Shown: piece by piece, positions 1-64,000 of the stretch
How the letters are laid out: every line of letters begins with the position of its first letter
How positions within the stretch are numbered: position 1 is the stretch's first letter
Source of the DNA: an uncultured delta proteobacterium
Lineage (GTDB): Bacteria > Desulfobacterota > RBG-13-43-22
Reading direction: 5' to 3'
DNA length: 64,000 bases
Assembly: GCA_963843145.1 (NCBI GenBank)
Contig: CAWJJC010000028.1
Coordinates: forward strand, 128,001 to 192,000
The notes under the pieces: generated by a model
The model's input: the letters and a program-made list of their open reading frames with translations, nothing else
Database searches by the model: none
What the model was told of the DNA's origin: nothing
Program-made: the position numbers and the translations under genes

Positions 1-1126
1 CCTCGTCGGCCACACAGTAGGCGATCCGAAAATAGCCGGGAGCTCCAAAACCCCTTCCGGGGACGGTCAGGATCCGCTCTTCCTGCAAGGCCTGGACAAA
101 GGCCACTTCGTCGGGAATGGGGGAGCGGGGGAAGAGATAAAAGGCCCCCTCGGGCGGATCGAATTGATACCCGGCCTGGGAGAGGCCGTCACAGAAAAGG
201 TTACGTTTTTTTTGATAGAGGTTGATGTCCACGGTTTGTCCCTGCAGATCGACTAACACCCGCTGCATCAGAGCGGGGGCATTGACAAACCCCAGGATGC
301 GGTTGGTGAGGGTCATGGCATTAATTAATTCGTCTCGATCGGGGGCTTGGGGATGTACGGCTAGAAAACCGATCCGCTCTCCCGGCAGGGAAAGGTCTTT
401 GGAATAAGAGGTGACCACGATGCTTTCGTTATAGGCCTGGAAGGCACTTGGCACCTGGACGCCGTCATAGACGATTTTTCGGTAAGGTTCATCGGCCAGC
501 AGATAGATCACTTGGCCTTTTCGCGAATAATCCGCCAGCAGGTCTCCCAGACCGCGGATAATCGTCTGGTCATAGACTCGTCCGGTGGGGTTGTTCGGGG
601 AGTTGATCAAGATCGCCTTGGTCCGGGGGGTAATGGCCTCCTGGATAGCCTTAAGGTCCGGTAAGAAATCGGGCCTCGTGGAAACGATTTTGGGCTGGCC
701 CTGGAAATTGTCCACATAGAAAAGATATTCGACAAAATAGGGGGCTAAAATAATGACTTCGTCTCCAGGGTTGATTAGCGCCTTTAAAACGGCGTTGATG
801 GCCCCGGCCGCGCCACAGGTCATGATGATGTCTTTGAGGGTGAACGGCAATCCGTGCTCCCGGGAAAGGAAATCGGCCACGGCCGTCCGGGTCTCCGGGT
901 ACCCGGCGTTGGGCATGTAGGCGTGCAGGGCGGCCGGGGATTCCTGAAGGATTTTAATGAGGGCCTGATGGACCACCAGCGGCGGTTCCAGGTTCGGGTT
1001 GCCCAGGCTGAAATCACAGACCTGATCGGCTCCGTATTGGGCCTTGAGCAGGGCCCCCTGCTCAAACATCTTTCGAATCCAGGAGGACTGCTCCATGGAA
1101 TTTTTTATTTTTTGAGCTATGGCCAT
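1..1126 (-). CDS. PLP-dependent aminotransferase class I/II (aspartate aminotransferase-like), 3' end outside window
   Basis: Manual translation from ATG 1126: MAIAQKIKNSMEQSSWIRKMFEQG..FSLGNP..YMPNAGY..INSPNNPTG..DEPY..SYSKDLSLPGERIG; GGAG RBS upstream; missing from the ORF track because it runs off the window. Confidence 0.9.
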   Translation of the reverse strand, partial: MAIAQKIKNSMEQSSWIRKMFEQGALLKAQYGADQVCDFSLGNPNLEPPLVVHQALIKILQESPAALHAYMPNAGYPETRTAVADFLSREHGLPFTLKDIIMTCGAAGAINAVLKALINPGDEVIILAPYFVEYLFYVDNFQGQPKIVSTRPDFLPDLKAIQEAITPRTKAILINSPNNPTGRVYDQTIIRGLGDLLADYSRKGQVIYLLADEPYRKIVYDGVQVPSAFQAYNESIVVTSYSKDLSLPGERIGFLAVHPQAPDRDELINAMTLTNRILGFVNAPALMQRVLVDLQGQTVDINLYQKKRNLFCDGLSQAGYQFDPPEGAFYLFPRSPIPDEVAFVQALQEERILTVPGRGFGAPGYFRIAYCVADE

Positions 1127-1140
1127 CGGGGGTCTCCTAT

Positions 1141-1346
1141 TTAATACGAAAATAGAATTGATCACCGCTTTTTAGGCGTTTTGTTTTTGCCGTCATCCCG
1201 GACTCGATCCGGGATCCAGGTGACCCAGGACCTTCACTGCCCTGGATTCCGGCGTTCGCTGGAATGACGACCTAATAAATTGAATAACCATAAATTTTCA
1301 TGCTTCGTGGGTGCCCGCCCCGGGCCTGCGGGTTTAATGTGAAAAT
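1141..1346 (+). repeat. ~200 bp composite repeat unit: half-site TTAATACGAAAAT + GTCATCCCGG..GGAATGAC hairpin + full 53-bp palindromic site (1294-1346)
   Basis: Aligns by eye over its full length with 12856-13064, and partly with 11827-12034. Confidence 0.85.
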
Positions 1347-1364
1347 TTATCCCTTTCGAATTTC

Positions 1365-1392
1365 TAACCAAAAATTCAAATATTTTTGGTTA
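1365..1392. repeat. CCAAAAA-N-TTTTTGG palindrome overlapping the cupin stop codon
   Basis: TAACCAAAAATTCAAATATTTTTGGTTA; related copies at 2043, 7404, 17196, 35482. Confidence 0.75.
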
Positions 1393-1732
1393 TGTTTTTG
1401 GGCCGGTAGCGGGCCGGTTCATCAAAAAAATCCAGAGCCTTCAGGGGAGAAAGGATTTGAATTGAGTGGGTGACGCCGGCGGGAATAAAATAGGAATCCC
1501 CCTTTTTGTACCTTTGGCTAACCCCGTCCACGGTCATCTGCATCTCACCTTCCAGCACCACTCCCCATTGGGCCTGGTGCTGATGGGGGGGGATTTCCCC
1601 CGTGGTCTCCACGGAAAAGAACACGGCCTGCCGGCCTTCCCCCTGAAAAAGTTTACCCCGGACCCCCGGGATGGGAATATCGATATCCGGCAATTGTTCG
1701 ATCATTTCCGGGTAGAGTATTTTATCAGCCAA
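1376..1732 (-). CDS. Cupin domain protein
   Basis: IPPHQHQAQWGVVLEG..GDSYFIPAGVTH cupin motifs; likely TTG start at 1732 after GGGAGGG (the ORF-track extension runs into a repeat). Confidence 0.85.
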   Translation of the reverse strand: MADKILYPEMIEQLPDIDIPIPGVRGKLFQGEGRQAVFFSVETTGEIPPHQHQAQWGVVLEGEMQMTVDGVSQRYKKGDSYFIPAGVTHSIQILSPLKALDFFDEPARYRPKNITKNI

Positions 1733-1747
1733 AACGTCCCTCCCCAT

Positions 1748-1884
1748 AAATTCGAAAAACGAAGCACGAAATCCGAAACAAGCACGAAGGTCCAAAATCC
1801 AAATGATCAAAACGAAAACGTTTTAAGTTTTGAAATTTGATCATTTGGATTTGTTTCGGATTTCGAAATTCGGATTTCGAGTTT
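1748..1884. repeat. Inverted heptamer-periodic repeat (CGAAATC/CGAAGCA ... GATTTCG)
   Basis: 7-nt periodic arms in inverted orientation; similar at 35517-35633 and 45228-45294. Confidence 0.75.
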
Positions 1885-2042
1885 GAACCAATAAAAAAAC
1901 TCTTTGATTAGTCTTCATGCTAACGATAGCACATTTCCGGATGGGGGTAAAGGATTAATTTTATTTCTTTCAATGAGTTGGGATGGTTGACGGACTTGAC
2001 AAATCGGTTGACTCATGCCAATACTGCTATCATCTTTGGACT

Positions 2043-2175
2043 AGCCAAAAAAAGTCGAATTTTTTTGGCTGTAATAAAAAACCTCTAAAAAGGATTTAAA
2101 AGAACGTTTTTTATATTAGATTCTTACATCCGTTGTTAGAGACAAATCCTCAGAACAATGGATGTAAGAATCTAA
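2043..2175 (+). repeat. ~133 bp two-hairpin leader element, copy 1
   Basis: Hairpin 2043-2070, AT-rich linker, 22-bp-arm hairpin 2116-2175; homologous to 7404-7536. Confidence 0.85.
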
Positions 2176-2185
2176 AGGGGAAGGC

Positions 2186-3127
2186 ATGAAAAAAATTCTC
2201 GTTACGGGGGGGGCCGGCTTTATCGGCAGTCACCTCTGCGAAGTTTTGCTCCAGGATGGAAATGATGTAGTCTGCCTGGATAACTATTATACCGGATCGA
2301 AGGAGAATATCCTTCCTCTGCGGGAGAATCCTCATTTTGAGCTGCTGCGGCATGATATTGTCAACCCCATCGTCCTGGAGGTGGATCAAATCTATAATCT
2401 GGCCTGCCCGGCATCGCCCATCCACTACCAGTTCAATCCGGTTAAAACCGTCAAGACGAACGTCATGGGCACTCTGAACATGCTCGGATTGGCCAAACGG
2501 GTCAAGGCCCGAATCCTGCAGGCCTCCACTTCGGAGGTCTATGGGGACCCGGCCGTGCATCCCCAGAAAGAAACCTATTGGGGCAACGTCCACTGCATCG
2601 GACCTCGGGCCTGTTACGACGAAGGAAAGCGGGTCGCCGAGACCTTAATGATGGATTATCACCGCCAGCACCGAGTGGATATCCGAATTGTACGGATTTT
2701 TAATACCTATGGCCCGAGGATGGCCCTGGACGACGGGCGGGTGGTCAGCAATCTCATCATCCAGGCCCTGCGCGGTGAACCGTTGACGGTGTATGGCGAT
2801 GGGCAGCAGACCCGCTCTTTTTGTTACATCTCCGATATGGTGCGGGGGCTGAAGGGCATGATGGAGCAGGAGTCCTTCCCCGGTCCGGTCAACCTGGGCA
2901 ACCCCCGGGAATTCACCATACTGTCCCTGGCCGAAAAAGTGAAGGCCATGACCGGTTCATCGTCTCCGATTATTTTCATGCCCCTGCCCCAGGACGATCC
3001 CATTCAGCGGAAACCGGATATTGCGTTAGCCCAGGAGCGTTTGGGCTGGTTTCCGGAAGTGAGGCTGGAAGAGGGCCTGGTTCTGACCATCGAATACCTT
3101 CGCCAGGCAGTCCAACAAAACAATTAA
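2186..3127 (+). CDS. uxs: UDP-glucuronate decarboxylase (UDP-xylose synthase) family SDR
   Basis: [30 protein letters not shown] motifs. Confidence 0.92.
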
Positions 3128-3131
3128 ACCC

Positions 3132-3809
3132 ATGACGTCTGGTCTAAATTTTTCGTCTAACCGAACGATCGCCCCGCTCCGTCTTCTGGTCTTTATTCTT
3201 TCTCTGCCCTCCGTTTTCTTCTTATTGGCCGCCTTGACTTGGGCCGAATCTCCGGCGGAGTGGCGCCGGGTGGTCAGCGTGGAGGATGGGGATTCGATTA
3301 CGCTGGATAAAGGCCGGCGGGTCCGCTACCTGGGGATTGATTCCCCGGAGCGGGGAGGGCCGGGGAAAGGCGAAACCTTGGCCGAAGAGGCCCATCGTTT
3401 CAATCGCCAACTGGTTCGGGGTCAGGACGTCCGGCTGGAATATGAGGCGGAGCTTCTGGACCGCTACCAGCGGCTGTTGGCCCACGTGTATTTGAAGAAC
3501 GGCCTTTGGGTGAACGGGGAGATGGTCAAAAAAGGCTTGGCCCATGTGCTCTACCAGGCGCCCAATACGAAGAAGTTCGAAGCACTGTTGAAGCGGCAGC
3601 GGGTAGCCATAGACGAGCGGCGGGGTATCTGGAGCAAGGCCCTGGAAGAAACCGAATCGGAATACCGTGGTCAGCGGATCACCAGGAAATTTCATCGAAG
3701 GGATTGCCTCGTCGGACAAAAGATAGCGGCTAGGAACCTGGTCCTTTTCAAGCACAAGAAAGACGCCTATCTCCAGGGCTTCAGCCCCTGCCGCCTATGC
3801 CGGCCATGA
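3132..3809 (+). CDS. Thermonuclease (SNase-like) with C-terminal Ada-type Zn-binding domain, exported
   Basis: VEDGDSI, VRYLGIDSPE, DRYQRLLAHVY; C-terminal FHRRDC..GFSPCRLCRP; hydrophobic N-terminus. Confidence 0.88.
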   Translation: MTSGLNFSSNRTIAPLRLLVFILSLPSVFFLLAALTWAESPAEWRRVVSVEDGDSITLDKGRRVRYLGIDSPERGGPGKGETLAEEAHRFNRQLVRGQDVRLEYEAELLDRYQRLLAHVYLKNGLWVNGEMVKKGLAHVLYQAPNTKKFEALLKRQRVAIDERRGIWSKALEETESEYRGQRITRKFHRRDCLVGQKIAARNLVLFKHKKDAYLQGFSPCRLCRP

Positions 3810-3827
3810 GGTTAACCGTTAACAAAT

Positions 3828-4271
3828 ATGGATGACCGTCGTTACCCCGAACGACCCTTTATCGGGGTCGGGGCCATTGTTTTTGAGGAGGATCGGGTTT
3901 TATTGATTCGTCGGGGAAAGGACCCCGAAAAGGGAAAATGGAGCATTCCCGGGGGGGCGGTTCATCTGGGGGAAACCCTGGTCCGGGCTGTCTGCCGGGA
4001 GGTGGAAGAAGAGACCGGCTTGGAGGTGGAAGCCGAACGCCTGGTCGAGGTTTTTGAACGGATTATTCCCGATGAACAGGATCGCGTCCTTTATCATTAT
4101 GTGCTGATCGATTATCTTTGCCGGGTGGTGGCAGGTCGGCTAAGGGGGGGAAGCGATGCCCTGGAAGCCGCTTTTCATCCTTTGGGGGGCATTGAGGGCC
4201 TGGCGTTAACTGAGGGAACCGGCCCGATTATTCGAAAAGCCTTTGACCTGAAAAATAGAATTTTTTCTTGA
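3828..4271 (+). CDS. NUDIX hydrolase
   Basis: Nudix box GGAVHLGETLVRAVCREVEEETGL. Confidence 0.92.
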   Translation: MDDRRYPERPFIGVGAIVFEEDRVLLIRRGKDPEKGKWSIPGGAVHLGETLVRAVCREVEEETGLEVEAERLVEVFERIIPDEQDRVLYHYVLIDYLCRVVAGRLRGGSDALEAAFHPLGGIEGLALTEGTGPIIRKAFDLKNRIFS

Positions 4272-4296
4272 CAAAAGTGGGTTGGAGAAGTATTAA
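4268..4296 (+). promoter_or_regulatory. Possible sigma70 promoter of the qrc operon
   Basis: TTGACA-N17-TATTAA; -10 box imperfect. Confidence 0.4.
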
Positions 4297-4463
4297 CGGA
4301 TGAGTTTTATTCTCTAATAATTCCCAACAAATTGAACTACCCAATAAAAGATGCCTGTGTTTGAAACCATGGGGGTTATCCATATATCGGCCCGACCTGG
4401 ACTATAAATTGGTATAGCCCGGTTCGGGTTTTTTTATAAAATAATAAAATTAGGACAGGGATT

Positions 4464-5045
4464 ATGGAAAAAGAGATGGAAACAGAGGGAAAATCCAAGG
4501 GCACCTGGATGTTTTTCTGGGTCGGGGTCGTGGCATCCTTGATTTTAGGCTGGCTGATCTTCCCGGGACTTATCCAGAGCAAGAAAGTCCAACCCGTGAA
4601 ATTCAGCCATCTCAAGCACGGGGAAGCCGGGGCCGGGGCGCAGTGCGAAGATTGCCATTCATTCCGGAAGGATGGCACCTTTGCCGGTATTCCGCCCCTG
4701 GCCAAATGTCTGGAATGCCACGAGTCGGCTCAGGGCAGCTCCAAGGAAGAGGCCGATTTTATTAAATTGGCGGAGCAACTCAAGAAAGAAAATAGAAACA
4801 TTTCCTGGTTGATCTACTCTCAACAACCCAACAACGTTTTTTTCTCCCATGTGGCCCATGTCAAAATGGCCAAACAAAACTGCACGGATTGCCACAAGCT
4901 GGTGGGCGGAAAAACCGATAAAAATCCGGTATATAATTACAAGTGGATTTCAGGCTACGCTCCTGAAGTGATGATGATGGAAACCTGTGAAGCCTGTCAC
5001 CAGAAGAAGGGTAAAAGCAACGCCTGTTTTGTCTGTCACAAATAG
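4464..5045 (+). CDS. qrcA: Menaquinone reductase multiheme cytochrome c subunit
   Basis: N-terminal TM helix, five CxxCH motifs, ends NACFVCHK; first gene of a four-gene operon. Confidence 0.85.
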   Translation: MEKEMETEGKSKGTWMFFWVGVVASLILGWLIFPGLIQSKKVQPVKFSHLKHGEAGAGAQCEDCHSFRKDGTFAGIPPLAKCLECHESAQGSSKEEADFIKLAEQLKKENRNISWLIYSQQPNNVFFSHVAHVKMAKQNCTDCHKLVGGKTDKNPVYNYKWISGYAPEVMMMETCEACHQKKGKSNACFVCHK

Positions 5046-5090
5046 AACTTGACCAGACCTTAACGCTGGTAAAACACGAGGAATAGGAAA

Positions 5091-7406
5091 ATGCCAACCA
5101 TTGATCGCAGAGATTTCCTGAAGTTTATCGTCGGGGGCGCGGTGGGGACCATGGTTTCACCCCTGCCCTGGGTGCCCATGGATGAAGTGGCCAAATGGAG
5201 CCAGCGTTGGGCCCCCATTCCCGAGAGCGGCGAATCCTCCTATCTGAATTCTATCTGCCTCCTTTGTCCGGGGGCCTGCGGCATCAAAGTCCGGCTGATC
5301 GAAAGTAAGCGGGCGGTAAAAATCGAAGGCCAGCCAAACCATCCGGTAAATCAGGGCGGGCTATGTCCATTGGGCTTGGCCGGGTTGCAGTACCTGTACC
5401 AGGAAGAGATCCGCGTGAAGGGTCCGATGAAGCGTTTCGGTCCCCGGGGGAAGGGGGATTGGCTGCCGGTCTCCTGGGAAGAGGCCTATGGTGATTTGAC
5501 CAAATGGTTAAAGGAATTGCGTCAGAATAACCAGACCCACACGGCGGCCCTTCTGGATGGTCGCGGCGGACAAGGAAGCCTTTCCCTGTTGATGGCCCGA
5601 TTCATGAGAAGCTACGGTTCCCCTAATTATATTCGAACCCCGCGATTGGGAGATACGGAAGAAATGGTGACGGCCTCCCTTCATGGGGTCCGCTCCTCCT
5701 TGGCCTATGACCTGCCCCAGGCCAAATATATCCTCAGCTTCGGCGCGGGATTGTTGGACGGTTGGGGAACTCCGACCTGGGTGAGCCAGGCTTACCGGGA
5801 ATGGAGAAAAGATCCCCCGGCGGGAAGGGCCAAATTAGTCCAGGTGGAACCCTTAGCCTCCACGACGGCCTCCCTGGCGGATGAATGGGTGGCGGTAAAA
5901 CCAGGGACCGAGGGATCTTTGGCCTGGGGCTTGGCCCAAATCATGATTTCCAAAGGCTGGATTAACCGGGAGGCTATCCAGGCGGGGACTTCAGGTTTGG
6001 AAGGCTTGAAAGAAGTGCTGGATAAAAAATATACTCCGGACAAAGTGGCCAAGATTACCGGCTTGCCTCCCGAGGATATTGAAAAACTGGCCAAGGAATT
6101 CGCCTCGGCCAAACAAGGGGTCGCCCTGATGGGGAGAGGGAAAGGGGACCTGGCCATTCCTTTTTCTGAGGGTGCGGCCATCCTTACCTTGAACGTTCTG
6201 ATCGGGGCGCTGAATCGCAGCGGCGGGGTCTTTTTAAAGTCAGAAGGGGGACTAACCGCCTCCTGGCCCAAGGCGCCGCTGGATGGCAGTGCTGAGAAGG
6301 GGTTGGCCCAACCGCGGCTGGACAGCATCGGGAGTTCGAAGTTTCCCGCGGGCCAACCTAATTATATCCAATTTTTCAGCAATGCGGCCCAACAGACACC
6401 TTATCCGATCAACCTCCTGATGCTTCACGAGGCCAACCCGGCCTTTCGGTTGGGGGAGGAGGCGATCAAGGCCGCCGTGGCCCGCATCCCCTTCATCGTC
6501 AGCTTTTCATCCTTTTATGATGAAACCACCCAATTGGCGGACCTGATCCTGCCGGCGCCGACCTTCCTGGAGCGTTGGGATGACGCCTATGGGGTCCCGG
6601 GGGTGCCCTATCCGGTTTATGGCCTGGCCAAGCCCGTACTGCCCCCCCTTCATGGAAACCGAAATCCGGGCGAGGTGCTGATCGCTTTGGCCAAAAGCCT
6701 GGGCGGATCGGTTCAGGAGGCCTTAAGCTTCGAAAATATGGAAGCCGTAATTAAGCAGAGCGCCAAAACCGTTTTCGAGACCAAAAAGGGCCGGCTGAGC
6801 GATAGCCCGCCGTCGGAAGCCGGCAAGTCCGGCGCCGCCTCTTTTGAATCCTTTGATAAATTCTGGGAAGGGCTGGTCCGGGAAGGGGCCTGGTATCATC
6901 TGGAAGGCGCCGGGGTCGGGGGACAGGGGAAGATTGACGTCTATCCTGCCGCCCTCCGCCAGGAACCGGAAAAAATTGATTTAAGCTTTACCTACTATCC
7001 TGGAGAGGAGAGCCCGCTTTTGATGGTGCCACTGTCCTTGATGTTGCTCCAAACCGGATACTTCCCCAATCCGCCTTTCCTGACCAAGTACCTGGGCGAA
7101 GAAATCTTAAAGGCCAATGACCTGATGGCCCAGATTCATCCGGCTACCGCTAAAAAGTTCGGCCTGAAACAAGGGGAACGGGTGACACTGAAATCGGAGG
7201 GAGGGAGCATTAAGGTGGGGGTCCAATTGTTTGAAGGGGCCATGCCTCAGGTCATTTTCGTTCCCCTGGGAATGGGGCACGAGGCCTTTGATCCGACTTT
7301 GAAAAATCGCGGGGCCAATCCCTATCCGCTGCTGGATAATATTATTGACCCGGTGAGCGGGTTACCGATCTCCTGGGTCACCAAGGTAAAAATTCAAAAA
7401 ATTTAG
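5091..7406 (+). CDS. qrcB: Menaquinone reductase molybdopterin-binding-like subunit
   Basis: Tat signal DRRDFLK, CLLCPGACG..C motif, molybdopterin oxidoreductase fold, operon context. Confidence 0.85.
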   Translation: MPTIDRRDFLKFIVGGAVGTMVSPLPWVPMDEVAKWSQRWAPIPESGESSYLNSICLLCPGACGIKVRLIESKRAVKIEGQPNHPVNQGGLCPLGLAGLQYLYQEEIRVKGPMKRFGPRGKGDWLPVSWEEAYGDLTKWLKELRQNNQTHTAALLDGRGGQGSLSLLMARFMRSYGSPNYIRTPRLGDTEEMVTASLHGVRSSLAYDLPQAKYILSFGAGLLDGWGTPTWVSQAYREWRKDPPAGRAKLVQVEPLASTTASLADEWVAVKPGTEGSLAWGLAQIMISKGWINREAIQAGTSGLEGLKEVLDKKYTPDKVAKITGLPPEDIEKLAKEFASAKQGVALMGRGKGDLAIPFSEGAAILTLNVLIGALNRSGGVFLKSEGGLTASWPKAPLDGSAEKGLAQPRLDSIGSSKFPAGQPNYIQFFSNAAQQTPYPINLLMLHEANPAFRLGEEAIKAAVARIPFIVSFSSFYDETTQLADLILPAPTFLERWDDAYGVPGVPYPVYGLAKPVLPPLHGNRNPGEVLIALAKSLGGSVQEALSFENMEAVIKQSAKTVFETKKGRLSDSPPSEAGKSGAASFESFDKFWEGLVREGAWYHLEGAGVGGQGKIDVYPAALRQEPEKIDLSFTYYPGEESPLLMVPLSLMLLQTGYFPNPPFLTKYLGEEILKANDLMAQIHPATAKKFGLKQGERVTLKSEGGSIKVGVQLFEGAMPQVIFVPLGMGHEAFDPTLKNRGANPYPLLDNIIDPVSGLPISWVTKVKIQKI

Positions 7407-7536
7407 CCAAAAATATTTGAAATATTTTTGGCTATAATAAAAACCTCTTAACAGATCTTAAAATAACGTCTTTTAATTTAGATTTTTACATCCATTGTTC
7501 TGAGAATTTGTCTTTAACAATGGATGTAAAAATCTA
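7404..7536 (+). repeat. ~133 bp two-hairpin leader element, copy 2 (between qrcB and qrcC)
   Basis: 15-bp-arm palindrome 7404-7434; perfect 21-bp-arm hairpin 7479-7536. Confidence 0.85.
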
Positions 7537-7546
7537 GAGGGTAGCC

Positions 7547-8326
7547 ATGAAAGAAATTCCTCTCGGCAAAGAACTCTATGGCATGGTGATCGATTTAGAC
7601 CGGTGCACCGGATGTGGGGCCTGTGGCGTGGCCTGTTTCGCTGAAAATAACATCGCCTATCGAACGGATGAAACCGACAAGCTGCGAACGGGCACCTGGA
7701 TGCGGCTGTACCGCTTGAACAACGGAAAGCCCTTTCCCAAGACCCGGGTAGCCTATTTCCCCCGTCCCTGCATGCACTGCCAGAACCATACGCCCTGCGT
7801 TTCAGTCTGCCCGGTCAACGCCACTAAGATTGATGAACAAGGAGTGGTCAGCCAGATCTATCCCCGCTGCATCGGTTGCCGGTACTGTGTGGCCGCCTGC
7901 CCCTACCATGCCCGGTTGTTTCACTGGTGGGACCCGGTGTTCCCTCAGGGTATGGAAAATTACCTGAACCCGGACGTTTCCGTGGCCATGCGCGGAGTGG
8001 TCCATAAATGCACTTTCTGTCATCACCGCTATCAGCGGGCGAAAGACCGGGCCTTTATGGAAGAGCGCCGGGACCTGAAAGAGGGGGAATATAATACGGC
8101 CTGTGCCGAGGCCTGTCCCACCCAGGCTATAACCTTCGGGAATCTGCAAAATCCCGAAAGTGCGGTGGCCAGGCTGAGCAAAAGTCCCCGGGCCTTTCGC
8201 CTGTTGGAAAAACTGGGAACCCAACCCAAAGTGTATTATCTGACCTCGCAGGAGTGGATTCAGCGGCAAATTGACAACTATTTGGAGGGAGAGACCATCA
8301 AAAGGGTCTCGTCCGGGCATAACTAA
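7547..8326 (+). CDS. qrcC: Menaquinone reductase 4Fe-4S subunit
   Basis: CTGCGACGVAC, CMHC..CVSVCP, CIGCRYCVAACP, CTFC..CAEACP (NrfC-like). Confidence 0.9.
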   Translation: MKEIPLGKELYGMVIDLDRCTGCGACGVACFAENNIAYRTDETDKLRTGTWMRLYRLNNGKPFPKTRVAYFPRPCMHCQNHTPCVSVCPVNATKIDEQGVVSQIYPRCIGCRYCVAACPYHARLFHWWDPVFPQGMENYLNPDVSVAMRGVVHKCTFCHHRYQRAKDRAFMEERRDLKEGEYNTACAEACPTQAITFGNLQNPESAVARLSKSPRAFRLLEKLGTQPKVYYLTSQEWIQRQIDNYLEGETIKRVSSGHN

Positions 8327-8373
8327 CCGATTCGATTGCATCTTAAGGATATTCTATTAAAAGGGGTAACATA

Positions 8374-9612
8374 ATGGAGAAGACCTTGCCTGTTGATCAT
8401 GCCTTATTCCCGGAGGGGGTGGAACGGGGTTCCCTGCCAAAATTTCTGACCTGGATCTTTTTTCTTCTCCTGGTCGTGGGCTGGGGATTGGTTGGAGGCC
8501 TTCTGGTTTTGATTTTCGGGTTGAACCAGACCAATATGAACGACTATTTCGGGTTCGCCCTCTGGATCACCTTTGACCTGGCGATAATTGCTTTAGGGGC
8601 CGGGGCCTTCTTTACCGGGTTTTTGACCTATATCATCGGTAAAAAGGAACTCAAGGCCATTATCAATTTCGCCGTGATCATCGGGTTTATCTGTTATAGC
8701 GGGGCCATCCTGATACTCACCCTGGACGTGGGCCAGCCCTTACGGTCCTGGTACGGTTTCTGGCACCCCAACGTCCATTCCATGTTGACCGAAGTGATGT
8801 TCTGCATCACCCTGTATCTGGGGGTCCTGGCCATCGAATACTTGCCCTTGATCCTGGAAAACCGGGGTATCAATAAAAACCCCGGGGCCCATTATTTCGC
8901 CCATAACCTCCACCACCTGATGTTTATTTTTGCCGGGACCGGCACCTTTCTTTCGTTTTTCCACCAGGGTTCCCTGGGCGGTATGTACGGGGTCATGTTT
9001 GCCCGGCCTTTTGCCTTCCGGGAAGGGATTTTTATCTGGCCCTGGACTTTCTTCCTCTTCATCTCCTCGGCCATCGCCTCCGGCCCGGCCTTCACGGTGC
9101 TGATCACGGCCATTGTCCAAAAGGTCACCGGCCGGAAACTGGTCAAGCTGGAGGTGCTTTCTCTGATGGGCAAGATCGCCGGCAGCCTGCTGGCGGTCTA
9201 CTTGATCCTCAAGATTTTGGATACCCTCGGCTGGGCCTTTTCCATTCTGCCCAATCGGGGGATCACCTTCGGAAGCCAGTTCCATGGCCCCTACGGAATC
9301 TGGCTGATGGTGATGGAAATCGGGGTCCTGGGCATCCTTCCGGCCTGGATCCTCCTGTCCAAACGACGAAACAGTTACGGCTGGCTGGTCTTTGCCTGCC
9401 TCCTGGACTGCGCCGGGATTGTCTTTAACCGGTTTATTATGACCATCGTCACCTTGGCCATCCCGGTTATGCCTTTCGACCGGTTCGTCACCTACTGGCC
9501 CAGTTGGCAGGAGTGGGCGCCCACCTTTGCTATCCTGGCCTACGGAGGCCTGCTGATCTCCCTGTCGTACCGCTATTTGCCGATCTTTCCTCAGGAAAAA
9601 GAATTGAACTGA
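8374..9612 (+). CDS. qrcD: Menaquinone reductase integral membrane subunit (NrfD family)
   Basis: About 10 hydrophobic segments; LDVGQPLR, HQGSLGG. Confidence 0.9.
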   Translation: MEKTLPVDHALFPEGVERGSLPKFLTWIFFLLLVVGWGLVGGLLVLIFGLNQTNMNDYFGFALWITFDLAIIALGAGAFFTGFLTYIIGKKELKAIINFAVIIGFICYSGAILILTLDVGQPLRSWYGFWHPNVHSMLTEVMFCITLYLGVLAIEYLPLILENRGINKNPGAHYFAHNLHHLMFIFAGTGTFLSFFHQGSLGGMYGVMFARPFAFREGIFIWPWTFFLFISSAIASGPAFTVLITAIVQKVTGRKLVKLEVLSLMGKIAGSLLAVYLILKILDTLGWAFSILPNRGITFGSQFHGPYGIWLMVMEIGVLGILPAWILLSKRRNSYGWLVFACLLDCAGIVFNRFIMTIVTLAIPVMPFDRFVTYWPSWQEWAPTFAILAYGGLLISLSYRYLPIFPQEKELN

Positions 9613-9636
9613 TCCTTATTAATAACCTTCAGGAGA

Positions 9637-9665
9637 AACGGGGGGATGGTTGCCATCCCCCCGTT
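9637..9665 (+). terminator. Hairpin after qrcD, probable terminator
   Basis: AACGGGGGGATGG-TTG-CCATCCCCCCGTT perfect stem; weak U tract. Confidence 0.65.
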
Positions 9666-9711
9666 ACTATTTGGAGGGGTTGATCGTCGAATATCGAATG
9701 ACGAAGTGGTC

Positions 9712-9843
9712 TTTCGTAGGGGCGGCGACCCCGCCGCCCACCCCGGGGCCGGATTTGACCACCACCGCCGTAGCCTTGCCGGGGATGTGGAGTGCACCGT
9801 ATTCCTCACCCAGCCGGCAGGCGGGGTCGCCTGCCCTACGAAA
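9712..9843. repeat. GTAG-type REP doublet (REPIN-like)
   Basis: TTTCGTAGGGGCGGCGACCCCGCC ... GGCGGGGTCGCCTGCCCTACGAAA inverted arms; half copy near 11575-11600. Confidence 0.7.
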
Positions 9844-9859
9844 AACGAAGACTTGGAAC

Positions 9860-9896
9860 ATTTTCGTGCTTCGCGTGACAGGGGAGTTAAATAAAT
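9860..9896 (+). repeat. Degenerate copy of the ATTTTCATGCTTCG palindromic site
   Basis: ATTTTCGTGCTTCGCGTGACAGGGGAGTTAAATAAAT. Confidence 0.55.
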
Positions 9897-9932
9897 GGGG
9901 CTAACTGGGAAAAGTGAATTTGTCGATGAAAG

Positions 9933-10217
9933 CTATCTTCGTATAATATATGTCCGTTCGGGATAATATGGGTTACTTTCAATTACGGATTTTTCTCTCT
10001 GCAAAGACCGAATAACCCCTTGATGTGCCCTGGTATTAGGCGTATTGCGTAAAGATCTGGCATTTTCTTCTGCCAAACGGTAATGGGCTATCTCCGCTTC
10101 TTCCTGCGCCCGCTGAAGTTCGTTTGAAGTCCTGTTTGATTTTTCAATATTTACGGCGCCTTGGAAGTTGTTCTGGACGGGGACGTTTGAAAAAGAAACG
10201 TTGCCATTTTTATCCAC
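9933..10217 (-). pseudogene. N-truncated DUF4124-like protein, paralog of 12286-12822
   Basis: DKNGNVSFSN and ELQRAQEEAEI..ARSLRNTP shared with the 12286 ORF; no signal peptide. Confidence 0.6.
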
Positions 10218-10301
10218 AGATTTATAGTTAGTAAATTTATCAAAAAAAGAAGTGATTATTCTCTTGACAGCCGGGCGGGAAAGCTTGAAAATATACCCTC
10301 A

Positions 10302-10736
10302 ATGAAGCGGGTTATATTCTTTTTGGCGGTCGGACTGAGCTTGGTTTTTCCTTTCGGAGGGCCGGTGGGGCAGGGTTATTCTTCGTCCGGTCCTTCGATT
10401 TCCATTTCGCCGGATGATTATGATGCCGGGGATTTGTCCAGAGCCCCTTCCACAGTCTACAAGGTGTTCCAGGTATTTAATACGGGAGATTCTCCGCTTT
10501 CCATTACCAAAATCAAATACACCTGAAGCATGAAGGTGGTGCGGTTCGATCCGCAGATCCAGCCCGGCGGGCAGGGAGAAATCGTCATAGGATTGGAAAC
10601 GGAGAAACTGGACGGCAAGTTCGATCGATATTTCAAAGTCCTCAGCAACGACCCCCGACGTCCTGAAATCCTCATCAAAGTGTATGGCTTCTCCTCCCCC
10701 TTCCGGTCTTCCCTGGCCCCGCCTTGTAATCTTTGA
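10302..10736 (+). CDS. DUF1573-like exported Ig-fold protein with in-frame UGA at 10524-10526 (candidate selenoprotein)
   Basis: Two ORF-track pieces lie in the same frame: YDAGDL..FQVFNTGDSPLSITKIKYT*SMKVVRFDPQIQPGGQGEI..VLSNDP. Confidence 0.7.
10540..10555 (+). promoter_or_regulatory. Candidate bacterial SECIS hairpin
   Basis: TGCGG-TTCGAT-CCGCA starting 13 nt after the UGA. Confidence 0.5.
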
Positions 10737-11346
10737 TTGTGACGGGGTATTATTCGATTCTCGGGAAGCCAACCGGGCGTTTTATAATCTCCTCTTGACC
10801 CGTTTCGGGAACCCCCCCTTATCGGAAGAAGCCTTAGATTACGTGCATATGCACACGGTGTTTGAAGCCGTCGATTTCCTTTTCCCGGCAGAAGGGGAAC
10901 GTTTGGCCGCCCATGCCTATCGACAGGATCTCGACCCGGAACCCTTCATTCGGCTCATGGTAGAAGAACCGGGGGTTAAGGAGTTCCTGACCTTTTTAAG
11001 GCCGGCGGTCAAGACCGCCATTTCCACTAACCGCACCACCACCATCAGGCAGGTCCTTTCCTTCCATGGGCTGAGCGAATGTTTCGACCTGGTGATCAGC
11101 GCCCTGGATGTATCCTGTCCTAAACCCCACCCGGAATCGCTGATTAAAATCCTTGACACCTTTCAAGTCCGGTCCGACGAGGCCGTCTATATTGGAGATT
11201 CGGTGGTCGATGCCGAGGCCGCGCAAAGGGCCGGAATTCCCTTGGTTGCCTATAAGAATCCTTGCCTGAAAGCGGACCTGCATGTGGCATCGTTCCGGGT
11301 TTTGAAGGAATGGATGGAAGAGCGGGGAGGCTGTTCCCGCGGTTAG
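10684..11346 (+). CDS. HAD family hydrolase (phosphoglycolate phosphatase-like)
   Basis: FDCDGVLFDS, KPHPE, YIGDSVVD motifs. Confidence 0.9.
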   Translation: MASPPPSGLPWPRLVIFDCDGVLFDSREANRAFYNLLLTRFGNPPLSEEALDYVHMHTVFEAVDFLFPAEGERLAAHAYRQDLDPEPFIRLMVEEPGVKEFLTFLRPAVKTAISTNRTTTIRQVLSFHGLSECFDLVISALDVSCPKPHPESLIKILDTFQVRSDEAVYIGDSVVDAEAAQRAGIPLVAYKNPCLKADLHVASFRVLKEWMEERGGCSRG

Positions 11347-13064
11347 TATGTAAATAAGCCTCTATGACCTGCAAAAAGGCAATAATCAATAGATAATTGA
11401 CGATAGATAATTGACAATTGATTATTGATTATTGATATCCTGCGGTTAGGGAGTTGTCTCGCCCCTTTATTTTCATGCTTCGTGGGTGCCCCGCCGCCCA
11501 AACCAAGGCCGGAGAGGATCCCCGGCACCTTAGCCTAACCTTAGGATGTGAAGGGAACCATATCCCTCTCCCCGCCGGCCGGCGACCCCGCCGGCCCTAC
11601 TTTTAACTACGGTTATCCCCCACACCCCCACCCTCTCCCTCGTGGGGGAGAGGGAGCCAGAGGAAACAGCCCAAGCCTTTGAACTTCCCCTCCCCTGGCG
11701 GGAGGGGACTTCGGCGTGAGCCCTTCGGCAGTGAGCTCAGGGTCGAACTGCTCAGTCGAACGATAGAGGGGTGGGGGAACTACGATTTTTATGCTTCGTG
11801 GGTGCCCCGCCGCGGGGCATGGCGGTTTAGTACGAAAATAGAATCGAACACCGCTTTTTATGACTTTCCCCTAGGTAGTCATACCGGACTTGATCCGGTA
11901 TCCAGTACCTCCGGTGCTTATCCAAGGCTGGATTCCGGATCGCGCTTCGCTTGTCCGGAATGACAAATCTTGGTCAATCCTTATTTTCAAGCTTCGGGGT
12001 GCCCGCCCCAGGCATGGGGGTTTAGTATGTAAATGCAAAGTGCAAAATTAAAGATGTCTGATGTAGCACAGACGCCCTCGTCTGTGTCCCTATTCGTTTG
12101 AGGACCCACCAACAGGAAATAGGGAGCAACAAAAGCAAAGATAAAAATCCTCTCGAGTTAGGGAGGATTTTTTATTTGTGCGCCCGGCAGGGTCATACGG
12201 ATCCCAGTGCTGGCATCCTTCTTGTATTTTCTAATCCCCAGGGTTATTCAAAAATCTTAAGGATGAGTGAAGACGAGGAGGAAAAATGAAACCGGGAATG
12301 GCTTGTTGCTGTCTTTTAGGTGTCTTATCTTGCTGGACACAGGGTTATCCGGAAACGATTCACCGATATACCGATAAAAACGGGGTGCTCTGTTTTTCCA
12401 ATTCCCTGACAGAGGGGAATTTTCCAAACCGGGGCCTATCAGAAAATCAAAAACCTGCTTCGGCTGAGCTGCAACGGGCGCGTGAACAAGCCGAAATCGA
12501 GTACTGGCGGGCGGTCGAGGCCAAGGCCCGCTCTTTGAGGAATACCCCTGACACCGAAGTTCACAGGAAAGGAAGACCTTCTTCACAGCTAGAGGACTTT
12601 AGTTTGCGGAAGGGCCCGTCCGGGAAAAAAACTCACAGACGGAAGACGGGGAAAATGCGTGGCTCCGTTTCTAATGACCGAAAACCTGTTCCTGATTCGG
12701 CTGAATCAAAGAAAGTTCGATCGAGGAAAACAAAGTTGCAGGCCTGGAAGAACGCACCGGAATGGGAATTTCAGAGTATGAATAGAAGCTATTTCCCGAG
12801 GAGGAACGCGGCTCTAAAGTAACCCGCTTCGGGGCACCCTCTGTGGCATGAGGGTTTAATACGTAAATAAAGTTGGACACCGCTTTTGAGGTTTTGGTTT
12901 TTGCTGTCATCCCGGACTCGATCCAGGATCCAGGCAACCCAAGACCTTCACTGCCCTGGATTCCGGCGTTCGCCGGAATGACGACCTAACCAAATGAATA
13001 AAAATTGATCTTCATGCTTCGCAGGTACCCGCTCCGGGCATAACGGGCGCAGGTTACGGTAAAT
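11341..13064 (+). repeat. Tandem array of palindromic sites separating variable cargo
   Basis: Sites or half-sites at 11341-11355, 11469-11496, 11785-11839, 11983-12034, 12826-12868, 13008-13064, all in the same orientation. Confidence 0.8.
12286..12822 (+). CDS. DUF4124-like exported protein with basic low-complexity tail
   Basis: Signal-like N-terminus followed by IHRYTDKNGVLCFSN; GAGGAGG RBS. Confidence 0.7.
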   Translation: MKPGMACCCLLGVLSCWTQGYPETIHRYTDKNGVLCFSNSLTEGNFPNRGLSENQKPASAELQRAREQAEIEYWRAVEAKARSLRNTPDTEVHRKGRPSSQLEDFSLRKGPSGKKTHRRKTGKMRGSVSNDRKPVPDSAESKKVRSRKTKLQAWKNAPEWEFQSMNRSYFPRRNAALK

Positions 13065-13074
13065 CGGGTTTGGA

Positions 13075-14221
13075 CTAAAAGGGATAGGACCGATTATCCG
13101 GATCGACTACCATTTTTATGGAAACATCCGGGTCTTTTTGGGGTTCGGAAACTACCTTAACCACGAGATAGGTCGTAGACCCCGGGGTCAGCTTGAAAGG
13201 GTAGGAGACCGCCTTTTTATTGAGGGTGTTGACCGGGAAAACGCTAAAGGCCAGTTGATGATTCCCCCCCTTGACCTCGGCATCAAACCAGATCTGATCG
13301 GCTCCGAACCCGCTCAATATATTATAATAGTAATCTCTAAAAGTGGCGATCTGCCTATCTTCAAAGATATACAGCTCCTGTTTGTCCAGCCAACCGGTCA
13401 AATCCTGGGGGTCACCCAGATTTAATTGCCTGAGGGTACTCGCCTGCTCTTTTTCATTGGAGGGCCGGGTGGCCTCCAAGGTCCCCAAATAGCGGCGTTC
13501 CTGTTCTCGAGGTTTTTCTAAAAGATAATTGGACAGAATAATGAGGCGGCCATAGCCGGGATTTATGGCCAACCTTTTCTCGATTTTAGGTTTGGCCAAG
13601 GCCTGTTTTATTTCTTCATCGGTCAACTTGGAACTCAAAAAGGAAAGCTGGGGGAAAGGCAGGCTTTCCGCTTCTATTTCAACCGGACTCAATGGTTGAT
13701 AAAATGGGATAAGCGTGACGTTGACCTGGAGTTGATTTTCATCGGTCTTCCGGATTTCACCGGCCACGATAAGATGGATCGGTTTTTTAAAGAGCTACCG
13801 GCACCAACTCTTGCAGTCGGCTGATCAGATAAGGCCTCATCTCACGATTTACTTGAAAAAAGTGCCCCAGGGAAAGGCGTATTTGCTCCCTCCCGTAAAT
13901 ATAGAACTGATTTTCCCGGTCCAAGGCGATCCGTAAATATGCGGACAGTTCATTCCCCACGGCGATTTCCTGCCCGGTTGGATCATGGAAATCCAGAATC
14001 ACCGTCCGGATCAGCGGCCTGGTATCATAATTATAAACCAAGTCCGCGGATTTTTCGGCCACCTGCCTCAAGATTTCCTGATAGAAAGGTTCCAGGTTCT
14101 TAAAAGCGGGTGAAGCGAAGGTGCCGGCCGATGAATCAGAGGCGAAGCCCGTTTTGAATCCGGCAGCGGTCACGGAAATTCCGATTGCGAGAATAAGTAG
14201 ATATTTAATAAAATTTTGCAT
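13075..14221 (-). CDS. Exported hypothetical protein (FlgO/CsgG-like N-terminal region), frameshifted near 13790
   Basis: ORFs 13787-14221 and 13075-13767 join through ..LFKKPIHLIVAGEIRK in a shifted frame; signal peptide. Confidence 0.55.
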
Positions 14222-14256
14222 GAAAGGTCTCCGTGAAAATTAAAACCGAGTGGCCT

Positions 14257-14667
14257 TTACCGGGGATTAACCACCCGAACCAAATCCCCGACGGATATTT
14301 CCTTGGTACTGGAATCAATAATGCAAACGACTTTTCTTTTCGTCAATCTTTTCAATAATTATCCCCAGTCCGATTTTTCTGAATAATGCCTCGTTGTCCT
14401 TATTTCATTTCCCATGTCTAAGGGGTTGATAAATTTCGATTTGATCCCAGGGTTGAGCCCCATAGGCTTTTTTCAAATCGATAACGATCTTGTCATTGGA
14501 AGAGAGTAAGAGTTTTCCCGGGTTCAAAGGTTCCCGCTAATAATTCCGGACATGGAGGAAGCGGGCAATACTTCCTTTTTACTGTTTTCGGCTTGGCCCG
14601 TACAGGTAAAGATTAAACTAAATAAAAGCGGATAAAGAATATGAATCCAATGCCTATACCTGCTCAT
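14257..14667 (-). pseudogene. Small exported protein with several frameshifts (FlgT C-terminal-like beta domain)
   Basis: Manual reading: MSRYRHWIHILYPLLFSLIFTCTGQAE.. GDQIEIYQP.. KIGLGIIIEKIDE.. VCIIDSSTKEISVGDLVRVVNPR*. Confidence 0.5.
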
Positions 14668-14685
14668 ATTTTCCCCTTTAAAAAA

Positions 14686-16642
14686 TTAACTTTCGGAAGC
14701 AAATTTTTCCTGCAGCGGCAAAATGATTTTGGGGGTAATGAATAACAATAATTCCCCATCATCCGTGCTCTTTTCCTTGGTTTTAAACAGCCAACCCAAC
14801 ACGGGGATATCTTTCAATCCGGGGACCCCTTGCTCAGTGTTTTTTCCGTACGGCTCTTAACTCCCCCGATTACCAGCGTTTCACCATCATTAATCGCCAA
14901 TTCCAGTTCGGCTTCCTGGGTGTTTATAGCAAGGTTTCCGATGACTATCTTGATTTTATCATCTGGTCAGGTCGTTATTAAGTTTCACATTCATGGTGAT
15001 TTTTTTGCCGTTTCTGGCGATATGGGGGGTAACCTCCAATCTTAGATTGGCATCGACATACACTGTGGTAAAAGCGTTATTTTGGTCGCGTGTAGTTACC
15101 GGTAGTTTAAGCCTTGTTTAATCGTCGCCTTTTTATTGTCCAGGGTTAAAATTTTGGGGGAGGATATAATTTTAACATCGCCCTGCTGTTCGAAGGCCCG
15201 CAAGCGAACATCGATATTGAGATTGGCGGAGGCAATCGTCAAACCGATCCCCGCCATTCCTGTAAAAGGGTTAAGTGAGGACCCGGATCCTATCGGAAGA
15301 TTTACGGCGTTATTCCCGGTATCGGAACTGAATCCTCTCAGCGTTCCCGCCAGGGGACCATAGGGGTTTGAATAACTGGTGCCGCCCCCCCATTGCAGTC
15401 CAAAATCACGGGCAAAACTGGAACTGGCTTCAACAATCCTCGCTTCGATCATCACCTGCGGGGTAGGCTGGTCGTTGGCTTTGATTAATTTTTCTATTTG
15501 ATCGATATCTATTCTGTTCGAGCGGATAAAAATGGAGTTGGTTTGTTTCAGGGCCGCACAGATGCCTTTTCCCAATTTAGTCGCACCAGTGGTTGCTGGA
15601 CCGGCGGCTTCGTTTTTACCCGGACTGTCCGGTTCTTTCCCCCCGCCCCAGATCGCATCGATTATCTTTTTCATTTCCTCCGCTGCAATATAATTCAGCT
15701 TTATAGTTTTGGTCAGCAGGGGAAGCCGGCCCTCCTGGACTTTCTGGAGCGCGTCTTCGGTTTTTAACAATTCCTGTTCGGTTTTTAACTAGGTCCTGCT
15801 GTTCCTTGACCACGCTCTGGCTTTCTTTCCGCCGGATGGTTTCGACCTCTACATAATCCTTCACGAGTGGAGATCCGAATGTTTTTCCCGTCGGTTATTT
15901 TTATCAGCCGGTTGGAATTCAAGATCATGTCTAAAGCCTGATCCCAGGGGATGCCTTTTAGACTGACGGTCACTTTTCCCTTTACTTCTTCACCGACGAT
16001 GATATTGACGTGTCCCACTTCCCCCAGCAGGCGGAGGACGTTGTGCAGGTCGGCGTTGTAGAAATCAAAGGTGACCCGCGGGGTAAGGACGGGCGCCGGG
16101 GGTTGCAGGGATTTTTCCTGTTCCTGTTTGAAGTCGTTTAAGTTGAGCACTTCTTTGGGCGGAGAGGAAGGATTGTTAGAACCCACCAGCGGAGCGGTTT
16201 TCTTTTTGGAAGCCGTCGCCAGATCCACTTGCCAGATCAAGGAGGAGTCCTTGGAGGGATACACTTTAAACGAAGGCCTTTCGGACACGATCAATACGAT
16301 CCGGGTGGTAGAGGCATTGAATTGGGAGACGCGTAAATCCGAAACCAGGGGGTCATCCGAAATGGTCGGCGCCTTTTTAAGACCCAGGCGGCAGGGAGAT
16401 AAATACAGCACCAACCTTTGGGGTTCTTCCGGAATAAAGACGGTCCGGATTTTAATCGGTTTGGTGACCTTTAATTGCAGTCGTAATAGATCGGGGGTTC
16501 GGTTGGACTGAATATTCACTAAGTTGGCCTGGGGTTTATTCGCCCCCTTGGCCCAGGAAGAAGGGCTGAAAGACCCCAGGGTCATCAGGATTAAACCCAT
16601 CCAGACCAGTATCCCGGTTTTCGATCTTAATTTAGGTGTCAT
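14686..16642 (-). pseudogene. pilQ: Type IV pilus secretin, about five frameshifts (error or decay)
   Basis: AMIN-like N-terminus, [63 protein letters not shown] spread over several frames. Confidence 0.9.
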
Positions 16643-16708
16643 TGGCTCCTCACCGAATGATTGGAGTTCCGTTCAAATGAAAATAGGTTAGCAACTTAAT
16701 GTAAGCAC

Positions 16709-17224
16709 CTAAGGGGCCAGGGGCATTTTTAAAGGTACGGTTCGGAGCTTTTCCCGGCCCAAATAGTCTTTAATTGTTTCTTTTATCAGAATTTCCCGAT
16801 TCGCAATAGCCACCACCCGCCCCTGGTTTTTGCCGATGGGAGTCCCCACCTTGATAAGGTACCCTTTTCCAAAGGGATCCTGGACCATAGCCTTTTTTTC
16901 ACCTGGACCGATGACAGTTGAAACCAACTGAAATTCACTTACTTCAAACTTTTGCAGCGGAAGTTGTTGTTTGGCCTGTTGGGGCTGCTCCAGCACCGGT
17001 GGCTGAAAAGGGTCCGGCTTTCCGCTGGGGTCGTAGTACGGTTCAGTTTTGGGCGGCAAAGTCGAGGGACCGGCCGACGGCGGCAGGGCCATTTGAGGGG
17101 TTAAGGTTTTTCCCAAGGTCAGGGGTGTTAGCTTTTGAGCGATCGGCCCTTCCCCGGACGAACCGCACCCGTAAGCGGCCAGGATACAAACACCTATCCA
17201 AAAATATTTGAATTTTTGGATCAT
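16709..17224 (-). CDS. pilP: Type IV pilus lipoprotein PilP
   Basis: Lipobox AAYGC, GKPDPFQP, PLQKFEV, GYLIKVGTPIG. Confidence 0.88.
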   Translation of the reverse strand: MIQKFKYFWIGVCILAAYGCGSSGEGPIAQKLTPLTLGKTLTPQMALPPSAGPSTLPPKTEPYYDPSGKPDPFQPPVLEQPQQAKQQLPLQKFEVSEFQLVSTVIGPGEKKAMVQDPFGKGYLIKVGTPIGKNQGRVVAIANREILIKETIKDYLGREKLRTVPLKMPLAP

Positions 17225-17875
17225 TTTACTTTGCTCTCCGGGGGAACGGGTTTGGTCCCCGAGGCCGAGGGGCTTTGGGGAGGCTGTCCCGGTGTCGGTA
17301 CCGGGGTTGACAAAAGCTTATAGGTTACCAACTGACAGCGGGCGGTTATCTGGCCTGATTTTTCGTCATAGGCCCCCATTTCCAGGTTATGGACATTAAT
17401 CAAGCGGGGAAGACGACGGATCTGATCAAAAAAAATACCCATCTGGTGGTAATGGCCCCTCAGTTGAACGCTAACAGGGACTTCGGTAATAAAATCGCGG
17501 GCGATTTCCGGTTCCGGCTTAAAAAGTAAAAATTCCAAGCCGTTCTGTTGACCGACAGAGGAAACGGATTTTAAGAGTTCCGGAATTTCCTTGTCTGCGG
17601 GAAGTACCGCGGTCACTTCTTTGAGTTGAAGATCGATCTGGACCAGATCGTTCTGAAATTGTTTGATTTGAGCCAACGTTTTTTGTATTTGGGCCAACCG
17701 TTCCCGACCCCGAAGGACATCTTCCTGAAGCTCCACCCGTTTATCCCATTTCGGCTTAAGAATGAAGAGACTCAGGGCCAGGGCCAACAAAACCAGGCCG
17801 ACAAGCCCCGGCGGCTATTTTTTTGGCCGGACTGAGCATGATCCATTGATCGACCAGCGGGGTGTAAAAGGCCAT
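17221..17875 (-). CDS. pilO: Type IV pilus protein PilO, one frameshift near 17806-17824
   Basis: LPADKEIPELL, GHYHQMGIFF..LPRLINV; ATG at 17875 is one base out of frame with the main ORF. Confidence 0.85.
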
Positions 17876-17879
17876 GGCT

Positions 17880-18488
17880 TTATTTTTTCTCCACCGGCGC
17901 CGGAGGCCTCACCGCACCTTTTTTGAGGGCGGTGATCGTGAACTGGTTGATTTTGATCTCCCAGTTGGGGGGAGGCTGCCCCTTGGTCGCTGTCGGGTAG
18001 GTTACCTGGCTGGATTGGATTAAATCGACCCGCGAAATGGGTTCCAGGGTATCCAATCGTTTCATGTAATCGGCCAGGACTTGATTGCTTAAGCTCATCC
18101 CGTCCAAGCGGATCTCCGAGTCCGTTTCCTTTAAGGCGGTGAGCCAAAGCTGATTAACCGGCAGGGCCACGGCCAGTTGCTCCAATAATCGCACCGGGCC
18201 GTGTCTTTCTTTTTCCAGTCGGGTCAGCAGGGCCAGACGGTTCTGGGCCAATTCCTTCTTGTCTTTCAAGACCTTGATTTCCCGTTGCAGGGTCGAAAAA
18301 CCCTGGGCCTGTTTTTCCAGGCTTAAGCGCTCTGTCTCCAAACGATGAATCTGCGCGCCTAATATCCAGTACCCGATGATGACGAAAGCCAGGATCGCTC
18401 CCAGGGAGAGTATGAAAATATTCCGGATCAACGAGGACTTATCAGTTCCCCGCGGTTCCTCCCTGGATAACAGATTGATCCGGATCAT
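17880..18488 (-). CDS. pilN: Type IV pilus protein PilN
   Basis: MIRINLL N-terminus, TM helix, coiled coil, LWLTAL. Confidence 0.92.
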   Translation of the reverse strand: MIRINLLSREEPRGTDKSSLIRNIFILSLGAILAFVIIGYWILGAQIHRLETERLSLEKQAQGFSTLQREIKVLKDKKELAQNRLALLTRLEKERHGPVRLLEQLAVALPVNQLWLTALKETDSEIRLDGMSLSNQVLADYMKRLDTLEPISRVDLIQSSQVTYPTATKGQPPPNWEIKINQFTITALKKGAVRPPAPVEKK

Positions 18489-19540
18489 CGATCACTTCTC
18501 CGGCGTAAGGCCAACCCCAGAGCGGTCACTGCCTGGGGGGCCACCCGGTTGAGTGACTCTCGATCAAAGGCGTCGGGATTCACTTTAACTCGGGTAAAGG
18601 GGTTGAACAGTTCCACCGGAAGCTTCAATTCCTGGGAAAAGAACGGGGCCAGTCCAGGGATCAAGGCTGATCCCCCGGAAAGAACGACCTTGGTCGGGCG
18701 GCTTTCGGGATCGGAGGCGGCCAGGAAATCAAAGGCCCTTTTAATTTCCTCAGCCCAGGAGGCGAGGGTATTCAAAACGGCCGGACCGATGGATTCCAGT
18801 GACCGGACGGCGGGGTCCCATTTTAACTTGGCCTCTTCGGCCTCATTAAAGGATAGCTTGCCCTGGGTTTGAATCTGTTCGGTTATCTGCCGGCCGCCCA
18901 AAGGAAGATCCCGGATGAAAAGGGGGCCTGAAGAATTAAACACATTAACGGTGATGAGGTCCGATCCCAGATCCAGAACGGCAATCGGGTTCCCGCTCAG
19001 GGGGTAATTGACTTCGTAGGCATTTTGGAGGGAAAAGGCGGTCACATCGGCAATCTTGACCTCTAATCCAGCCGTCTGAAGTATCTGCTGATAGGTCTCT
19101 AAAATATCTTTTTTGCCGGCTACCAATAAAACGGCCATGGTATCCGGTTCATCTTTTAACGGCCCAAGTATTTGGAAGTCCAGATTTACTTCTCGGACAT
19201 CAAAAGGGATATGTTGTTCGGCTTCCAGATGGATAGTCTCGGCCAACTCCTTTTCGGTCAACAAGGGCAGGGTGATTTTTTTGATTATGACCGAATAACC
19301 GGAAATGGCAAAGGCCGCCTCCTTGGTCGAGATTTCTAAGTGCTCCAATAAGGTGGCTAAGCTTCTGGCAATGACCTGGTGATCTTTTATGCTGCCGTCT
19401 TGAATGGAGTGGGGAGGGAGGTCGGTCTGTCCGTAATGTTCGAGGGCAATCCCAGCGGACGATTGATCAACTTGGCAAACCTTAATGGCTTGTGAACCTA
19501 TATCGACCCCGATGAGTTTAGTGGGTTTGGAAAAGCGCAT
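18485..19540 (-). CDS. pilM: Type IV pilus actin-like protein PilM
   Basis: IGVDIGSQAIK, SVIIKKITLP, LSGGSALIPGL, ALGLALR. Confidence 0.93.
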   Translation of the reverse strand: MRFSKPTKLIGVDIGSQAIKVCQVDQSSAGIALEHYGQTDLPPHSIQDGSIKDHQVIARSLATLLEHLEISTKEAAFAISGYSVIIKKITLPLLTEKELAETIHLEAEQHIPFDVREVNLDFQILGPLKDEPDTMAVLLVAGKKDILETYQQILQTAGLEVKIADVTAFSLQNAYEVNYPLSGNPIAVLDLGSDLITVNVFNSSGPLFIRDLPLGGRQITEQIQTQGKLSFNEAEEAKLKWDPAVRSLESIGPAVLNTLASWAEEIKRAFDFLAASDPESRPTKVVLSGGSALIPGLAPFFSQELKLPVELFNPFTRVKVNPDAFDRESLNRVAPQAVTALGLALRRRSDR

Positions 19541-19612
19541 CAATTTGGTTCAGCGTCTCTTTGGAAACTCGTTTATCCTCAACCTAAAATATAAACATAT
19601 CGTTGGAATTAG

Positions 19613-19628
19613 AGCAATTCACGTGCCA
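19613..19628 (-). promoter_or_regulatory. Sigma54 (-24/-12) promoter of pilMNOPQ
   Basis: Minus strand TGGCAC-GTGAA-TTGCT matches the TGGCAC-N5-TTGCW consensus, about 70 nt upstream of pilM. Confidence 0.75.
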
Positions 19629-19809
19629 AAACAGGAAAAATAAAAATACTAAATAATTTCAAATAATTAAATAAAAAAAACGCCCGGAGCCATCTCGTAC
19701 TGTCTTGTTTTCGTGACAAAAAAGGAAATTAGGGTCAAGGGTTTGACATCAGGAAACAAAAAGCTGAAAGGCATCCCCTCGCGTCCTTTAAGGATTGAAA
19801 CCAAATCTT

Positions 19810-20073
19810 GGCCGTGCATCCTCTCTCGAACCAACAGCCAGGGTGTCCCCTGCCTGAAACAAAAGACTAGAGGCAGTTACGACACAAACCGCATTATTTA
19901 CCGCTGCTTCCTCCCGGACCTGACGGGGTTCATAATCGTTTGTTGCGTAACGTCCAATCCCAATTTCAAGAGAGGTAATCACCATGGATATTTCAAGTCC
20001 TCAAGAGGATATTCAGCCCCGCGTAAGCGGATTTCGGGTACAGGGCACCGCTAACTCCCCGCCTAGCACGACC
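19810..20073 (-). ncRNA. ffs: Signal recognition particle RNA, large (Alu-domain-containing) type
   Basis: Helix 8 GAACCCCGTCAGGTCCGGGAGGAAGCAGC; 5' Alu-like GCGGGGAGTTAGCGGTGCCCTGTACCCGAAATCCGCT; ends GGTCGTGC/GCACGGCC pair. Confidence 0.9.
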
Positions 20074-20096
20074 AAGCTGCTTCTAGGTATATATAT

Positions 20097-20375
20097 CTAT
20101 AAGATATCGACCATTTCTTTTAATTCTTTGCCGACTTTAAAAAAAGGAAGCTTTTTTTGGTTGACATTGATCACCGAGCCGGTCTTGGGGTTTCTTCCCT
20201 GGTAACCCTGGTAGTTCTTGACTTTAAAACTTCCGAACCCCCGAATTTCCACACGCTCCCGTTGCACCAAAGCCAGTTCAATACTATCAAAAAAATTGGT
20301 GACCACGAATTCGGCGTTTTTAATGGTCAAACCCTGCATTTTGGCCAAGGCTTCAATCAATTGCGATTTATTCAT
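20097..20375 (-). CDS. ihfB: Integration host factor beta / HU family protein
   Basis: MNKSQLIE..VEIRGFGSF..GRNPKTG..FFKVGKELKE. Confidence 0.85.
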   Translation of the reverse strand: MNKSQLIEALAKMQGLTIKNAEFVVTNFFDSIELALVQRERVEIRGFGSFKVKNYQGYQGRNPKTGSVINVNQKKLPFFKVGKELKEMVDIL

Positions 20376-20532
20376 AACCCCAATTCTCCTTTAAATTGGA
20401 AAAACTCAACGCTTTTTAGAGACCTTGATAGCAAAGGATACTGATATTATTTAAAAATGCAAGAAAAAAGAGCACCTCCGAACAGAAAAAATTAGCAGTT
20501 GATTTTTCAAAGTAGGATGATATAAGGGCTCT

Positions 20533-21660
20533 ATGGAAAAGCGATTACCCTCCGTAAAGAAAACTATCCAGGACTTGGTACCCTATCCTCCCGGAAAACC
20601 CATTGACGAGTTAACCCGGGAATATGGGATCCGGGAAGTGGTTAAACTGGCCTCCAATGAAAATCCGCTGGGTCCTTCCCCTAAAGCGGTTTTGGCGATT
20701 CAACGGGAGCTGGCCCAGTTGCACCGCTACCCGGATGGAAGCGGCTATTATCTGAAGCAGGCCTTAAGCGAACGGTTAAGGGTCGAGGCGAGCCGAATAT
20801 TTTTAGGAAACGGTTCCAACGAAATCATTGAGTTGGCCCTGAAAACCTTTATGACTCCGGGGGACGAAGTCCTTTCCCCTTTCCCCTCTTTTTTGATGTA
20901 CACCAAGGCCGTGCAGGCCTTGGCCGGGCGAAACCGATTGATCCCTTTAGCAGGATTTACGGTGGACTTAAAAGGTCTGCTTAAAGGGATTGGTCCGCGG
21001 ACCAGAATAGTGATCGTCAACAATCCCAACAATCCGACCGGAACCGTTGTGTCCCGCAAGGACTGGGAATATTTTATAAAACGGGTGCCGTCCGGAGTAT
21101 TGATACTTCTGGATGAGGCTTATATCGATTTTGTGGAGGATCCCAACTGCCCTGTGGGGACGGATTATCTGGCCAAGTACAAAAATCTATTGGTGATTCG
21201 CACTTTTTCCAAGGCCTACGGTCTGGCCGGGTTGCGAATAGGTTACGGGTTGACCAGCCCGGAACTGGCGGACTACCTGAATCGGGTCCGACAACCCTTC
21301 AATGTGAATTCACTGGCCTTGGCCGGAGCCCTAGGGGCACTGGAAGACGGTTCTTTCTATCAAAAGACCCGCCGTCTAATCTTGAGAGGCAGGAAAAGGC
21401 TGGAGGAGGAGCTGGAACGTCTGGGGTTGAGAGTAGTCCCCTCGCAAACCAACTTTATTTTGATTGAAGTTCCCCTGGAGGCCCAGGCGTTGTACGAGAC
21501 CATGCTCCGCCAGGGGGTAATCATTCGCTCGATGAAAAGCTTCGGTCTGGAACGGTTCATACGGGTCAATGTCGGCCTTCCTTCGGAAAACTCCAAGTTT
21601 TTGAGGGCCCTCCGTCTTTCGTTAGGAAAAGCAGGGTATGCTCCCGATCGTCACCATTGA
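20533..21660 (+). CDS. hisC: Histidinol-phosphate aminotransferase
   Basis: KLASNENPLG, GNGSNE, NPNNPTG, DEAY, RTFSKAYGLAGLRIGY. Confidence 0.95.
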   Translation: MEKRLPSVKKTIQDLVPYPPGKPIDELTREYGIREVVKLASNENPLGPSPKAVLAIQRELAQLHRYPDGSGYYLKQALSERLRVEASRIFLGNGSNEIIELALKTFMTPGDEVLSPFPSFLMYTKAVQALAGRNRLIPLAGFTVDLKGLLKGIGPRTRIVIVNNPNNPTGTVVSRKDWEYFIKRVPSGVLILLDEAYIDFVEDPNCPVGTDYLAKYKNLLVIRTFSKAYGLAGLRIGYGLTSPELADYLNRVRQPFNVNSLALAGALGALEDGSFYQKTRRLILRGRKRLEEELERLGLRVVPSQTNFILIEVPLEAQALYETMLRQGVIIRSMKSFGLERFIRVNVGLPSENSKFLRALRLSLGKAGYAPDRHH

Positions 21661-22315
21661 CGGTCCGGCCGGCAGCGGGAAAAGCACCTTATGCCGACTG
21701 CTGGCCGATCGGCTCGGATTCGAATGTCTGGATACCGGGGCCATGTACCGGGCGGTGGCCTGGGCTCTGCGAGAAAAGGGGGCAGGCCATTTATGCGGAG
21801 AACCATTAAAAGCCTTCATCCGTTCCCTTGAAGTGGAAATAAAGGGGGTGGGGGACCGGCAAACGGTTCAAGTAGGGGGGCTGGAGGTCACCCGGGAGAT
21901 TCGACAGCCGGAAATCAGTCAATGGGCCTCGATCTTTTCATCCCGGCCTGAGGTCAGGCAAGTCCTGACCGAAAAACAAAGGCGGATAGGAGCCTTGGGG
22001 GGCTTGGTCGCCGAGGGCCGGGATATGGGGACCGTGGTTTTTCCCGAAGCTCCGATCAAGTTTTTTTTGGAGGCCTCCCTGGAGGTTCGGGCCCGGCGAC
22101 GATTAAGGGAACTGGTCCAGTCGGGGTATCCGTCGCCGAGTCTGGACGAAGTGCTGGCCGAAATGGCTCGGCGGGATCTTCGAGATCAACAACGGGCCTT
22201 AGCCCCCTTGCGTCCGGCCAGCGACGCCGTGGTCCTTGATACTTCCGGCTATTCGATTGACGAGGTACTGCAAGAAATGCTGGCCAAAATCAGCCTGTCC
22301 CCTCCGGTGGTCTGA
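21638..22315 (+). CDS. cmk: Cytidylate kinase
   Basis: TIDGPAGSGKST, DTGAMYR, EGRDMGTVVFP. Confidence 0.95.
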   Translation: MLPIVTIDGPAGSGKSTLCRLLADRLGFECLDTGAMYRAVAWALREKGAGHLCGEPLKAFIRSLEVEIKGVGDRQTVQVGGLEVTREIRQPEISQWASIFSSRPEVRQVLTEKQRRIGALGGLVAEGRDMGTVVFPEAPIKFFLEASLEVRARRRLRELVQSGYPSPSLDEVLAEMARRDLRDQQRALAPLRPASDAVVLDTSGYSIDEVLQEMLAKISLSPPVV

Positions 22316-22512
22316 GCCGGGAGTCTACCTATTATTTTTCGAAGCTGACGAAAAAACTTGATTTTTTATTTATTTTTGATATAAATGAAAAGTTTTAATA
22401 CGGATTTAGTGCGGTTGGTCTGTACACTGATTTCGAATTTGAAGGTCACCTGTCCGTCAGGGAGAGGCGGTCGGGATATTAAACCAGGATTTTGAGGGGG
22501 ATAAACAATTAA

Positions 22513-24432
22513 ATGGAAAATAACAACGAGGAAATGGGTAAACTTGAACAAGAAACCAACACTGAGGAACCGTCCGTCCAGGAATCCGTGGTAACCGACA
22601 GGGGGGAAGAGGATCTCCAGACTTTGGAGGAACCGTCCATCCAGGAATCCGAGGTAACCGACAGGGGGGAAGAGGATCTCCAGACTTTGGAGGAACCGTC
22701 CGTCCAGGAATCCGTGGTAACCGCCCAGGGGGAACAGGAGTTCCAGACTTTATATGAAGAAAGCTTGAAAACCTACCAGGAGGGGGAAGTCGTTCGGGGT
22801 AAGATCGTGAGCATTGAGAAAGAATTTGTCATGGTCGATATCGGATATAAGTCCGAGGGACGGATCCCGATCGATGAATTTATGAGTTCGGTTGGCGGGG
22901 AAATAACCGCCAAGGTCGGCGATTGGATTGATGTGCTCATTGAAAAGCGGGAAGACGAAGATGACGGCGATATCCGTCTTTCCAAGGAACGGGCGGCGAA
23001 GATTTTAATCTGGGATGAAATCAGCCGGATCTACCGGGATGACGGGGTCATTGAAGGCCGGGTAGTCGGGAAAGTGAAGGGCGGGTTGTCGGTCGATATC
23101 GGCCTGCCGGCCTTTTTGCCCGGATCGCAAGTGGATCTTCAACCGGTTCGGGATATGGATCATCTCATCGGCCAAACCCTCTTTTTTAAGATATTGAAAT
23201 ACAATAAGAAGCGGAACAATGTCGTTCTGTCCCGGCGATCCATATTGGAAAAAGAAAGGGAAAGTCAGCGAAACCAGATATTGGATACCCTGGAAAAGGG
23301 GCAGATTCTGGAAGGAGTGGTGAAGAATATCACCGATTATGGGATCTTTATCGATCTAGGCGGTATTGACGGACTGCTGCACGTGACCGATATTTCCTGG
23401 GGTCGGGCCAGTCACCCTTCCGATATCTGCCAGGTGGGCGAAACGCTACGGGTGGTAGTCTTGAATTTCGACCGGGAAAGGCAGCGGGTTTCTCTGGGAC
23501 TTAAACAGCTTCTGGCCGATCCCTGGACGGTAGTAACGGAAAAATACCAAATCGGTTCCCGGGTTCAGGGGAAAGTGGTGAACCTAACCGAGTACGGGGC
23601 CTTTGTGGAACTGGAGACCGGGGTGGAAGGGCTGATTCACGTTTCGGAAATGTCCTGGACGCAGAAGATCCGTCATCCATCGAAAGTTGTTTCGGTGGGG
23701 GATCAGGTGGAAGCCGTGGTCATATCCGTGGACCCCGATAAGAAACGCATTTCGTTGGGCATGAAACAGATAGAGCCGAATCCCTGGGATGTGATTGCCG
23801 AAAAATATCCGGTGGGGACGGTTATTGAAGGCAAGATTAAGAATATTACCGACTTCGGCTTGTTTATCGGCATCGACGAAGGCATTGACGGGCTGGTTCA
23901 TATTTCAGATATTTCCTGGATCAAGCGCATCAAGCACCCGGCCGAGTTATACAAAAAAGGTCAGGAGATTCAGGCCAAGGTCCTGCATATCGATAAGGAT
24001 CAGGAACGTTTTTCTTTGGGCATCAAGCAGTTGGAGATCGATCCCTGGGAGGATATCCCCCGAAAATACGCCCCCGGGACAATGGTTACCGGAATTATCA
24101 CCAATGTGACCGATTTCGGTATCTTCGTGGAGTTGGAAGAGGGGATCGAGGGTCTGGTGCATGTTTCCGAGGTGAGCAAGGAAAAAATCAAGACCCCGGT
24201 CGGTCTATTTAAAGTGGGTGACCTGATCAGCGCCAAGGTTATCAATGTCAATAAAAAGGACCGGCGCATCGGATTGTCTATTCGCCGGGCCAAAAAAGAA
24301 GAAGATCAACAATACGTGAAGGAATATGTCAATACTTCCCGGGAAGCCAGTTCCAACCTGGGGGATTTGTTGCGGGAAGGATTGGAAAATAAAACCAAGA
24401 CCTCTCTCGATCCCCAGGAAAATACCGACTGA
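22513..24432 (+). CDS. rpsA: 30S ribosomal protein S1 with repetitive acidic N-terminal extension
   Basis: Six S1 domains; follows cmk. Confidence 0.96.
   Translation: MENNNEEMGKLEQETNTEEPSVQESVVTDRGEEDLQTLEEPSIQESEVTDRGEEDLQTLEEPSVQESVVTAQGEQEFQTLYEESLKTYQEGEVVRGKIVSIEKEFVMVDIGYKSEGRIPIDEFMSSVGGEITAKVGDWIDVLIEKREDEDDGDIRLSKERAAKILIWDEISRIYRDDGVIEGRVVGKVKGGLSVDIGLPAFLPGSQVDLQPVRDMDHLIGQTLFFKILKYNKKRNNVVLSRRSILEKERESQRNQILDTLEKGQILEGVVKNITDYGIFIDLGGIDGLLHVTDISWGRASHPSDICQVGETLRVVVLNFDRERQRVSLGLKQLLADPWTVVTEKYQIGSRVQGKVVNLTEYGAFVELETGVEGLIHVSEMSWTQKIRHPSKVVSVGDQVEAVVISVDPDKKRISLGMKQIEPNPWDVIAEKYPVGTVIEGKIKNITDFGLFIGIDEGIDGLVHISDISWIKRIKHPAELYKKGQEIQAKVLHIDKDQERFSLGIKQLEIDPWEDIPRKYAPGTMVTGIITNVTDFGIFVELEEGIEGLVHVSEVSKEKIKTPVGLFKVGDLISAKVINVNKKDRRIGLSIRRAKKEEDQQYVKEYVNTSREASSNLGDLLREGLENKTKTSLDPQENTD
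22564..22752 (+). repeat. 3 x 63-bp in-frame tandem repeat in rpsA
   Basis: Units 22564-22626, 22627-22689, 22690-22752 encode EEPSVQESVVTDRGEEDLQTL-like 21-mers. Confidence 0.95.
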
Positions 24433-24626
24433 TACGGGGAACCAACCTTCGTCTCTAACCCGATCCCCCCCCTGGAGGGCTATCTAGGCCCGTCTAGGGG
24501 GAGGCCCCATCTTTCTGCAGGTTTTCTACTGTGGAGATCGAAAAAAGTCTCTCCCATCCTTCTCCCATTATCTAATGGCCAAACACCGACATCCGTTTTC
24601 GACTGGTTATGGGTCCCCCCCGCTTT

Positions 24627-25234
24627 TTACAGAAACTGACTCACCTCACCCTGGCCGGCCCGAATGACTTCCGGCAGGTCGTCCAGCAACGAGATGATGC
24701 TGGAGGGCTGGTTGGGGAGGATTCCTCCGTCAATCGTGAGTTCTATCTGGGAGCCGAAGGTTTCTTCGATCTGCTGCGGGTCGCTTAAGACCTCCCGGCC
24801 GGACCAACCGACGCTGGTGCTGATGATCGGATGCCCTAAGGCCTCGACAATAGCCAGACAAATGTTATTATTGGGAACCCGGATGCCCACCGTTTTCCTT
24901 TTGGTCAGCATGATCTTGGGCACCAGTTTGGTTCCCGGCAGGATGAAGGTATAAGGGCCAGGCAGTAGGCGCTTCATGGTCTTATAGGCATAATCGGTCA
25001 CCTGGGCGTATTCGCTGATATTTTTCAGGTCGGAACAGATAAAACTGAAGGGTTTGGAGCGGTCCCGCTTTTTGATCTGATAAATCCGCTGGATCGCTTT
25101 TTTGTTCAGGATGTCACAACCAAAACCGTAAATGGTGTCGGTCGGGTAGGCGATCACCCCCCGGTCCTTAAGATGTCCACCGCTTTGGAAATCAGTCTTT
25201 TTTGCGGATTTTGCGGGTTGATGCGGTAGATCAT
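24627..25234 (-). CDS. Sua5/YrdC/YciO family threonylcarbamoyl-AMP synthase-like protein, frameshift at G6 (25157-25162)
   Basis: MIYRINPQNPQKRLISKAVDIL.. is one base out of frame with VIAYPTDTIYG..PGPYTFIL..VGIRVP. Confidence 0.88.
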
Positions 25235-25396
25235 AGACCTTCCCCTTTCCCGGCGTCCGGGCGGCGGATTCAATTAGGTAAACGGTTCACAAAGACTGTA
25301 AAGTTTCTTCCCTTTATGGTAATAGTACCGAGAACCGGGACAATTGTCAAATTCATTAGACTATCGGAATAGTAGGCCGAAGGAAAGGTTAAATCC

Positions 25397-26203
25397 ATGA
25401 CAACTCTGGGAAACGGTTTGCCGATAATGGTTTATGGGCTGGTTGGCCTGTTGGGTCTGGTATTGGGCAGTTTTTTCAATGTCTGTATTTATCGGCTGCC
25501 CCGGGATGAGTCCATCGTTTGGCCGGGCTCGCACTGTCCCCGCTGTGGGCACGGCCTGTCCCCCTGGGAGAATATTCCTTTGGTAAGTTTCTTGCTATTA
25601 AGGGGGGCATGCCGCTACTGCCGACAACCCATCGCTTATCGCTATCCGCTGATCGAACTCCTGACGGCCTTCCTGATGGTCGCCCTGGTTTGGCGTTTTG
25701 GAATTTCCTGGCTCTTCCTCCAGGGTGCCGTTTTGGCCGGCGCCCTGGTGGTGGTCACTTTTATCGACTGGGAGCACCAAATCATCCCGGACGTTATTTC
25801 GTTGCCGGGGTTGGTCGTGGGCCTGGGATTATCCTGGCTGACGGGAGAACCCGGATGGAAATCCTCCCTGATCGGATTACTGGTTGGAGGCGGTCTCCTC
25901 TACCTGCTGGCCACCGGCTACGAACTATTGGCGAAAAGAGAAGGTATGGGCGGGGGAGATATCAAGTTATTAGCCATGATCGGCGCTTTTTTGGGCTGGA
26001 CCGGTGTCCTGGTTACCATAATCATCTCCTCACTGATCGGCAGCATCCTGGGAATCGCCCTGATCCTTTTCTGGAAAAAAGGGCGAACCCACGCCCTGCC
26101 TTTCGGACCCTTCCTCGCTTTGGGCGCTCTGGTCCATCTTTTCCTGGGACCCGAGCTCATCGCCTGGTATCTGAATTTTTCTTCCCTTACCCCCCCCAGG
26201 TAA
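25397..26203 (+). CDS. pilD: Prepilin peptidase / N-methyltransferase
   Basis: GSFFNVCIYRLP, SHCPRC, CRYC, FIDWEH, GMGGGDIKL, PFGPFL. Confidence 0.95.
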   Translation: MTTLGNGLPIMVYGLVGLLGLVLGSFFNVCIYRLPRDESIVWPGSHCPRCGHGLSPWENIPLVSFLLLRGACRYCRQPIAYRYPLIELLTAFLMVALVWRFGISWLFLQGAVLAGALVVVTFIDWEHQIIPDVISLPGLVVGLGLSWLTGEPGWKSSLIGLLVGGGLLYLLATGYELLAKREGMGGGDIKLLAMIGAFLGWTGVLVTIIISSLIGSILGIALILFWKKGRTHALPFGPFLALGALVHLFLGPELIAWYLNFSSLTPPR

Positions 26204-26323
26204 CTCCAAAAATCATTCGCAGAATTGTTGCCGTTCCTTCGGAGAGGTCTTGTGAACCTCTGGGGGAATCCTTACGCGACGATCTATCTTGGCGCGGGAT
26301 GGATTCTGGCGAGGTCAATGAAG

Positions 26324-26457
26324 AAGATGAACATCGAACATCGAACGTCCAACATCGAAGGTCTAATGGGGAAAGAACTAGAAACAGCCTTCGGTATTGG
26401 CTGCTTGTTTTTCATTCGATGTTGGACGTTCGATGTTCGATGTTCGACGTTCATCTT
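26324..26457. repeat. Inverted heptamer repeat (AACATCG)n...(CGATGTT)n
   Basis: Long near-perfect inverted arms built from 7-mers. Confidence 0.8.
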
Positions 26458-26494
26458 TTAAGGCACCCCTAGACGACATAAATGGAGCCCTTTA

Positions 26495-27004
26495 ATGTTT
26501 ATAAAACAACGTAGCGCTTATGAGAAAGAAGACAGGAGGGCTCAAGCCAAGGGACTGACTCTCCTGGAGATCGTCGTCACCATGGGGTTGGTCGGTCTGA
26601 CGGCGGCCCTGGTCGGTTTTGGTTTCCGGGACCTTTACCCCACTCTCCATCTGCAGGGAGCAGTAAAGGATATCGTCCTGGATATCCAGACGGCTCGGAT
26701 GATGGCCATTGCTCAAAACCGCCCATGCCGAATAGTTTTTTCCCCGGGCCGGGAATCCTATCAGATCGAGAAGGCCTCCGCCTCCGGGGGCGTCCAGTGG
26801 ACAGGAGTCCCGGCAGGAATCCCGCGAGAATTCAATAACCCCGACAATCCCTATTATCATCCGGGGGTGGATCTCTTGAGCAGCAGCTTCAACCCGGTTT
26901 TTTCACCCCGGGGGACGGCTGCCGGCGCCTCTATTCTCCTGAAGAGCGGAGAACGACAGAAGTTGATTACTGTTTCATCACAAGGAAGGGTAAGAGTGCA
27001 ATAA
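26495..27004 (+). CDS. GspH/FimT-like minor pilin
   Basis: Prepilin site KG|LTLLE, ARMMAIAQN, FSPRG, VSSQGRVR. Confidence 0.85.
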   Translation: MFIKQRSAYEKEDRRAQAKGLTLLEIVVTMGLVGLTAALVGFGFRDLYPTLHLQGAVKDIVLDIQTARMMAIAQNRPCRIVFSPGRESYQIEKASASGGVQWTGVPAGIPREFNNPDNPYYHPGVDLLSSSFNPVFSPRGTAAGASILLKSGERQKLITVSSQGRVRVQ

Positions 27005-27007
27005 AGC

Positions 27008-27103
27008 GTCGCTTCGCCCTTTTGGGTGGGTACCCCCCCCATATCTGGTATGGCCGCCGGGTCTCGGCGGCCACGGAGCACCGATTTCAGACTAAGCTAC
27101 CAT
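27008..27103 (+). repeat. ~95 bp dispersed element, copy A
   Basis: Reverse-complement homolog at 32259-32353; core hairpin TGGCCGCCG-GGTCT-CGGCGGCCA. Confidence 0.85.
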
Positions 27104-27142
27104 ATATTGTGGCCATCCACCCAAAAAGGAGGAGGTAAAGAA

Positions 27143-28063
27143 ATGGTCCGGATTCCGGGGAATGCTGTTCAAGACACGGTCCGATATCGGATCAAAGACG
27201 TCGCCGGTTTTCAGCTTCTGGAACTGTTGGTGGCCCTGGGGCTGATCGTCTCGATTCTGGGGCTAACCTACGAGCTGTTTATCCATCAGGCCGATGCTTT
27301 CAGACAACAGGGTCGAAAAGTGAATCGCCAACAGGTGCTCCGGGCCTCCCTGGAAATGATCAGCCGCGACCTCCGGCTGGCTGCCTATCCCGATGGGGAT
27401 GAGTCGCAGCGACTGATCGCTGACCTGGGGGTCCCGGAGGCGTATCTCCCCAAATACCCCCTGGCCGTAAACCTCCAGGAAGCGGTGACTATAATCTCCG
27501 GTGGACTTGATCCGGATGTAATTTCCATCCTGACGGTCTTGCCGAATGAAAACAACCCGACCGTCCTGGCCTCGGAGGTCCTGGCCGGTGGGAATATTTT
27601 AACTCTGTCGTTATCCGCTTCCGAGGTCAGCGACCAGTATCGGGTAGGGGATATCCTCTATCTCGGAAAACCTCCCCAATTTGCCCTGGTCAGAGCGATC
27701 AACGGCCGGAGCCTGACCATTGATGCCGATCCCAAGGATCCAGGGTGGCAGGGGTTAGAACAGACCCAACCTTCTGGAACAGAGGTGGGTGAAGTGAGCC
27801 TGGTCAGTTACGCCGTTTTTACCGACCAGAATGATTCGGGCGGGCATTTCCACGAGGCCGGAAGACCGGTGTTGAAACGAAAAATCAACGCCGGTGGATT
27901 TGAGCCGGTGGCGGAAGATATCTCGCATCTAAAAATCAAATCAGGGCCGAACGGTTCCTATGACCTTGAAATCGGGGCCCTTCTGGAGCCGGGAAGGGCT
28001 ACGGGCGCTGAAAAGGAAGGACAACCATTGCTTTTGAACTCACAGGTAAGGAGACGGAATTGA
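27143..28063 (+). CDS. PilW-like minor pilin
   Basis: AG|FQLLELLVAL, ISRDLRLAAY, PVAEDI; AGGAGGAGG RBS before ATG 27143. Confidence 0.8.
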   Translation: MVRIPGNAVQDTVRYRIKDVAGFQLLELLVALGLIVSILGLTYELFIHQADAFRQQGRKVNRQQVLRASLEMISRDLRLAAYPDGDESQRLIADLGVPEAYLPKYPLAVNLQEAVTIISGGLDPDVISILTVLPNENNPTVLASEVLAGGNILTLSLSASEVSDQYRVGDILYLGKPPQFALVRAINGRSLTIDADPKDPGWQGLEQTQPSGTEVGEVSLVSYAVFTDQNDSGGHFHEAGRPVLKRKINAGGFEPVAEDISHLKIKSGPNGSYDLEIGALLEPGRATGAEKEGQPLLLNSQVRRRN

Positions 28064-29190
28064 AGCGACCTAAAAAGGACAGCCGGAAGCAGGAAAAGGG
28101 CGCGGCCTTGGTCATGGTTTTACTGGCCATGCTGGGGGTAACCATCATCGGAACCACCGCCTTCCTGATGTCCGGGGCGGACCTGAAGATCATGGCCCAT
28201 TACCGGGATAGCCAACAGGTCCTCTATGCGGCCGAGGCTGGGGTTCAGACCCTCTTGGCCGGTTTTCGCGCCCACCCCGAATTCTTCCTCCTGAAGAAAA
28301 ACGGTTCGGAAATAGCGCTGCCGTTCCATGAGCCGGCGCAAGCCAATTGGAAACAGTATCGGCTTTGGGTGGAGTCTTTGCGCTACGATCCCGGAGCGGT
28401 TCCGGGTTTTGCTGAATTAGTTGTTCAGGCGGTCGATCCCCTTAATCAAACAACGGCTCGACTCAAGGCCACCATTCTGGGGGGCTTCAGCGGCGGGGCC
28501 CAGGAAGCCACCCCTCCCTTTCGAATTGGGCTGTTAACCGCCGGCAGCCTGCACTTGGGAGGGCCCATCCAAATGCAGACCCATATTCATGCCAATCAGG
28601 GGTTCGATCTTGACCCGACACTGGTCGATGGTCTGCGGCAGCAGCAATTCACCGTCAGTCAATCCGCGGATCCCCTCCGCGGCGACTATCGGGAGGCCTG
28701 GGAAGTGCCCGTACTTCAACCGGCCGATTTTGACCGGCTGCGGGGACAGGCCCAAGAGAAGGGAAACCATTATTTCGTCGGTCCCCAGACCCTGAAGTTG
28801 TCCGGAGATCAACAAGGAACCCTGATATTCGTGGATGGGGAGATAACGCTTGAGGGGGAGGAATTGAGCGGGATAACCCTGGTCAGTACCGGAAAAATCA
28901 CCTTCAAGGGTACTGCCCGGCTTAACGGAGCCCAGAAACTGAATGTGGCCTTCCTGGCCGGAGGAGATATCCTCGTGGAAGCGGCCACGGAGGCAGCGGC
29001 TGTATTCTGGTCGGGAGGGGCGTTTATTCCACCGGTCAACGGAAGCCTGGAGGGCCTGATCGTCAGCCGAGGATCCATTCACTCCTCGGGCCCTTTGATT
29101 TTCCGGCGCTCCGACCGGGTTGATAATCCCTACTTGCCTCATCCACCGCTGATAGGGGAATTTAGAGTAAAGGGATGGATGCAACTTTAG
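28060..29190 (+). CDS. PilX-like minor pilin
   Basis: EKGAALVMVLL (no Glu at +5), LYAAEAG. Confidence 0.8.
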   Translation: MKRPKKDSRKQEKGAALVMVLLAMLGVTIIGTTAFLMSGADLKIMAHYRDSQQVLYAAEAGVQTLLAGFRAHPEFFLLKKNGSEIALPFHEPAQANWKQYRLWVESLRYDPGAVPGFAELVVQAVDPLNQTTARLKATILGGFSGGAQEATPPFRIGLLTAGSLHLGGPIQMQTHIHANQGFDLDPTLVDGLRQQQFTVSQSADPLRGDYREAWEVPVLQPADFDRLRGQAQEKGNHYFVGPQTLKLSGDQQGTLIFVDGEITLEGEELSGITLVSTGKITFKGTARLNGAQKLNVAFLAGGDILVEAATEAAAVFWSGGAFIPPVNGSLEGLIVSRGSIHSSGPLIFRRSDRVDNPYLPHPPLIGEFRVKGWMQL

Positions 29191-29212
29191 CCGCCGGAGA
29201 TCAAAAAAAATC

Positions 29213-29241
29213 TTGACATGCTTTATAATCCAAGTTAAATA
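29213..29241 (+). promoter_or_regulatory. Possible sigma70 promoter of csp (long 5' UTR)
   Basis: TTGACA-N17-TAAATA about 145 nt upstream of the start. Confidence 0.4.
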
Positions 29242-29385
29242 GCCCCTTATCGAGGTTTTTGATTTTTATATGAATGTCCGATTCCCAGCAAGGTAAAAAG
29301 GTGACGTCGCTTTTTTACCTTTTTTTGTCCGGCCTGCAGTAACGGAGCTTTCATCCGTGTAGCCTATTTTTAAGGAGGGGGTACC

Positions 29386-29589
29386 ATGATGAGTCGAGGT
29401 AAAGTCAAGTGGTTTAACGATGCCAAGGGGTTTGGATTTATTGAAAGGGAGGGCGGATCCGACGTCTTTGTTCACTACACCGCCATCCAGAGTGATGGGT
29501 TTAAGACGCTTAAACAAGGGCAGGATGTGGAGTTTGAAATCAAGGATGGGGATAAGGGGTTGCAGGCTGCGAATGTCATGAAGGTTTAA
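29386..29589 (+). CDS. Cold-shock protein
   Basis: [21 protein letters not shown]. Confidence 0.96.
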
Positions 29590-29615
29590 CCATCCGCTGA
29601 AAATCTAAAAACACC

Positions 29616-29655
29616 AGGCCCTCAAATGGCATCGTCTTTTGGAGGGCCTTTTTTT
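29616..29655 (+). terminator. Intrinsic terminator after csp
   Basis: AGGCCCTC..GAGGGCCT followed by a T run. Confidence 0.7.
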
Positions 29656-29723
29656 ATTCCTTGGGTTCGAATCAACCTTGGCGGTTAAGAAGCCAAAAAT
29701 CCTTTTTCAGGGAACGCGGTCCT

Positions 29724-31442
29724 ATGCTGGAACTGCTGCAAATCCAAAATCTTGCCCTCATCGAAAACCTGGATATTGTCTTCGGCCCCGGGCTTAACGT
29801 CCTTTCCGGGGAAACCGGGGCCGGGAAATCGATTATCATCAAGGCCGTGAACCTTCTTTTGGGGAATAAGGCGACGGCGGAGGTAATCCGTCAGGGGACG
29901 ACGGAAGCCAACGTTTCGGCCCTGTTTGTACTGGAAGCGGGTGACGGCCGGAAGGTCGGGCCGTCCTGCCCTGAATGTTCAGAGGAATCCCAGTTGCTGT
30001 TTCGTCGGAGCATCCAGGGCGCCGGTAAAAGCCGGGCTTGGATTAACGGCCAAGTCGCCGGTTTGACCCAATTGGCCCAGCAAACCCGAACCCTGATCAG
30101 CATTTCCAACCAGCATGAATATCAAACCCTATTAAACCCCAATCAGCATCTTTCTTTTCTGGACCGTTTTGCCGATCTGGAAGATCTTCGCCAGGAAGTC
30201 AGAGAAGGCTATGAGGAATTGGAAAGGCAGGTTCGTCTGCTGGAAAGGCTCAAGGAGGAGGCGCGGCAACGAAATGACTTGGTGGAACTCTGGAATTTCC
30301 AGCTCCGGGAAATTCGCCAGGCCCAACTCAAACCCGGAGAGGAACAGGAATTGCGCCGGCGCAAGGAGGTCATGCGTCAGGCTGAGAAGATCTGGGAAAA
30401 GATCCATCAGGCTCAGGAAATCTTGGAGGGTTCGGACCAATCCCTCTCCAATTTGCTGGGGCGGGTAAAGGAGCTGGTGCGGTCGGTAGCCGTCATTGAT
30501 CCCACCTTGGAAGCAAGCCGAGAAACCCTGGACCGCCTGGGAGTGGAACTGTCGGAAATTGGGATTGTCCTTCGCCAGTACGGCCAAGGGTTAATTTTCG
30601 ATCCCCGGACCCTGGAGGAGGTGGAGGACCGGCTCCAGCAGTTCCAGCGTTTAGCGGCCAAATACGGTCCAACCGCCGAAGCGATTTTGGATTATTCGGC
30701 CACTCTGGAAGGGCAGTTAAAAGAACTAGAGGACAGCGGCCAGCGCCGAGGCGCCTTGGAGCAGGCCGTGGAAGACCGGCGCCGGGACGTATTCGAAATT
30801 TCCGAAGGCCTCTCCGCCCGGCGCCGCGAAAGCGCCCGGCGCTTGATCCGCCTGGTGGAGGAGGAATTTAAGGAATTGGGCCTTGCCGGCTGTCGCTTTG
30901 AAATCCAATTTACCTCACCGTCATTTGATCCCAAAACCGAATCGGTATTTTCCTATGGGGGCCGACTGTTGACTCCGGAGGGCCTGGAAAAGGGGGAATT
31001 CCTGCTGGCCCCTAATCCCGGGGAAGGGCTTCGTCCGTTGGCCCGCATCGCTTCGGGGGGAGAATTGTCCAGGATCCTTCTGGTGCTTAAAGGATTGCTT
31101 TCCCAACGCGGAGTGACCGAAACCCTGATTTTTGACGAAGTGGATGCCGGTATCGGGGGTAGCCTGGGAGAAAAGGTCGGACGCAAACTGAAAGCCTTGG
31201 CCCGGATTCATCAGGTTTTATGCATCACCCATCTGCCGCAAATCGCCGCCTTTGCCGACAGCCACTATCAGGTCATAAAAAAAGTAAAAGCCAAACGCAC
31301 CTACACCGAGATAAAAGTTTTGAACGAAGAAGAGCGGTTGCTGGAATTGGCCCGGATGTTGTCCGGGACCGCCCCCTCGGAATCGACCAAAATCCTGGCC
31401 AGGGAATTGTTGAACAGGTCTCAGGAACCGACCGAGTATTGA
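29724..31442 (+). CDS. recN: DNA repair protein RecN
   Basis: LSGETGAGKS, ASGGELSR, IFDEVDAGIGG, ITHLPQIA; ATG at 29724. Confidence 0.95.
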   Translation: MLELLQIQNLALIENLDIVFGPGLNVLSGETGAGKSIIIKAVNLLLGNKATAEVIRQGTTEANVSALFVLEAGDGRKVGPSCPECSEESQLLFRRSIQGAGKSRAWINGQVAGLTQLAQQTRTLISISNQHEYQTLLNPNQHLSFLDRFADLEDLRQEVREGYEELERQVRLLERLKEEARQRNDLVELWNFQLREIRQAQLKPGEEQELRRRKEVMRQAEKIWEKIHQAQEILEGSDQSLSNLLGRVKELVRSVAVIDPTLEASRETLDRLGVELSEIGIVLRQYGQGLIFDPRTLEEVEDRLQQFQRLAAKYGPTAEAILDYSATLEGQLKELEDSGQRRGALEQAVEDRRRDVFEISEGLSARRRESARRLIRLVEEEFKELGLAGCRFEIQFTSPSFDPKTESVFSYGGRLLTPEGLEKGEFLLAPNPGEGLRPLARIASGGELSRILLVLKGLLSQRGVTETLIFDEVDAGIGGSLGEKVGRKLKALARIHQVLCITHLPQIAAFADSHYQVIKKVKAKRTYTEIKVLNEEERLLELARMLSGTAPSESTKILARELLNRSQEPTEY

Positions 31443-32179
31443 TGGCTTTACCCTCCGACTGCGCGATTAATCCCAAGAAATCCGGTCGTGAACCGGCCAT
31501 CGGCCCTTTGGCTATACTGGTGGCGGTTCCCGGGGACTTGAAAATGCTGAGCCAGACGATCCAGCCTCCAGGGGAACTCCGTTTCAAAAATCCCTGGCTG
31601 CGACTCTATCATTTACCGCACCCGCCCCGGACCCTGGCCTTGGCCGGACCGGTTCTGGGATCTCCGCAGGCGGTCATGGTGCTGGAGAAATTGATTGCCC
31701 TCGGGGCCCGGAGCGTGCTGCTCTTCGGCTGGACCGGCAGTCTGAAATCGGATTTGTTGCCGGGAGATCTCCTCCTCCCGGACTGGGCCGAAAGCGATGA
31801 GGGCACTTCCCGGCATTACACCCCCGAACCCAATCCCCGTGCCCATCCCCGGTTTTCGGCGGACCTGCGGAGGGCGCTGGACCACTCGGGCCTGTCTTAC
31901 CGCGTGGGCCCGGTCTGGACGACCGACGCTCCCTATCGGGAAACCTGGCCCAAGATCCGGGCCTGTCAGTCCCGAGGCATCTGGGGGGTCGACATGGAGA
32001 CTTCGGCTTTTTATACGGTGGGGGCCTTTCGCGGAATTAAAACCGCGGCCCTGCTGATGGTTTCCGATGAGCTCTCCGGCGCTACCTGGCGGCACGGCTT
32101 CAGAGATCCACGATTTCTAGATAGACGAAGGCAAATGGTCCGCTGGCTGCTGGAATGTTTTTCTCTTCTTCCCGCCTGA
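31442..32179 (+). CDS. Nucleoside phosphorylase (PNP/UDP family)
   Basis: DEGTSRHY, VWTTDAPYRET, VDMETSA, VSDEL; ATG overlaps the recN stop. Confidence 0.9.
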   Translation: MALPSDCAINPKKSGREPAIGPLAILVAVPGDLKMLSQTIQPPGELRFKNPWLRLYHLPHPPRTLALAGPVLGSPQAVMVLEKLIALGARSVLLFGWTGSLKSDLLPGDLLLPDWAESDEGTSRHYTPEPNPRAHPRFSADLRRALDHSGLSYRVGPVWTTDAPYRETWPKIRACQSRGIWGVDMETSAFYTVGAFRGIKTAALLMVSDELSGATWRHGFRDPRFLDRRRQMVRWLLECFSLLPA

Positions 32180-32258
32180 ACCAACACTTCCCTGGCATAA
32201 CCATTGCAGTTATTTGAGGTTGTTCAGTCTTTGAGGTGGATGTCCAGAATAAAATATA

Positions 32259-32353
32259 ATGGTAGCTTAGTCTGTAATCGGAGTTCCGTGGCCGCCGGGT
32301 CTCGGCGGCCATACCGGATTGGCGAGGGTCCCCACCCCAAAGGGCGAAGCGAC
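32259..32353 (-). repeat. ~95 bp dispersed element, copy B
   Basis: Inverted homolog of 27008-27103. Confidence 0.85.
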
Positions 32354-32414
32354 TTAATTGATTCGTAACAGAGGATAGCCTTGCAAAAGATACTCTTTTA
32401 GAGGGAGGTAGCTC

Positions 32415-33779
32415 ATGCAACCGGCAAGATTGGAAAGGAGTCTCAGACCGCTGACGGATGAAACAGCCCCGGCGGTGCGCCTGCAGAATGAATTATTGGC
32501 AGAGGCCGTCGATCGGGGAGCCAGTGACGTCCACTTGGAACCATTACCTCAAGCGGTTCAGGTTCGATTTCGGGTGGATGGCCTGCTGGTGCCCGGTCCG
32601 GTGCTCCCCAAGTCCCTCCAGGAATCCCTGGTTTCGCGTTTTAAGGTCACCTGCAACCTTAATATCAGCGAGAGACGCAATCCCCAGGATGGCAGCTTTC
32701 ACCGGGTGGTTCAAGGAAAACCGCTGGACCTGCGGGTCTCCTGCCTGCCGACCCTTTGGGGGGAGAAGGTGGTCATTCGGCTTCTCGGCGATTCCCGGGG
32801 GGTCCTGGGGCCAGAGCAACTGGGGATCCCTTCCCGGTCGCTTCAACGGGTAAAGGCCATGGTGGAACGGTCCCAGGGTATAATGCTGGTGGTCGGTCCG
32901 ACCGGGAGCGGGAAATCCACCACCCTGTACTCCCTGCTGCGTTCCATCCACCGTCCCAGAATTAATATTGTCACGATCGAAGATCCGGTGGAGTACCTCC
33001 TGGAGGGGATTAATCAGATTCAGGTGAATGAAAAAATTGGACTGACCTTTGCCTCGGTGCTCCGGTCGGTTTTACGCCAGGACCCCGATGTAATTATGGT
33101 CGGGGAAATCCGGGATGAAGAGACCGCCCAGATTGCCTTTCGGGCAGCCATGACCGGGCACCTGGTTTTGAGTACCCTCCATACCAATGACACCGTATCC
33201 ACCATTACCCGATTAACCGATTTGGGCCTGCCCCCGTACCTGATTTCTTCTTCACTGTTGGGAATCTTAGCGCAGCGCCTGGTCCGGAGGAACTGTCCCC
33301 AGTGCTTGACCCCTTACCGACCGGATCCGGAATTTCTGGAACGGTTTCACTTGTCCGGTTCGGCGGATCAGACCTTTTACCGCGGTCAGGGGTGTCAGGA
33401 ATGCCAAGGGCAGGGCGTCACCGGCCGGGAAGGGGTGTTTGAACTGTTGACCGTCACCCCGGCCATCAGGGAAGCGTTGCTTTCCCGGACTTCGGAAAAC
33501 GATCTCCGTTATCTGACCGCTCAGGAAGAGGTGGAACCTTTGCTGGCCACGGCCCTGCAAAAGGCCCGAAAGGGCTCGATCTCCCTGGAAGAGTTGCTGC
33601 GGGTGGTCCCTTATGATCTGGGGGCGCGCTGCTGTCCCCATTGTTTATACCCGCTGGAGCATTTTTATCTTTATTGCCCGCAATGCGCCCGGCCCCTGGT
33701 AAGGCGGTGCCGGGGGTGCGGAAAACGGTTACGGAAAAACTGGCGGGTATGTCCCTATTGCGGAGGGGAGGCGGTTTAA
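32415..33779 (+). CDS. GspE/PilB-family ATPase with C-terminal double zinc ribbon
   Basis: ASDVHLEP, GPTGSGKSTTLY, LRQDPDVIMVGEIRD, TGHLVLSTLH; four terminal CxxC. Confidence 0.92.
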   Translation: MQPARLERSLRPLTDETAPAVRLQNELLAEAVDRGASDVHLEPLPQAVQVRFRVDGLLVPGPVLPKSLQESLVSRFKVTCNLNISERRNPQDGSFHRVVQGKPLDLRVSCLPTLWGEKVVIRLLGDSRGVLGPEQLGIPSRSLQRVKAMVERSQGIMLVVGPTGSGKSTTLYSLLRSIHRPRINIVTIEDPVEYLLEGINQIQVNEKIGLTFASVLRSVLRQDPDVIMVGEIRDEETAQIAFRAAMTGHLVLSTLHTNDTVSTITRLTDLGLPPYLISSSLLGILAQRLVRRNCPQCLTPYRPDPEFLERFHLSGSADQTFYRGQGCQECQGQGVTGREGVFELLTVTPAIREALLSRTSENDLRYLTAQEEVEPLLATALQKARKGSISLEELLRVVPYDLGARCCPHCLYPLEHFYLYCPQCARPLVRRCRGCGKRLRKNWRVCPYCGGEAV

Positions 33780-34204
33780 AGATTTCGCAGACCCAGACCT
33801 TCTTCTTCGATGATTTCTTTCAGGACCTTGGTGGCGTGGTTTCGATCTTCAAAGTCCTTAAAGTGATTCAAAAATAACGGCTTAATCGCGGGGTATTGTT
33901 CTTTGGGAAAATAGCGGATCACCGGCACCAGTACCTGATCCGCTTTGAGAAAAAAATACAAAGTGATCTTATTGATTTCCACCTGGGGCAATCGCGAGCA
34001 CAAGGCCTCATGGGCCTCGTATTCCCGGCGGGAAATATAGAGGTAAATTTTTTCGTCGGACACGGTAAAATGGTACTGGCTGGCGACCATATATTTCCAG
34101 AGATCATACTCCGCTTGGGGGATAAACCGGACTTCCGGCCCGGAGGGACCGGGATCGGCTTTAGCCACCAGGCAATGAACCAGTTTAACGGCATCTTTGA
34201 ACAT
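33776..34204 (-). CDS. Hypothetical protein
   Basis: Long ORF with protein-like composition, convergent with the ATPase gene; no motif recognised. Confidence 0.6.
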   Translation of the reverse strand: MFKDAVKLVHCLVAKADPGPSGPEVRFIPQAEYDLWKYMVASQYHFTVSDEKIYLYISRREYEAHEALCSRLPQVEINKITLYFFLKADQVLVPVIRYFPKEQYPAIKPLFLNHFKDFEDRNHATKVLKEIIEEEGLGLRNL

Positions 34205-34414
34205 AAGCGCACCTTTCACTAAAAAGAAGCGTTATCCCCCATCCGGGGCGGGAACCGGAACCTCTCCCCTGGCCGACTCGTATTAATTAAACCATTTGTT
34301 CCAAATTAACAAGGAATAAAAAGAAGCGTATTCCTGCCGACCCTTGACTTTGAGCAGCAACTTGGGTTAGATGGACATTCAGCCTTTTATTATTTCTGGT
34401 CAGAAAGGAGGCCT

Positions 34415-35482
34415 ATGAAGGCCTTAGTACTCTCCGGCGGCAAAGGGACCCGTTTGCGTCCCATTACCCATACCATGGCCAAGCAACTGGTTCCGGTGGC
34501 CAACGAACCGATTCTGGGGTATGTTTTTCAGCACTTGATGGATGCCGGCATCAAGGAAGTGGGGGTGATCGTAGCTCCGGAAACCCAGGAGGATGTCCGC
34601 CGATTTTTGGGGGACGGCCGTCGCTGGGAACTGCGCATTACCTACATCCTCCAGGATCAGCCTCTGGGTCTGGCCCACGCGGTCAAAACCGGGCAGCCTT
34701 TCCTAGGCCAATCCCCTTTTGTCATGTACCTGGGGGATAATCTCTTGGCCGAGGGAATCAAAGGCTACCGGGAGCGGTTTCTGGAAGAAAAGTTGGACGC
34801 CTTCCTCTTCTTGAAGGAAGTGGACAATCCCAGCGCCTTCGGAGTGGCGGTTCTGGATAAAAAAGGGCGTATCACCCGCCTGATCGAAAAACCGAAGAAA
34901 CCGCCTTCCAATCTGGCCCTGGTGGGGATTTATTTTTTTTCGCCCCGGATCCACGAGGCCATCGCCCGGATCAAGCCCTCGGCCCGCGGGGAGCTGGAAA
35001 TCACCGATGCCATCCAGGAATTGATGAATATGAAAGGCCTGGTCAAGGGGCACAAACTGGAAGGCTGGTGGCTGGACACCGGCAAAAAGGATGATTTTCT
35101 GGCGGCCAATACCACGGTCCTGGACGATTACGTGAAACGGGACCTCTGCGGCGAATGTGATTCTCAAAGCCAGGTGACCGGACGGGTCCGCCTGGGAACC
35201 AAGGCCCGGGTAGTGAACAGCATTATCCGCGGTCCGGCGGTGATCGGCGAAGGGGCGGAGATCAGCGATTCCTTTATCGGGCCCTACACCACCATCGGTC
35301 CCCGCACCCGGATCATCCATTCCGTGGTGGAGCATTCGGTTATTTTGAATGACTGCCACATCGAGAATATCCCCCGCCTGGAGGACAGCCTCATAGGCCG
35401 GGAAAGCCGGATTACCCAGGGTAAAAACCAGTCCCAGGCCCTGAGGTTGATGGTGGGAGACAACGCGGTGGTGGAAGTCTAA
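34415..35482 (+). CDS. rfbA: Glucose-1-phosphate thymidylyltransferase (long form)
   Basis: LSGGKGTRLRPIT, PSARGELEITDA, WWLDTG, C-terminal hexapeptide repeats. Confidence 0.93.
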   Translation: MKALVLSGGKGTRLRPITHTMAKQLVPVANEPILGYVFQHLMDAGIKEVGVIVAPETQEDVRRFLGDGRRWELRITYILQDQPLGLAHAVKTGQPFLGQSPFVMYLGDNLLAEGIKGYRERFLEEKLDAFLFLKEVDNPSAFGVAVLDKKGRITRLIEKPKKPPSNLALVGIYFFSPRIHEAIARIKPSARGELEITDAIQELMNMKGLVKGHKLEGWWLDTGKKDDFLAANTTVLDDYVKRDLCGECDSQSQVTGRVRLGTKARVVNSIIRGPAVIGEGAEISDSFIGPYTTIGPRTRIIHSVVEHSVILNDCHIENIPRLEDSLIGRESRITQGKNQSQALRLMVGDNAVVEV

Positions 35483-35633
35483 GCCAAAAATTATTGAATT
35501 TTTGGCTAGAAATGGTCGAAATTCGAAGCACGAAACAAATTCTAAGGACGAAAATCCAAAAACCCCATGTTTAGAATTTTGATCATTTGAATTTTGAATT
35601 TGTTTCGGATTTCGTGCTTCGTATTTCGGATTT
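35482..35633. repeat. CCAAAAA palindrome (35482-35507) followed by an inverted heptamer repeat
   Basis: AGCCAAAAATTATTGAATTTTTGGCT, then CGAAATTCGAAGCACGAAAC...GTTTCGGATTTCGTGCTTCG. Confidence 0.75.
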
Positions 35634-35658
35634 AACCTTTAATCAGGGATAGATAAAC

Positions 35659-36694
35659 ATGGATCAAAACCATACTGGTTACCGGCGGCCTGGGGTTTAT
35701 CGGGTCCAATTTTATTCGTCTGTACCACCAGGCGCACCCGGAGGACCGGCTGGTCAATCTGGATAAGTTGACTTATTCCGCCAATCCGGAGAACCTTCGG
35801 GACCTAGGCTCCGAACCCTGGTACCAATTTGTGGAAGGGGATATCCTGGATGAAGCTCTGCTGAATCAACTGTTAGAGCGGGTTCCGGTCCAAACGGTTG
35901 TCCATTTCGCCGCCGAATCGCACGTGGACCGATCCATCCGGGGATCGAAAGAATTCATTCAAACCAATGTCCTGGGGACTCATACCCTGCTGGAGGTTTT
36001 TAAACGCTATTGGGAGGAAAAACTGGATAAGGCAGACGGTTTCCGTTTCCTGCACGTCTCCACCGATGAGGTTTACGGGGCCCTGGGCGCCGAGGGTATT
36101 TTTACCGAGGAAACTCCTTTCCGGCCCAACTCACCCTACTCGGCCAGTAAGGCCTCCGGAGATCTCTTAGCCCGGGCCTACGTTGAAACCTTCCACTTTC
36201 CGGTTTTGATCGTTCGACCATCCAATAATTATGGCCCTTACCAGTTTCCGGAAAAATTCATTCCCTTGATGGTCACCAATCTTTTGGAGGGCCAGCCGGT
36301 CCCGGTTTATGGCCGGGGTGAAAACGTTCGGGATTGGCTGTTCGTGGAAGACGCCTGCCGGGCCATCGATCGGATTCTTTCGGCCGGCCGGATCGGCGAG
36401 GCCTACAACGTGGGCGGAGAGTCGGAGCGAAAGAACATTGAAGTGGCCCGGGAAGTCTTGAAGACCCTGGGCCGGGGAGAGGAATGGCTGCGCTATGTGA
36501 CCGATCGACCGGGGCATGACCTGCGCTACGCCTTAAGCAACGAGAAGATCCGGCGGGAGATCGGCTGGCGCCCCACGGTGGAATTTTCAGCAGGGCTGGC
36601 GCAAACCGTTCAATGGTATCAGGAACACCCCGAATGGTGGCAGCCGCTCAAGAAGAAGCTGGCCCAGGAAAGCAAAGGATTTTGGAGTAAGTAA
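35659..36694 (+). CDS. rfbB: dTDP-glucose 4,6-dehydratase, extra base just after the start codon
   Basis: ATG-G-ATC AAA ACC ATA CTG.. (IKTILVTGGLGFIGSNF), FAAESHVDRS, STDEVYG, YSASK. Confidence 0.92.
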
Positions 36695-37554
36695 TGAGGA
36701 TCCTGGTGACCGGCGTACCCGGTTTACTCTCCGCTGACCTGATCCCCATCCTCCGGACCCGCCATGAAGTGGTCCCCTGTTCTCTCCCGGATCTGGATAT
36801 CACCGACCGGGAATCCGTTTTTAAGATCCTCCCGCATCACCTTCCTGATCTGGTCATCAACTGTGCCGGATATACCAACGTGGATGGAGCGGAAACTCAT
36901 TCGGAAGAGGCCCGCCGGGTCAATGCCCTGGGGGTTGGACACCTGGCCTTTTCCTGCCGGGATCTGGATATCCCTCTGTTGCAGATCAGTACGGATTATG
37001 TTTTTGACGGACAATCCGGCGTCCCCTACCGGCCCGAAGATCCCCCGCGACCCCTCAATGCCTACGGGCAAACCAAATGGGAGGGGGAAGGCCTGGTAAG
37101 CGGGTTGCTGAAAAAATACTTTATTGTCCGCACCAGTTCCTTATACGGAAGGAACGGTCCTAATTTCGTGCGGACCATCCTGGATAAGGCCCGTGGGGGA
37201 AGACCCTTTTCCGTAGTGACCGATCAGACCATGTCCCCCACCTGGGCCGTCAACCTCTCCCAGGGGATCCTGGTCTTAATCGAATCCCAAAAATACGGGA
37301 CCTATCATCTGACGGACCGGACCAACGGGGGAGTAAGCTGGTATGAATTCGCCCGGGCGATTTTAAACCTGATCGGGTCGAACCTGGAACTCCGGCCCAT
37401 TACCGCTCAGGAATTGAAAAGGCCGGCGATCCGGCCGGCCTTTTCCGTGTTGGACACCCGTCCATTGACCTCAGCCGTCGGCTTTCAGCCTCTTTTCTGG
37501 CGAGAGGCCCTGCAACAATTTATTTCCAGTCTGCCCAACCCTTCGGGTTTTTAA
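36694..37554 (+). CDS. rfbD: dTDP-4-dehydrorhamnose reductase
   Basis: NCAGYTNVD, ISTDYVFDG, YGQTK. Confidence 0.92.
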   Translation: MRILVTGVPGLLSADLIPILRTRHEVVPCSLPDLDITDRESVFKILPHHLPDLVINCAGYTNVDGAETHSEEARRVNALGVGHLAFSCRDLDIPLLQISTDYVFDGQSGVPYRPEDPPRPLNAYGQTKWEGEGLVSGLLKKYFIVRTSSLYGRNGPNFVRTILDKARGGRPFSVVTDQTMSPTWAVNLSQGILVLIESQKYGTYHLTDRTNGGVSWYEFARAILNLIGSNLELRPITAQELKRPAIRPAFSVLDTRPLTSAVGFQPLFWREALQQFISSLPNPSGF

Positions 37555-37592
37555 CCAAAAATTCGCATTCGCTGGGATCGAAGGAGGAAAAG

Positions 37593-38843
37593 ATGACACC
37601 GAACAACCCTTATGAGATCGCCCGGGAGCAGGTGGATATTGCCGGAAAACATTTGGAATTGAATCCGGGAATCCTGGATATGCTGAAGAGCACCAAACGG
37701 GAGGTGGTGGTCCACTTCCCGGTGAAGCTCGACGACGGATCTTTGAAAATTTTTACCGGCTACCGGGTGGTCCATAACCCGGCCCGGGGCCCGGCCAAGG
37801 GGGGGATCCGCTACCACCCGGACGTAAACCTGGATGAGGTGCGGGCGCTGTCCATGTGGATGACCTGGAAGACCGCCGTGGTTAACATCCCCTTCGGGGG
37901 GTCCAAGGGCGGAGTATGCTGCAATCCCAAGGAGATGTCGCTCCGGGAGATTGAGAATCTGACCCGGCGATTTACCTGGGAGATCGCCCCTTACATCGGC
38001 CCGGAAAGCGACATCCCGGCCCCGGATGTCTATACCAATCCCCAGGTCATGGCCTGGATCATGGATACCTACAGCATCCTGAAAGGCTATACGGTCCCGG
38101 GAGTGGTAACCGGGAAACCGGTCGAACTGGGTGGGTCCCTGGGGCGGCTGGAAGCCACCGGTAAAGGGGTTTTTATAACGGCCCGGGATGCGGCCCAACG
38201 GATCGGCATGCCCCTGGAGGGCGCGCGGGTGGTCATTCAAGGGGCCGGCAATGTGGGCGGGATCGCCGCCCGGAATTTCAGCCGGGCTGGATGCCGGGTC
38301 ATCGCCATCAGCGACACCAAGGGAGGTATCCATAATTCCTCGGGGCTGGATGTCGAAAAGGCCCTGGATTGCAAGGATCGCTCCCAATGCTTCCTGACCC
38401 GGGAACTGGAAGTGGAAGACATCCGGAATGAGGAACTCCTGGAACTGGAGTGCGATATCCTGGTGCCGGCGGCCCTGGAAAACCAGATCACGGAAAAAAA
38501 CGCCCCGCGCCTGAAATGCCGGATCATCGCCGAAGGAGCCAACGGCCCGACCACCCCTGCCGCGGATGAAATCCTTTTCGATCGGGGGGTCCTGGTCGTG
38601 CCCGACATCCTGGCCAACGCGGGGGGCGTCACCGTTTCATATTTCGAATGGGTTCAGAATCTTCAGGAGCTGTTCTGGAGCGAGGAAGAGGTTTATGACC
38701 GGCTCCAGAGGATTTTAAGCCGGGCATTTGCCGAAACCGATCAGATCTCCCGGCAGAAGAAGGTTTCCATGCGCACGGCCGCTTATATCCTGGGGATCCA
38801 GCGGGTGGCTAAGGCGATGGAACTGAGAGGGATTTATCCCTGA
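37593..38843 (+). CDS. gdhA: Glu/Leu/Phe/Val dehydrogenase (glutamate dehydrogenase)
   Basis: GPAKGGIRY, PFGGSKGG, DIPAPDV, EGANGP, NAGGVTVSYFEW. Confidence 0.93.
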   Translation: MTPNNPYEIAREQVDIAGKHLELNPGILDMLKSTKREVVVHFPVKLDDGSLKIFTGYRVVHNPARGPAKGGIRYHPDVNLDEVRALSMWMTWKTAVVNIPFGGSKGGVCCNPKEMSLREIENLTRRFTWEIAPYIGPESDIPAPDVYTNPQVMAWIMDTYSILKGYTVPGVVTGKPVELGGSLGRLEATGKGVFITARDAAQRIGMPLEGARVVIQGAGNVGGIAARNFSRAGCRVIAISDTKGGIHNSSGLDVEKALDCKDRSQCFLTRELEVEDIRNEELLELECDILVPAALENQITEKNAPRLKCRIIAEGANGPTTPAADEILFDRGVLVVPDILANAGGVTVSYFEWVQNLQELFWSEEEVYDRLQRILSRAFAETDQISRQKKVSMRTAAYILGIQRVAKAMELRGIYP

Positions 38844-39062
38844 AAGCAACCTGCGGTCACTATTTTTGATCAGGGTAATACGCAGGTTCTGAAAGGGTGG
38901 CCTGGGTTTTGGCCCGACCCCGACGGAAAACGAGTTTTTAAAACGAGGTGGCTGGCCGCAAGGGCACTTCGGGGTAAATCTGCCCGTGGCAAGGCGGCAT
39001 CGAGTTGTAGACCCAATCGATGTCCATGGTCGCCAGCGGCACTCCCTGGTAGCGAGCCCTGA

Positions 39063-39340
39063 CTCCAAAACTTCTTTTACGAACCAGGCCCGCCGCTCCA
39101 TCAGGCTTCACGAGCAGAAATTTTTGGCCAGAGGCACCCGACGGGCCGTCTTGGCGGAACGACCCGCGGAGCGTTTGCAGGAGGGCGTAGGTTTCCGGAA
39201 CGAGATAGTAGGTCATCTCGTTGAATTGTACATCCCAGGGGGTCCCGGTGGTCCAGGCCCTTCGGGCGCCCTGGAAATAATAGTCCCGCAACCACTGGAT
39301 CCTGGGTCACAACCCCTTGGGTTCCTTCAGGGAAGAAATA
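39063..39340 (-). pseudogene. Decayed fragment resembling the N-terminus of a deltaproteobacterial PFL-family glycyl radical enzyme
   Basis: KEPKGL*PRIQWLRDYYFQG..WTTGTPWD..YYLVPETY../..ERRAWFVKEV with stops and a frameshift; family call is from memory, not from a search. Confidence 0.45.
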
Positions 39341-39551
39341 TATCGGGGGCCGGTGGAAGGGTCCAAAAGCCTCCTGATCGGGGTATGAGATGACCCCTAA
39401 TAATTTTTATCTACAAGGCGACTCTGAGTCAAGACCAAAATAGATAGAAATCCCAATAAGCAGGAAAAATATTAATTGCAATAAATTCAATTACCTTAGT
39501 CTGCTGATCCCTTCGGGACGCCTCCTGAGAGACTTTCTGAAATAATAACTT

Positions 39552-39579
39552 TTGACTTTGTGAATTATCGGTCTATAGT
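39552..39579 (+). promoter_or_regulatory. Possible sigma70 promoter
   Basis: TTGACT-N16-TATAGT. Confidence 0.5.
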
Positions 39580-39634
39580 AATATTATACGCATATATTGA
39601 ATCTGCGTTCCAAACAGGATGCGAAAGTTTTTTA

Positions 39635-39672
39635 GCCCTCCAGTTCGTATTCGAACCGGGGGGTTTTTTTTT
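39635..39672 (+). terminator. Terminator-like hairpin upstream of the DUF3553 gene
   Basis: GCCCTCCAGTTCG-TATT-CGAACCGGGGGG followed by T9. Confidence 0.6.
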
Positions 39673-39703
39673 GAGGCAATTTAAAAAGGATGAGGTAAAA
39701 AAA

Positions 39704-40558
39704 ATGGACTACAAAAAGGGCGAGAGGGTGAAACACCCCGGCATGCCGGCATGGGGACTGGGGAAAGTATTAGAGGACAGTCGGGATTCCAAGGTCAGCA
39801 TATTCTTTACCGGGGATGGCCGCAAGACCCTCTCTTTGAAATATGTTGAGCCGGTAAGAATCTCCGGGGAGGAAGCCAGGAACCCGGTATTGGACCATTT
39901 GTGGATTAAGGAAGGCGGGGAAAGCAAGTACCAAAACCTGCAAATATCAAAAGAAATGTTCTTAAAGGACTATCCCGATGGATTTTATGATCCCGCTTAC
40001 CTGAAAGGGGAAAGAAATCATAAGGTGGCGGCCCATGAGCTGGCTTTGAGTCTACTAGGCCCTGAGCCATTCAAAACCTTGTTAGGTCAACAGGATTATG
40101 AGGAAATATGCAAGCGGGCACTGAAAGTGGTGAATGCCACTAACCTGATTTTCCCCAATGAAAAATTGGCGTTAAGGAATGGCCTGAAAGATTCAAAAAA
40201 CATGGAGTTGTTTTCCGAAAAGCTTTATCACCTGTTATATGGGAAAGAGGAGCTGGCGGAGCGGTTTATCTCGTTTGCCCGGACCCTGGCGGGGATCAAG
40301 GCGGCCAAGTGGACCACCCTGTCCTATTTCCTTTTTATTGTCTTCCCCGACAAGCATATTTTTATAAAGCCGATCGTCACCCAACTGGCCGCGGAAATGT
40401 CCGCCTTCGAGATAAACTACCGCCCTGAATTAAATTGGAAAACCTATCAATCCGTTTTGGATTTCTCCGAATACTTCCGGTCCGCGCTGAAGGATTTCAA
40501 ACCAAGGGATATGATCGATATCCAATCATTCATGTGGTGTCTCGGACCAAATAATTAG
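39704..40558 (+). CDS. DUF3553-like domain protein
   Basis: YKKGERVKHPGMPAWGLGKV N-terminal module; ends PRDMIDIQSFMW; GAGG RBS; more AT-rich than neighbours. Confidence 0.75.
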   Translation: MDYKKGERVKHPGMPAWGLGKVLEDSRDSKVSIFFTGDGRKTLSLKYVEPVRISGEEARNPVLDHLWIKEGGESKYQNLQISKEMFLKDYPDGFYDPAYLKGERNHKVAAHELALSLLGPEPFKTLLGQQDYEEICKRALKVVNATNLIFPNEKLALRNGLKDSKNMELFSEKLYHLLYGKEELAERFISFARTLAGIKAAKWTTLSYFLFIVFPDKHIFIKPIVTQLAAEMSAFEINYRPELNWKTYQSVLDFSEYFRSALKDFKPRDMIDIQSFMWCLGPNN

Positions 40559-40858
40559 TTCTCAATCTTGGCGGACAACCCTTAGATCCGGCGGTTGATT
40601 CGTTGATACCCGATCGTTTTGCCTTACTGGTCCGAACCGGAAAACAGACTCCGATCGGAATTGGCCCATCGCTATCCCCCGCACCGAGGCCTTAAGACCT
40701 TCGGTCGCGATTTTAAACATTCCCTCCGGGCCGCCTCCTGGACTGCCCTCAGACCCAACCCCCCCTAAAGGTAGCAAAGATAGGCAGTTTCTGCTAAATT
40801 AAGAGCATGGTGCCTAACCCTCCCCTCCCCAAAAAAAACAATCAGAGGAGTCTAATCA

Positions 40859-42487
40859 ATGTCCAGAGTTTCAGAACTTTTTGTTCAGGCGTTAAAAAAA
40901 GCCGGGGTTGAGCGGGTCTTCGGCATTCCCAGTATTCACAATATCGGCTTATACGATGCCTTGCGCGGGGAACCCGCCATTCAACACATCCTCTGCCGGC
41001 ATGAATCCTGCGCCACCCACATGGCCGACGGGTATGCCCGGGCCGGGAAAGGGGTGGGGGTGGTCATTACCTCCACGGGCCCCGGCGCCGGTTACCTGGT
41101 GGCCCCCCTGGTCGAGGCCTGGGGGAGTTCGTCGCCGGTCCTGGCCATCACGACCAATATTCCCACCAACCAGATCGGACGGGGCACAGGGACGCTCCAC
41201 GAACTGAAAGACCAGGATTTGATTTTCAAAAATATAACCAAGGAGCGGTTTTGCCTTCGGACAGGGGACGATGTCTGGACGATGGTTCCCCAGGCGGTTC
41301 AAACGGCCCTTTCCGGGCGTCCCGGTCCGGTTTATTGTGAAGTCCCGACAGACCTTTGGGATCTGGATCTCCCCGGGGAGGCGGAGGCTCCGCCTGCCAT
41401 GGATCCGGCCCGGGGTCCGGAAGAGTGGTCCGGAGATCTCGATTTAGCGGCGAAGCTCCTCTCTGAGGCCGAACGTCCCGTGATCGTGGCCGGAACGGGC
41501 GCCGTTCGTGCCGGGATCGGGGAGGCGATCCAGGCCCTTTGCCAAGCGATCCAGGCGCCGCTAATCACCAATGCGGAAGGGAAGGGCCTGATCCCTGAAG
41601 ATCAGGAACTGGCTTTCGGCAACGCCGCCCGACGCGGAGTTGTCCGGGAGTACCTGAGGTCCAGCACGATCGCCTTGGCCATCGGGACCCGTCTGCGCGC
41701 CACGGATTTTCATCGGCGGGGCGTGTCTCTGCCCCGACTGATTCAGGTGGACTGGGACGATACCTGGATCGGCAAGAACTATCCCGCCGAAATGCGTATT
41801 ATCGGTGATATCCGAATGATCGCCCGGAGGCTTTCGGAACGGGTCCGATCCAAGACCCCGGGAAACGGAAGCAGCGGAGGGCGGTTCTCAGCCCTGAAGG
41901 ACAAGATCAGGGAAGAACGGAAAACTGTCGCCAAAGAATGCCGGGAGATCGAGTATCTCGATACCCTGCGCCGGGTCCTGCCCCGTGACGGCAGCCTGGT
42001 GGTAGACAATACCCTGCTCGGATACTGGGCCGAGTATTTCTACCATTCCTTAAGGCCCGGCGGTCTGGTGACCGGCAAGGGGTCTTCGATAATCGGTTTC
42101 GGTTTTCCCGCGGCCGTCGGTTTGAAGATCGCCTGTCCCGAACGGACGGTGATCGCGGTGACTGGAGACGGGGGTTTTCTCTACGGGGCCCAGGAACTGG
42201 CCACCTGCCGCCGTCACGGCATCGGCTTTCCCCTGGTCGTGGTTAATGACGGGGCCTACGGGATGATCGCTCTCCTGCAGCGCCAGATCTACGGCCGAGG
42301 CGACTTTGAAACGGACCTGGTTAATCCTGACCTGCCGGCCCTGGCCGCCGCCTTCGGGTTCGGCGCTGAGCGGGTCGCTACCCCTCAAGGGCTGGAACAG
42401 GCCTTACGGTCGGCTTTGGCCTCAAAGGAAATGCGGCTTATCGAACTGGCGGTCTCCTTTCAGGAAAATCCTTTTGCCCGATATTAA
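40859..42487 (+). CDS. Thiamine pyrophosphate-binding enzyme (acetolactate synthase-like superfamily)
   Basis: RHE..MADGYARA, SGRPGPVYCEVP, GDGGF..N TPP motif. Confidence 0.92.
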   Translation: MSRVSELFVQALKKAGVERVFGIPSIHNIGLYDALRGEPAIQHILCRHESCATHMADGYARAGKGVGVVITSTGPGAGYLVAPLVEAWGSSSPVLAITTNIPTNQIGRGTGTLHELKDQDLIFKNITKERFCLRTGDDVWTMVPQAVQTALSGRPGPVYCEVPTDLWDLDLPGEAEAPPAMDPARGPEEWSGDLDLAAKLLSEAERPVIVAGTGAVRAGIGEAIQALCQAIQAPLITNAEGKGLIPEDQELAFGNAARRGVVREYLRSSTIALAIGTRLRATDFHRRGVSLPRLIQVDWDDTWIGKNYPAEMRIIGDIRMIARRLSERVRSKTPGNGSSGGRFSALKDKIREERKTVAKECREIEYLDTLRRVLPRDGSLVVDNTLLGYWAEYFYHSLRPGGLVTGKGSSIIGFGFPAAVGLKIACPERTVIAVTGDGGFLYGAQELATCRRHGIGFPLVVVNDGAYGMIALLQRQIYGRGDFETDLVNPDLPALAAAFGFGAERVATPQGLEQALRSALASKEMRLIELAVSFQENPFARY

Positions 42488-42645
42488 CGACCTTCCTTTA
42501 ACATCGGCGGAAGGGTATATTTTTTGGTTGTTCGCCCTTTTAGGTGGGTGGCCACAAGATAGGGTGGATTAACCTGAAAGTGGTTCACTCCTCCTCCTGG
42601 GAGCTGGTGGCCAAGAAAAAAGCGGTCTCCCCGCAAGTCGAAAAG

Positions 42646-42975
42646 ATGAAGGCCCTGCTCAATTCCGTCAACCGCCTGGATGCCCGGTTTTGCGCCATCG
42701 GGATCAACCTGAATCTCATCTTCAGCCCGGAGACGATGCGGGGGAAAACAGGCCGGCAGTCCGTTCAAAACCTGTTGTGGACCTATTTCCGGAGGGGAGG
42801 AATGCAGGTTCAACTCAACGTGATCGATCCATCGTTCCTGATAGCCGCCCGGGACAATCCCTGGGCCTACCCCCACCTCCTGGTCAGGGTATCCGGATAT
42901 TCCGCCTACTTCAACGACCTCCTGCCCGAGATGAAAGAGGAGATCCTCCGGCGCACCTGCGCTCGGGCTTTCTAA
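42646..42975 (+). CDS. Stand-alone glycyl radical domain (remnant or GrcA-like)
   Basis: ALLNSV, GGMQVQLNVID, YPHLLVRVSGYSAYF; open upstream to GTG 42544. Confidence 0.7.
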   Translation: MKALLNSVNRLDARFCAIGINLNLIFSPETMRGKTGRQSVQNLLWTYFRRGGMQVQLNVIDPSFLIAARDNPWAYPHLLVRVSGYSAYFNDLLPEMKEEILRRTCARAF

Positions 42976-43034
42976 CCTCCTGGTCCGTAGCCCGGTCTAA
43001 AATTTTGTTGCCCAGGGCTTAATTTTGGTATATA

Positions 43035-43055
43035 TGAGAGGTGATTCACCTTTAA
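43035..43055. promoter_or_regulatory. Candidate TetR operator 1
   Basis: TGAGAGGTGATTCACCTTTAA, 16/21 identical to the site at 44390. Confidence 0.65.
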
Positions 43056-43066
43056 GGTACCGTTAA

Positions 43067-44332
43067 ATGCCCCGATCGACTAAAAACCTACCAGCGCGTC
43101 GTTCCTTGAAGTCCAAAGGCCTGAACACCCGGGCCGCGATCCTGGACTCAGCCCAGGAGGTCTTCAGGGATCTGGGGTATTACCAAACCTCCATCTCGGA
43201 AATCACCCGCCGCTGCGGGGTCTCCATCGGGACCTTCTATCAGTATTTCAAGAACAAGGAACAGATTTTCCTGGAACTGAATGACCTGATCATCTCCCGC
43301 TTTTGGGAAAAGGCGGAAGGTTTGCCGCCAGGACTCCGGAGTCTGGAGGAGCGCCTGACCTGGGTGGTTCAGCTCCTCTATGACCATATTTCCAGCCATT
43401 TTTATTTCCACCGCATACTGGGCGAATTTGAACTCATCGATTCGGTAACCATCGGTTACTACGATTCGATTGCCCGCTTCTATCGAAACTTCTTTCGGCA
43501 GGAAGCCGGGCTGGGCACCATTCGTCCTTTTGATCCGAACCTGATCACCTACGGTCTCATCGGGATGGTCTATTTTAATACCCTGGATTGGGGACCGAAA
43601 ACCGAAGCCTACCGGTCGGACCGCTTGGTCGCCCTGACGGTAGAGCTAATTCTACAGGGAATCAGTGGAACCAAGCCGTGGGGCCGGCCCAAGGATCTGT
43701 CGTCCTCCTCCTTGGTGCGGAAACCGGAAGACATTCCGGAGGCGGAGGAGGACGGTGCTCAGGGTCAGATGACCAAGCGGGCCTTATTCCAGGCCGCCGA
43801 AACCGTATTTGGTCAGTACGGGTTCAACCGGGCCACTATTTCCGAGATTACCCGTTCGGCGGGGGTGGCCCAAGGGACCTTTTACATTTACTTCAAAAGC
43901 AAAAGGAATCTGCTCGAAGGCTTTGTCCGCTATTTGAGCCGGGAATTGCGCTGGACCCTGAAACGGGCCACGGAGGGTCTGGCCGACCGGCGCGATATGG
44001 AGCGGGAGGGCCTGGTGACCTTTTTTCGGTTTCTACGGCAACACAGCCGGATTTACCGGGTGGTGGGGGAAAGTGAAACCGTGGGTCTGGAGACGGGCAT
44101 GTGGTACTATAAAAAGTTGGCCGCGGGCTATGTTTCCGGACTGCGGGAAGGGGTGAAACAAGGGGAGATTCGAACGTTGCCGGTGCCTTTTCTGGCGCGC
44201 TCCCTCATGGGGCTTAATCACCTGATCGGTTTAAAGTGGTTGGTTTGGAATTCCTATCCCCAGGTGGAACTTCCCCCGGCGCTCTTAAATGAATTAGCCC
44301 AATGGGTATTGGAGGGTCTCAAGGTTCCCTGA
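43067..44332 (+). CDS. Tandem two-domain TetR/AcrR regulator
   Basis: Two HTH motifs: TSISEITRRCGVSIGTFYQYF and ATISEITRSAGVAQGTFYIYF. Confidence 0.92.
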   Translation: MPRSTKNLPARRSLKSKGLNTRAAILDSAQEVFRDLGYYQTSISEITRRCGVSIGTFYQYFKNKEQIFLELNDLIISRFWEKAEGLPPGLRSLEERLTWVVQLLYDHISSHFYFHRILGEFELIDSVTIGYYDSIARFYRNFFRQEAGLGTIRPFDPNLITYGLIGMVYFNTLDWGPKTEAYRSDRLVALTVELILQGISGTKPWGRPKDLSSSSLVRKPEDIPEAEEDGAQGQMTKRALFQAAETVFGQYGFNRATISEITRSAGVAQGTFYIYFKSKRNLLEGFVRYLSRELRWTLKRATEGLADRRDMEREGLVTFFRFLRQHSRIYRVVGESETVGLETGMWYYKKLAAGYVSGLREGVKQGEIRTLPVPFLARSLMGLNHLIGLKWLVWNSYPQVELPPALLNELAQWVLEGLKVP

Positions 44333-44358
44333 AAAAAATTGGGCCCCCTATTTTTTTA

Positions 44359-44411
44359 TTGACAGCCAAAGGAGCCGCTGATAAATATCTGACAGTTGGT
44401 TCACCTGTCAG
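44359..44411 (+). promoter_or_regulatory. Sigma70 promoter with adjacent candidate TetR operator 2
   Basis: TTGACA-N17-TAAATA, then CTGACAG-TTGGTTCAC-CTGTCAG (44389-44411). Confidence 0.7.
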
Positions 44412-44446
44412 TTTCTAAAACAAATTATCAACCTGGGAATTGATCC

Positions 44447-45193
44447 GTGTTCGATCTTGAGGGTAAAATCGCAGTCATTACCGGGGCCAGCTCCGGCATA
44501 GGCGCCGCCCTGAGCAAAGGATTTTCACGGGCCGGGGCCCGGGTTACCCTGGCGGCCCGTAGAAAAGAAAAGCTGGAAGCGGTGGCCGCCGAATGCTCCG
44601 GTGAACACCTCAGCGTCACGGCCGATGTAACCGACCCCCAAGGCCGCCGGGATATTCTGGAAAAAACGCTGGAACGTTGGGGACGAGTGGATATCCTGGT
44701 CAACAATGCCGGACGCGGGGCCTACGGCCCTTTTGGGGATACTAGCGAAGAACAGTGGCGGCGGCTGTTTGAAATCAACTTCTTCGCCCCGGTGCTGCTG
44801 ACCCGGGAGGTCCTGAAAATTATGCAGGCCCAGGGGGAAGGGCTCATCATCAACCTGGCCTCCATCGGGGGATTGCTGGCCCATTCCGACAAAGTATCCG
44901 CCTACGTGGCCAGCAAACACGCACTCCTGGGCTTTTCCCGCGGGTTGGCCAGAGACCTGGCCGGAACGGGTATCCGCCTCCTGGCCATCTGCCCCCACCT
45001 GACCGCCACCGAATTCTTCAGCGTCTCTTCGGGGACCAAGGAGATGGCCCCGGCGATTCAAAAATACCAAAGCGTTATGGACACCCCCGAGGAAGTTGCC
45101 CGGGGCATTCTGGATCAACTAGATTCTGACCACCTGGTAATTTTCCCTACGGACAAACCGGCCCGGGTCTATGAGAAGCAAAGGGACATATAA
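44447..45193 (+). CDS. SDR oxidoreductase
   Basis: TGASSGIG, NNAG, YVASK. Confidence 0.92.
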   Translation: MFDLEGKIAVITGASSGIGAALSKGFSRAGARVTLAARRKEKLEAVAAECSGEHLSVTADVTDPQGRRDILEKTLERWGRVDILVNNAGRGAYGPFGDTSEEQWRRLFEINFFAPVLLTREVLKIMQAQGEGLIINLASIGGLLAHSDKVSAYVASKHALLGFSRGLARDLAGTGIRLLAICPHLTATEFFSVSSGTKEMAPAIQKYQSVMDTPEEVARGILDQLDSDHLVIFPTDKPARVYEKQRDI

Positions 45194-45227
45194 ACTAAAG
45201 TATCTTATAAACGTGATGGTATTGTTT

Positions 45228-45294
45228 AAATTCGAAATCCGAAGCACGAAATTCGAAACAAACGGCAAAATTCAAAACTCAAATAACCGAAACA
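45228..45294 (+). repeat. Heptamer repeat, single arm
   Basis: AAATTCGAAATCCGAAGCACGAAATTCGAAAC. Confidence 0.65.
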
Positions 45295-45326
45295 ACTTCC
45301 CCTGATACAAACTTTAACTGGACAGG

Positions 45327-46079
45327 TTGGTATTGAAGACTAAGTTTGTAGAAACAGCTCTGGTGGTGGGCGGCGGATCCGGTCTGGGCCGGGCAGCAGC
45401 CGAGGCCTTAGGAATGCGGGGTATCGAGGTCTTGGTAGCCGATCTCCGGTTGGAAGCCGCCCGGGATACGGTTCAAGTCATCCGGAAGACGAGCGGCCGG
45501 GCGGACGCTTTCCCGGTGGACGTCTCCAGCAGTGAATCCGTCCGAGAGCTGTTCGGTGCCCTGAGAAGACAGACCGAACGGTTGGATTTAATGGTCCATA
45601 CCGCCGCTATCCTGGGACGAACCGCGTTTATCGAGGACTTGGATGATGATGAGTGGCGCCGGATGATGTCCGTCAACCTGGACGGCGTGTTTTATTGTTG
45701 CCGGGAGGCGGTGCGTTGGATGAAAGAATACCGGACCGGCCGTCTCCTCCTGTTCAGTTCCGTAGCTTCGCTGACCCCGACGCCGGGTTCCCTGCATTAC
45801 AGCGTCTCCAAAGGCGGCGTGAATATGCTGGGCAAAACCTTGGCCCGGGAGGTGGCCAAATACAATATTCGGGTCAACCTGATCGCGCCGGGGTATGTCA
45901 AGACCCCCATGTTGACCGGGCTCCCGGAAGGCTTTGAGGAGCAGGTACTCAAGAAAACACCCCTGAAACGACTGGGTGAAGCCGGGGAGATCGCCGGGTT
46001 GGTGGCCTATCTGGCCTCTCCGGAGGCAGACTTCTTTACCGGGCAGATTATCAGCCCCAACGGCGGGTGGGTGATTTGA
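45327..46079 (+). CDS. SDR oxidoreductase (FabG-like)
   Basis: GGGSGLG, YSVSK, NLIAPG, TGQIISPNGG. Confidence 0.9.
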   Translation: MVLKTKFVETALVVGGGSGLGRAAAEALGMRGIEVLVADLRLEAARDTVQVIRKTSGRADAFPVDVSSSESVRELFGALRRQTERLDLMVHTAAILGRTAFIEDLDDDEWRRMMSVNLDGVFYCCREAVRWMKEYRTGRLLLFSSVASLTPTPGSLHYSVSKGGVNMLGKTLAREVAKYNIRVNLIAPGYVKTPMLTGLPEGFEEQVLKKTPLKRLGEAGEIAGLVAYLASPEADFFTGQIISPNGGWVI

Positions 46080-46080
46080 G

Positions 46081-46210
46081 ACGAAAACAAGAATATTGAA
46101 TATCGAACGCCGAATATCGAATTTCGAAGTTTTCTTCTTGTTCCTTCGTCCTTCGAAATTCTCATGCTTCGGGAGTGCCCGCAGAGGGCCTGAGGGCAAA
46201 AGAGAAAACC
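46081..46210 (+). repeat. Heptamer array plus degenerate ATTTTCATGCTTCG site (46158-46210)
   Basis: GAATATTGAATATCGAACGCCGAATATCGAATTTCGAAG, then ATTCTCATGCTTCGGGAGTGCCCGCAGAGGGCCTGAGGG. Confidence 0.7.
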
Positions 46211-46211
46211 A

Positions 46212-47027
46212 ATGTCGAAAAAATATTCCTTATTGCTGGTCGAGTACCGGGAAGACATCTGCTGGCTGACCGTCAATCGGGTGAAAGACCGGAATTCCAT
46301 CAACACGGCGCTCATGGCTGAACTGGACCAGGCGCTGACGGAGGCGGAGGGTACCCCGGCCCGGGCGGCGGTGATTACCGGGGCCGGCAAGACCTATTTT
46401 ATCGGCGGGGCCGACGGCGTCGAAATGATGCAGTGCCACCCCGACGAAGCCGCGGCCTTTTCCAGCCGCATTCAAAATTTATTTGACCGGATGGAGGCCA
46501 GCCCCTTGCTCCTAGTGGCGGCGATCAACGGCCTCTGTTTCGGGGGCGGCTATGAATTGGCCCTGGCCTGCGATTTCCGCATCGCCGGGGACCGGGCCCG
46601 GATCGGGCTTCCCGAGGTGAAGGTGGGGTTGATCCCGGGCGGGGGAGGGACCCAGCGTCTGCCCCGGGTGGTGGGTCTGGGCCGGGCCTTGGAGATGATC
46701 TTGAGCGGGCGCCTTTACCCGGCCAAAGAGGCCCTGGCGCTGAATCTGATTCATTCCCTGGTTCCGGGCGAAGACCTCCTGGGTGAAACGGCCAAATTTC
46801 TTAAGCCTATCTTTAAAAGCCCGGCCTACGCCCTGGCTCAGGCCAAAAGGGCCGTCCGGATTTCCCAGGACCGGCCGCTTTCAGAGGGGCTTCGCGTGGA
46901 AACCGAGGAGTTCCGGAAGTGTTTTGATCATCCGTTTTTTGTCGAGCTTATGTGTCAGCAGATCAAAACCGGGGTCCTGCCCTCTACGGCGTTGCCGCCC
47001 AAGGGACTCTGTCGGGAAAAGGGGTGA
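46212..47027 (+). CDS. Enoyl-CoA hydratase/isomerase family protein
   Basis: AAINGLCFGGGYELALACD, GLPEVKVGLIPGGGGTQRL. Confidence 0.93.
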   Translation: MSKKYSLLLVEYREDICWLTVNRVKDRNSINTALMAELDQALTEAEGTPARAAVITGAGKTYFIGGADGVEMMQCHPDEAAAFSSRIQNLFDRMEASPLLLVAAINGLCFGGGYELALACDFRIAGDRARIGLPEVKVGLIPGGGGTQRLPRVVGLGRALEMILSGRLYPAKEALALNLIHSLVPGEDLLGETAKFLKPIFKSPAYALAQAKRAVRISQDRPLSEGLRVETEEFRKCFDHPFFVELMCQQIKTGVLPSTALPPKGLCREKG

Positions 47028-47032
47028 AGAAA

Positions 47033-47605
47033 ATGAAGGTCTTGGGCATCAGCGGGAGTCTGCGCGATCAAAGCAATACCCTTTATTATGTCGAAACGGC
47101 CTTGAAAGTATTGGAAGAAGAAGAGATCGAAACGGAGTTGATTTCGTTGCGGGATAGGGAAATCAAGCCCTGCACCGGTTGTTATGACTGTCAGACCCAG
47201 GGGTTCTGCACCATCACGGGGGATGATTTTGAAGAAATCTTCACCCGAATGTGCCGGGTCGAAGGACTGATCCTCGGTTCTCCGGTCTACCTGAGTTCGG
47301 TGGTCCCCCAGATGATGGCCTTGCTTTCCCGGGCCACCTTCGTGTCCTACTGGAACGGCAAATTTTTTAACGGTAAGGTCGGCGGACCGATTACCGTGGC
47401 CCAGCGGGCCGGGCACAATCTGGCCTTCTCCCAGCTTCTGCTCTGGTTCTTTTTTAACGGGCTGATCGTTCCCGGATCGATCTACTGGAATGTGGGGGTG
47501 GCCGGCACCCGGGGGGCCCGCGACGCGGAAAAAGATCTGATCGGTTTGGAGGTGGTTACCACCTTCGCCCGGAATCTGGCCGGGCTGATGAAAAAACTAT
47601 TCTGA
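47033..47605 (+). CDS. Iron-sulfur flavoprotein (flavodoxin-fold)
   Basis: KVLGISGSLR, CTGCYDC..C, GSPVY. Confidence 0.9.
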   Translation: MKVLGISGSLRDQSNTLYYVETALKVLEEEEIETELISLRDREIKPCTGCYDCQTQGFCTITGDDFEEIFTRMCRVEGLILGSPVYLSSVVPQMMALLSRATFVSYWNGKFFNGKVGGPITVAQRAGHNLAFSQLLLWFFFNGLIVPGSIYWNVGVAGTRGARDAEKDLIGLEVVTTFARNLAGLMKKLF

Positions 47606-47617
47606 GGACGGCGGCGG

Positions 47618-49144
47618 ATGATGGAAGCGCAAGGAATCGGTTTCTGGCTGACCAAGCGGGCCTTTTTGAATGGCAACCGGGAGGCTTTGGTGGACGGGAG
47701 ACACCGGCTCAGCTACCGGGAACTCAATAGCCGGGTCAACCGGCTTTCCCGGGCCCTTCAGGCCCAAGGCCTGAAGCCGGGCGACCGTTGCGCGCTGCTG
47801 GCCTATAACTGCCTGGAATATGTCGAGGTGATTTTTGCGACGGCCAAGCTGGGACTGCTGCTGGTGCCCTTGAACTGGAGGCTTTCCCCGGCCGAACTGG
47901 CCTTCAATCTCTCCGACAGCGGGACCGAAACGCTGATTTTTGACCCGGGGTTTGCGGAGGTGGTTCAGGGCCTGGTCGGTCAAACCCCGCTCCGGCGCCG
48001 GCTGATTCTGGGGGAGGAAGAGACGACCGGCGCCCCGGCTTATGAAAAGGTTCTGGCCGGGCAATCCGAGCAGGAGCCGGAACTCGCCGAACCGGTTGGC
48101 CTGGAAACTCCCCATATCATCATGTACACCGCCGGCACTACCGGCCGACCCAAGGGAGCCGTGCTGACCCAGGGGGCCAGTTTTTGGAATGCCGTCAACC
48201 TGGAAATGGACCTCTATTTCACTCCCCGGGATCGAAACCTATTGGTCTTGCCCATGTTTCATATCGGAGGTATCGGGTTGTTCACCCTGCCGATGCTGTA
48301 CGCGGGGGGTACGGTGGTCATCCAGCGCACTTTCGAACCGACCGAAACCTTAAGGCTGCTTCAAGAAGAGAACATCACCTTGTTTTTCGGTGTGCCGGCC
48401 GTCTTTTTGTTTTTGATCCAGCATTCGGATTTCCAGGCCCGGGCCTTCGAGAAGATCCGCCTGGTCATGAGCGGCGGGGCGCCCCTGCCGGTCAGCCTGG
48501 TTGAGCAGTACCACCGGGCGGGCATCGTGCTCCAGCAGGGTTTCGGCATGAGCGAGGCGGCCCCCAGCATTGCGACTTTGGGAAAGGATCGGGCCCTCCG
48601 CAAGGCCGGCTCCATCGGCCGGGCCCTGTTTCATGTCGAGTCCCGGATAGTGGACGACGATCTCAAGGACGTGCCGACGGACGCCGTGGGGGAACTGGTC
48701 ATCCGGGGGCCCAACCTGATGCGAGGCTACTGGAACCGGCCGGAGGCTACGGCGGAGGCTTTGGCCGGTGGCTGGTTTCATACCGGCGATCTGGCCCGGA
48801 TGGACGAGGAGGGTGACCTGACCATCGTGGAGCGCAAAAAGGACATGTTCATCTCCGGCGGGGAAAATGTGTATCCGGCCGAGGTGGAAAACGTCCTCTT
48901 CGAGCTATCCCCGGTTTCCGAGGCGGCGGTGATAGGTCTTCCCGATAAAAAATGGGGTGAGGTCGGCCTGGCCGTGGTGGTTCTCAAGGAGGGGCAACCT
49001 TTGGGCGAGGCGGAGATCCTCGATCACCTCCGGGGCCGGCTGGCCAAGTACAAGATTCCCAAGCAAGTGGTCTTTATCGACCGCTTGCCCCGCAATGCGG
49101 CCGGCAAGGTCTTGAAAACCGAGCTCCGGGATAGGCTGAAGTGA
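47618..49144 (+). CDS. Acyl-CoA synthetase (AMP-forming)
   Basis: YTAGTTGRPKG, GFGMSE, FHTGD, LPRNAAGK. Confidence 0.93.
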   Translation: MMEAQGIGFWLTKRAFLNGNREALVDGRHRLSYRELNSRVNRLSRALQAQGLKPGDRCALLAYNCLEYVEVIFATAKLGLLLVPLNWRLSPAELAFNLSDSGTETLIFDPGFAEVVQGLVGQTPLRRRLILGEEETTGAPAYEKVLAGQSEQEPELAEPVGLETPHIIMYTAGTTGRPKGAVLTQGASFWNAVNLEMDLYFTPRDRNLLVLPMFHIGGIGLFTLPMLYAGGTVVIQRTFEPTETLRLLQEENITLFFGVPAVFLFLIQHSDFQARAFEKIRLVMSGGAPLPVSLVEQYHRAGIVLQQGFGMSEAAPSIATLGKDRALRKAGSIGRALFHVESRIVDDDLKDVPTDAVGELVIRGPNLMRGYWNRPEATAEALAGGWFHTGDLARMDEEGDLTIVERKKDMFISGGENVYPAEVENVLFELSPVSEAAVIGLPDKKWGEVGLAVVVLKEGQPLGEAEILDHLRGRLAKYKIPKQVVFIDRLPRNAAGKVLKTELRDRLK

Positions 49145-49177
49145 ATTTGTGATAATCTTTAAAAAAGGAGGAGAACC

Positions 49178-50378
49178 ATGGATGTGAGAAGAATGGTATC
49201 GATGTTGACAGCGACAGCTTTGGTGTGTGGTTTGTTGGTTTCCGGGGCACTGGCCGCGGATCCGATCAAGATCGCCCAGGTCGTGGGCGCGACCGGACCT
49301 CTGGAGGCCTATGCCAAACAATCCATCAACGGGTTTCAGTTGGGCCTGGAATACGCCACCAAGGGCACTATGACGGTCCTGAATCGTCCCCTGAAGGTTA
49401 TCATCAAGGATACCCAGGGGAAGCCCGAGGTGGGCAAGCAGATGCTGACCGAGGCGTTTAAGGATGATAAGGCCGACCTGGCGGTGGGCGGGGTGTCCTC
49501 GGCCGTGGCCCTGGCCATGCTCCCGGTGGCCAAGGAGTTCAAAAAGGTATTGATCGTCGAGCCGGCAGTGGCGGATTCCATCACTGGTTCGGACTGGAAC
49601 CGGTATATCTTCCGCACCGGTCGGAATTCTTCTCAGGATGCCATCTCCAACGCCGTGACCATAGCCAAACCCGGAGTGGTCATCGCCACCTTGGCTCAGG
49701 ACTATGCCTTCGGCCGGGACGGGGTGAAGGCCTATAAGGAGGCGGCGGAGGCCAAGGGGGCCAAGGTCGTCCATGAGGAATTCGCGCCCATCAATACCAC
49801 GGATTTTACCGCTCCGGTCCAGCGGATCATCCAGGCCTTGAAAGACCAGAAAGGGCGATAAATATCTCTTTATCATCTGGGCCGGCAAGGGCAATCCCTT
49901 CTCCATTGCCGAGATGAAACTGGATGAGAAATACGGGATCAAAATCAGCACCGGCGGCAACATTCTTGCGGCCTTGGCCCTATACAAGCCGTTGGTGGGG
50001 ATGAAGGGGGCCATCTACTATTACTATGAGATCCCCAAAAATCCCATCAATGACTGGTTGGTGAAGGAACACGAGAAGCGGTTTCATTCGCCGCCGGACT
50101 TCTTTACCTGCGGGGGCTTTTCAGCGGCCATTGCCGTGGTCAATGGGTTGACCAAGGCCGGTTCCACCGACAGCGAGAAGCTGATCTCCGCCCTGGAAGG
50201 AATGCACTTTCAGACCCCCAAGGGGGAAATGGTTTTTCGGCCCGAAGATCACCAGGCCCTCCAATCCATGTATGCCTTCAAAATCAAGGTGGATCCCAAC
50301 GTCAAATGGGCCATACCGGAATTGGTTCAGGAATTCACCTGGAAGGATATGAACATCCCCATCCACAACAAGAAGTAA
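49178..50378 (+). CDS. Branched-chain-type ABC substrate-binding protein, one frameshift near 49855
   Basis: Signal peptide; ..DQKG then GAT AAA TAT CTC (DKYLFIIWAG..) in the +1 frame joins ORF 49914-50378. Confidence 0.88.
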
Positions 50379-50382
50379 ACTC

Positions 50383-50580
50383 GGGCGCCGCGGCGCCTCC
50401 ATATACGGGAGGCGCCGCGGCATCCTCGAAGCATGAAACAGGAACGTTTTTAATCGGGTCATTGCGAGGAGTGAAGCGACGAAGCAATCCCCCTAAGGGT
50501 TTGGGACTTCCCGCAGGCACATCAGGGGGATTGCTTCGCATCGCTCGCAATGACTATGGGAGTGGGGTTATTTTCGAACC
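50383..50580 (-). repeat. GC hairpin + site half (CGAAGCATGAAA) + GTCATTGCGAG..CTCGCAATGAC REP (50458-50554)
   Basis: Inverted arms seen directly; similar unit at 56806-56919. Confidence 0.75.
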
Positions 50581-50595
50581 AAACTGGAGCCGGCG

Positions 50596-51363
50596 ATGAA
50601 CCAGTCACCGATTATCGAAACCCGGGACCTGACCATCCGTTTCGGCGGCAATGTTGCCGTCCATAAGGTCAACCTCAAGGTTGAGCCCTATTGCCTCAAG
50701 TCCCTCATCGGTCCCAACGGGGCAGGGAAGACCACCTTGTTTAACTTGATCAGCGGCCAGTATAAACCTACGTCGGGAAAGGTGCTGTTCAAGGGGCGGG
50801 ACGTTACCGGCCTGGGACCGGCTGATCGGACCCGGCTCGGGCTGGGGCGGTCGTTTCAATTGACCAATATATTTCCCACCCTGACCGTGCTGGAAAATGT
50901 CCGGGTGGCCCTCCAGTCCAAGGCCGAGGTGGGCTTTGTTTTCTGGCGCTATTACCGGTCCTATAGCGCGCTGGAAGACCAGGCCTACGAGCTGTTGCAG
51001 CAGGTCCTGCTGGGGGACCGCTGGGCCGATGCCGCCGCCAACCTGACCCATGGGGAGAAACGTAAGCTGGAAATCGCCATCCTCCTGGCTCTGGATCCCG
51101 AGGTGTTGCTCCTGGATGAACCCACGGCCGGCATGAGTCTGGAGGAGGTCCCGGCCATCCTTGATCTTATCCAGGAGATCAAGGCCGGAAGGAATCGGAC
51201 GATCCTTTTGGTGGAGCATAAATTTGACATGATCATGACCGTTTCCGACACGATTGCCGTGCTCAAGGATGGCCGTCTCCTCTGCGACGGTTCGCCCGAC
51301 ACGGTCGCTCAAAACCAGGAGGTCCAAGAAGCCTATTTATCCGGAGGGGTGAAGCATGACTGA
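50596..51363 (+). CDS. ABC ATP-binding protein (LivG-like)
   Basis: GPNGAGKTT, LLDEPTAG. Confidence 0.93.
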   Translation: MNQSPIIETRDLTIRFGGNVAVHKVNLKVEPYCLKSLIGPNGAGKTTLFNLISGQYKPTSGKVLFKGRDVTGLGPADRTRLGLGRSFQLTNIFPTLTVLENVRVALQSKAEVGFVFWRYYRSYSALEDQAYELLQQVLLGDRWADAAANLTHGEKRKLEIAILLALDPEVLLLDEPTAGMSLEEVPAILDLIQEIKAGRNRTILLVEHKFDMIMTVSDTIAVLKDGRLLCDGSPDTVAQNQEVQEAYLSGGVKHD

Positions 51364-52066
51364 ATCGATCCTTTCTCTTCTGGATGTGCACACCCATATT
51401 CAGCAGCATCATATCCTCCAGGGGGTGTCTCTTGAGGTCAACCCCGGAAGAGCCACCGTGCTTTTAGGAAGAAACGGCGCCGGCAAGTCCACGACCTTGC
51501 GGACCATCATGGGGCTTAGCCCGGCCACAGCGGGGACGATAACGTTTGGCGGCCAGGCCATTCAAGGCCGTAAGCCTTTTGAAATCGCCCGCTTGGGCCT
51601 GGGGTTTGTTCCCGAAGATTTTGCCGTTGTCTACTCCTTGACCGTGGAAGAAAATTTTCGCTTGGCCATGTTCAAAGAAAGCAGAGAAGCCTGGCATCGA
51701 TTGGAAGCCATCTTTAAGCTGTTCCCGGACCTCAAGAAGTTCCTCCATTCCAAAGCCGGGCTCCTGTCCGGAGGCCAGAAGCAAATGCTGGCTATAGCCC
51801 TGGCCCTGACCCTGGAGCATCAAATCGTTTTAATCGACGAACCCTCAAAGGGGTTAGCGCCCGTGGTAGTCGAACATCTGGGGGAGGCGCTTAACCAGAT
51901 CAAGGAAACAACCACCATCGTTTTGGTGGAACAGAATTTTTATTTAGCCAGTAAGGTGGGGCAGGATTATTTTATCCTGGATGACGGCCGGGTGGTTCAC
52001 CAGGGACTCATGGAGGATCTGGTGAAGGACCATGAGCTGAAACAAAAATACCTGGGCATAGCCTGA
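51356..52066 (+). CDS. ABC ATP-binding protein (LivF-like)
   Basis: GRNGAGKST, LSGGQKQML, DEPSKGLAP. Confidence 0.93.
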   Translation: MTESILSLLDVHTHIQQHHILQGVSLEVNPGRATVLLGRNGAGKSTTLRTIMGLSPATAGTITFGGQAIQGRKPFEIARLGLGFVPEDFAVVYSLTVEENFRLAMFKESREAWHRLEAIFKLFPDLKKFLHSKAGLLSGGQKQMLAIALALTLEHQIVLIDEPSKGLAPVVVEHLGEALNQIKETTTIVLVEQNFYLASKVGQDYFILDDGRVVHQGLMEDLVKDHELKQKYLGIA

Positions 52067-52079
52067 CAGGAGGGATTCA

Positions 52080-53099
52080 ATGGCGGGTGAGGCAGGACTG
52101 GCGGGTTCGATAAATCGTGCAGATTGGGATGCCCGGAAAATAGCCAGTTGGATCCTGGGTATAGGGATATGGGTTGTGCCCCTTTGGTGGATCGACCTGA
52201 CCACCTATTTGACCTTGACCATCGCCGGTGTGACCATGGGGGCGCTTCTCTTCCTGACCGCCTCGGGGCTGACCGTGATCTTCGGTCTCATGGATGTACT
52301 CAACCTGGCCCACGGAGCCTTTTTTGCCTGGGGGGCCTATGCCGGGTTCAGCCTTTTGAACATCCTGGACAAAAAAGGCTGGCTGAACCTGGCGACGCTG
52401 GGCCAGAGCGTGGGAAGTCTGGTTTTGGTCCTGTTGCTCGCGCTGATAGTGGGCGGATTATTGGGTATTATCCTGGAAAAGATCATCATCCGCAAGACCT
52501 ACGGAAATCATCTTAAACAGATTCTGATCACCATGGGTGCGGCCCTGGTCATGTCTGAAATCATCAAGATTTTCTGGGGACCTAACGATGAAGCCTTAAT
52601 GGTGCCGGCCGCTTTCCAGGAGTCCTGGGATATTTTTAATATCATCATAACTAAGTTTCGAGTGGTGGCCATTGTCGTCGGAGGGATCTTCTTCGCCGCT
52701 ATCCAATTGGTGCTGCGGAAGACCAAGCTGGGAATCATCGTCCGGGCCGGGGTGGAAAACAAGGAGATCGTCCAGGTCATGGGATACAACATCCAGCGGA
52801 TTTTTACCGGAGTTTTTGCAGCCGGAGCGGCCCTGGCCGCCATGGGCGGAGCGATGTTTTCCATTTTTAACGGGCACGTTTACCCCGCCATGGGGGATGA
52901 GAATTTGATCTTCGCCTTGATCGTGGTCATCATCGGCGGCCTGGGTTCGGTCACCGGCAGTTTCCTGGGGGCGATCATGGTCGGCCTGGCCTTCAACTAC
53001 GTAGCCTTTCTGGTGCCCAAACTGGCCCTCGGCGTAAACATCTTGATCATGGCCGTCATACTGCTTATTCGACCCAAGGGACTTCTGGGCCGAGATTAG
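52080..53099 (+). CDS. ABC permease (LivH-like)
   Basis: GLTVIFGLMDVLNLAHG, IIGGLGS, IRPKGLLG. Confidence 0.92.
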   Translation: MAGEAGLAGSINRADWDARKIASWILGIGIWVVPLWWIDLTTYLTLTIAGVTMGALLFLTASGLTVIFGLMDVLNLAHGAFFAWGAYAGFSLLNILDKKGWLNLATLGQSVGSLVLVLLLALIVGGLLGIILEKIIIRKTYGNHLKQILITMGAALVMSEIIKIFWGPNDEALMVPAAFQESWDIFNIIITKFRVVAIVVGGIFFAAIQLVLRKTKLGIIVRAGVENKEIVQVMGYNIQRIFTGVFAAGAALAAMGGAMFSIFNGHVYPAMGDENLIFALIVVIIGGLGSVTGSFLGAIMVGLAFNYVAFLVPKLALGVNILIMAVILLIRPKGLLGRD

Positions 53100-53108
53100 A
53101 CGGGGGGA

Positions 53109-54215
53109 ATGATGACGGAAAGCAATCCGGTTCAACAGGAACGGCTTCGGGAACTACAGACCCGCTTTTCCCAGCCGGCTTTTTATATACAACTGGTCCT
53201 GCTGGGCGTCCTGCTGGTGATCCCTCTGGCCTTTTCTTCCTTCCGGGTCATCGACGTCGTGGCTAAGATCATGATTTTCGCCGTGTTTGTGGCTTCCTAC
53301 GACCTGTTGCTGGGATACAGCGGCCTGCTTTCTCTGGGCCATTCCATGTTTTTCGGAATCGGGGCCTATTCCCTGGCGCTGGTGATCTACCATTTTGGCC
53401 CTCCCGTCTGGTACCACCTGGTCCTGGCTACCGGGGTGGCCCTGGCCCTGAGCATTTCCATGGCCTTGATCATCGCCTTCTTCTCCCTCCGCGTCAAGGC
53501 CATCTTCTTCGCCATGATGACCCTGGCCCTGGCGGAATTCGCCGATATCCTGGCCGTTCAGTGGTATGACCTGACCCGGGCCGAAGACGGCGTCTCCTTC
53601 ACGCTGCCGGGGATTTTTAGTGTGGGCTGGTCGGCCCCCCGTTTGTTCGGGATGGAGATCAACGGCCGGCTCCTGACTTATTATTTCATTCTGGTCGTTG
53701 CCGTGCTCCTGTTTGTCGGCCTGCTGCGTTTTGTTCACTCCCCGGTGGGGCGAGTGCTCAAGGCCGTCCGCGACAATGAACCGCGGGCCACCGCCCTGGG
53801 GTATCACACCTTTCGCTACCAGGTCCTGGCCATCGTCTTCGGGTCGAGCATCGCCTCATTAACCGGGATCCTTTACGCCATGTGGCTGCGCTACGTGAAT
53901 CCCGGCTCCGTCTTAAGCCTGCCCATCATGCTCGACGTACTGCTCATGGTCATCATCGGCGGGCTGGGGACGATGTACGGCAGCATCGTCGGGGCCGCCT
54001 TTATCAAGATCGCCGAGACCTGGCTGCCGGATCTCCAAAAGGTGGCCCAGCGTCTGCTGCCCCATGTCGCCATCGCCCAACGCCTGGCCGAGCGATGGAT
54101 CCTCTATTTCGGGATCCTTTTCATCCTGGTGGTTTTTTTCTTTCCCAAGGGCTTCGTGGGGACCGCCCGGGAAATCATCAAACGGCACCGGGGACGCCGT
54201 TCGGAAGGAGACTGA
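53109..54215 (+). CDS. ABC permease (LivM-like)
   Basis: GYSGLLSLGHSMFFGIGAY, AVRDNE, IIGGLGT. Confidence 0.92.
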   Translation: MMTESNPVQQERLRELQTRFSQPAFYIQLVLLGVLLVIPLAFSSFRVIDVVAKIMIFAVFVASYDLLLGYSGLLSLGHSMFFGIGAYSLALVIYHFGPPVWYHLVLATGVALALSISMALIIAFFSLRVKAIFFAMMTLALAEFADILAVQWYDLTRAEDGVSFTLPGIFSVGWSAPRLFGMEINGRLLTYYFILVVAVLLFVGLLRFVHSPVGRVLKAVRDNEPRATALGYHTFRYQVLAIVFGSSIASLTGILYAMWLRYVNPGSVLSLPIMLDVLLMVIIGGLGTMYGSIVGAAFIKIAETWLPDLQKVAQRLLPHVAIAQRLAERWILYFGILFILVVFFFPKGFVGTAREIIKRHRGRRSEGD

Positions 54216-54223
54216 TTCGCCTC

Positions 54224-55273
54224 ATGCCTGATAAAGGACCGACCGCCGGCTTGCTCAGCCTGGCCACCTATATCCCGCGGACCTATCACGACGCCGATTT
54301 CATTGCCTCCCAGTGCGAGACTCCGGCGGAGATTATCCGCAGCAAACTGGGTTGGTACCAGAAAAACGTCCCCGGCCCGGGTGACGGGACCGTGGCCATG
54401 GGCCTGAAGGCCGCTCGCAAGGCCCTCTATTACTCGGGATTAAAACCGGAGGAGATCGATCTGGTTATTTACAGCGGCGAAGAGGTCAAGGAATATCGCA
54501 ATTGGCCGGTGGGCCCCAAGATCCAGAAAGAACTGGGGCTGCGCCGGGCTTGGTCCTTTGATCTGCAGCAACGCTGCGGTACGACCCTGGTGGCTTTCAA
54601 GCTGGTCCGGGACATGATCCGGTCGGATCCCGGCCTGAAAAATATCCTGATCGTCAGCGGATACCGCAATGCCGATTTGATCCATTATCCTAATCCCCGA
54701 GTGCGCTGGCTCTATTACCTGGCGGCCGGCGGGGCCGCCTGCGTAGTCCAGCGGGACTGTCCTCGCAACGAGATACTGGAAAGCCACTTCCTGACCGACG
54801 GATCCTTCGCCTGGGACGTCTACTGCCCCGAGGGGGGGTCGGCCGCCCCCATGACCCTGGAGGGACTGAAGACGGGAAAACAATATCTGGACGTGATGGA
54901 CCCGGTGGGCATGAAGGACAGGCTGGAGCGACTGAGCCTGAGCAACTGGCTACTCTGCATCGACCAGGCCCTGGCCAAAGGGGGATATGCCCGGTCCGAT
55001 GTCGATTACCTGGCGACCCTGCTGGTCAAGCGCAGCGCCCACGACTTTCTGATGAAGTCCCTCGGCCTGCGACCGGAACAGACGCGCTATCTGGCCGAGT
55101 TCGGCCACCACGGCCAAAACGATCAGATCCTCTCCCTGGAGCTGGCGTTGGAGGAGGGGCGCCTCAAGGAAGGGGATCTGGTCCTGATGATTTCCGCCGG
55201 GATCGGATATGCCTGGAACGTAGTGTTGCTGCGCTGGGGCGCGTGTCGACCAAAGAAGGGCGGTGGCGAATAA
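54224..55273 (+). CDS. 3-oxoacyl-ACP synthase III-like (FabH superfamily) protein
   Basis: FDLQQRCGT catalytic Cys, KRSAH, GHHGQNDQ, AGIGYAW; ATG 54224 after GGAG. Confidence 0.85.
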   Translation: MPDKGPTAGLLSLATYIPRTYHDADFIASQCETPAEIIRSKLGWYQKNVPGPGDGTVAMGLKAARKALYYSGLKPEEIDLVIYSGEEVKEYRNWPVGPKIQKELGLRRAWSFDLQQRCGTTLVAFKLVRDMIRSDPGLKNILIVSGYRNADLIHYPNPRVRWLYYLAAGGAACVVQRDCPRNEILESHFLTDGSFAWDVYCPEGGSAAPMTLEGLKTGKQYLDVMDPVGMKDRLERLSLSNWLLCIDQALAKGGYARSDVDYLATLLVKRSAHDFLMKSLGLRPEQTRYLAEFGHHGQNDQILSLELALEEGRLKEGDLVLMISAGIGYAWNVVLLRWGACRPKKGGGE

Positions 55274-56797
55274 ATGCTCTACGGAGACTGGATTGGTCGT
55301 TGGGGAGACAGCGTTCCGGAGATTGAAGCCCTGGTGGATATCCCCCGGAATCAACGCCTGACCTACGGGGAACTCAACCATGACGTCAATCGTCTGGCCC
55401 ATTTTCTGTCGGTCCGGCTGGGAATAGGCAAAGGCGATCGGGTAGCCGTGCTGGCCTACAACCGGGCGGATTATATCACCCTTTTCTTTGCCGCCGGCCG
55501 ACTGGGGGCCATTCTGGTGCCCCTTAATTTTCGTCTGGCCATCGATGAATTTTTTTATTTTTTTAAGGACGCCGCCCCCCGGGCCTTCTTCTTTGATCGG
55601 GAACACCTGGAGGTGGTACGGGAACTGCAGCCCAGGCTGAACGTGGACCATTATGTCTGCCTGGATCCGGATGACCGACTGGGCCCCAGCCTGGCTTCCT
55701 GCTGGGACCAATTGCCCGCCGACCCGCTTCCGGAAGTGGAGCTGAAGGCGAATGATCCCCAATTGATCATCTATACCTCGGGCACCACCGGTCTGCCCAA
55801 GGGGGTGATCCTGACCTACGGCATGATCACCTGGAATTCCATCAACAGCCATTTGGGCTGGGGACTGCGCCGGGGCGAGCGGACCATCCTGCACTCCGCC
55901 CTTTTCTATACCGCCGGTTGGAACGTCTTTACCCTGCCCTTGTTCCATGGACTGGGGACCAACATCCTCATCCAGCGCTTCGAGGCCGACTTGATATTGG
56001 ACCTTATCGAACGGGAACGGGTCACCATTTTTTTCGCGGTCCCGACCATGTACCAAATGCTGATGGAATCTCCCCGGTTTGCGGGCGCCGATCTATCCAG
56101 TATCTGGTTCCTGGTCTCCGGCGGTGCGCCGCTGACCGAAAAAATATTTCAGACTTTTAAAAAAGAAAAGGGCCTTCATCTCCGAGAAGGATATGGCCTG
56201 ACCGAGGCGGGTCCCAACCTGTTCATGGCCGACGGAAAATTGAAGACCGTGGGCCGTCCCATGCCTCACGTGGACCTGAAGCAGATCGATGACCAGGGGA
56301 ACGAAGTACCCGCCGGCACCGACGGGGAATTGATCGTCCACGGCGATATGGTCTGTGCCGGCTATTGGAACAAGCCTGAGGCCACGGCTGAGGCCCTGAA
56401 GGACGGCTGGTTCCATACCGGAGACCTGACCCAAAAGGACGCCGAGGGTCATTATCGCATCGTGGGCCGTAAAAAAGATATGTTCATCTCCGGAGGCGTC
56501 AACATCTATCCCGCCGAAATCGAGCGGCTGATCGAAACCCATCCCAGGGTGACCGCCGTGGCGGTCATCGGCGTTCCGGATGAGAAGTGGGGGGAGGTCG
56601 GCAAGGCCTGTTTGGTGCCGCATCCCGGCGAGAGCCTGGGCCTGGAGGAACTACAGGATTTTCTGCGCAATAAAATGGCGAAATATAAAATTCCCAAGTA
56701 CCTGATCCTCCTTAAGTCGTTGCCGCGAACGGTGGCTTCGGAGAAGGTTCAAAAGTTTATTCTTAAGCAAAAACACGGTAAGGCGGATAACCATTGA
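55274..56797 (+). CDS. Acyl-CoA synthetase (AMP-forming)
   Basis: YTSGTTGLPKG, GYGLTE, FHTGD. Confidence 0.93.
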   Translation: MLYGDWIGRWGDSVPEIEALVDIPRNQRLTYGELNHDVNRLAHFLSVRLGIGKGDRVAVLAYNRADYITLFFAAGRLGAILVPLNFRLAIDEFFYFFKDAAPRAFFFDREHLEVVRELQPRLNVDHYVCLDPDDRLGPSLASCWDQLPADPLPEVELKANDPQLIIYTSGTTGLPKGVILTYGMITWNSINSHLGWGLRRGERTILHSALFYTAGWNVFTLPLFHGLGTNILIQRFEADLILDLIERERVTIFFAVPTMYQMLMESPRFAGADLSSIWFLVSGGAPLTEKIFQTFKKEKGLHLREGYGLTEAGPNLFMADGKLKTVGRPMPHVDLKQIDDQGNEVPAGTDGELIVHGDMVCAGYWNKPEATAEALKDGWFHTGDLTQKDAEGHYRIVGRKKDMFISGGVNIYPAEIERLIETHPRVTAVAVIGVPDEKWGEVGKACLVPHPGESLGLEELQDFLRNKMAKYKIPKYLILLKSLPRTVASEKVQKFILKQKHGKADNH

Positions 56798-56805
56798 TTG
56801 GTCGG

Positions 56806-56919
56806 GGGCACCCGCGAAGCATGAAAATACAGACCCCCGGTCATTGCGAGGAGCGAAGTGACGAAGCAATCTCCCAGGCAGTTTTCAACCCTTGCCAGAC
56901 CCAAGCGGGGGATTGCTTC
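56806..56919 (-). repeat. Site half (GGGCACCCGCGAAGCATGAAAAT) + truncated GTCATTGCGAG REP
   Basis: Right arm stops at GATTGCTTC where the transposase sequence begins. Confidence 0.75.
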
Positions 56920-57883
56920 AGTCGGGCGATTGAACACCTGAAGAAACGATTTGTTGAAGAAGGGCTGGAAGCGGCTCTGGAGCGTAAGCCCCGGGAAAAG
57001 CCTTCACGGGAATACATTTGACGGTGCCTTTGAAGCCCTATTAATCGCCTTGGCCTGTTCAGAAGCCCCGGAAGGTCGCCGACGCTGGACAATTAGACTT
57101 CTGGCCGACAAGGCCGTCGAACTCGGATGGCCCCCGTCGGTGTCGCATATGACGATACAGCGGGTTTTAAAAAAAACGAACTTAAGCCTCACCGCAGCCG
57201 ATACTGGAAAATACCTCCCGAAGGGAATGCGGCCTTTGTAGCCCAGACGGAAGATGTCTTGGATATTTATCATTTGCCCTATGATCCGGACTACCCGGTA
57301 GTATGCATGGACGAATCCAACAAGCAAATGATCGGTAAGTCGGCCAGCCTATCCCCCGCGCCCCGGGACAAGGCGCGCACTCACGATGAATATGTCCGCC
57401 ACGGGGTGGCCGAGATATTTATGGAAGTGGAACGTCTTGCTGGCAAAAGACATGTCGCCGTCATGGAATGTCGTACCCGTAAAGATTGGGCCAGGCAAAT
57501 CAAGCAAATGCTGGATAAACGCAACCCGAAGCGATGAAGGTACGTTTGGTTATGGATAATCTGAATACCCACAATATCGCCTCACTCTTCGAGACCTTTG
57601 AACCCAAGGAAGCCAGACGTTTGGTGGAACGACTGGATATTCATTACACCCCGAAACACGGAAGCTGGTTAAACATGGCGGAAATCGAACTCAGCGTCCT
57701 GAATGGACAATGCCTCGATCCCCGGATTCCGGACATGGCCACCATGCAAACTGAAGTAGCTGCTTGGGAAAGTGAACGAAACAACCGGGCAAAAAAAAAT
57801 TTAATGTGGCAATTCATTACCAAAGACCGCTCGGATTAGATTGAAAAGGCTTTATCCGAAACCTATAATTGTATAAATGATAT
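56920..57883 (+). mobile_element. IS630-family element remnant, 5'-truncated, with frameshifts
   Basis: APEGRRRWTIRLLA, LKKNELKP slippery A8 at 57169-57176, VVCMDE, VMDNLNTH, YTPKHGSWLNMAEIE. Confidence 0.9.
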
Positions 57884-57899
57884 TATGGATAGGTTATTC

Positions 57900-58071
57900 C
57901 CGTCAGCGTTTTTGAGCCGGGAAGATATTATCACGTCCTACGCCCAGATGCTCGAAATGAGCCAGGCCTTGATTCATTCCCAGATATGTCTGTCTGCCGG
58001 ATACCGGCCACGCGGCATTTCTGGAAAAAATGGACACCTTCTGCACCCTCATTAGAGGGTTTATTAGTTAA
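57900..58071 (+). pseudogene. C-terminal remnant of an alpha/beta hydrolase
   Basis: EDIITSYAQMLEM.. then, after a frameshift, TGHAAFLEKMDTFCTLIRGFIS*. Confidence 0.6.
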
Positions 58072-58089
58072 AGAATAGGGAGGGAAACC

Positions 58090-58875
58090 ATGCTAGATAT
58101 AAAGGATTCAGTGGCGGTCATCACCGGCGGCGGAGGAGGCATCGGCCTGGCCCTGGCCCGGTATTGGACGGCCGGAGGCGGCCGCGTGGTATTGGCCGAC
58201 GTGGCGGAAGCGGCCCTGGAAAAGGCCAGAGCCGAACTCGGACCGGAGACGGTTACGGTCGTCTGCGATGTGACCAAAGAAGACGATTGCGCCCGGTTGG
58301 CGGATACGGCTATCGACCGCTTCGGGAAGATCAACCTGGTGGCCCCCTTTGCCGGCATCATCCTGGACGGCCTGCTGGTCTCCACTGACCGGGAAACCGG
58401 AAGGGTGACCAAGAAGATGTCGCTGGGCACGTTCCAAAAGGTCATCGACATCAATCTGACCGGAGTATTTCTGACCGTCCGGGAATGCGTCGAGCGGATG
58501 ATCAACCACGCCTGCCGGGGGCTGATCTGCCTGATCTCCTCCACCGGGTCCCTGGGGACGGCCGGCCAGATCAACTACGCCTCCACCAAGGCGGCTATGT
58601 CGGTGATGCCCAAAGTGCTGACGGCCGAATTTTTCCGGCGGGGCCTGGCGGATCGGATCCGCTGCGCCGCCGTGGCCCCAGGGTATGTGGGCACGGAAAT
58701 GGTGCGGGGCATGAATCAGAAGGCACTGGAAAAGATCTTGGTCGATGTTCCCCTCGGCCGTCTGGTCGAGCCGGAGGAAGTGGCCTCCCTGGTGGGCGAG
58801 ATCTACCGGAACGAAGCCCTGGCCGGGGAGACCTTCTTTATCCACGGGGGATTGCGCCTGGGCTCGAAAGGGTAG
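58090..58875 (+). CDS. SDR oxidoreductase (FabG-like)
   Basis: TGGGGGIG, GQINYASTK, VAPGY. Confidence 0.92.
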   Translation: MLDIKDSVAVITGGGGGIGLALARYWTAGGGRVVLADVAEAALEKARAELGPETVTVVCDVTKEDDCARLADTAIDRFGKINLVAPFAGIILDGLLVSTDRETGRVTKKMSLGTFQKVIDINLTGVFLTVRECVERMINHACRGLICLISSTGSLGTAGQINYASTKAAMSVMPKVLTAEFFRRGLADRIRCAAVAPGYVGTEMVRGMNQKALEKILVDVPLGRLVEPEEVASLVGEIYRNEALAGETFFIHGGLRLGSKG

Positions 58876-58996
58876 CCGGGGTTTCCACCGATCGGATTCG
58901 GGGGAGGGTTTGACCATCAAGGAGTTCTAAAGGGTGGCAGAGGCAGGTGGTTCGGCCGAATCCGAATCTATTCAAATTCAACGTCTGCCCCCTCCT

Positions 58997-60889
58997 TTAC
59001 ATCATCTGCTGATACCGTTCCATGATTAAACTCTGGAGCTTCTGCATCAGGAGGAAGGCGTCCTTTAAGATCTTTTTTTCCAGGGTGGTCAGTTGGTCGG
59101 GATCGATAAAGTTATCTGGGGGCTTTCCGGCTTTGATCTGCTCGTACTGGTGGCGCATCCGCAAGAGCATGATATATTCGAAGGCCTGCCTTATCTCGTT
59201 GTGAAAATCCTTCACGATTCCGTGCCGATCCTTCAAAATATGAATGCGTTCCAGGGTGGAAGTCTCCTTAACCCCGGCCTCCATGGCAAACAGGCGGACG
59301 GCGTCCAGCAGCGGGGAGAGACCTTTCACCTTGAGGTCGAATTTATCTTTCTGGGCCCCCTCTTTTTCCACCACGAACTGCTTGAAAAAACCGAGGGGGG
59401 GCGTGATCTTGAGCATCAGGTTGGCCATATGACCGAAAAAAACTTTTTGATCCTTGATCAGATGGGAAAAATGTTCCCGTAATCCTTCTGCCAGGCTAAA
59501 GGCCCCGTAAATCGGGCGCAGATCATAAAAGACCAGAAACTTTAAGAGGGAATCCGCTACCGGTTCGCTGACCCAACCGGTGTAATAGGTCTTCCAGTCC
59601 TGGAGCGGTCGGCACCACTGCGGATTCCCGGCCATATAATTGGCCGGGCACAAGGGGAATCCAATGCGGCTCAGGGTTTGATTAACCTGTGTGGCTAATT
59701 CCAGGAAATAGGTCCGAGCGACCTTGGCTTCTCTTTCAGTTTGCGGATCGGCGTAGATGATGCCGTTATCCTGATCGGTCTTAAAGGTTTGCTCTTTTCG
59801 ACCGCTGCTGCCGTAGACAAAAAAACAATAGGGCAGCGGCGGGGGCCCGGCATCCCTTTCGGAAATCTCCAGCACCTTGCCCATCAGGCGGTCATTGATT
59901 TCGGTAATAATCCGGGTCAGGTGGTCCAGGCGCGCGTTTTGCTTGATCAGGATTCCCGCCACATTGTTGGTCTTTCGGGAGATGGAGATTAGGCCCTCCA
60001 GGGATTCCTGTTCGGTGATGTCCTTGGCAAAGGACAAAGGGGAGGTCCCTTGGAGCAGCATCATATCATGATTGGTGATGATACCTTTCAGTCTTCCCTC
60101 ATCCGTCACCAAAAGGCGATGGATGTTATGCTGGACCATCTTCAAAAGGGCCTCGAAACAGGACTCACCGGTCTCGATCTGAATCAAGGTGGGGGTGGCA
60201 ATATCCCTCACCGGATCCAGGATGGATCGTCCCTGGGCGATGACCTTTTCCCGCAGGTCCCGGTCGGTGACGATGCCGGTGGGTCGCCGTTGGCCATCGT
60301 GGATGACCAAGGAACTGATTTTGTGTCGGGACATCAACCGGGCCGCGTCCCGGATCGTCGTTTCTTCTCCGGCAGAGACCAGCTCCACGGCGAGATCCTG
60401 GACCGGCGTGTGGAACAATAATTCGTCGCCCCCTCCGGAAAAAAAACTCTTATGATGGATCTCCTCGAAAGTCCGGTCGAGATAGCGGGCCAGGTAGGAG
60501 AGGTAATAGGAGGCAATGGCCGGGGTCGAATCGATCAGGCGAAAAACCACCTCCTTTTTTAATTTATAACAGAGGGTGTTCTCCTGGGCCACCACGGTGG
60601 TTTTTTGATTCTCTCCCCCGATCATGGAAAGAAAACCGAAGTTCTCGCCCTGGCCTTTGATATCCAGCACAAATTCCTGGGGTTGTTCCGATTCCAGGTA
60701 CACTTTGACGGTGCCGCTTTTGATCAGATAAAGATAATCACTGGGAGGGTCATGCTGCCTCAGAATTACGGTATCCTTGGTATAGTATCCGGAGGTCAGA
60801 TGATTGGCCAGGATCATAATGACTCCTTCGTCCAGAAAATGGAAAGGAGCCGTCTCCTCCAAAAATTTTAGCGCGCCCGGTTTGGTCAT
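58997..60889 (-). CDS. cNMP-binding/CBS/DUF294 nucleotidyltransferase-like protein
   Basis: cNMP domain, GIVTDRDLR CBS pair, GSSGRKEQTFKTDQDNGII, FDLKVKG; ATG overlaps the prpE stop. Confidence 0.9.
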   Translation of the reverse strand: MTKPGALKFLEETAPFHFLDEGVIMILANHLTSGYYTKDTVILRQHDPPSDYLYLIKSGTVKVYLESEQPQEFVLDIKGQGENFGFLSMIGGENQKTTVVAQENTLCYKLKKEVVFRLIDSTPAIASYYLSYLARYLDRTFEEIHHKSFFSGGGDELLFHTPVQDLAVELVSAGEETTIRDAARLMSRHKISSLVIHDGQRRPTGIVTDRDLREKVIAQGRSILDPVRDIATPTLIQIETGESCFEALLKMVQHNIHRLLVTDEGRLKGIITNHDMMLLQGTSPLSFAKDITEQESLEGLISISRKTNNVAGILIKQNARLDHLTRIITEINDRLMGKVLEISERDAGPPPLPYCFFVYGSSGRKEQTFKTDQDNGIIYADPQTEREAKVARTYFLELATQVNQTLSRIGFPLCPANYMAGNPQWCRPLQDWKTYYTGWVSEPVADSLLKFLVFYDLRPIYGAFSLAEGLREHFSHLIKDQKVFFGHMANLMLKITPPLGFFKQFVVEKEGAQKDKFDLKVKGLSPLLDAVRLFAMEAGVKETSTLERIHILKDRHGIVKDFHNEIRQAFEYIMLLRMRHQYEQIKAGKPPDNFIDPDQLTTLEKKILKDAFLLMQKLQSLIMERYQQMM

Positions 60890-62778
60890 TTCTGGTATCC
60901 GGCACTGGTCAGGGCCTGTCCGATCTCGCCCAGGGTCAGCGGGTCGTCTATCGTGGAAGGCAGCGTATAGGTCTCCCCGTCGGCGATTTTCCGCATGGTT
61001 CCCCGCAGCACCTTTCCGGATCGAGTCTTGGGCAGGCGGTTTACAATCACGGCCTTTTTGAACGAGGCCACGGCACCTATATCCTGACGTACCATCTGGA
61101 TCACTTCGGCGATGATCTCCTCCGGGAGACGAGTCACGCCGGCTTTGAGGACGATAAAACCCAGGGGAACTTGGCCCTTCAGGTCGTCGGCCATCCCCAC
61201 TACGGCGCACTCGGCCACGTCGGGGTGACGGGCCAGGACCTCTTCCATGCCGCCGGTCGACAGCCGATGCCCGGCCACATTAATAACGTCGTCCACTCGC
61301 CCCATGACGAATACATACCCGTCTTCATCGATGTAACCCCCGTCCCCGGTAAGGTAATAGCCGGGATAGGGATTCATGTAGGATTCCAGAAAACGTTGAT
61401 CGTCTTTCCAGAGGGTTGGCAGGTTGGAAGGCGGTAAAGGCAGCTTGACGGCAATAATCCCGTTTTGATTGGGGCCCAGCTCCGCGCCGCTGGCGGGATC
61501 CAGAATCTTGACATCATACCCCGGCATGGGTTTAGTGGCCGAACCGGGCTTGATGGGGAACAGCTCCAGCCCCTTGAAGTTTCCGACGATGGCCCAGCCG
61601 GTTTCGGTCTGCCACCAGTGGTCGATGACCGGTTTCTTAAGCAGGTCGGTGGCCCAGTGGTAGGTATCCGGGTCGGTTCGTTCCCCGGCCAGAAACAGGG
61701 TCTCGAATTGGGAAAGGTCATATTTTTTTAGAAATTCCCCCCGCGGATCTTCCCGTTTGATGGCCCGGATCGCCGTGGGAGCCGTAAAAAGGGCCTTGAC
61801 CCGATGCTCGGCAATGACCCGCCAGAAGGCCCCGGGGTCTGGCGTTCCTACCGGCTTCCCTTCGTAGACGATCGTAGTGGCCCCAATGAACAAAGGGGCA
61901 TAGACGATGTAGGAGTGGCCTACGACCCAGCCCACATCCGAAGCGGCCCAATATACCTCACCGGGGCCGATGTCATAGATGTGCTTCATCGTCCATTTCA
62001 AGGCCACGGCGTGGCCGCCGTTATCCCGGATGATCCCTTTCGGTTTCCCGGTGGTCCCGGAGGTATAGAGGATATAGAGCGGATCGGTGGCTTCTACCGG
62101 GACGCAATCGGCAGGAACGGCCTGCGACTCAAGGTCCGCCCAGTCCCAATCTCGGCCGGATATCATTTCCGCCCGGACCTGGGGCCGTCGAAAAATTATA
62201 CAGTGCTTCGGCTGGTGGGAACTGATCTGAAGGGCTTCATCCAAGAGCGGCTTGTAGGGAATGACCCGCTGGCCTTCGATCCCACAGGAAGCGGACAGGA
62301 TCACCTTCGGCTGGGCGTCTTGGATCCGGACCGCCAGTTCCTTGGGAGCAAACCCTCCGAAAACGACAGAATGGATGGCGCCGATGCGGGCGCAGGCCAG
62401 CATGGACATCAGGGCCTCCGGGATCATGGGCATATAGATCAGGACCGTGTCCCCTTTGATTACGCCCAGGTCGGCCAAAAAACCGGCCATGCGGGCCACC
62501 CGCTCTTTTAATTCCGAATAGGTGAATTTTTTAATGGTCCCGGTCACCGGGCTGTCGTAAATGACGGCCGTTTGGTCGCCCCGACCTCGTTCCAGGTGAA
62601 CGTCCACGGCATTGAAGCAGGTGTTTAAGCGCCCCCCTGGAAACCAACGGTAAAAAGGCGCCCGGGAATCATCCAGTACTTGATCCCAGCGTTTTTCCCA
62701 GACGATGGCCTCCGCGGCCTTTCCCCAGAATGATTCCGGATTTTCTATCGATTCCTTGAACGCTTCCTGATAGGTCAT
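60886..62778 (-). CDS. prpE: Propionyl-CoA synthetase
   Basis: YTSGTTGKPKGIIRDNGGH, DHWWQTETG, LPKTRSGK; ATG 62778 after AGGAG. Confidence 0.88.
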   Translation of the reverse strand: MTYQEAFKESIENPESFWGKAAEAIVWEKRWDQVLDDSRAPFYRWFPGGRLNTCFNAVDVHLERGRGDQTAVIYDSPVTGTIKKFTYSELKERVARMAGFLADLGVIKGDTVLIYMPMIPEALMSMLACARIGAIHSVVFGGFAPKELAVRIQDAQPKVILSASCGIEGQRVIPYKPLLDEALQISSHQPKHCIIFRRPQVRAEMISGRDWDWADLESQAVPADCVPVEATDPLYILYTSGTTGKPKGIIRDNGGHAVALKWTMKHIYDIGPGEVYWAASDVGWVVGHSYIVYAPLFIGATTIVYEGKPVGTPDPGAFWRVIAEHRVKALFTAPTAIRAIKREDPRGEFLKKYDLSQFETLFLAGERTDPDTYHWATDLLKKPVIDHWWQTETGWAIVGNFKGLELFPIKPGSATKPMPGYDVKILDPASGAELGPNQNGIIAVKLPLPPSNLPTLWKDDQRFLESYMNPYPGYYLTGDGGYIDEDGYVFVMGRVDDVINVAGHRLSTGGMEEVLARHPDVAECAVVGMADDLKGQVPLGFIVLKAGVTRLPEEIIAEVIQMVRQDIGAVASFKKAVIVNRLPKTRSGKVLRGTMRKIADGETYTLPSTIDDPLTLGEIGQALTSAGYQK

Positions 62779-63343
62779 AGGTTCTCCTTGATTTAATTCC
62801 TTTGGAAATGACTTTAAAGGTTTCCGTGCCGGCCCTTTCCAGCAGTTGGAATAGTACCGTTTCCGTACCGGTAATAACGGCCCCGGCCTGCCGCAGCCAT
62901 TCGATACCGATTTTAAAGTTATCTTTGGTCCGGGAACAGACGGCATCCTGCACCACCTGGACCGTATACCCGGCCAACATCAAACCCAACGCGGTCTGCA
63001 ACACGCAGATGTGGGTTTCCATACCGGTCAAAATGATCCGCGTCCTCCGGCTGGCCGCCACCTTTTCAATGAACCCTATCTCTCGGCAACAGTCGAAGGC
63101 CGTTTTTTCAAACCGTTCGTGGGCCGGAAGGGCTTCTTGGATTTCCTCCAGGGTCGGTCCCAATCCTCGGGGATATTGCTCGGTTACCAGGATCGGGATC
63201 TGAAGCAACTTGGCCAGTTCGATCAGATGAAGGCAATTTTCCACCACCTCCGCTTTCTTCTTCATGGCAGAGGCCAACTTCTCTTGGATATCGATGAGGA
63301 CTAGTAACACTTCACTATTTCTTAAAAGGTACTTATCGTTCAT
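62669..63343 (-). CDS. Isochorismatase-family hydrolase (C-terminus overlaps prpE)
   Basis: LIDIQEKL, TEQYPRGLG, GMETHICVLQT. Confidence 0.88.
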   Translation of the reverse strand: MNDKYLLRNSEVLLVLIDIQEKLASAMKKKAEVVENCLHLIELAKLLQIPILVTEQYPRGLGPTLEEIQEALPAHERFEKTAFDCCREIGFIEKVAASRRTRIILTGMETHICVLQTALGLMLAGYTVQVVQDAVCSRTKDNFKIGIEWLRQAGAVITGTETVLFQLLERAGTETFKVISKGIKSRRTYDLSGSVQGIDRKSGIILGKGRGGHRLGKTLGSSTG

Positions 63344-63374
63344 ACACGTTCTTTCCCTAAGTCAATGGGTGAGG

Positions 63375-63421
63375 GGCAAACAGGAGGGATCTGGTTTGAT
63401 CCGTAATCCCCCCTGTTTGCC
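63375..63421. terminator. Intergenic hairpin
   Basis: GGCAAACAGG...CCTGTTTGCC. Confidence 0.45.
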
Positions 63422-63610
63422 GGAGGAGAAGAGACGAGAAGGCCGGTCGACACCACTCGACCGGTACCTCGCCTCCGGTGGGGACGATATTAAACCAAAA
63501 GGATTCTTCATTCTGCAATTCCAGGGTGGCGCTGGGGCCGATCACCTGGCGTACGTGGGCCACCAGGCTTTTTCAGTTCGGGAGAAATAATTATACATCT
63601 GAACGGCGTC

Positions 63611-64000
63611 TTATACCCCGGATTCCTTATTCATCTTGAGAATGGCCTCGACGATTTCAGGATTGGCCAGGGTCATCACATCGCCGACATCCGTGTGGTT
63701 GGAAATAGCGCCCAGTACACGACGCATGATCTTTCCCGACCGGGTCTTGGGCATGTCAGCGACAATCCATACCTTTCTCGGCCTGGCGATGGCACCGATT
63801 TCCTTGACGATACACTGGGATATGGCTTTGGCCAGTTCATCAGAGGCTGTTCTGCCGGGTTTCAAGGCGATATACAGATCCGGTTCCTTGCCTTTGACCT
63901 CATGCTTCACCGGAACAACGGCCGCCTCGGCCACATCCGGGTGGGTCAAAGCCGCGGACTCAATCTCCTTGGTCCCCAGTCGGTGACCGGAAACATTGAT
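63611..64000 (-). CDS. acs: Acetyl-CoA synthetase, C-terminal part (5' end outside window)
   Basis: INVSGHRLGTKEIES, HPDVAEAAVV, MPKTRSGKIMRR, GDVMTLANP. Confidence 0.88.
   Translation of the reverse strand: MNVSGHRLGTKEIESAALTHPDVAEAAVVPVKHEVKGKEPDLYIALKPGRTASDELAKAISQCIVKEIGAIARPRKVWIVADMPKTRSGKIMRRVLGAISNHTDVGDVMTLANPEIVEAILKMNKESGV

Follow-up and report, generated by a model that had tools for sequence, protein, structure and literature searches.

The DNA examined here, a window of 64,000 nucleotides (G000:C28:128001-192000), belongs to an uncultured deltaproteobacterium whose genome, G000, comprises 5.35 Mb in 32 contigs, has a GC content of 54%, and is 98% complete. Scattered along the window are short palindromic sites, isolated halves of such sites, and the hairpin-rich repeats that adjoin them (Table 1). 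The original prediction described a family of palindromes that bracket interchangeable cargo and listed four full sites; those at 1294, 11785, and 11983 are strong (67-73 bits with a covariance model), whereas the one at 13008-13064 has a decayed right arm. Lone right halves lie at 1141 and 11341 as proposed, but the third, "12826", proved to be a degenerate full site over the end of ORF 12286-12822. All five lone left halves, at 9860, 11469, and 46158 and on the minus strand at 50419 and 56806, were located, except that the one at 46158 also carries the inner stem. Every cargo type that had been named is present.

Table 1 Sites, arms, and cargos mapped in the 64-kb window (CM, covariance model)
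Feature	Position	Strand	Evidence or comparison
Lone right arm TTAATACGAAAAT, 5' end of unit 1	1141..1153	+	Lone arm matched at 1142-1153
Cargo family 2, GTCATCCCGG...CCGGAATGAC long hairpin, 140 bp	1154..1293	+	Family alignment
Full 52-bp site: left arm, GC stem-loop, G run, right arm	1294..1346	+	CM, 73 bits
Cargo family 4, GTAGGGGCGGCGACCCC... hairpins, approximate start	9693..9859	+	Absent in G002 and G003
Left arm without inner stem	9860..9873	+	1 mismatch
Lone right arm over stop codon of ORF 10684-11346	11341..11355	+	Arm matched at 11344-11355
Cargo family 0, AT-rich heptamer palindrome	11356..11468	+	Repeat family
Truncated site: left arm and 5' half of inner stem	11469..11496	+	Profile, CM
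Cargo: family-4-like and CCCTCTCCC hairpins	11497..11784	+	
Full site	11785..11839	+	CM, 67 bits
Cargo family 1, GTCATACCGG...CCGGAATGAC	11840..11982	+	Repeat family
Full site, TATGTAAAT right-arm subtype	11983..12034	+	CM, 69 bits
Degenerate full site, overlaps end of ORF 12286-12822	12816..12868	+	CM, 23 bits; present in G002
Cargo family 2	12869..13007	+	Absent in G002
Site with decayed right arm	13008..13064	+	CM; common to G002
Heptamer (cgaa) palindrome cargo	46085..46157	+	~65 bp absent in G002
Left arm and inner stem, without right arm, just 5' of gene start	46158..46196	+	Orthologous in G002
Unit: right-arm-like AGTTTGGTTCGAAAAT, GTCATTGCGAG cargo (family 3), left arm at 50427-50440	50427..50585	-	
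Family-3 cargo remnant, left arm 56815-56828, half inner stem	56788..56920	-	CM

A 569-bp block at 9676-10244, found in neither of the congeners G002 and G003, holds the family-4 cargo and its left arm together with ~370 bp that contain a small minus-strand ORF (9933-10217). The plus-strand ORF 12286-12822 encodes 178 aa with a lipoprotein-like N terminus, lies between the co-oriented sites 12034 and 12816, and is conserved, with a DNA identity of 91% in G002 and 76% in G003.

With up to two mismatches, the 14-base left arm ATTTTCATGCTTCG has 10 matches in the window against 0.71 expected (the largest count in a shuffle was 3), and the right arm, with up to three mismatches, has 9 against 1.10. 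One match, at 45240 on the minus strand and inside a heptamer array, is probably due to chance. Genome-wide, the left arm gave 196 matches, compared with 20 for the reversed-sequence control. A profile of the 52-base palindrome (E<0.01) retrieved 125 copies from the 5.35-Mb genome, 85 of them full, 32 consisting of left arm and stem without right arm, and 8 right-sided. The covariance model that had been suggested as a check was built from 38 genome copies and recovered eight window sites at E≤1, namely four strong ones at 1292-1347 (73 bits), 11981-12035 (69), 11783-11840 (67), and 46156-46211 (37) and four weak ones at 12816-12869 (23 bits), 56788-56830 on the minus strand (18), 11467-11513 (15), and 13006-13047 (14); it gave no match in ten loci taken from other families. 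The major right-arm subtype, TACGAAAAT, has 72 exact copies in the genome, and the subtype TARTATGTAAAT has 17, against none in the control.

Each 52-bp site runs from the left arm through a GC stem-loop and a G run to the right arm, with the consensus ATTTTCATGCTTCG-GGGTGCCCG-CCC-CGGGCAT-GGGGG-TTTAAT-ACGAAAAT. As predicted, the sites have an inner stem, TGCCC(G)/(C)GGGCA, whose loop varies, and the proposed partners pair in 79.0% of the 582 cells of the 38-copy alignment, compared with only 36-48% for slid partners. When the left arm is reverse-complemented, it agrees with the right arm at ~10 of 14 positions, a common GAAAAT end included. Covariation, which the original prediction anticipated, was detected but is modest: both sides have changed in 5 of 16 pairs, and the covariation score of 0.099, against 0.075 for shuffled alignments, was equalled in 5 of 500 shuffles. 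RNAalifold predicted no structure on the raw MAFFT alignment, and single-strand folds of the sites were only 1.7-2.5 sd better than those of shuffles. The palindrome is therefore real, yet it is mostly conserved sequence and not covarying structure.

The unit to which these sites belong consists of a right arm, a palindromic cargo of 20-220 bp, a left arm, a GC hairpin, and a G run. The earlier description of a unit as right half, cargo, and left half is correct once the inner hairpin is added, and this hairpin and the G run form the unit's 3' end. Its 5' part, (T)TTARTAYGWAAAT-AG..., comprises a right arm of ~14 nt and a semi-conserved leader of ~25 nt; in its 3' part, the long and imperfect cargo palindrome is followed by ATTTTCATGCTTCG, the GC stem-loop, and the 3' end CATGGGGG. 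Lone right arms have an information content of 0 upstream and then an abrupt rise at T-TARTAYGWAAAT-AG (T-TARTAYG), which gives the unit a sharp 5' edge, and contigs of other copies part from the window sequence exactly at 1140/1141. In the family-2 alignment, the unit measures 200-240 bp, starts with (T)TTAATACGAAAAT-AGAATTGATCACCGC, and ends with ...CATGGGGG-TTTA(A/G)T. Eight near-complete copies of this family (231 bp), which are 87-98% identical (mean, 93%), occupy unlinked loci and have unique flanks on both sides.

At least ten cargo families were distinguished. The genome contains 68 intervals of 20-220 bp between a right arm and a left arm, a repeat family lies directly 5' of the left arm at 92 of 124 sites, and repeat-linked flanks occur upstream of 102 and downstream of 42 of the 125 profile copies. 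The families found 5' of the left arm are the AT-rich heptamer palindrome (26 sites), two CCGGAATGAC hairpin families (19 and 13), the GTCATTGCGAG hairpin (13), the GTAGGGGCGGCGACCCC hairpin (10), and smaller ones. Cargo families also exist without arms: a left arm follows 30/46, 32/37, 13/23, 16/63, and 12/17 complete bodies of families 0 to 4, respectively, the GTCATTGCGAG family accounting for the figure of just 16/63. Some units lack a right arm (family 4 at C2:25181; also C21:156203), and decayed and partial copies are numerous in G000. A search of this genome for gene-carrying units, with right and left arms 300-6000 bp apart, returned 28 heterogeneous intervals with no recurring gene, and no gene-carrying autonomous version of the unit was found in it.

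The sites are dispersed over about a hundred intergenic loci as 93 single sites, 13 doubles, and 2 triples. Neighbors less than 400 bp apart, typically spaced by 93-190 bp, are co-oriented in 22 of 22 pairs (17 of 17 at a stricter threshold). Full sites had been interpreted as junctions of tandemly inserted units, which holds for the 25 of 84 that are followed by another cargo, but the remaining 59 precede unique DNA. Of the outer eight right-arm bases, 6.6 agree with the consensus before cargo (n = 23) and 5.0 before unique DNA (n = 72), a contrast that may be partly biased, the sites having been picked with the full-length profile. A poorer match is expected if these bases come from the target, and it suggests that right arms before unique DNA may be partly target-derived.

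We compared G000 with collinear contigs of G002 (245 kb, genes mostly 90-97% identical) and G003 (140 kb, 80-93%). One clean whole-unit difference is a family-2 unit at G000 C28:~614755-614988 that is missing in G002 and in G001. The empty site reads CCATATAG-TTTTGATAATCACC-TAGAGGAGG in both genomes (the target continues TAGAGG), and the filled site reads CCATATAG-TTTAATACG...GGGCATGGGGG-TTTAGTACTCAAA-TAGAGGAGG, with GGGGG preceding TTTAGTACTCAAA. The insertion point falls between ...ATATAG and TTT.G.TA.TCA in a target that is already right-arm-like; the unit lies between the G run and the common TTT, and the "right arm" of its terminal site is orthologous to target DNA. No target duplication is unambiguous there, the sole common flank being an ambiguous TTT(A). 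At C28:105271-105829, the right arm and the left arm with its hairpin are co-located in both species and the cargos between them differ, as the predicted interchangeability of cargos has it, and G000 has extra units that start right after GGGGGTT. The fixed boundary GG^TTTA that had been proposed agrees with these GGGGGTT starts, with the empty site in two congeners, and with the zero information upstream of lone right arms. Two further blocks, C2:25025-25294 and C28:478752-478974, are specific to G000.

Cargo palindromes also turn over alone between fixed arms. At window positions 12869-12998, G002 reads right arm-ATGG-left arm, with the cargo missing; at 46085-46153, it lacks the heptamer palindrome beside an orthologous left arm; and the right arm over the stop codon at 11341 is orthologous in G002 and is followed by a different cargo. 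Such cargo-only indels could equally stem from palindrome deletion or gene conversion.

Orthologous differences by whole units, foreseen in the original prediction, are thus exemplified by one clean case at G-run^TTTA, but most variable intergenic regions are messy or outright replaced. These include the region with which this analysis began, 1138-1375, in place of which G002 has an unrelated 79-bp hairpin, and the block 50427-50585 (minus strand) is wholly replaced in G002 by a plain hairpin. Orthologue comparisons at L036 (in G001), L038, L043, and L023 gave replacement or partial deletion; at L047 just one flank was found, L052 had no match, and the matches listed for L017 were other repeat copies, with one G003 match in flanking DNA. 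In about 40 gaps between G000:C28 and G002:C6, intergenic DNA, terminator hairpins included, is often wholly different, and many G002-only insertions are GTCATTGCGAG hairpins alone. No sequencing run contained more than 0.16 of the words of this DNA. Joints such as 1220 to 11928 and 11843 to 11979, seen in short, low-depth contigs of sequencing-run assemblies, are most readily explained by cross-mapping among copies of the repeats or other organisms. The proposed mobility and fixed junction are deduced from sequence comparison, namely from one clean orthologous difference, several partial ones, and the copy structure within the genome.

To establish the distribution of the arms, we searched 20 other genomes of the same family (four genera, including that of G000) and 20 genomes from 20 other families of the phylum. 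Left arms (≤1 mismatch) number 20-324 in 18 of the 20 other family genomes, the remaining two being G005 (0) and G006 (4), and 0-5 in the genomes of other families. Both arms are abundant in 18-19 of the 20 same-family genomes and at background level in the 20 other families, and right-arm and left-arm counts are correlated over 21 genomes (Spearman 0.87). Right arms are two to four times as numerous as left arms in G008 (174 vs 40), G015 (170 vs 78), and G017 (255 vs 72), an excess that suggests a diverged left arm or another 3' end in part of the family. The hosts are sulfate-reducer-type uncultured bacteria of one family.

At the gathering threshold, Rfam matched the window only at an SRP RNA of the bacterial large type (19812-20071, minus strand, 152.9 bits), and the region 900-1600 gave no match at E≤1; as the original prediction required, no described Rfam family explains the copies. 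A distant blastn search of a plasmid collection with the unit 1138-1346 gave no match. By exact-word search, which does not extend to PDF supplements such as those of PMC2700814, the arm ATTTTCATGCTTCG and its complement occur in no paper. Literature occurrences of GTCATTGCGAG strings, also found as exact words, were rejected as unrelated primers. Within the scope of these searches, the modular repeat system is real, lineage-wide, and previously undescribed.

Within G000, 117 of 125 sites lie outside crude ORF calls. Their direction is neutral with respect to genes, the upstream gene being co-directional at 60 sites and opposite at 56 and the downstream gene at 67 and 49, and strand bias is absent in one replichore, where C27 80-484 kb has four left arms (≤1 mismatch) on each strand. 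About one-third of the sites adjoin a gene start or end on their right-arm side, 43 of them within 60 bp. Since abutment on start and stop codons is so frequent, the units may reshape promoters, ribosome-binding sites, and terminators. Copies made of left arm and stem lie directly downstream of tRNA genes at G000:C28:444152 and C5:204525 (both on the minus strand), where the tRNA 3' ends appear as ...TGGCGGAG on the opposite strand.

No mobilizing enzyme linked to the sites was found in G000. The integron integrase model TIGR02249 gave 21 partial matches in this 98% complete genome, the best scoring 86 bits against a cut-off of 265, and no TnpB was found in G000. Y1 (HUH) genes gave 11 matches, at 1.9-65 kb from the nearest site, so that the Y1 gene flanked by sites that had been envisaged is not found at any of the 11 loci, and no cargo-family match lies within 700 bp of the ten non-canonical ones. 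Y1 genes occur in all 21 family genomes irrespective of site count: G005 has 12 and no left arm, and G011, the richest genome, has 4 and 324 left arms. Paralogs of ~330 aa (11 loci in G000; all 21 family genomes) combine a Y1 (HUH) domain with a DnaA-C-like helix-turn-helix. Homology among these Y1/helix-turn-helix paralogs stops at the ORF, with no sites or cargo alongside, and one 332-aa Y1 paralog scores 78.3 bits with the REP-associated tyrosine transposase model, the cut-off of which is 80 bits. The canonical IS200 copy at C28:307772 was considered as a source and rejected, its end hairpins being unrelated.

XerD scores 378 bits, over its cut-off, and a XerC-like gene 317 bits, below the cut-off of 335. 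A dif candidate, ATGTCTGATAA-GATATA-TTATGTAAACT (= ATGTCTGATAAGATATATTATGTAAACT), lies at G000:C27:81648-81675 and is the genome's only match at ≤4 mismatches. Because this single candidate is located at the contig's cumulative GC-skew maximum (80 kb), the region of C27:81648 is probably the replication terminus. The candidate's XerD arm and the right-arm subtype TARTATGTAAAT have TATGTAAA in common, and in the best register, counted by hand, the match is 8/11 in the XerD arm, 4/6 in the center, and 1/11 in the XerC arm. As the XerC-arm position lacks a match, we treat the link to Xer as hypothetical.

Integron attC sites carry the core motifs RYYYAAC (R'') and GTTRRRY (R'); elements of the IS200/IS605 type have a subterminal hairpin near each end and insert, through a Y1 TnpA that works in trans, on the 3' side of a fixed target of 4-5 nt; and dif and pdif sites are laid out as an 11-bp XerC arm, a 6-8-bp center, and an 11-bp XerD arm. 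In line with the original prediction, the attC consensus is not matched: the site consensus ATTTTCATGCTTCG ... GGTTTARTAYGWAAAT fits neither core motif. The sites nevertheless resemble attC sites in being imperfect palindromes in which a bubble separates the outer stem from an inner stem with a variable loop; in an exchange point that we infer to lie where the 3' outer arm has its inner edge; and in having co-oriented arrays, interchangeable cargos, and look-alike secondary sites as targets. With exchange at that edge, an inserted unit would therefore start with the arm and end with the remainder of the site. Integron cassettes are also reported in integrase-less clusters (CALINs) and as insertions at secondary genomic sites (10.1101/030866, 10.1101/2022.09.11.507474). 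Unlike integrons, the units have neither IntI nor attC cores, carry a non-coding palindrome of 20-220 bp where integron cassettes carry promoterless ORFs, and are dispersed with 1-3 sites per array where integrons keep one co-oriented array. The attC or HUH logic first invoked stands as an analogy; no IntI was over the cut-off, and no Y1 gene is flanked by sites.

Likeness to REP, REPIN, and BIME sequences with their RAYT transposases lies in the high-copy intergenic GC-hairpin repeats, which are lineage-confined and vertically inherited, in the mosaic with other motifs, and in the RAYT-like genes of the genome. In REPINs and BIMEs, however, REPs are inverted or alternating, according to the reports on them (PMC2817692, PMC3116915, PMC3337134, PMC3733652), whereas neighboring sites here are always direct (22/22 pairs <400 bp), lack a GTAG or CGTC tag, and flank no Y1 gene. 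Palindrome-associated elements derived from IS200/IS605 have been described (PMC6006769). The units share with such elements the asymmetry of their ends, a hairpin placed subterminally ~10 nt from the 3' end, the lack of inverted termini and of a clear duplication, and a short AT-rich target (the junction here is of the TTTA type), but they have no 5' hairpin of their own and no linked TnpA or TnpB, lack strand bias within the one replichore counted (n = 8), and are constrained in the right flank as well. Like the dif modules with pdif (XerC/XerD) sites of Acinetobacter plasmids, which, with Xer-exploiting integrative elements, are the subject of three papers (PMC6449649, PMC13141974, PMC7399989), the sites are short and bracket discrete, shuffled modules with no dedicated recombinase nearby, and one right-arm subtype matches the host XerD arm at 8/11 bases beside the inferred crossover; they differ in lacking a XerC arm at 6-bp spacing, in being co-oriented, and in their non-coding cargo and chromosomal intergenic location. 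By these comparisons, the units are not integrons, REPINs or BIMEs, inverted-repeat MITEs, or dif sites.

On balance, we lean toward the view that the sites are the common ends of lineage-specific, small, gene-less, modular, and non-autonomous units that are moved in trans. A unit would enter a right-arm-like target at one set position, with the G run on one side and TTTA on the other, after which a perfect right arm would stand at its 5' end and its 3' end would adjoin right-arm-like bases that belong to the target and are often degenerate. When the right arm entered is that of a resident unit, the full 52-bp palindrome would be rebuilt and co-oriented arrays would result. The unit geometry points to a strand-exchange enzyme supplied in trans, a tyrosine recombinase or HUH nuclease that would recognize the site when folded or as duplex. 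A circle or single strand with one site may exchange at G-run^TTTA with a right-arm-like sequence, in the topology of attC recombination, an idea put forward because the asymmetric ends, head-to-tail arrays, sharp 5' edge, apparently target-derived right arms, and lack of a clear duplication fit it. That only one whole-unit insertion is clean and that most variable regions are messy count against this explanation, as do the lack of a linked enzyme and of an autonomous version, the units without a right arm, the cargos without arms, and the weak covariation.

The enzyme might be a tyrosine recombinase, perhaps the host's XerC/XerD, acting on a single-strand substrate like attC or the attP of CTX phage so that small circles integrate, which we consider unlikely. 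The proposed fold, in which left and right arm form an outer stem separated by a bubble from an inner stem with a variable loop, would mirror attC, as would a crossover at the 3' outer arm's inner edge, and the targets are right-arm-like. XerD and XerC-like genes are present, the dif candidate's XerD arm has TATGTAAA in common with TARTATGTAAAT, and in the dif register the predicted crossover falls inside the six bases of the would-be central region, with right half and center matching at 12/17 positions (hand count); this resemblance was spotted after the fact, amounts to 1/11 at the XerC-arm position (hand count), and is weaker for the major subtype TACGAAAAT. Moreover, attC core motifs and IntI are both absent, and Xer genes are expected in every genome, site-free G005 included. 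Another doubtful candidate is single-strand transposition by an HUH (Y1) enzyme, like that of IS200/IS605 PATEs or of REP-RAYT, in which a RAYT-like Y1 protein would bind the 3' subterminal GC hairpin, cut ~8-10 nt past its foot, and insert units 3' of a TTTA-type target. The Y1 genes, 11 matches with one paralog just under the RAYT cut-off, have neither flanking sites nor cargo repeats, and their number is independent of the number of sites (G005, 12/0; G011, 4/324). Asymmetric ends, a subterminal GC hairpin with a variable loop and some compensatory stem changes, and the lack of a clear target duplication would suit such an enzyme, but the unit's 5' end has no hairpin of its own, a 4-5-nt left-side target would not predict right-arm-like right flanks, there is no strand bias within one replichore (4 vs 4), and the end hairpins of the canonical IS200 copy are unrelated.

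That the units are not mobile, and instead form a REP/BIME-like palindrome mosaic reshuffled by homologous recombination, by gene conversion between 40-50-bp common ends, and by replication slippage at hairpins, strikes us as quite improbable. Cargo-only indels between fixed arms, the cargo swap between conserved arms at C28:105271-105829, the many decayed and partial copies, and intergenic DNA that is often unalignable between genes 93-97% identical are all in keeping with such a mosaic, and related deltaproteobacterial genomes are reported to be rich in multicopy intergenic sequences (PMC2700814). It does not, however, sit well with near-identical whole units at unlinked loci that have unique flanks and a sharp common 5' edge, with strictly co-oriented arrays, or with a clean insertion where no earlier left arm or hairpin stood, for which more than conversion between existing copies is needed. 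Mobilization as a classical MITE by a DDE transposase, in which the arms would serve as terminal inverted repeats, is very hard to credit. The right arm does approximate the reverse complement of the left arm (about 10/14 positions), but the left arm is not terminal, being followed by the GC hairpin and the G run; the unit really ends in ...CATGGGGG, which bears no relation to its 5' end; no target duplication is unambiguous; and tandem copies are strictly head-to-tail.

Units with common ends that are moved in trans, as we lean toward, would package short non-coding palindromes between two fixed ends and move them as cassettes, which would place the system between REP-type repeats, MITEs, and integron cassettes. 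It looks like a miniature mobile element of a new kind, with about a hundred or more units per genome. The concrete junction (G run^TTTA) and the defined 52-base substrate offer a handle for finding the enzyme, for which candidates are a domesticated HUH protein and an Xer-type recombinase with a moonlighting role. The units account for unalignable intergenic DNA between species of the family whose genes are 93-97% identical. A bolder idea, to which we give little credence, is that the 52-bp palindrome is a new folded single-strand recombination site, analogous to attC and to the attP of CTX phage, with which a host tyrosine recombinase integrates and excises tiny non-coding circles genome-wide at pseudo-sites that resemble the right arm. 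Each circle would hold one site and one hairpin cargo, and the recombinase would perhaps be XerD/XerC, suggested because the right arm beside the crossover is dif-like; if true, this would be a cassette system for non-coding DNA without a dedicated integrase.

Genes for the 23S rRNA intervening-sequence protein (PF05635) gave 17 matches in G000, 12 of them over the cut-off and some clustered (e.g., C3:16220, C19:73763-83570, and C4:3512-6831). They were considered as full-length cargo and set aside, none of the 13 loci examined being convincingly armed on both sides. Two adjacent tyrosine-recombinase genes (302 and 384 aa) occur in three copies, at C10:93191-94775, C13:73140-74724, and C28:349917-351501, and this block looks like a multi-recombinase mobile element.

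Follow-up and report, generated by a model that had tools for sequence, protein, structure and literature searches.

The window, a 64,000-nucleotide stretch of DNA, contains two collinear stretches (2043–2175 and 7404–7536, recognized by direct reading). When 2000–2220 was aligned with 7361–7581, mean column identity was 79%. Both stretches carry a 129-bp element with the same general layout: an AT-rich hairpin on the left (hairpin 1), a 45-nt spacer, and a right hairpin with 21-bp arms and a 16-nt loop (hairpin 2), with no ORF of at least 60 aa inside the element. Coordinates are collected in Table 1, where state A denotes the loop orientation typical of the family and state B a loop inverted relative to it.

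Table 1. Position and description of the two elements, their hairpins and the neighboring features in the window.
Feature	Position	Strand	Description
Promoter-like site	1996..2025	+	TTGACA, 18 nt, AATACT; consensus match only; just upstream of copy 1
Copy 1 of element	2044..2172	+	129 bp; TA at 2042–2043 and 2173–2174
Hairpin 1 of copy 1	2043..2070	+	AGCCAAAAAAA / TTTTTTTGGCT; 11-bp stem when folded
Hairpin 2 of copy 1	2117..2174	+	arms 2117–2137 and 2154–2174; loop 2138–2153; state A
Epimerase/dehydratase gene ("uxs" of the earlier note)	2186..3127	+	SDR-type, NAD-dependent, sugar-nucleotide; top-scoring match 136 bits, short of every curated cut-off
qrcB	5091..7406	+	NF041783, 445 bits, cut-off 440
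Copy 2 of element	7406..7534	+	129 bp; TA at 7404–7405 and 7535–7536; between qrcB and qrcC
Hairpin 1 of copy 2	7404..7434	+	TAGCCAAAAATATTT GAA AAATATTTTTGGCTA
Hairpin 2 of copy 2	7479..7536	+	perfect arms 7479–7499 and 7516–7536; loop 7500–7515, turned against the usual family orientation; state B
qrcC	7547..8326	+	NF041782, 409.9 bits, cut-off 400

Genes and signals around the two elements

Copy 1 has the promoter-like site upstream of it and the RBS of the epimerase/dehydratase gene downstream (flank row C28 +, GGAC TA 129 TA AAGG). Copy 2 begins within the end of qrcB, whose TAG stop codon (7404–7406) is made up of the TA and the first G of the element. A purine-rich RBS follows 1 to 3 nt past the end of each element and an ATG (2186 and 7547) 11 nt past it. 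The predicted products of qrcA to qrcD all exceed their NCBIfam cut-offs, which bears out the name qrcC given in an earlier note on this DNA. That note had called the other gene uxs; an SDR-type sugar-nucleotide epimerase/dehydratase it is, but with every cut-off missed the exact name is unconfirmed.

If the putative promoter at 1996..2025 is used, copy 1 would be part of a 5' untranslated leader; promoter-like matches in this region were not more numerous than in shuffled controls. No promoter or terminator was found within the element on the gene strand, and on the opposite strand hairpin 1 of copy 2 gave one weak terminator-like call. An Rfam search of the whole window returned the SRP RNA as the sole match at gathering score, leaving the element unmatched, and at E values up to 1 the stretch 1950–2250 gave just generic-hairpin matches below threshold, none scoring more than 25 bits. 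The predicted folding energy of hairpin 2 of copy 1 was -32.1 kcal/mol as RNA and -19.1 kcal/mol as DNA.

A gene-less interspersed repeat inserted at TA sites

The two stretches had been described in the earlier note as a two-copy leader element, a reading that genome BLAST and a hairpin census ruled out. A fuzzy search recovered 33 complete hairpin-2 copies from the genome of the window (G000), in which 46 loop cores were counted. A DNA search found matches in 14 of 31 related genomes; the three congeners gave 23 to 40 of them, and genomes of a second genus gave 20 to 50. Among 185,579 species genomes the exact loop pattern occurred in only four MAG assemblies (37 loci), all titled Deltaproteobacteria or delta proteobacterium.

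Comparison of filled and empty sites between sister genomes showed a 129-bp insertion with TA on both sides. In 6 clean pairs (the qrc and uxs-like sites against congener G003, and loci L091, L093, L113 and L109 of G002 against G000) TA is present once at the empty site and on both sides at the filled site. The site of copy 1 is empty in G003 (...GGGC TA GGGGGGATGGCATG) and occupied in the same orientation in G002. The site of copy 2 is likewise unoccupied in G003, and in nine further related genomes the gap at this place measures 11 or 12 nt; the element is in turn absent from G000 at 11 G002 sites. Relatives with empty sites keep the same RBS and start codon. The sequence ATGAAA[A/G]AAATTC, common to both window genes after the element, also occurs at these empty sites and is therefore native gene sequence. 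Both window copies are insertions just upstream of native RBSs, and the two stretches represent a gene-less interspersed mobile repeat of G000 and its relatives. The "independently inserting hairpin" that the earlier note had offered as an option holds in a broader sense, as the empty sites show the whole unit to be an inserted element.

Among 50 end-defined copies (orthologs counted twice), TA was present on the left in 40 and on the right in 47, while C preceded the left TA in 39 and G followed the right TA in only 2. The target preference is asymmetric, C|TA. As an alternative to TA duplication, insertion may occur after CTA, with the element carrying a CTA tail. With such targeting, copies settle in AT-rich intergenic spots, at stop codons and just before an RBS, and it is because of these landing spots that both window copies resemble leaders. 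That the family in general acts as a leader was rejected: a co-directional start lies past the hairpin-2 end in 12 of 33 copies and a divergent start at the other end in 8, no clear bias in a crude count with rough ORF calling and some probably spurious "convergent gene end" calls. The ORF context of these 33 copies revealed no common neighboring gene. Any effect that the element may have on expression from qrcC or the epimerase gene would probably be small.

Several properties of the family are those of bacterial MITEs: it is small and non-coding, is dispersed in many variable copies and shows a target-site duplication. Terminal inverted repeats are absent, as the left end GCCAAAAATATTT does not match the complement of the right end GATTCTTACATCC; either one pairs with the arm beside it and not with the opposite end. 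No autonomous partner IS with the same ends was found among G000 end pairs or by IS630-like and Y1 searches, and long-range inverted pairs of the left-end motif in G000 were chance pairs enclosing no shared sequence. A search of 21 family genomes for DDE_3 (IS630-type) returned two identical intact copies, in G002. The TA target would fit an IS630-mobilised MITE of the RUP type, but this candidate was rejected as the element's ends are unrelated to the genus's only intact IS630-like element found; the asymmetric flank preference is also untypical for such a MITE. The Y1_Tnp search of G000 gave 11 hits, none adjoining an element copy.

Loop orientation and inversion in place

Loop orientation was assigned by a fixed rule, in all cases from consensus draft assemblies. 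The loop of copy 2, read as its reverse complement, equals that of copy 1 at 14 of 16 positions; against the family consensus AGAGACAAATTCTCAG it matches at 15 of 16 as reverse complement and at 2 of 16 forwards. Loop length is 16 nt in state A and state B alike. The earlier note had proposed tabulating orientation over genomic copies. Both orientations occur and A is dominant, with 34 of 36 orientable copies in G000 (two B, 10 unassignable) and 23 of 27 in G002 (four B, 11 unassignable). The two B calls of G000 are copy 2, between qrcB and qrcC, and one doubtful relic. State B copies were seen in three assemblies, including the full-length copy L058 in another genus. A further "B" pattern match (G007:C181) was false, being an A-state element nested in a solitary hairpin 1 (L068).

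At the qrc site the loop is in state B in G000 and in state A in G002, at the identical TA, and both copies share a rare A at loop position 2 (the AAAGAC variant). Three of four metagenome contigs covering this site are also in state A, the fourth being without one arm and the loop. With the ortholog in G002 and three metagenome contigs in the typical orientation, the qrc copy has flipped in place, and the view of the earlier note that the core had flipped while the flanks had not was upheld.

Of 15 loci at which G000 and G002 both carry the element (14 loci from a script, the uxs-like locus by eye), 3 differ in orientation; the flanks of the two genomes are about 92 to 99% identical. At locus C17:135526, G000 and the outgroup G003 are in state A and G002 is in state B; the state of the outgroup places the flip in G002. 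At the third flipped locus, G000 and G002 also carry different internal deletions. Three flips in 15 loci is a high rate, several times the per-site substitution rate by a rough two-state estimate, and could hint at more than random error.

As all genomes are drafts, and estimated contamination of G000 is 6.89%, a spacer between perfect inverted repeats might have been misoriented by the assembler. Spacer orientation is ambiguous in a de Bruijn graph whenever k does not exceed the arm length. However, ordinary reads and the larger common k values span 21-bp arms, state B turns up in three separate assemblies, in a small minority of copies rather than a random half, and flipped copies carry further arm and loop substitutions compared to their orthologs. 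We regard an assembly artefact as highly improbable.

The recurrent flips at shared loci, the B copies in separate assemblies and the position of copy 2 directly at the RBS of qrcC might also be read as signs of a programmed micro-inverton or cruciform-driven switch, whose loop would toggle within a population and tune translation of qrcC and other genes. The loop is moreover conserved about as well as the arms (94.6% against 93%). Set against this are the dominance of one orientation, the lack of a strong gene-front bias among the 33 copies, and the typical orientation of the qrc site in G002 and three metagenome contigs, as well as the unchanged RBS and start codon of empty-site relatives; nor was a recombinase seen to be linked to the dispersed copies. 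An inner GAGA/TCTC mini-stem is retained in either loop orientation, so that the fold would be barely altered by a flip. A spacer of 16 nt between abutting 21-bp arms would give known invertases too little length for synapsis, and this lack of room for a recombinase counts further against a switch. We therefore find a regulated switch quite improbable, and the regulatory micro-inverton at translation starts put forward in the earlier note went unsupported, given one dominant orientation and no strong gene-front preference.

The arms themselves are maintained as pairs. Of the arm cells, 96.3% are paired, with double changes in 8 of 21 pairs, and none of 1000 shuffles reached the observed pairing value. 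The compensatory arm change that the earlier note had noticed is a true double change (C:G in 21 and T:A in 9 of 31 copies of 58 nt). Recopying of one arm from the other would account exactly for the arm differences between orthologs in two of the three flipped pairs. Perfect arms are not a general mark of derived B copies; the rule holds in the two polarized cases and fails for L090, L106 and L058, B copies which have mismatches or an indel in their arms.

A different account would make hairpin 2 a tiny mobile or exchangeable TA-flanked module with its arms as terminal inverted repeats, the flip being an excision with reverse re-insertion, or a replacement. TA does bound hairpin 2 on both sides within the element, there are copies with no recognizable left part (e.g., L100 and L064), and hairpin 1 is found both alone and fused to other repeat types. 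At the L090 site, hairpin 2 in G002 stands against a different repeat in G000, with the same hairpin-1 end. However, flipped orthologs retain locus-specific variants (e.g., TTTTT in the arm and AAAGAC in the loop of the qrc copy, and CAGATTTTT in the arm of the C17 copy), which favors inversion in place over replacement, and the IS630-like and Y1 searches found no matching enzyme. An exchange of this kind seems quite unlikely. The persistence of locus-specific arm variants also speaks against ectopic gene conversion, in which another copy would pair in reverse with the palindromic arms and donate a reverse-complement loop. Dozens of near-identical copies per genome could serve as donors, and three other G000 copies have the same AAAGAC loop as the qrc copy. 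Yet homology would be merely 21 bp on each side and more steps would be needed than for an intramolecular or fork-level switch, making conversion very unlikely.

We also considered hairpin 2 as a self-contained, TA-bounded palindromic module, with a strand-specific enzyme that would both insert the element after C|TA and invert the module in place. The family would then be modular in build, lacking terminal inverted repeats and having a hairpin-1 end in common with other cargo types. We judge this unlikely; if it were true, populations would carry both orientations, and the RNA loop before RBSs such as that of qrcC would change.

Probable template switching and comparison with known systems

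We consider it probable that the two elements belong to a new MITE-like family that undergoes recurrent spacer inversion through replication template switching. Judged from the pattern alone, template switching is most likely the mechanism. At one arm of the palindrome the nascent strand would change over to the opposite template, the loop would then be copied from the other strand, and a return switch would take place at the second arm. The spacer would thereby be reverse-complemented, and the arms could become perfectly complementary. The loop between qrcB and qrcC turned in place in the G000 lineage, and similar flips arose independently at other copies in relatives. The family shows what template switching predicts: a reverse-complement loop of equal length between pairable arms, and in-place flips polarized by an outgroup. 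It appears that the flips arise as a by-product of the long perfect palindrome and do not constitute a regulated switch. A one-off template switch, which the earlier note had set against its own switch model, is right as to the process, which fits best, but not as to its singularity, since the event recurs.

Precedents exist in three sources. Intermolecular template switching is described as inverting the spacers of inverted repeats, reversibly and recurrently, and as able to homogenise their arms (PMC8604942). Loop inversions are reported for rRNA hairpins, bacterial ones included (PMC8794818), and plastid "small inversions" at hairpins flip to and fro (PMC6824564). Our searches of a collection of open-access papers, on MITEs in Desulfo- taxa and on spacer inversion in bacteria, found no description of this family or of any bacterial repeat family whose loops flip.

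What looked like a two-copy regulatory oddity becomes a dated natural experiment. As near-identical long palindromes are spread across related genomes, flips can be counted locus by locus, giving a rare estimate of how fast spacers invert compared with point substitution in bacterial chromosomes. Such flips also call for caution in alignment-based divergence estimates and inverton scans. A TA-flanked two-hairpin element with no terminal inverted repeats, an asymmetric target and no known mobilising enzyme adds to the case that mobile repeats of this uncultured lineage are moved by something not yet recognized.

The closest likeness is to Ripley-type spacer inversion by template switching, as treated in PMC8604942 and PMC8794818 (yeast and rRNA surveys). 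The family shares with it the exact reverse-complement loop of the same length in intact flanks, recurrence and reversibility, a dependence favoring long arms, and sometimes arm homogenization. The cases reported mostly concern spacers of 2 to 5 nt, located within genes or in the stems of rRNA, whereas here, in bacterial chromosomes, 16-nt loops between 21-bp arms flip repeatedly across the copies of a mobile repeat family. The "small inversions" of plastids (PMC6824564, citing e.g. Kim and Lee, 2005) also lie in non-coding stem-loops, have a common and a rare form, and flip multiple times among close species, but at single-copy organelle sites rather than in a dispersed mobile family. The TA-ended bacterial MITEs Correia/NEMIS, RUP and ERIC (PMC2229807) are similarly non-coding and multicopy, 100 to 200 bp long with TA termini, and form long stem-loops in transcripts, occupying intergenic and intra-operon positions with filled and empty sites. 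In contrast to these, the ends here are not mutual inverted repeats, as each is a hairpin by itself. The target preference is asymmetric, with C ahead of the TA and no G behind it, and no IS with matching ends was found. Phase-variable invertons of the fimS/hin type likewise have an inverted-repeat-flanked segment in two orientations; unlike theirs, of at least 100 nt, the segment here is 16 nt, with no internal promoter on the gene strand, no recombinase seen to be linked and one dominant orientation.

Anatomy and distribution of the element

Reading of the window and alignment of the two stretches (79% mean column identity) bore out the anatomy described by the earlier note, in which a leader element precedes each of two genes. 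Each stretch carries an AT-rich hairpin at its left end (hairpin 1), which a spacer of about 45 nt separates from hairpin 2, whose arms are 21 bp long. The reported inversion of the hairpin 2 loop between the copies was also confirmed, as the loop of copy 2 is the reverse complement of that of copy 1 at 14/16 positions. This 16-nt loop is itself partly palindromic (GAGA-CAAAT-TCTC), and only its five apical bases and a bulge (A versus AG) are asymmetric. We refer to the family-typical loop orientation as state A and to the inverted loop as state B. Copy 2 lies between qrcB and qrcC, part of a qrcABCD set scoring above NCBIfam cut-offs. The gene downstream of copy 1 encodes an SDR-type sugar-nucleotide epimerase/dehydratase, for which the earlier name uxs was not confirmed.

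Features of the element copies and of other repeats and genes in the window
Feature	Position	Strand	Details
Hairpin 1, each copy			AT-rich; TAGCCAAAAA...TTTTTGGCT
Hairpin 2, copy 1	arms 2117-2137, 2154-2174; loop 2138-2153		
Hairpin 2, copy 2	arms 7479-7499, 7516-7536; loop 7500-7515		
Repeat families D1, D3, D6	1140-1346, 11802-12034, 12831-13039		GC-rich hairpins, then TTTAATACGAAAAT
Repeat families D5, D9	1747-1884, 35474-35633, 45227-45293		palindromic; CGAAAT/CCGAAAC-like units
Large SRP RNA, bacterial	19812-20071	-	Rfam RF01854, 152.9 bits
Repeat family D4	22564-22752		three tandem 63-nt repeats, 89 to 97% identity; may encode a repeated peptide
Repeat family D14	50457-50493, 56839-56875		short repeat, GGTCATTGCGAGGAG..GACGAAGCAATC
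Decayed IS630-type (DDE_3) transposase gene	~56951-57839	+	at least 2 frames; ORFs 56951-57241, 57127-57537, 57534-57839

The element had been taken to exist in two copies, but a BLAST search of the whole source genome (G000, 5.35 Mb) with either copy matched most of its 32 contigs. A fuzzy search requiring both arms found 33 complete copies of hairpin 2 in this genome, and a looser search found 46 loop cores. Internal-deletion derivatives were common among the copies, retaining the left end and hairpin 2, whilst hairpin 1 was also seen solitary or joined to other repeat types. Among 31 related genomes searched at the DNA level, 14 gave matches: the three from the genus of G000 had 23 to 40 each, a second genus had 20 and 50, and the remainder had few or none. 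By an exact-pattern scan of 185,579 species (one genome each), the loop was found at 37 loci, all of them in four MAG assemblies that bear the title Deltaproteobacteria or delta proteobacterium. No family for the element was returned by an Rfam search, and the open-access literature searched contained no description of the element family or of recurrent loop flipping in a bacterial repeat family.

Insertion sites and candidate parents

In the same-genus relative G003 and nine more relatives the gap between qrcB and qrcC is only 11 or 12 nt (...aaaaatTTAGagggtagccATG), and it is at exactly this TA that the element is found in G000 and in G002, a second same-genus relative. The site upstream of the epimerase gene is also empty in G003 (GGGC-TA-GGGGGGATGGCATG), and clean empty TA sites were found in G000 opposite four G002 copies (L091, L093, L113 and L109). 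The element proper is 129 bp, G...C, with TA at either side. In a table of 50 end-defined copies, which counted orthologs twice and included a few doubtful rows, the left TA was present in 40 and the right TA in 47; the base preceding the left TA was C in 39/50, and that following the right TA was A in 33/50 and G in only 2/50. The target is therefore asymmetric, and insertion could occur after a CTA resembling the element's own CTA tail, without symmetric TA duplication. As TA and the first G of the element form TAG, insertion into a stop codon preserves the stop, and the qrcB stop codon (7404-7406) is made in this way. As empty sites also have the ribosome-binding sites and the similar ATGAAA...ATTC starts, both are native.

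The outer ends of the element showed no match to each other, each being half of its own hairpin, and no pair of element ends in G000 encloses an insertion sequence. Two candidate parents were rejected. An IS630-like element has two identical intact 1117-bp copies in G002, but the ends of these, starting TATTAAC..., show no relation to those of the studied element. For a Y1 transposase, none of the 11 Y1_Tnp matches in G000 adjoins a copy. Outside the window, G000 carries three copies (C12:95523, C15:56049 and C15:62881; 89 to 99.8% identity) of a unit of about 1.07 kb, whose 336-aa product has a weak Y1 (IS200-type) transposase domain.

Other repeats were seen in association with parts of the element. 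At locus L090, G002 has a state-B hairpin 2, and the corresponding site in G000 (1140-1400) has a repeat of the D1/D3/D6 type beside a hairpin-1-like end (1365-1392); thus the "cargo" of one and the same end differs between the two genomes. Elsewhere in the genome, repeats of the D5/D9 type often lie immediately 3' of a hairpin-1-like TAACCAAAAAT...TTGGTTA unit. The D14 motif also occurs in the flanks of several element copies elsewhere (e.g. downstream of C32:33068, and at L105 and L119 in G002). At L068, a public MAG locus, a full-length element lies inside a solitary hairpin 1, and the family therefore nests in its own end module.

Loop orientation and flips in place

Each copy was oriented by its loop, and the side on which left-end or spacer motifs lay was read by a fixed rule; the orientations are those of consensus assemblies. 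Of the 46 loop cores in G000, 34 were in state A, 2 in state B and 10 unassignable, and the 38 in G002 comprised 23, 4 and 11, respectively. The 37 public-scan loci gave 27 A, 2 B and 6 unassignable, with 2 further loci scored as "both" that were A-state by eye. The B calls in G000 were copy 2 and a decayed relic (C17:36798), for which the call is doubtful. Those in the public scan were L058, a full-length copy in another genus, and a locus with the same sequence as L090 of G002. A pattern census of 21 family genomes found 14 A and 4 B among short-gap copies, one of these B calls (L068) being false, as the nested A-state element mimicked an inverted loop. Most orientable copies therefore share one orientation, and about 5 to 15% of them show the opposite one.

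The earlier note had suggested that the loop is a micro-inverton or cruciform-driven switch next to translation starts, and had proposed tabulating the genomic copies. This programmed, regulatory reading is mostly set aside. A single orientation dominates, leader position shows no clear preference (12 vs 8 of 33 copies), and folding gave almost identical structures for states A and B. The ribosome-binding site is the same in relatives whose insertion site is empty, and no promoter-like site was found within the element on the gene strand. Known invertases also require their sites to lie much further apart than 16 nt, which counts against such a switch.

At the qrc site, G002 has a deletion derivative at the same TA with a state-A loop (AAAGACAAATTCTCGG); read in the opposite direction, the G000 loop is AAAGACAAATTCTCAG, and both have the uncommon A at position 2. 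The element was found at this site in four metagenome contigs, three in state A and none in state B; in the fourth (L186), deletion has removed the loop of hairpin 2 together with its whole left arm and part of its right arm. With G002 and three contigs in state A, the loop has flipped only in the lineage of G000.

All 38 G002 copies were then compared with G000, matched through their flanks (about 92 to 99% identity at the loci). Orientation was the same at 11 loci occupied in both genomes and flipped at 3, the element was absent from G000 at 11, and 13 were unplaceable. The copy before the epimerase gene was not placed by this comparison and, judged by eye, has the same orientation in both genomes; with its inclusion 3/15 shared loci were flipped. 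C17:135526 is in state A in G000 and the outgroup G003, and in state B in G002. At C28:200572 the state is A in G000 and B in G002, the two copies having different internal deletions; the element is absent from G003 and a further same-genus relative, G001, where the junction is too diverged for a clean target-site reading. Flips have thus occurred in place, more than once. A symmetric two-state calculation on the 15 loci gave a rough flip rate per copy of several times the per-site substitution rate. The G002 deletion at the qrc site also differs from that of L186, and deletions, like flips, appear to have a hotspot at the long palindrome. Mis-assembly is the least likely explanation for the inverted loops.

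Origin of the inversion and comparison with known elements

The arms are kept complementary from one copy to the next. Arm cells were paired in 96.3% of cases, with double changes at 8/21 pairs, and the observed complementarity was reached by 0/1000 column shuffles; the arms were perfect in 12/31 copies. In 2/3 ortholog flips the arm differences were exactly those that recopying of one arm from the other would leave. In G000 the left arm at the qrc site is the complement of the right arm, which both genomes share, and the G002 arms there have two mismatches; the right arm of G002 at C17:135526 is the complement of its left arm, against one mismatch in G000. This is a hint only, as other B copies have imperfect arms.

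The same signature has been published. In PMC8604942, intermolecular template switching in replication is described as inverting the spacer of an inverted repeat, with long arms preferred, and as able to homogenise the arms, with reversals over short evolutionary times. Three further papers describe loop inversions in the hairpins of rRNAs, those of bacteria among them (PMC8794818), bacterial inverted repeats thought to be kept perfect by template switching (PMC5941160), and plastid "small inversions" at hairpins with five to seven state changes within a plant tribe (PMC6824564). Given these precedents, the upkeep of the arms and the hint of recopying, we take the inverted loop to result from replication errors that recur at a long palindrome, with template switching, from the pattern observed, as their probable form. 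Less likely causes are an enzyme that inverts hairpin 2 as one module, and ectopic conversion between copies.

The loop flip is a member of a known mutation class. The element that carries it is similar to bacterial MITEs, as characterised in a review (PMC2229807), in size, copy number, TA ends, stem-loops and filled and empty sites. However, it lacks their defining terminal inverted repeats, the searches above gave no insertion sequence with matching ends, which is likewise a defining feature, and its target preference is asymmetric. The locus is a clean, countable case of bacterial spacer inversion in a mobile element.
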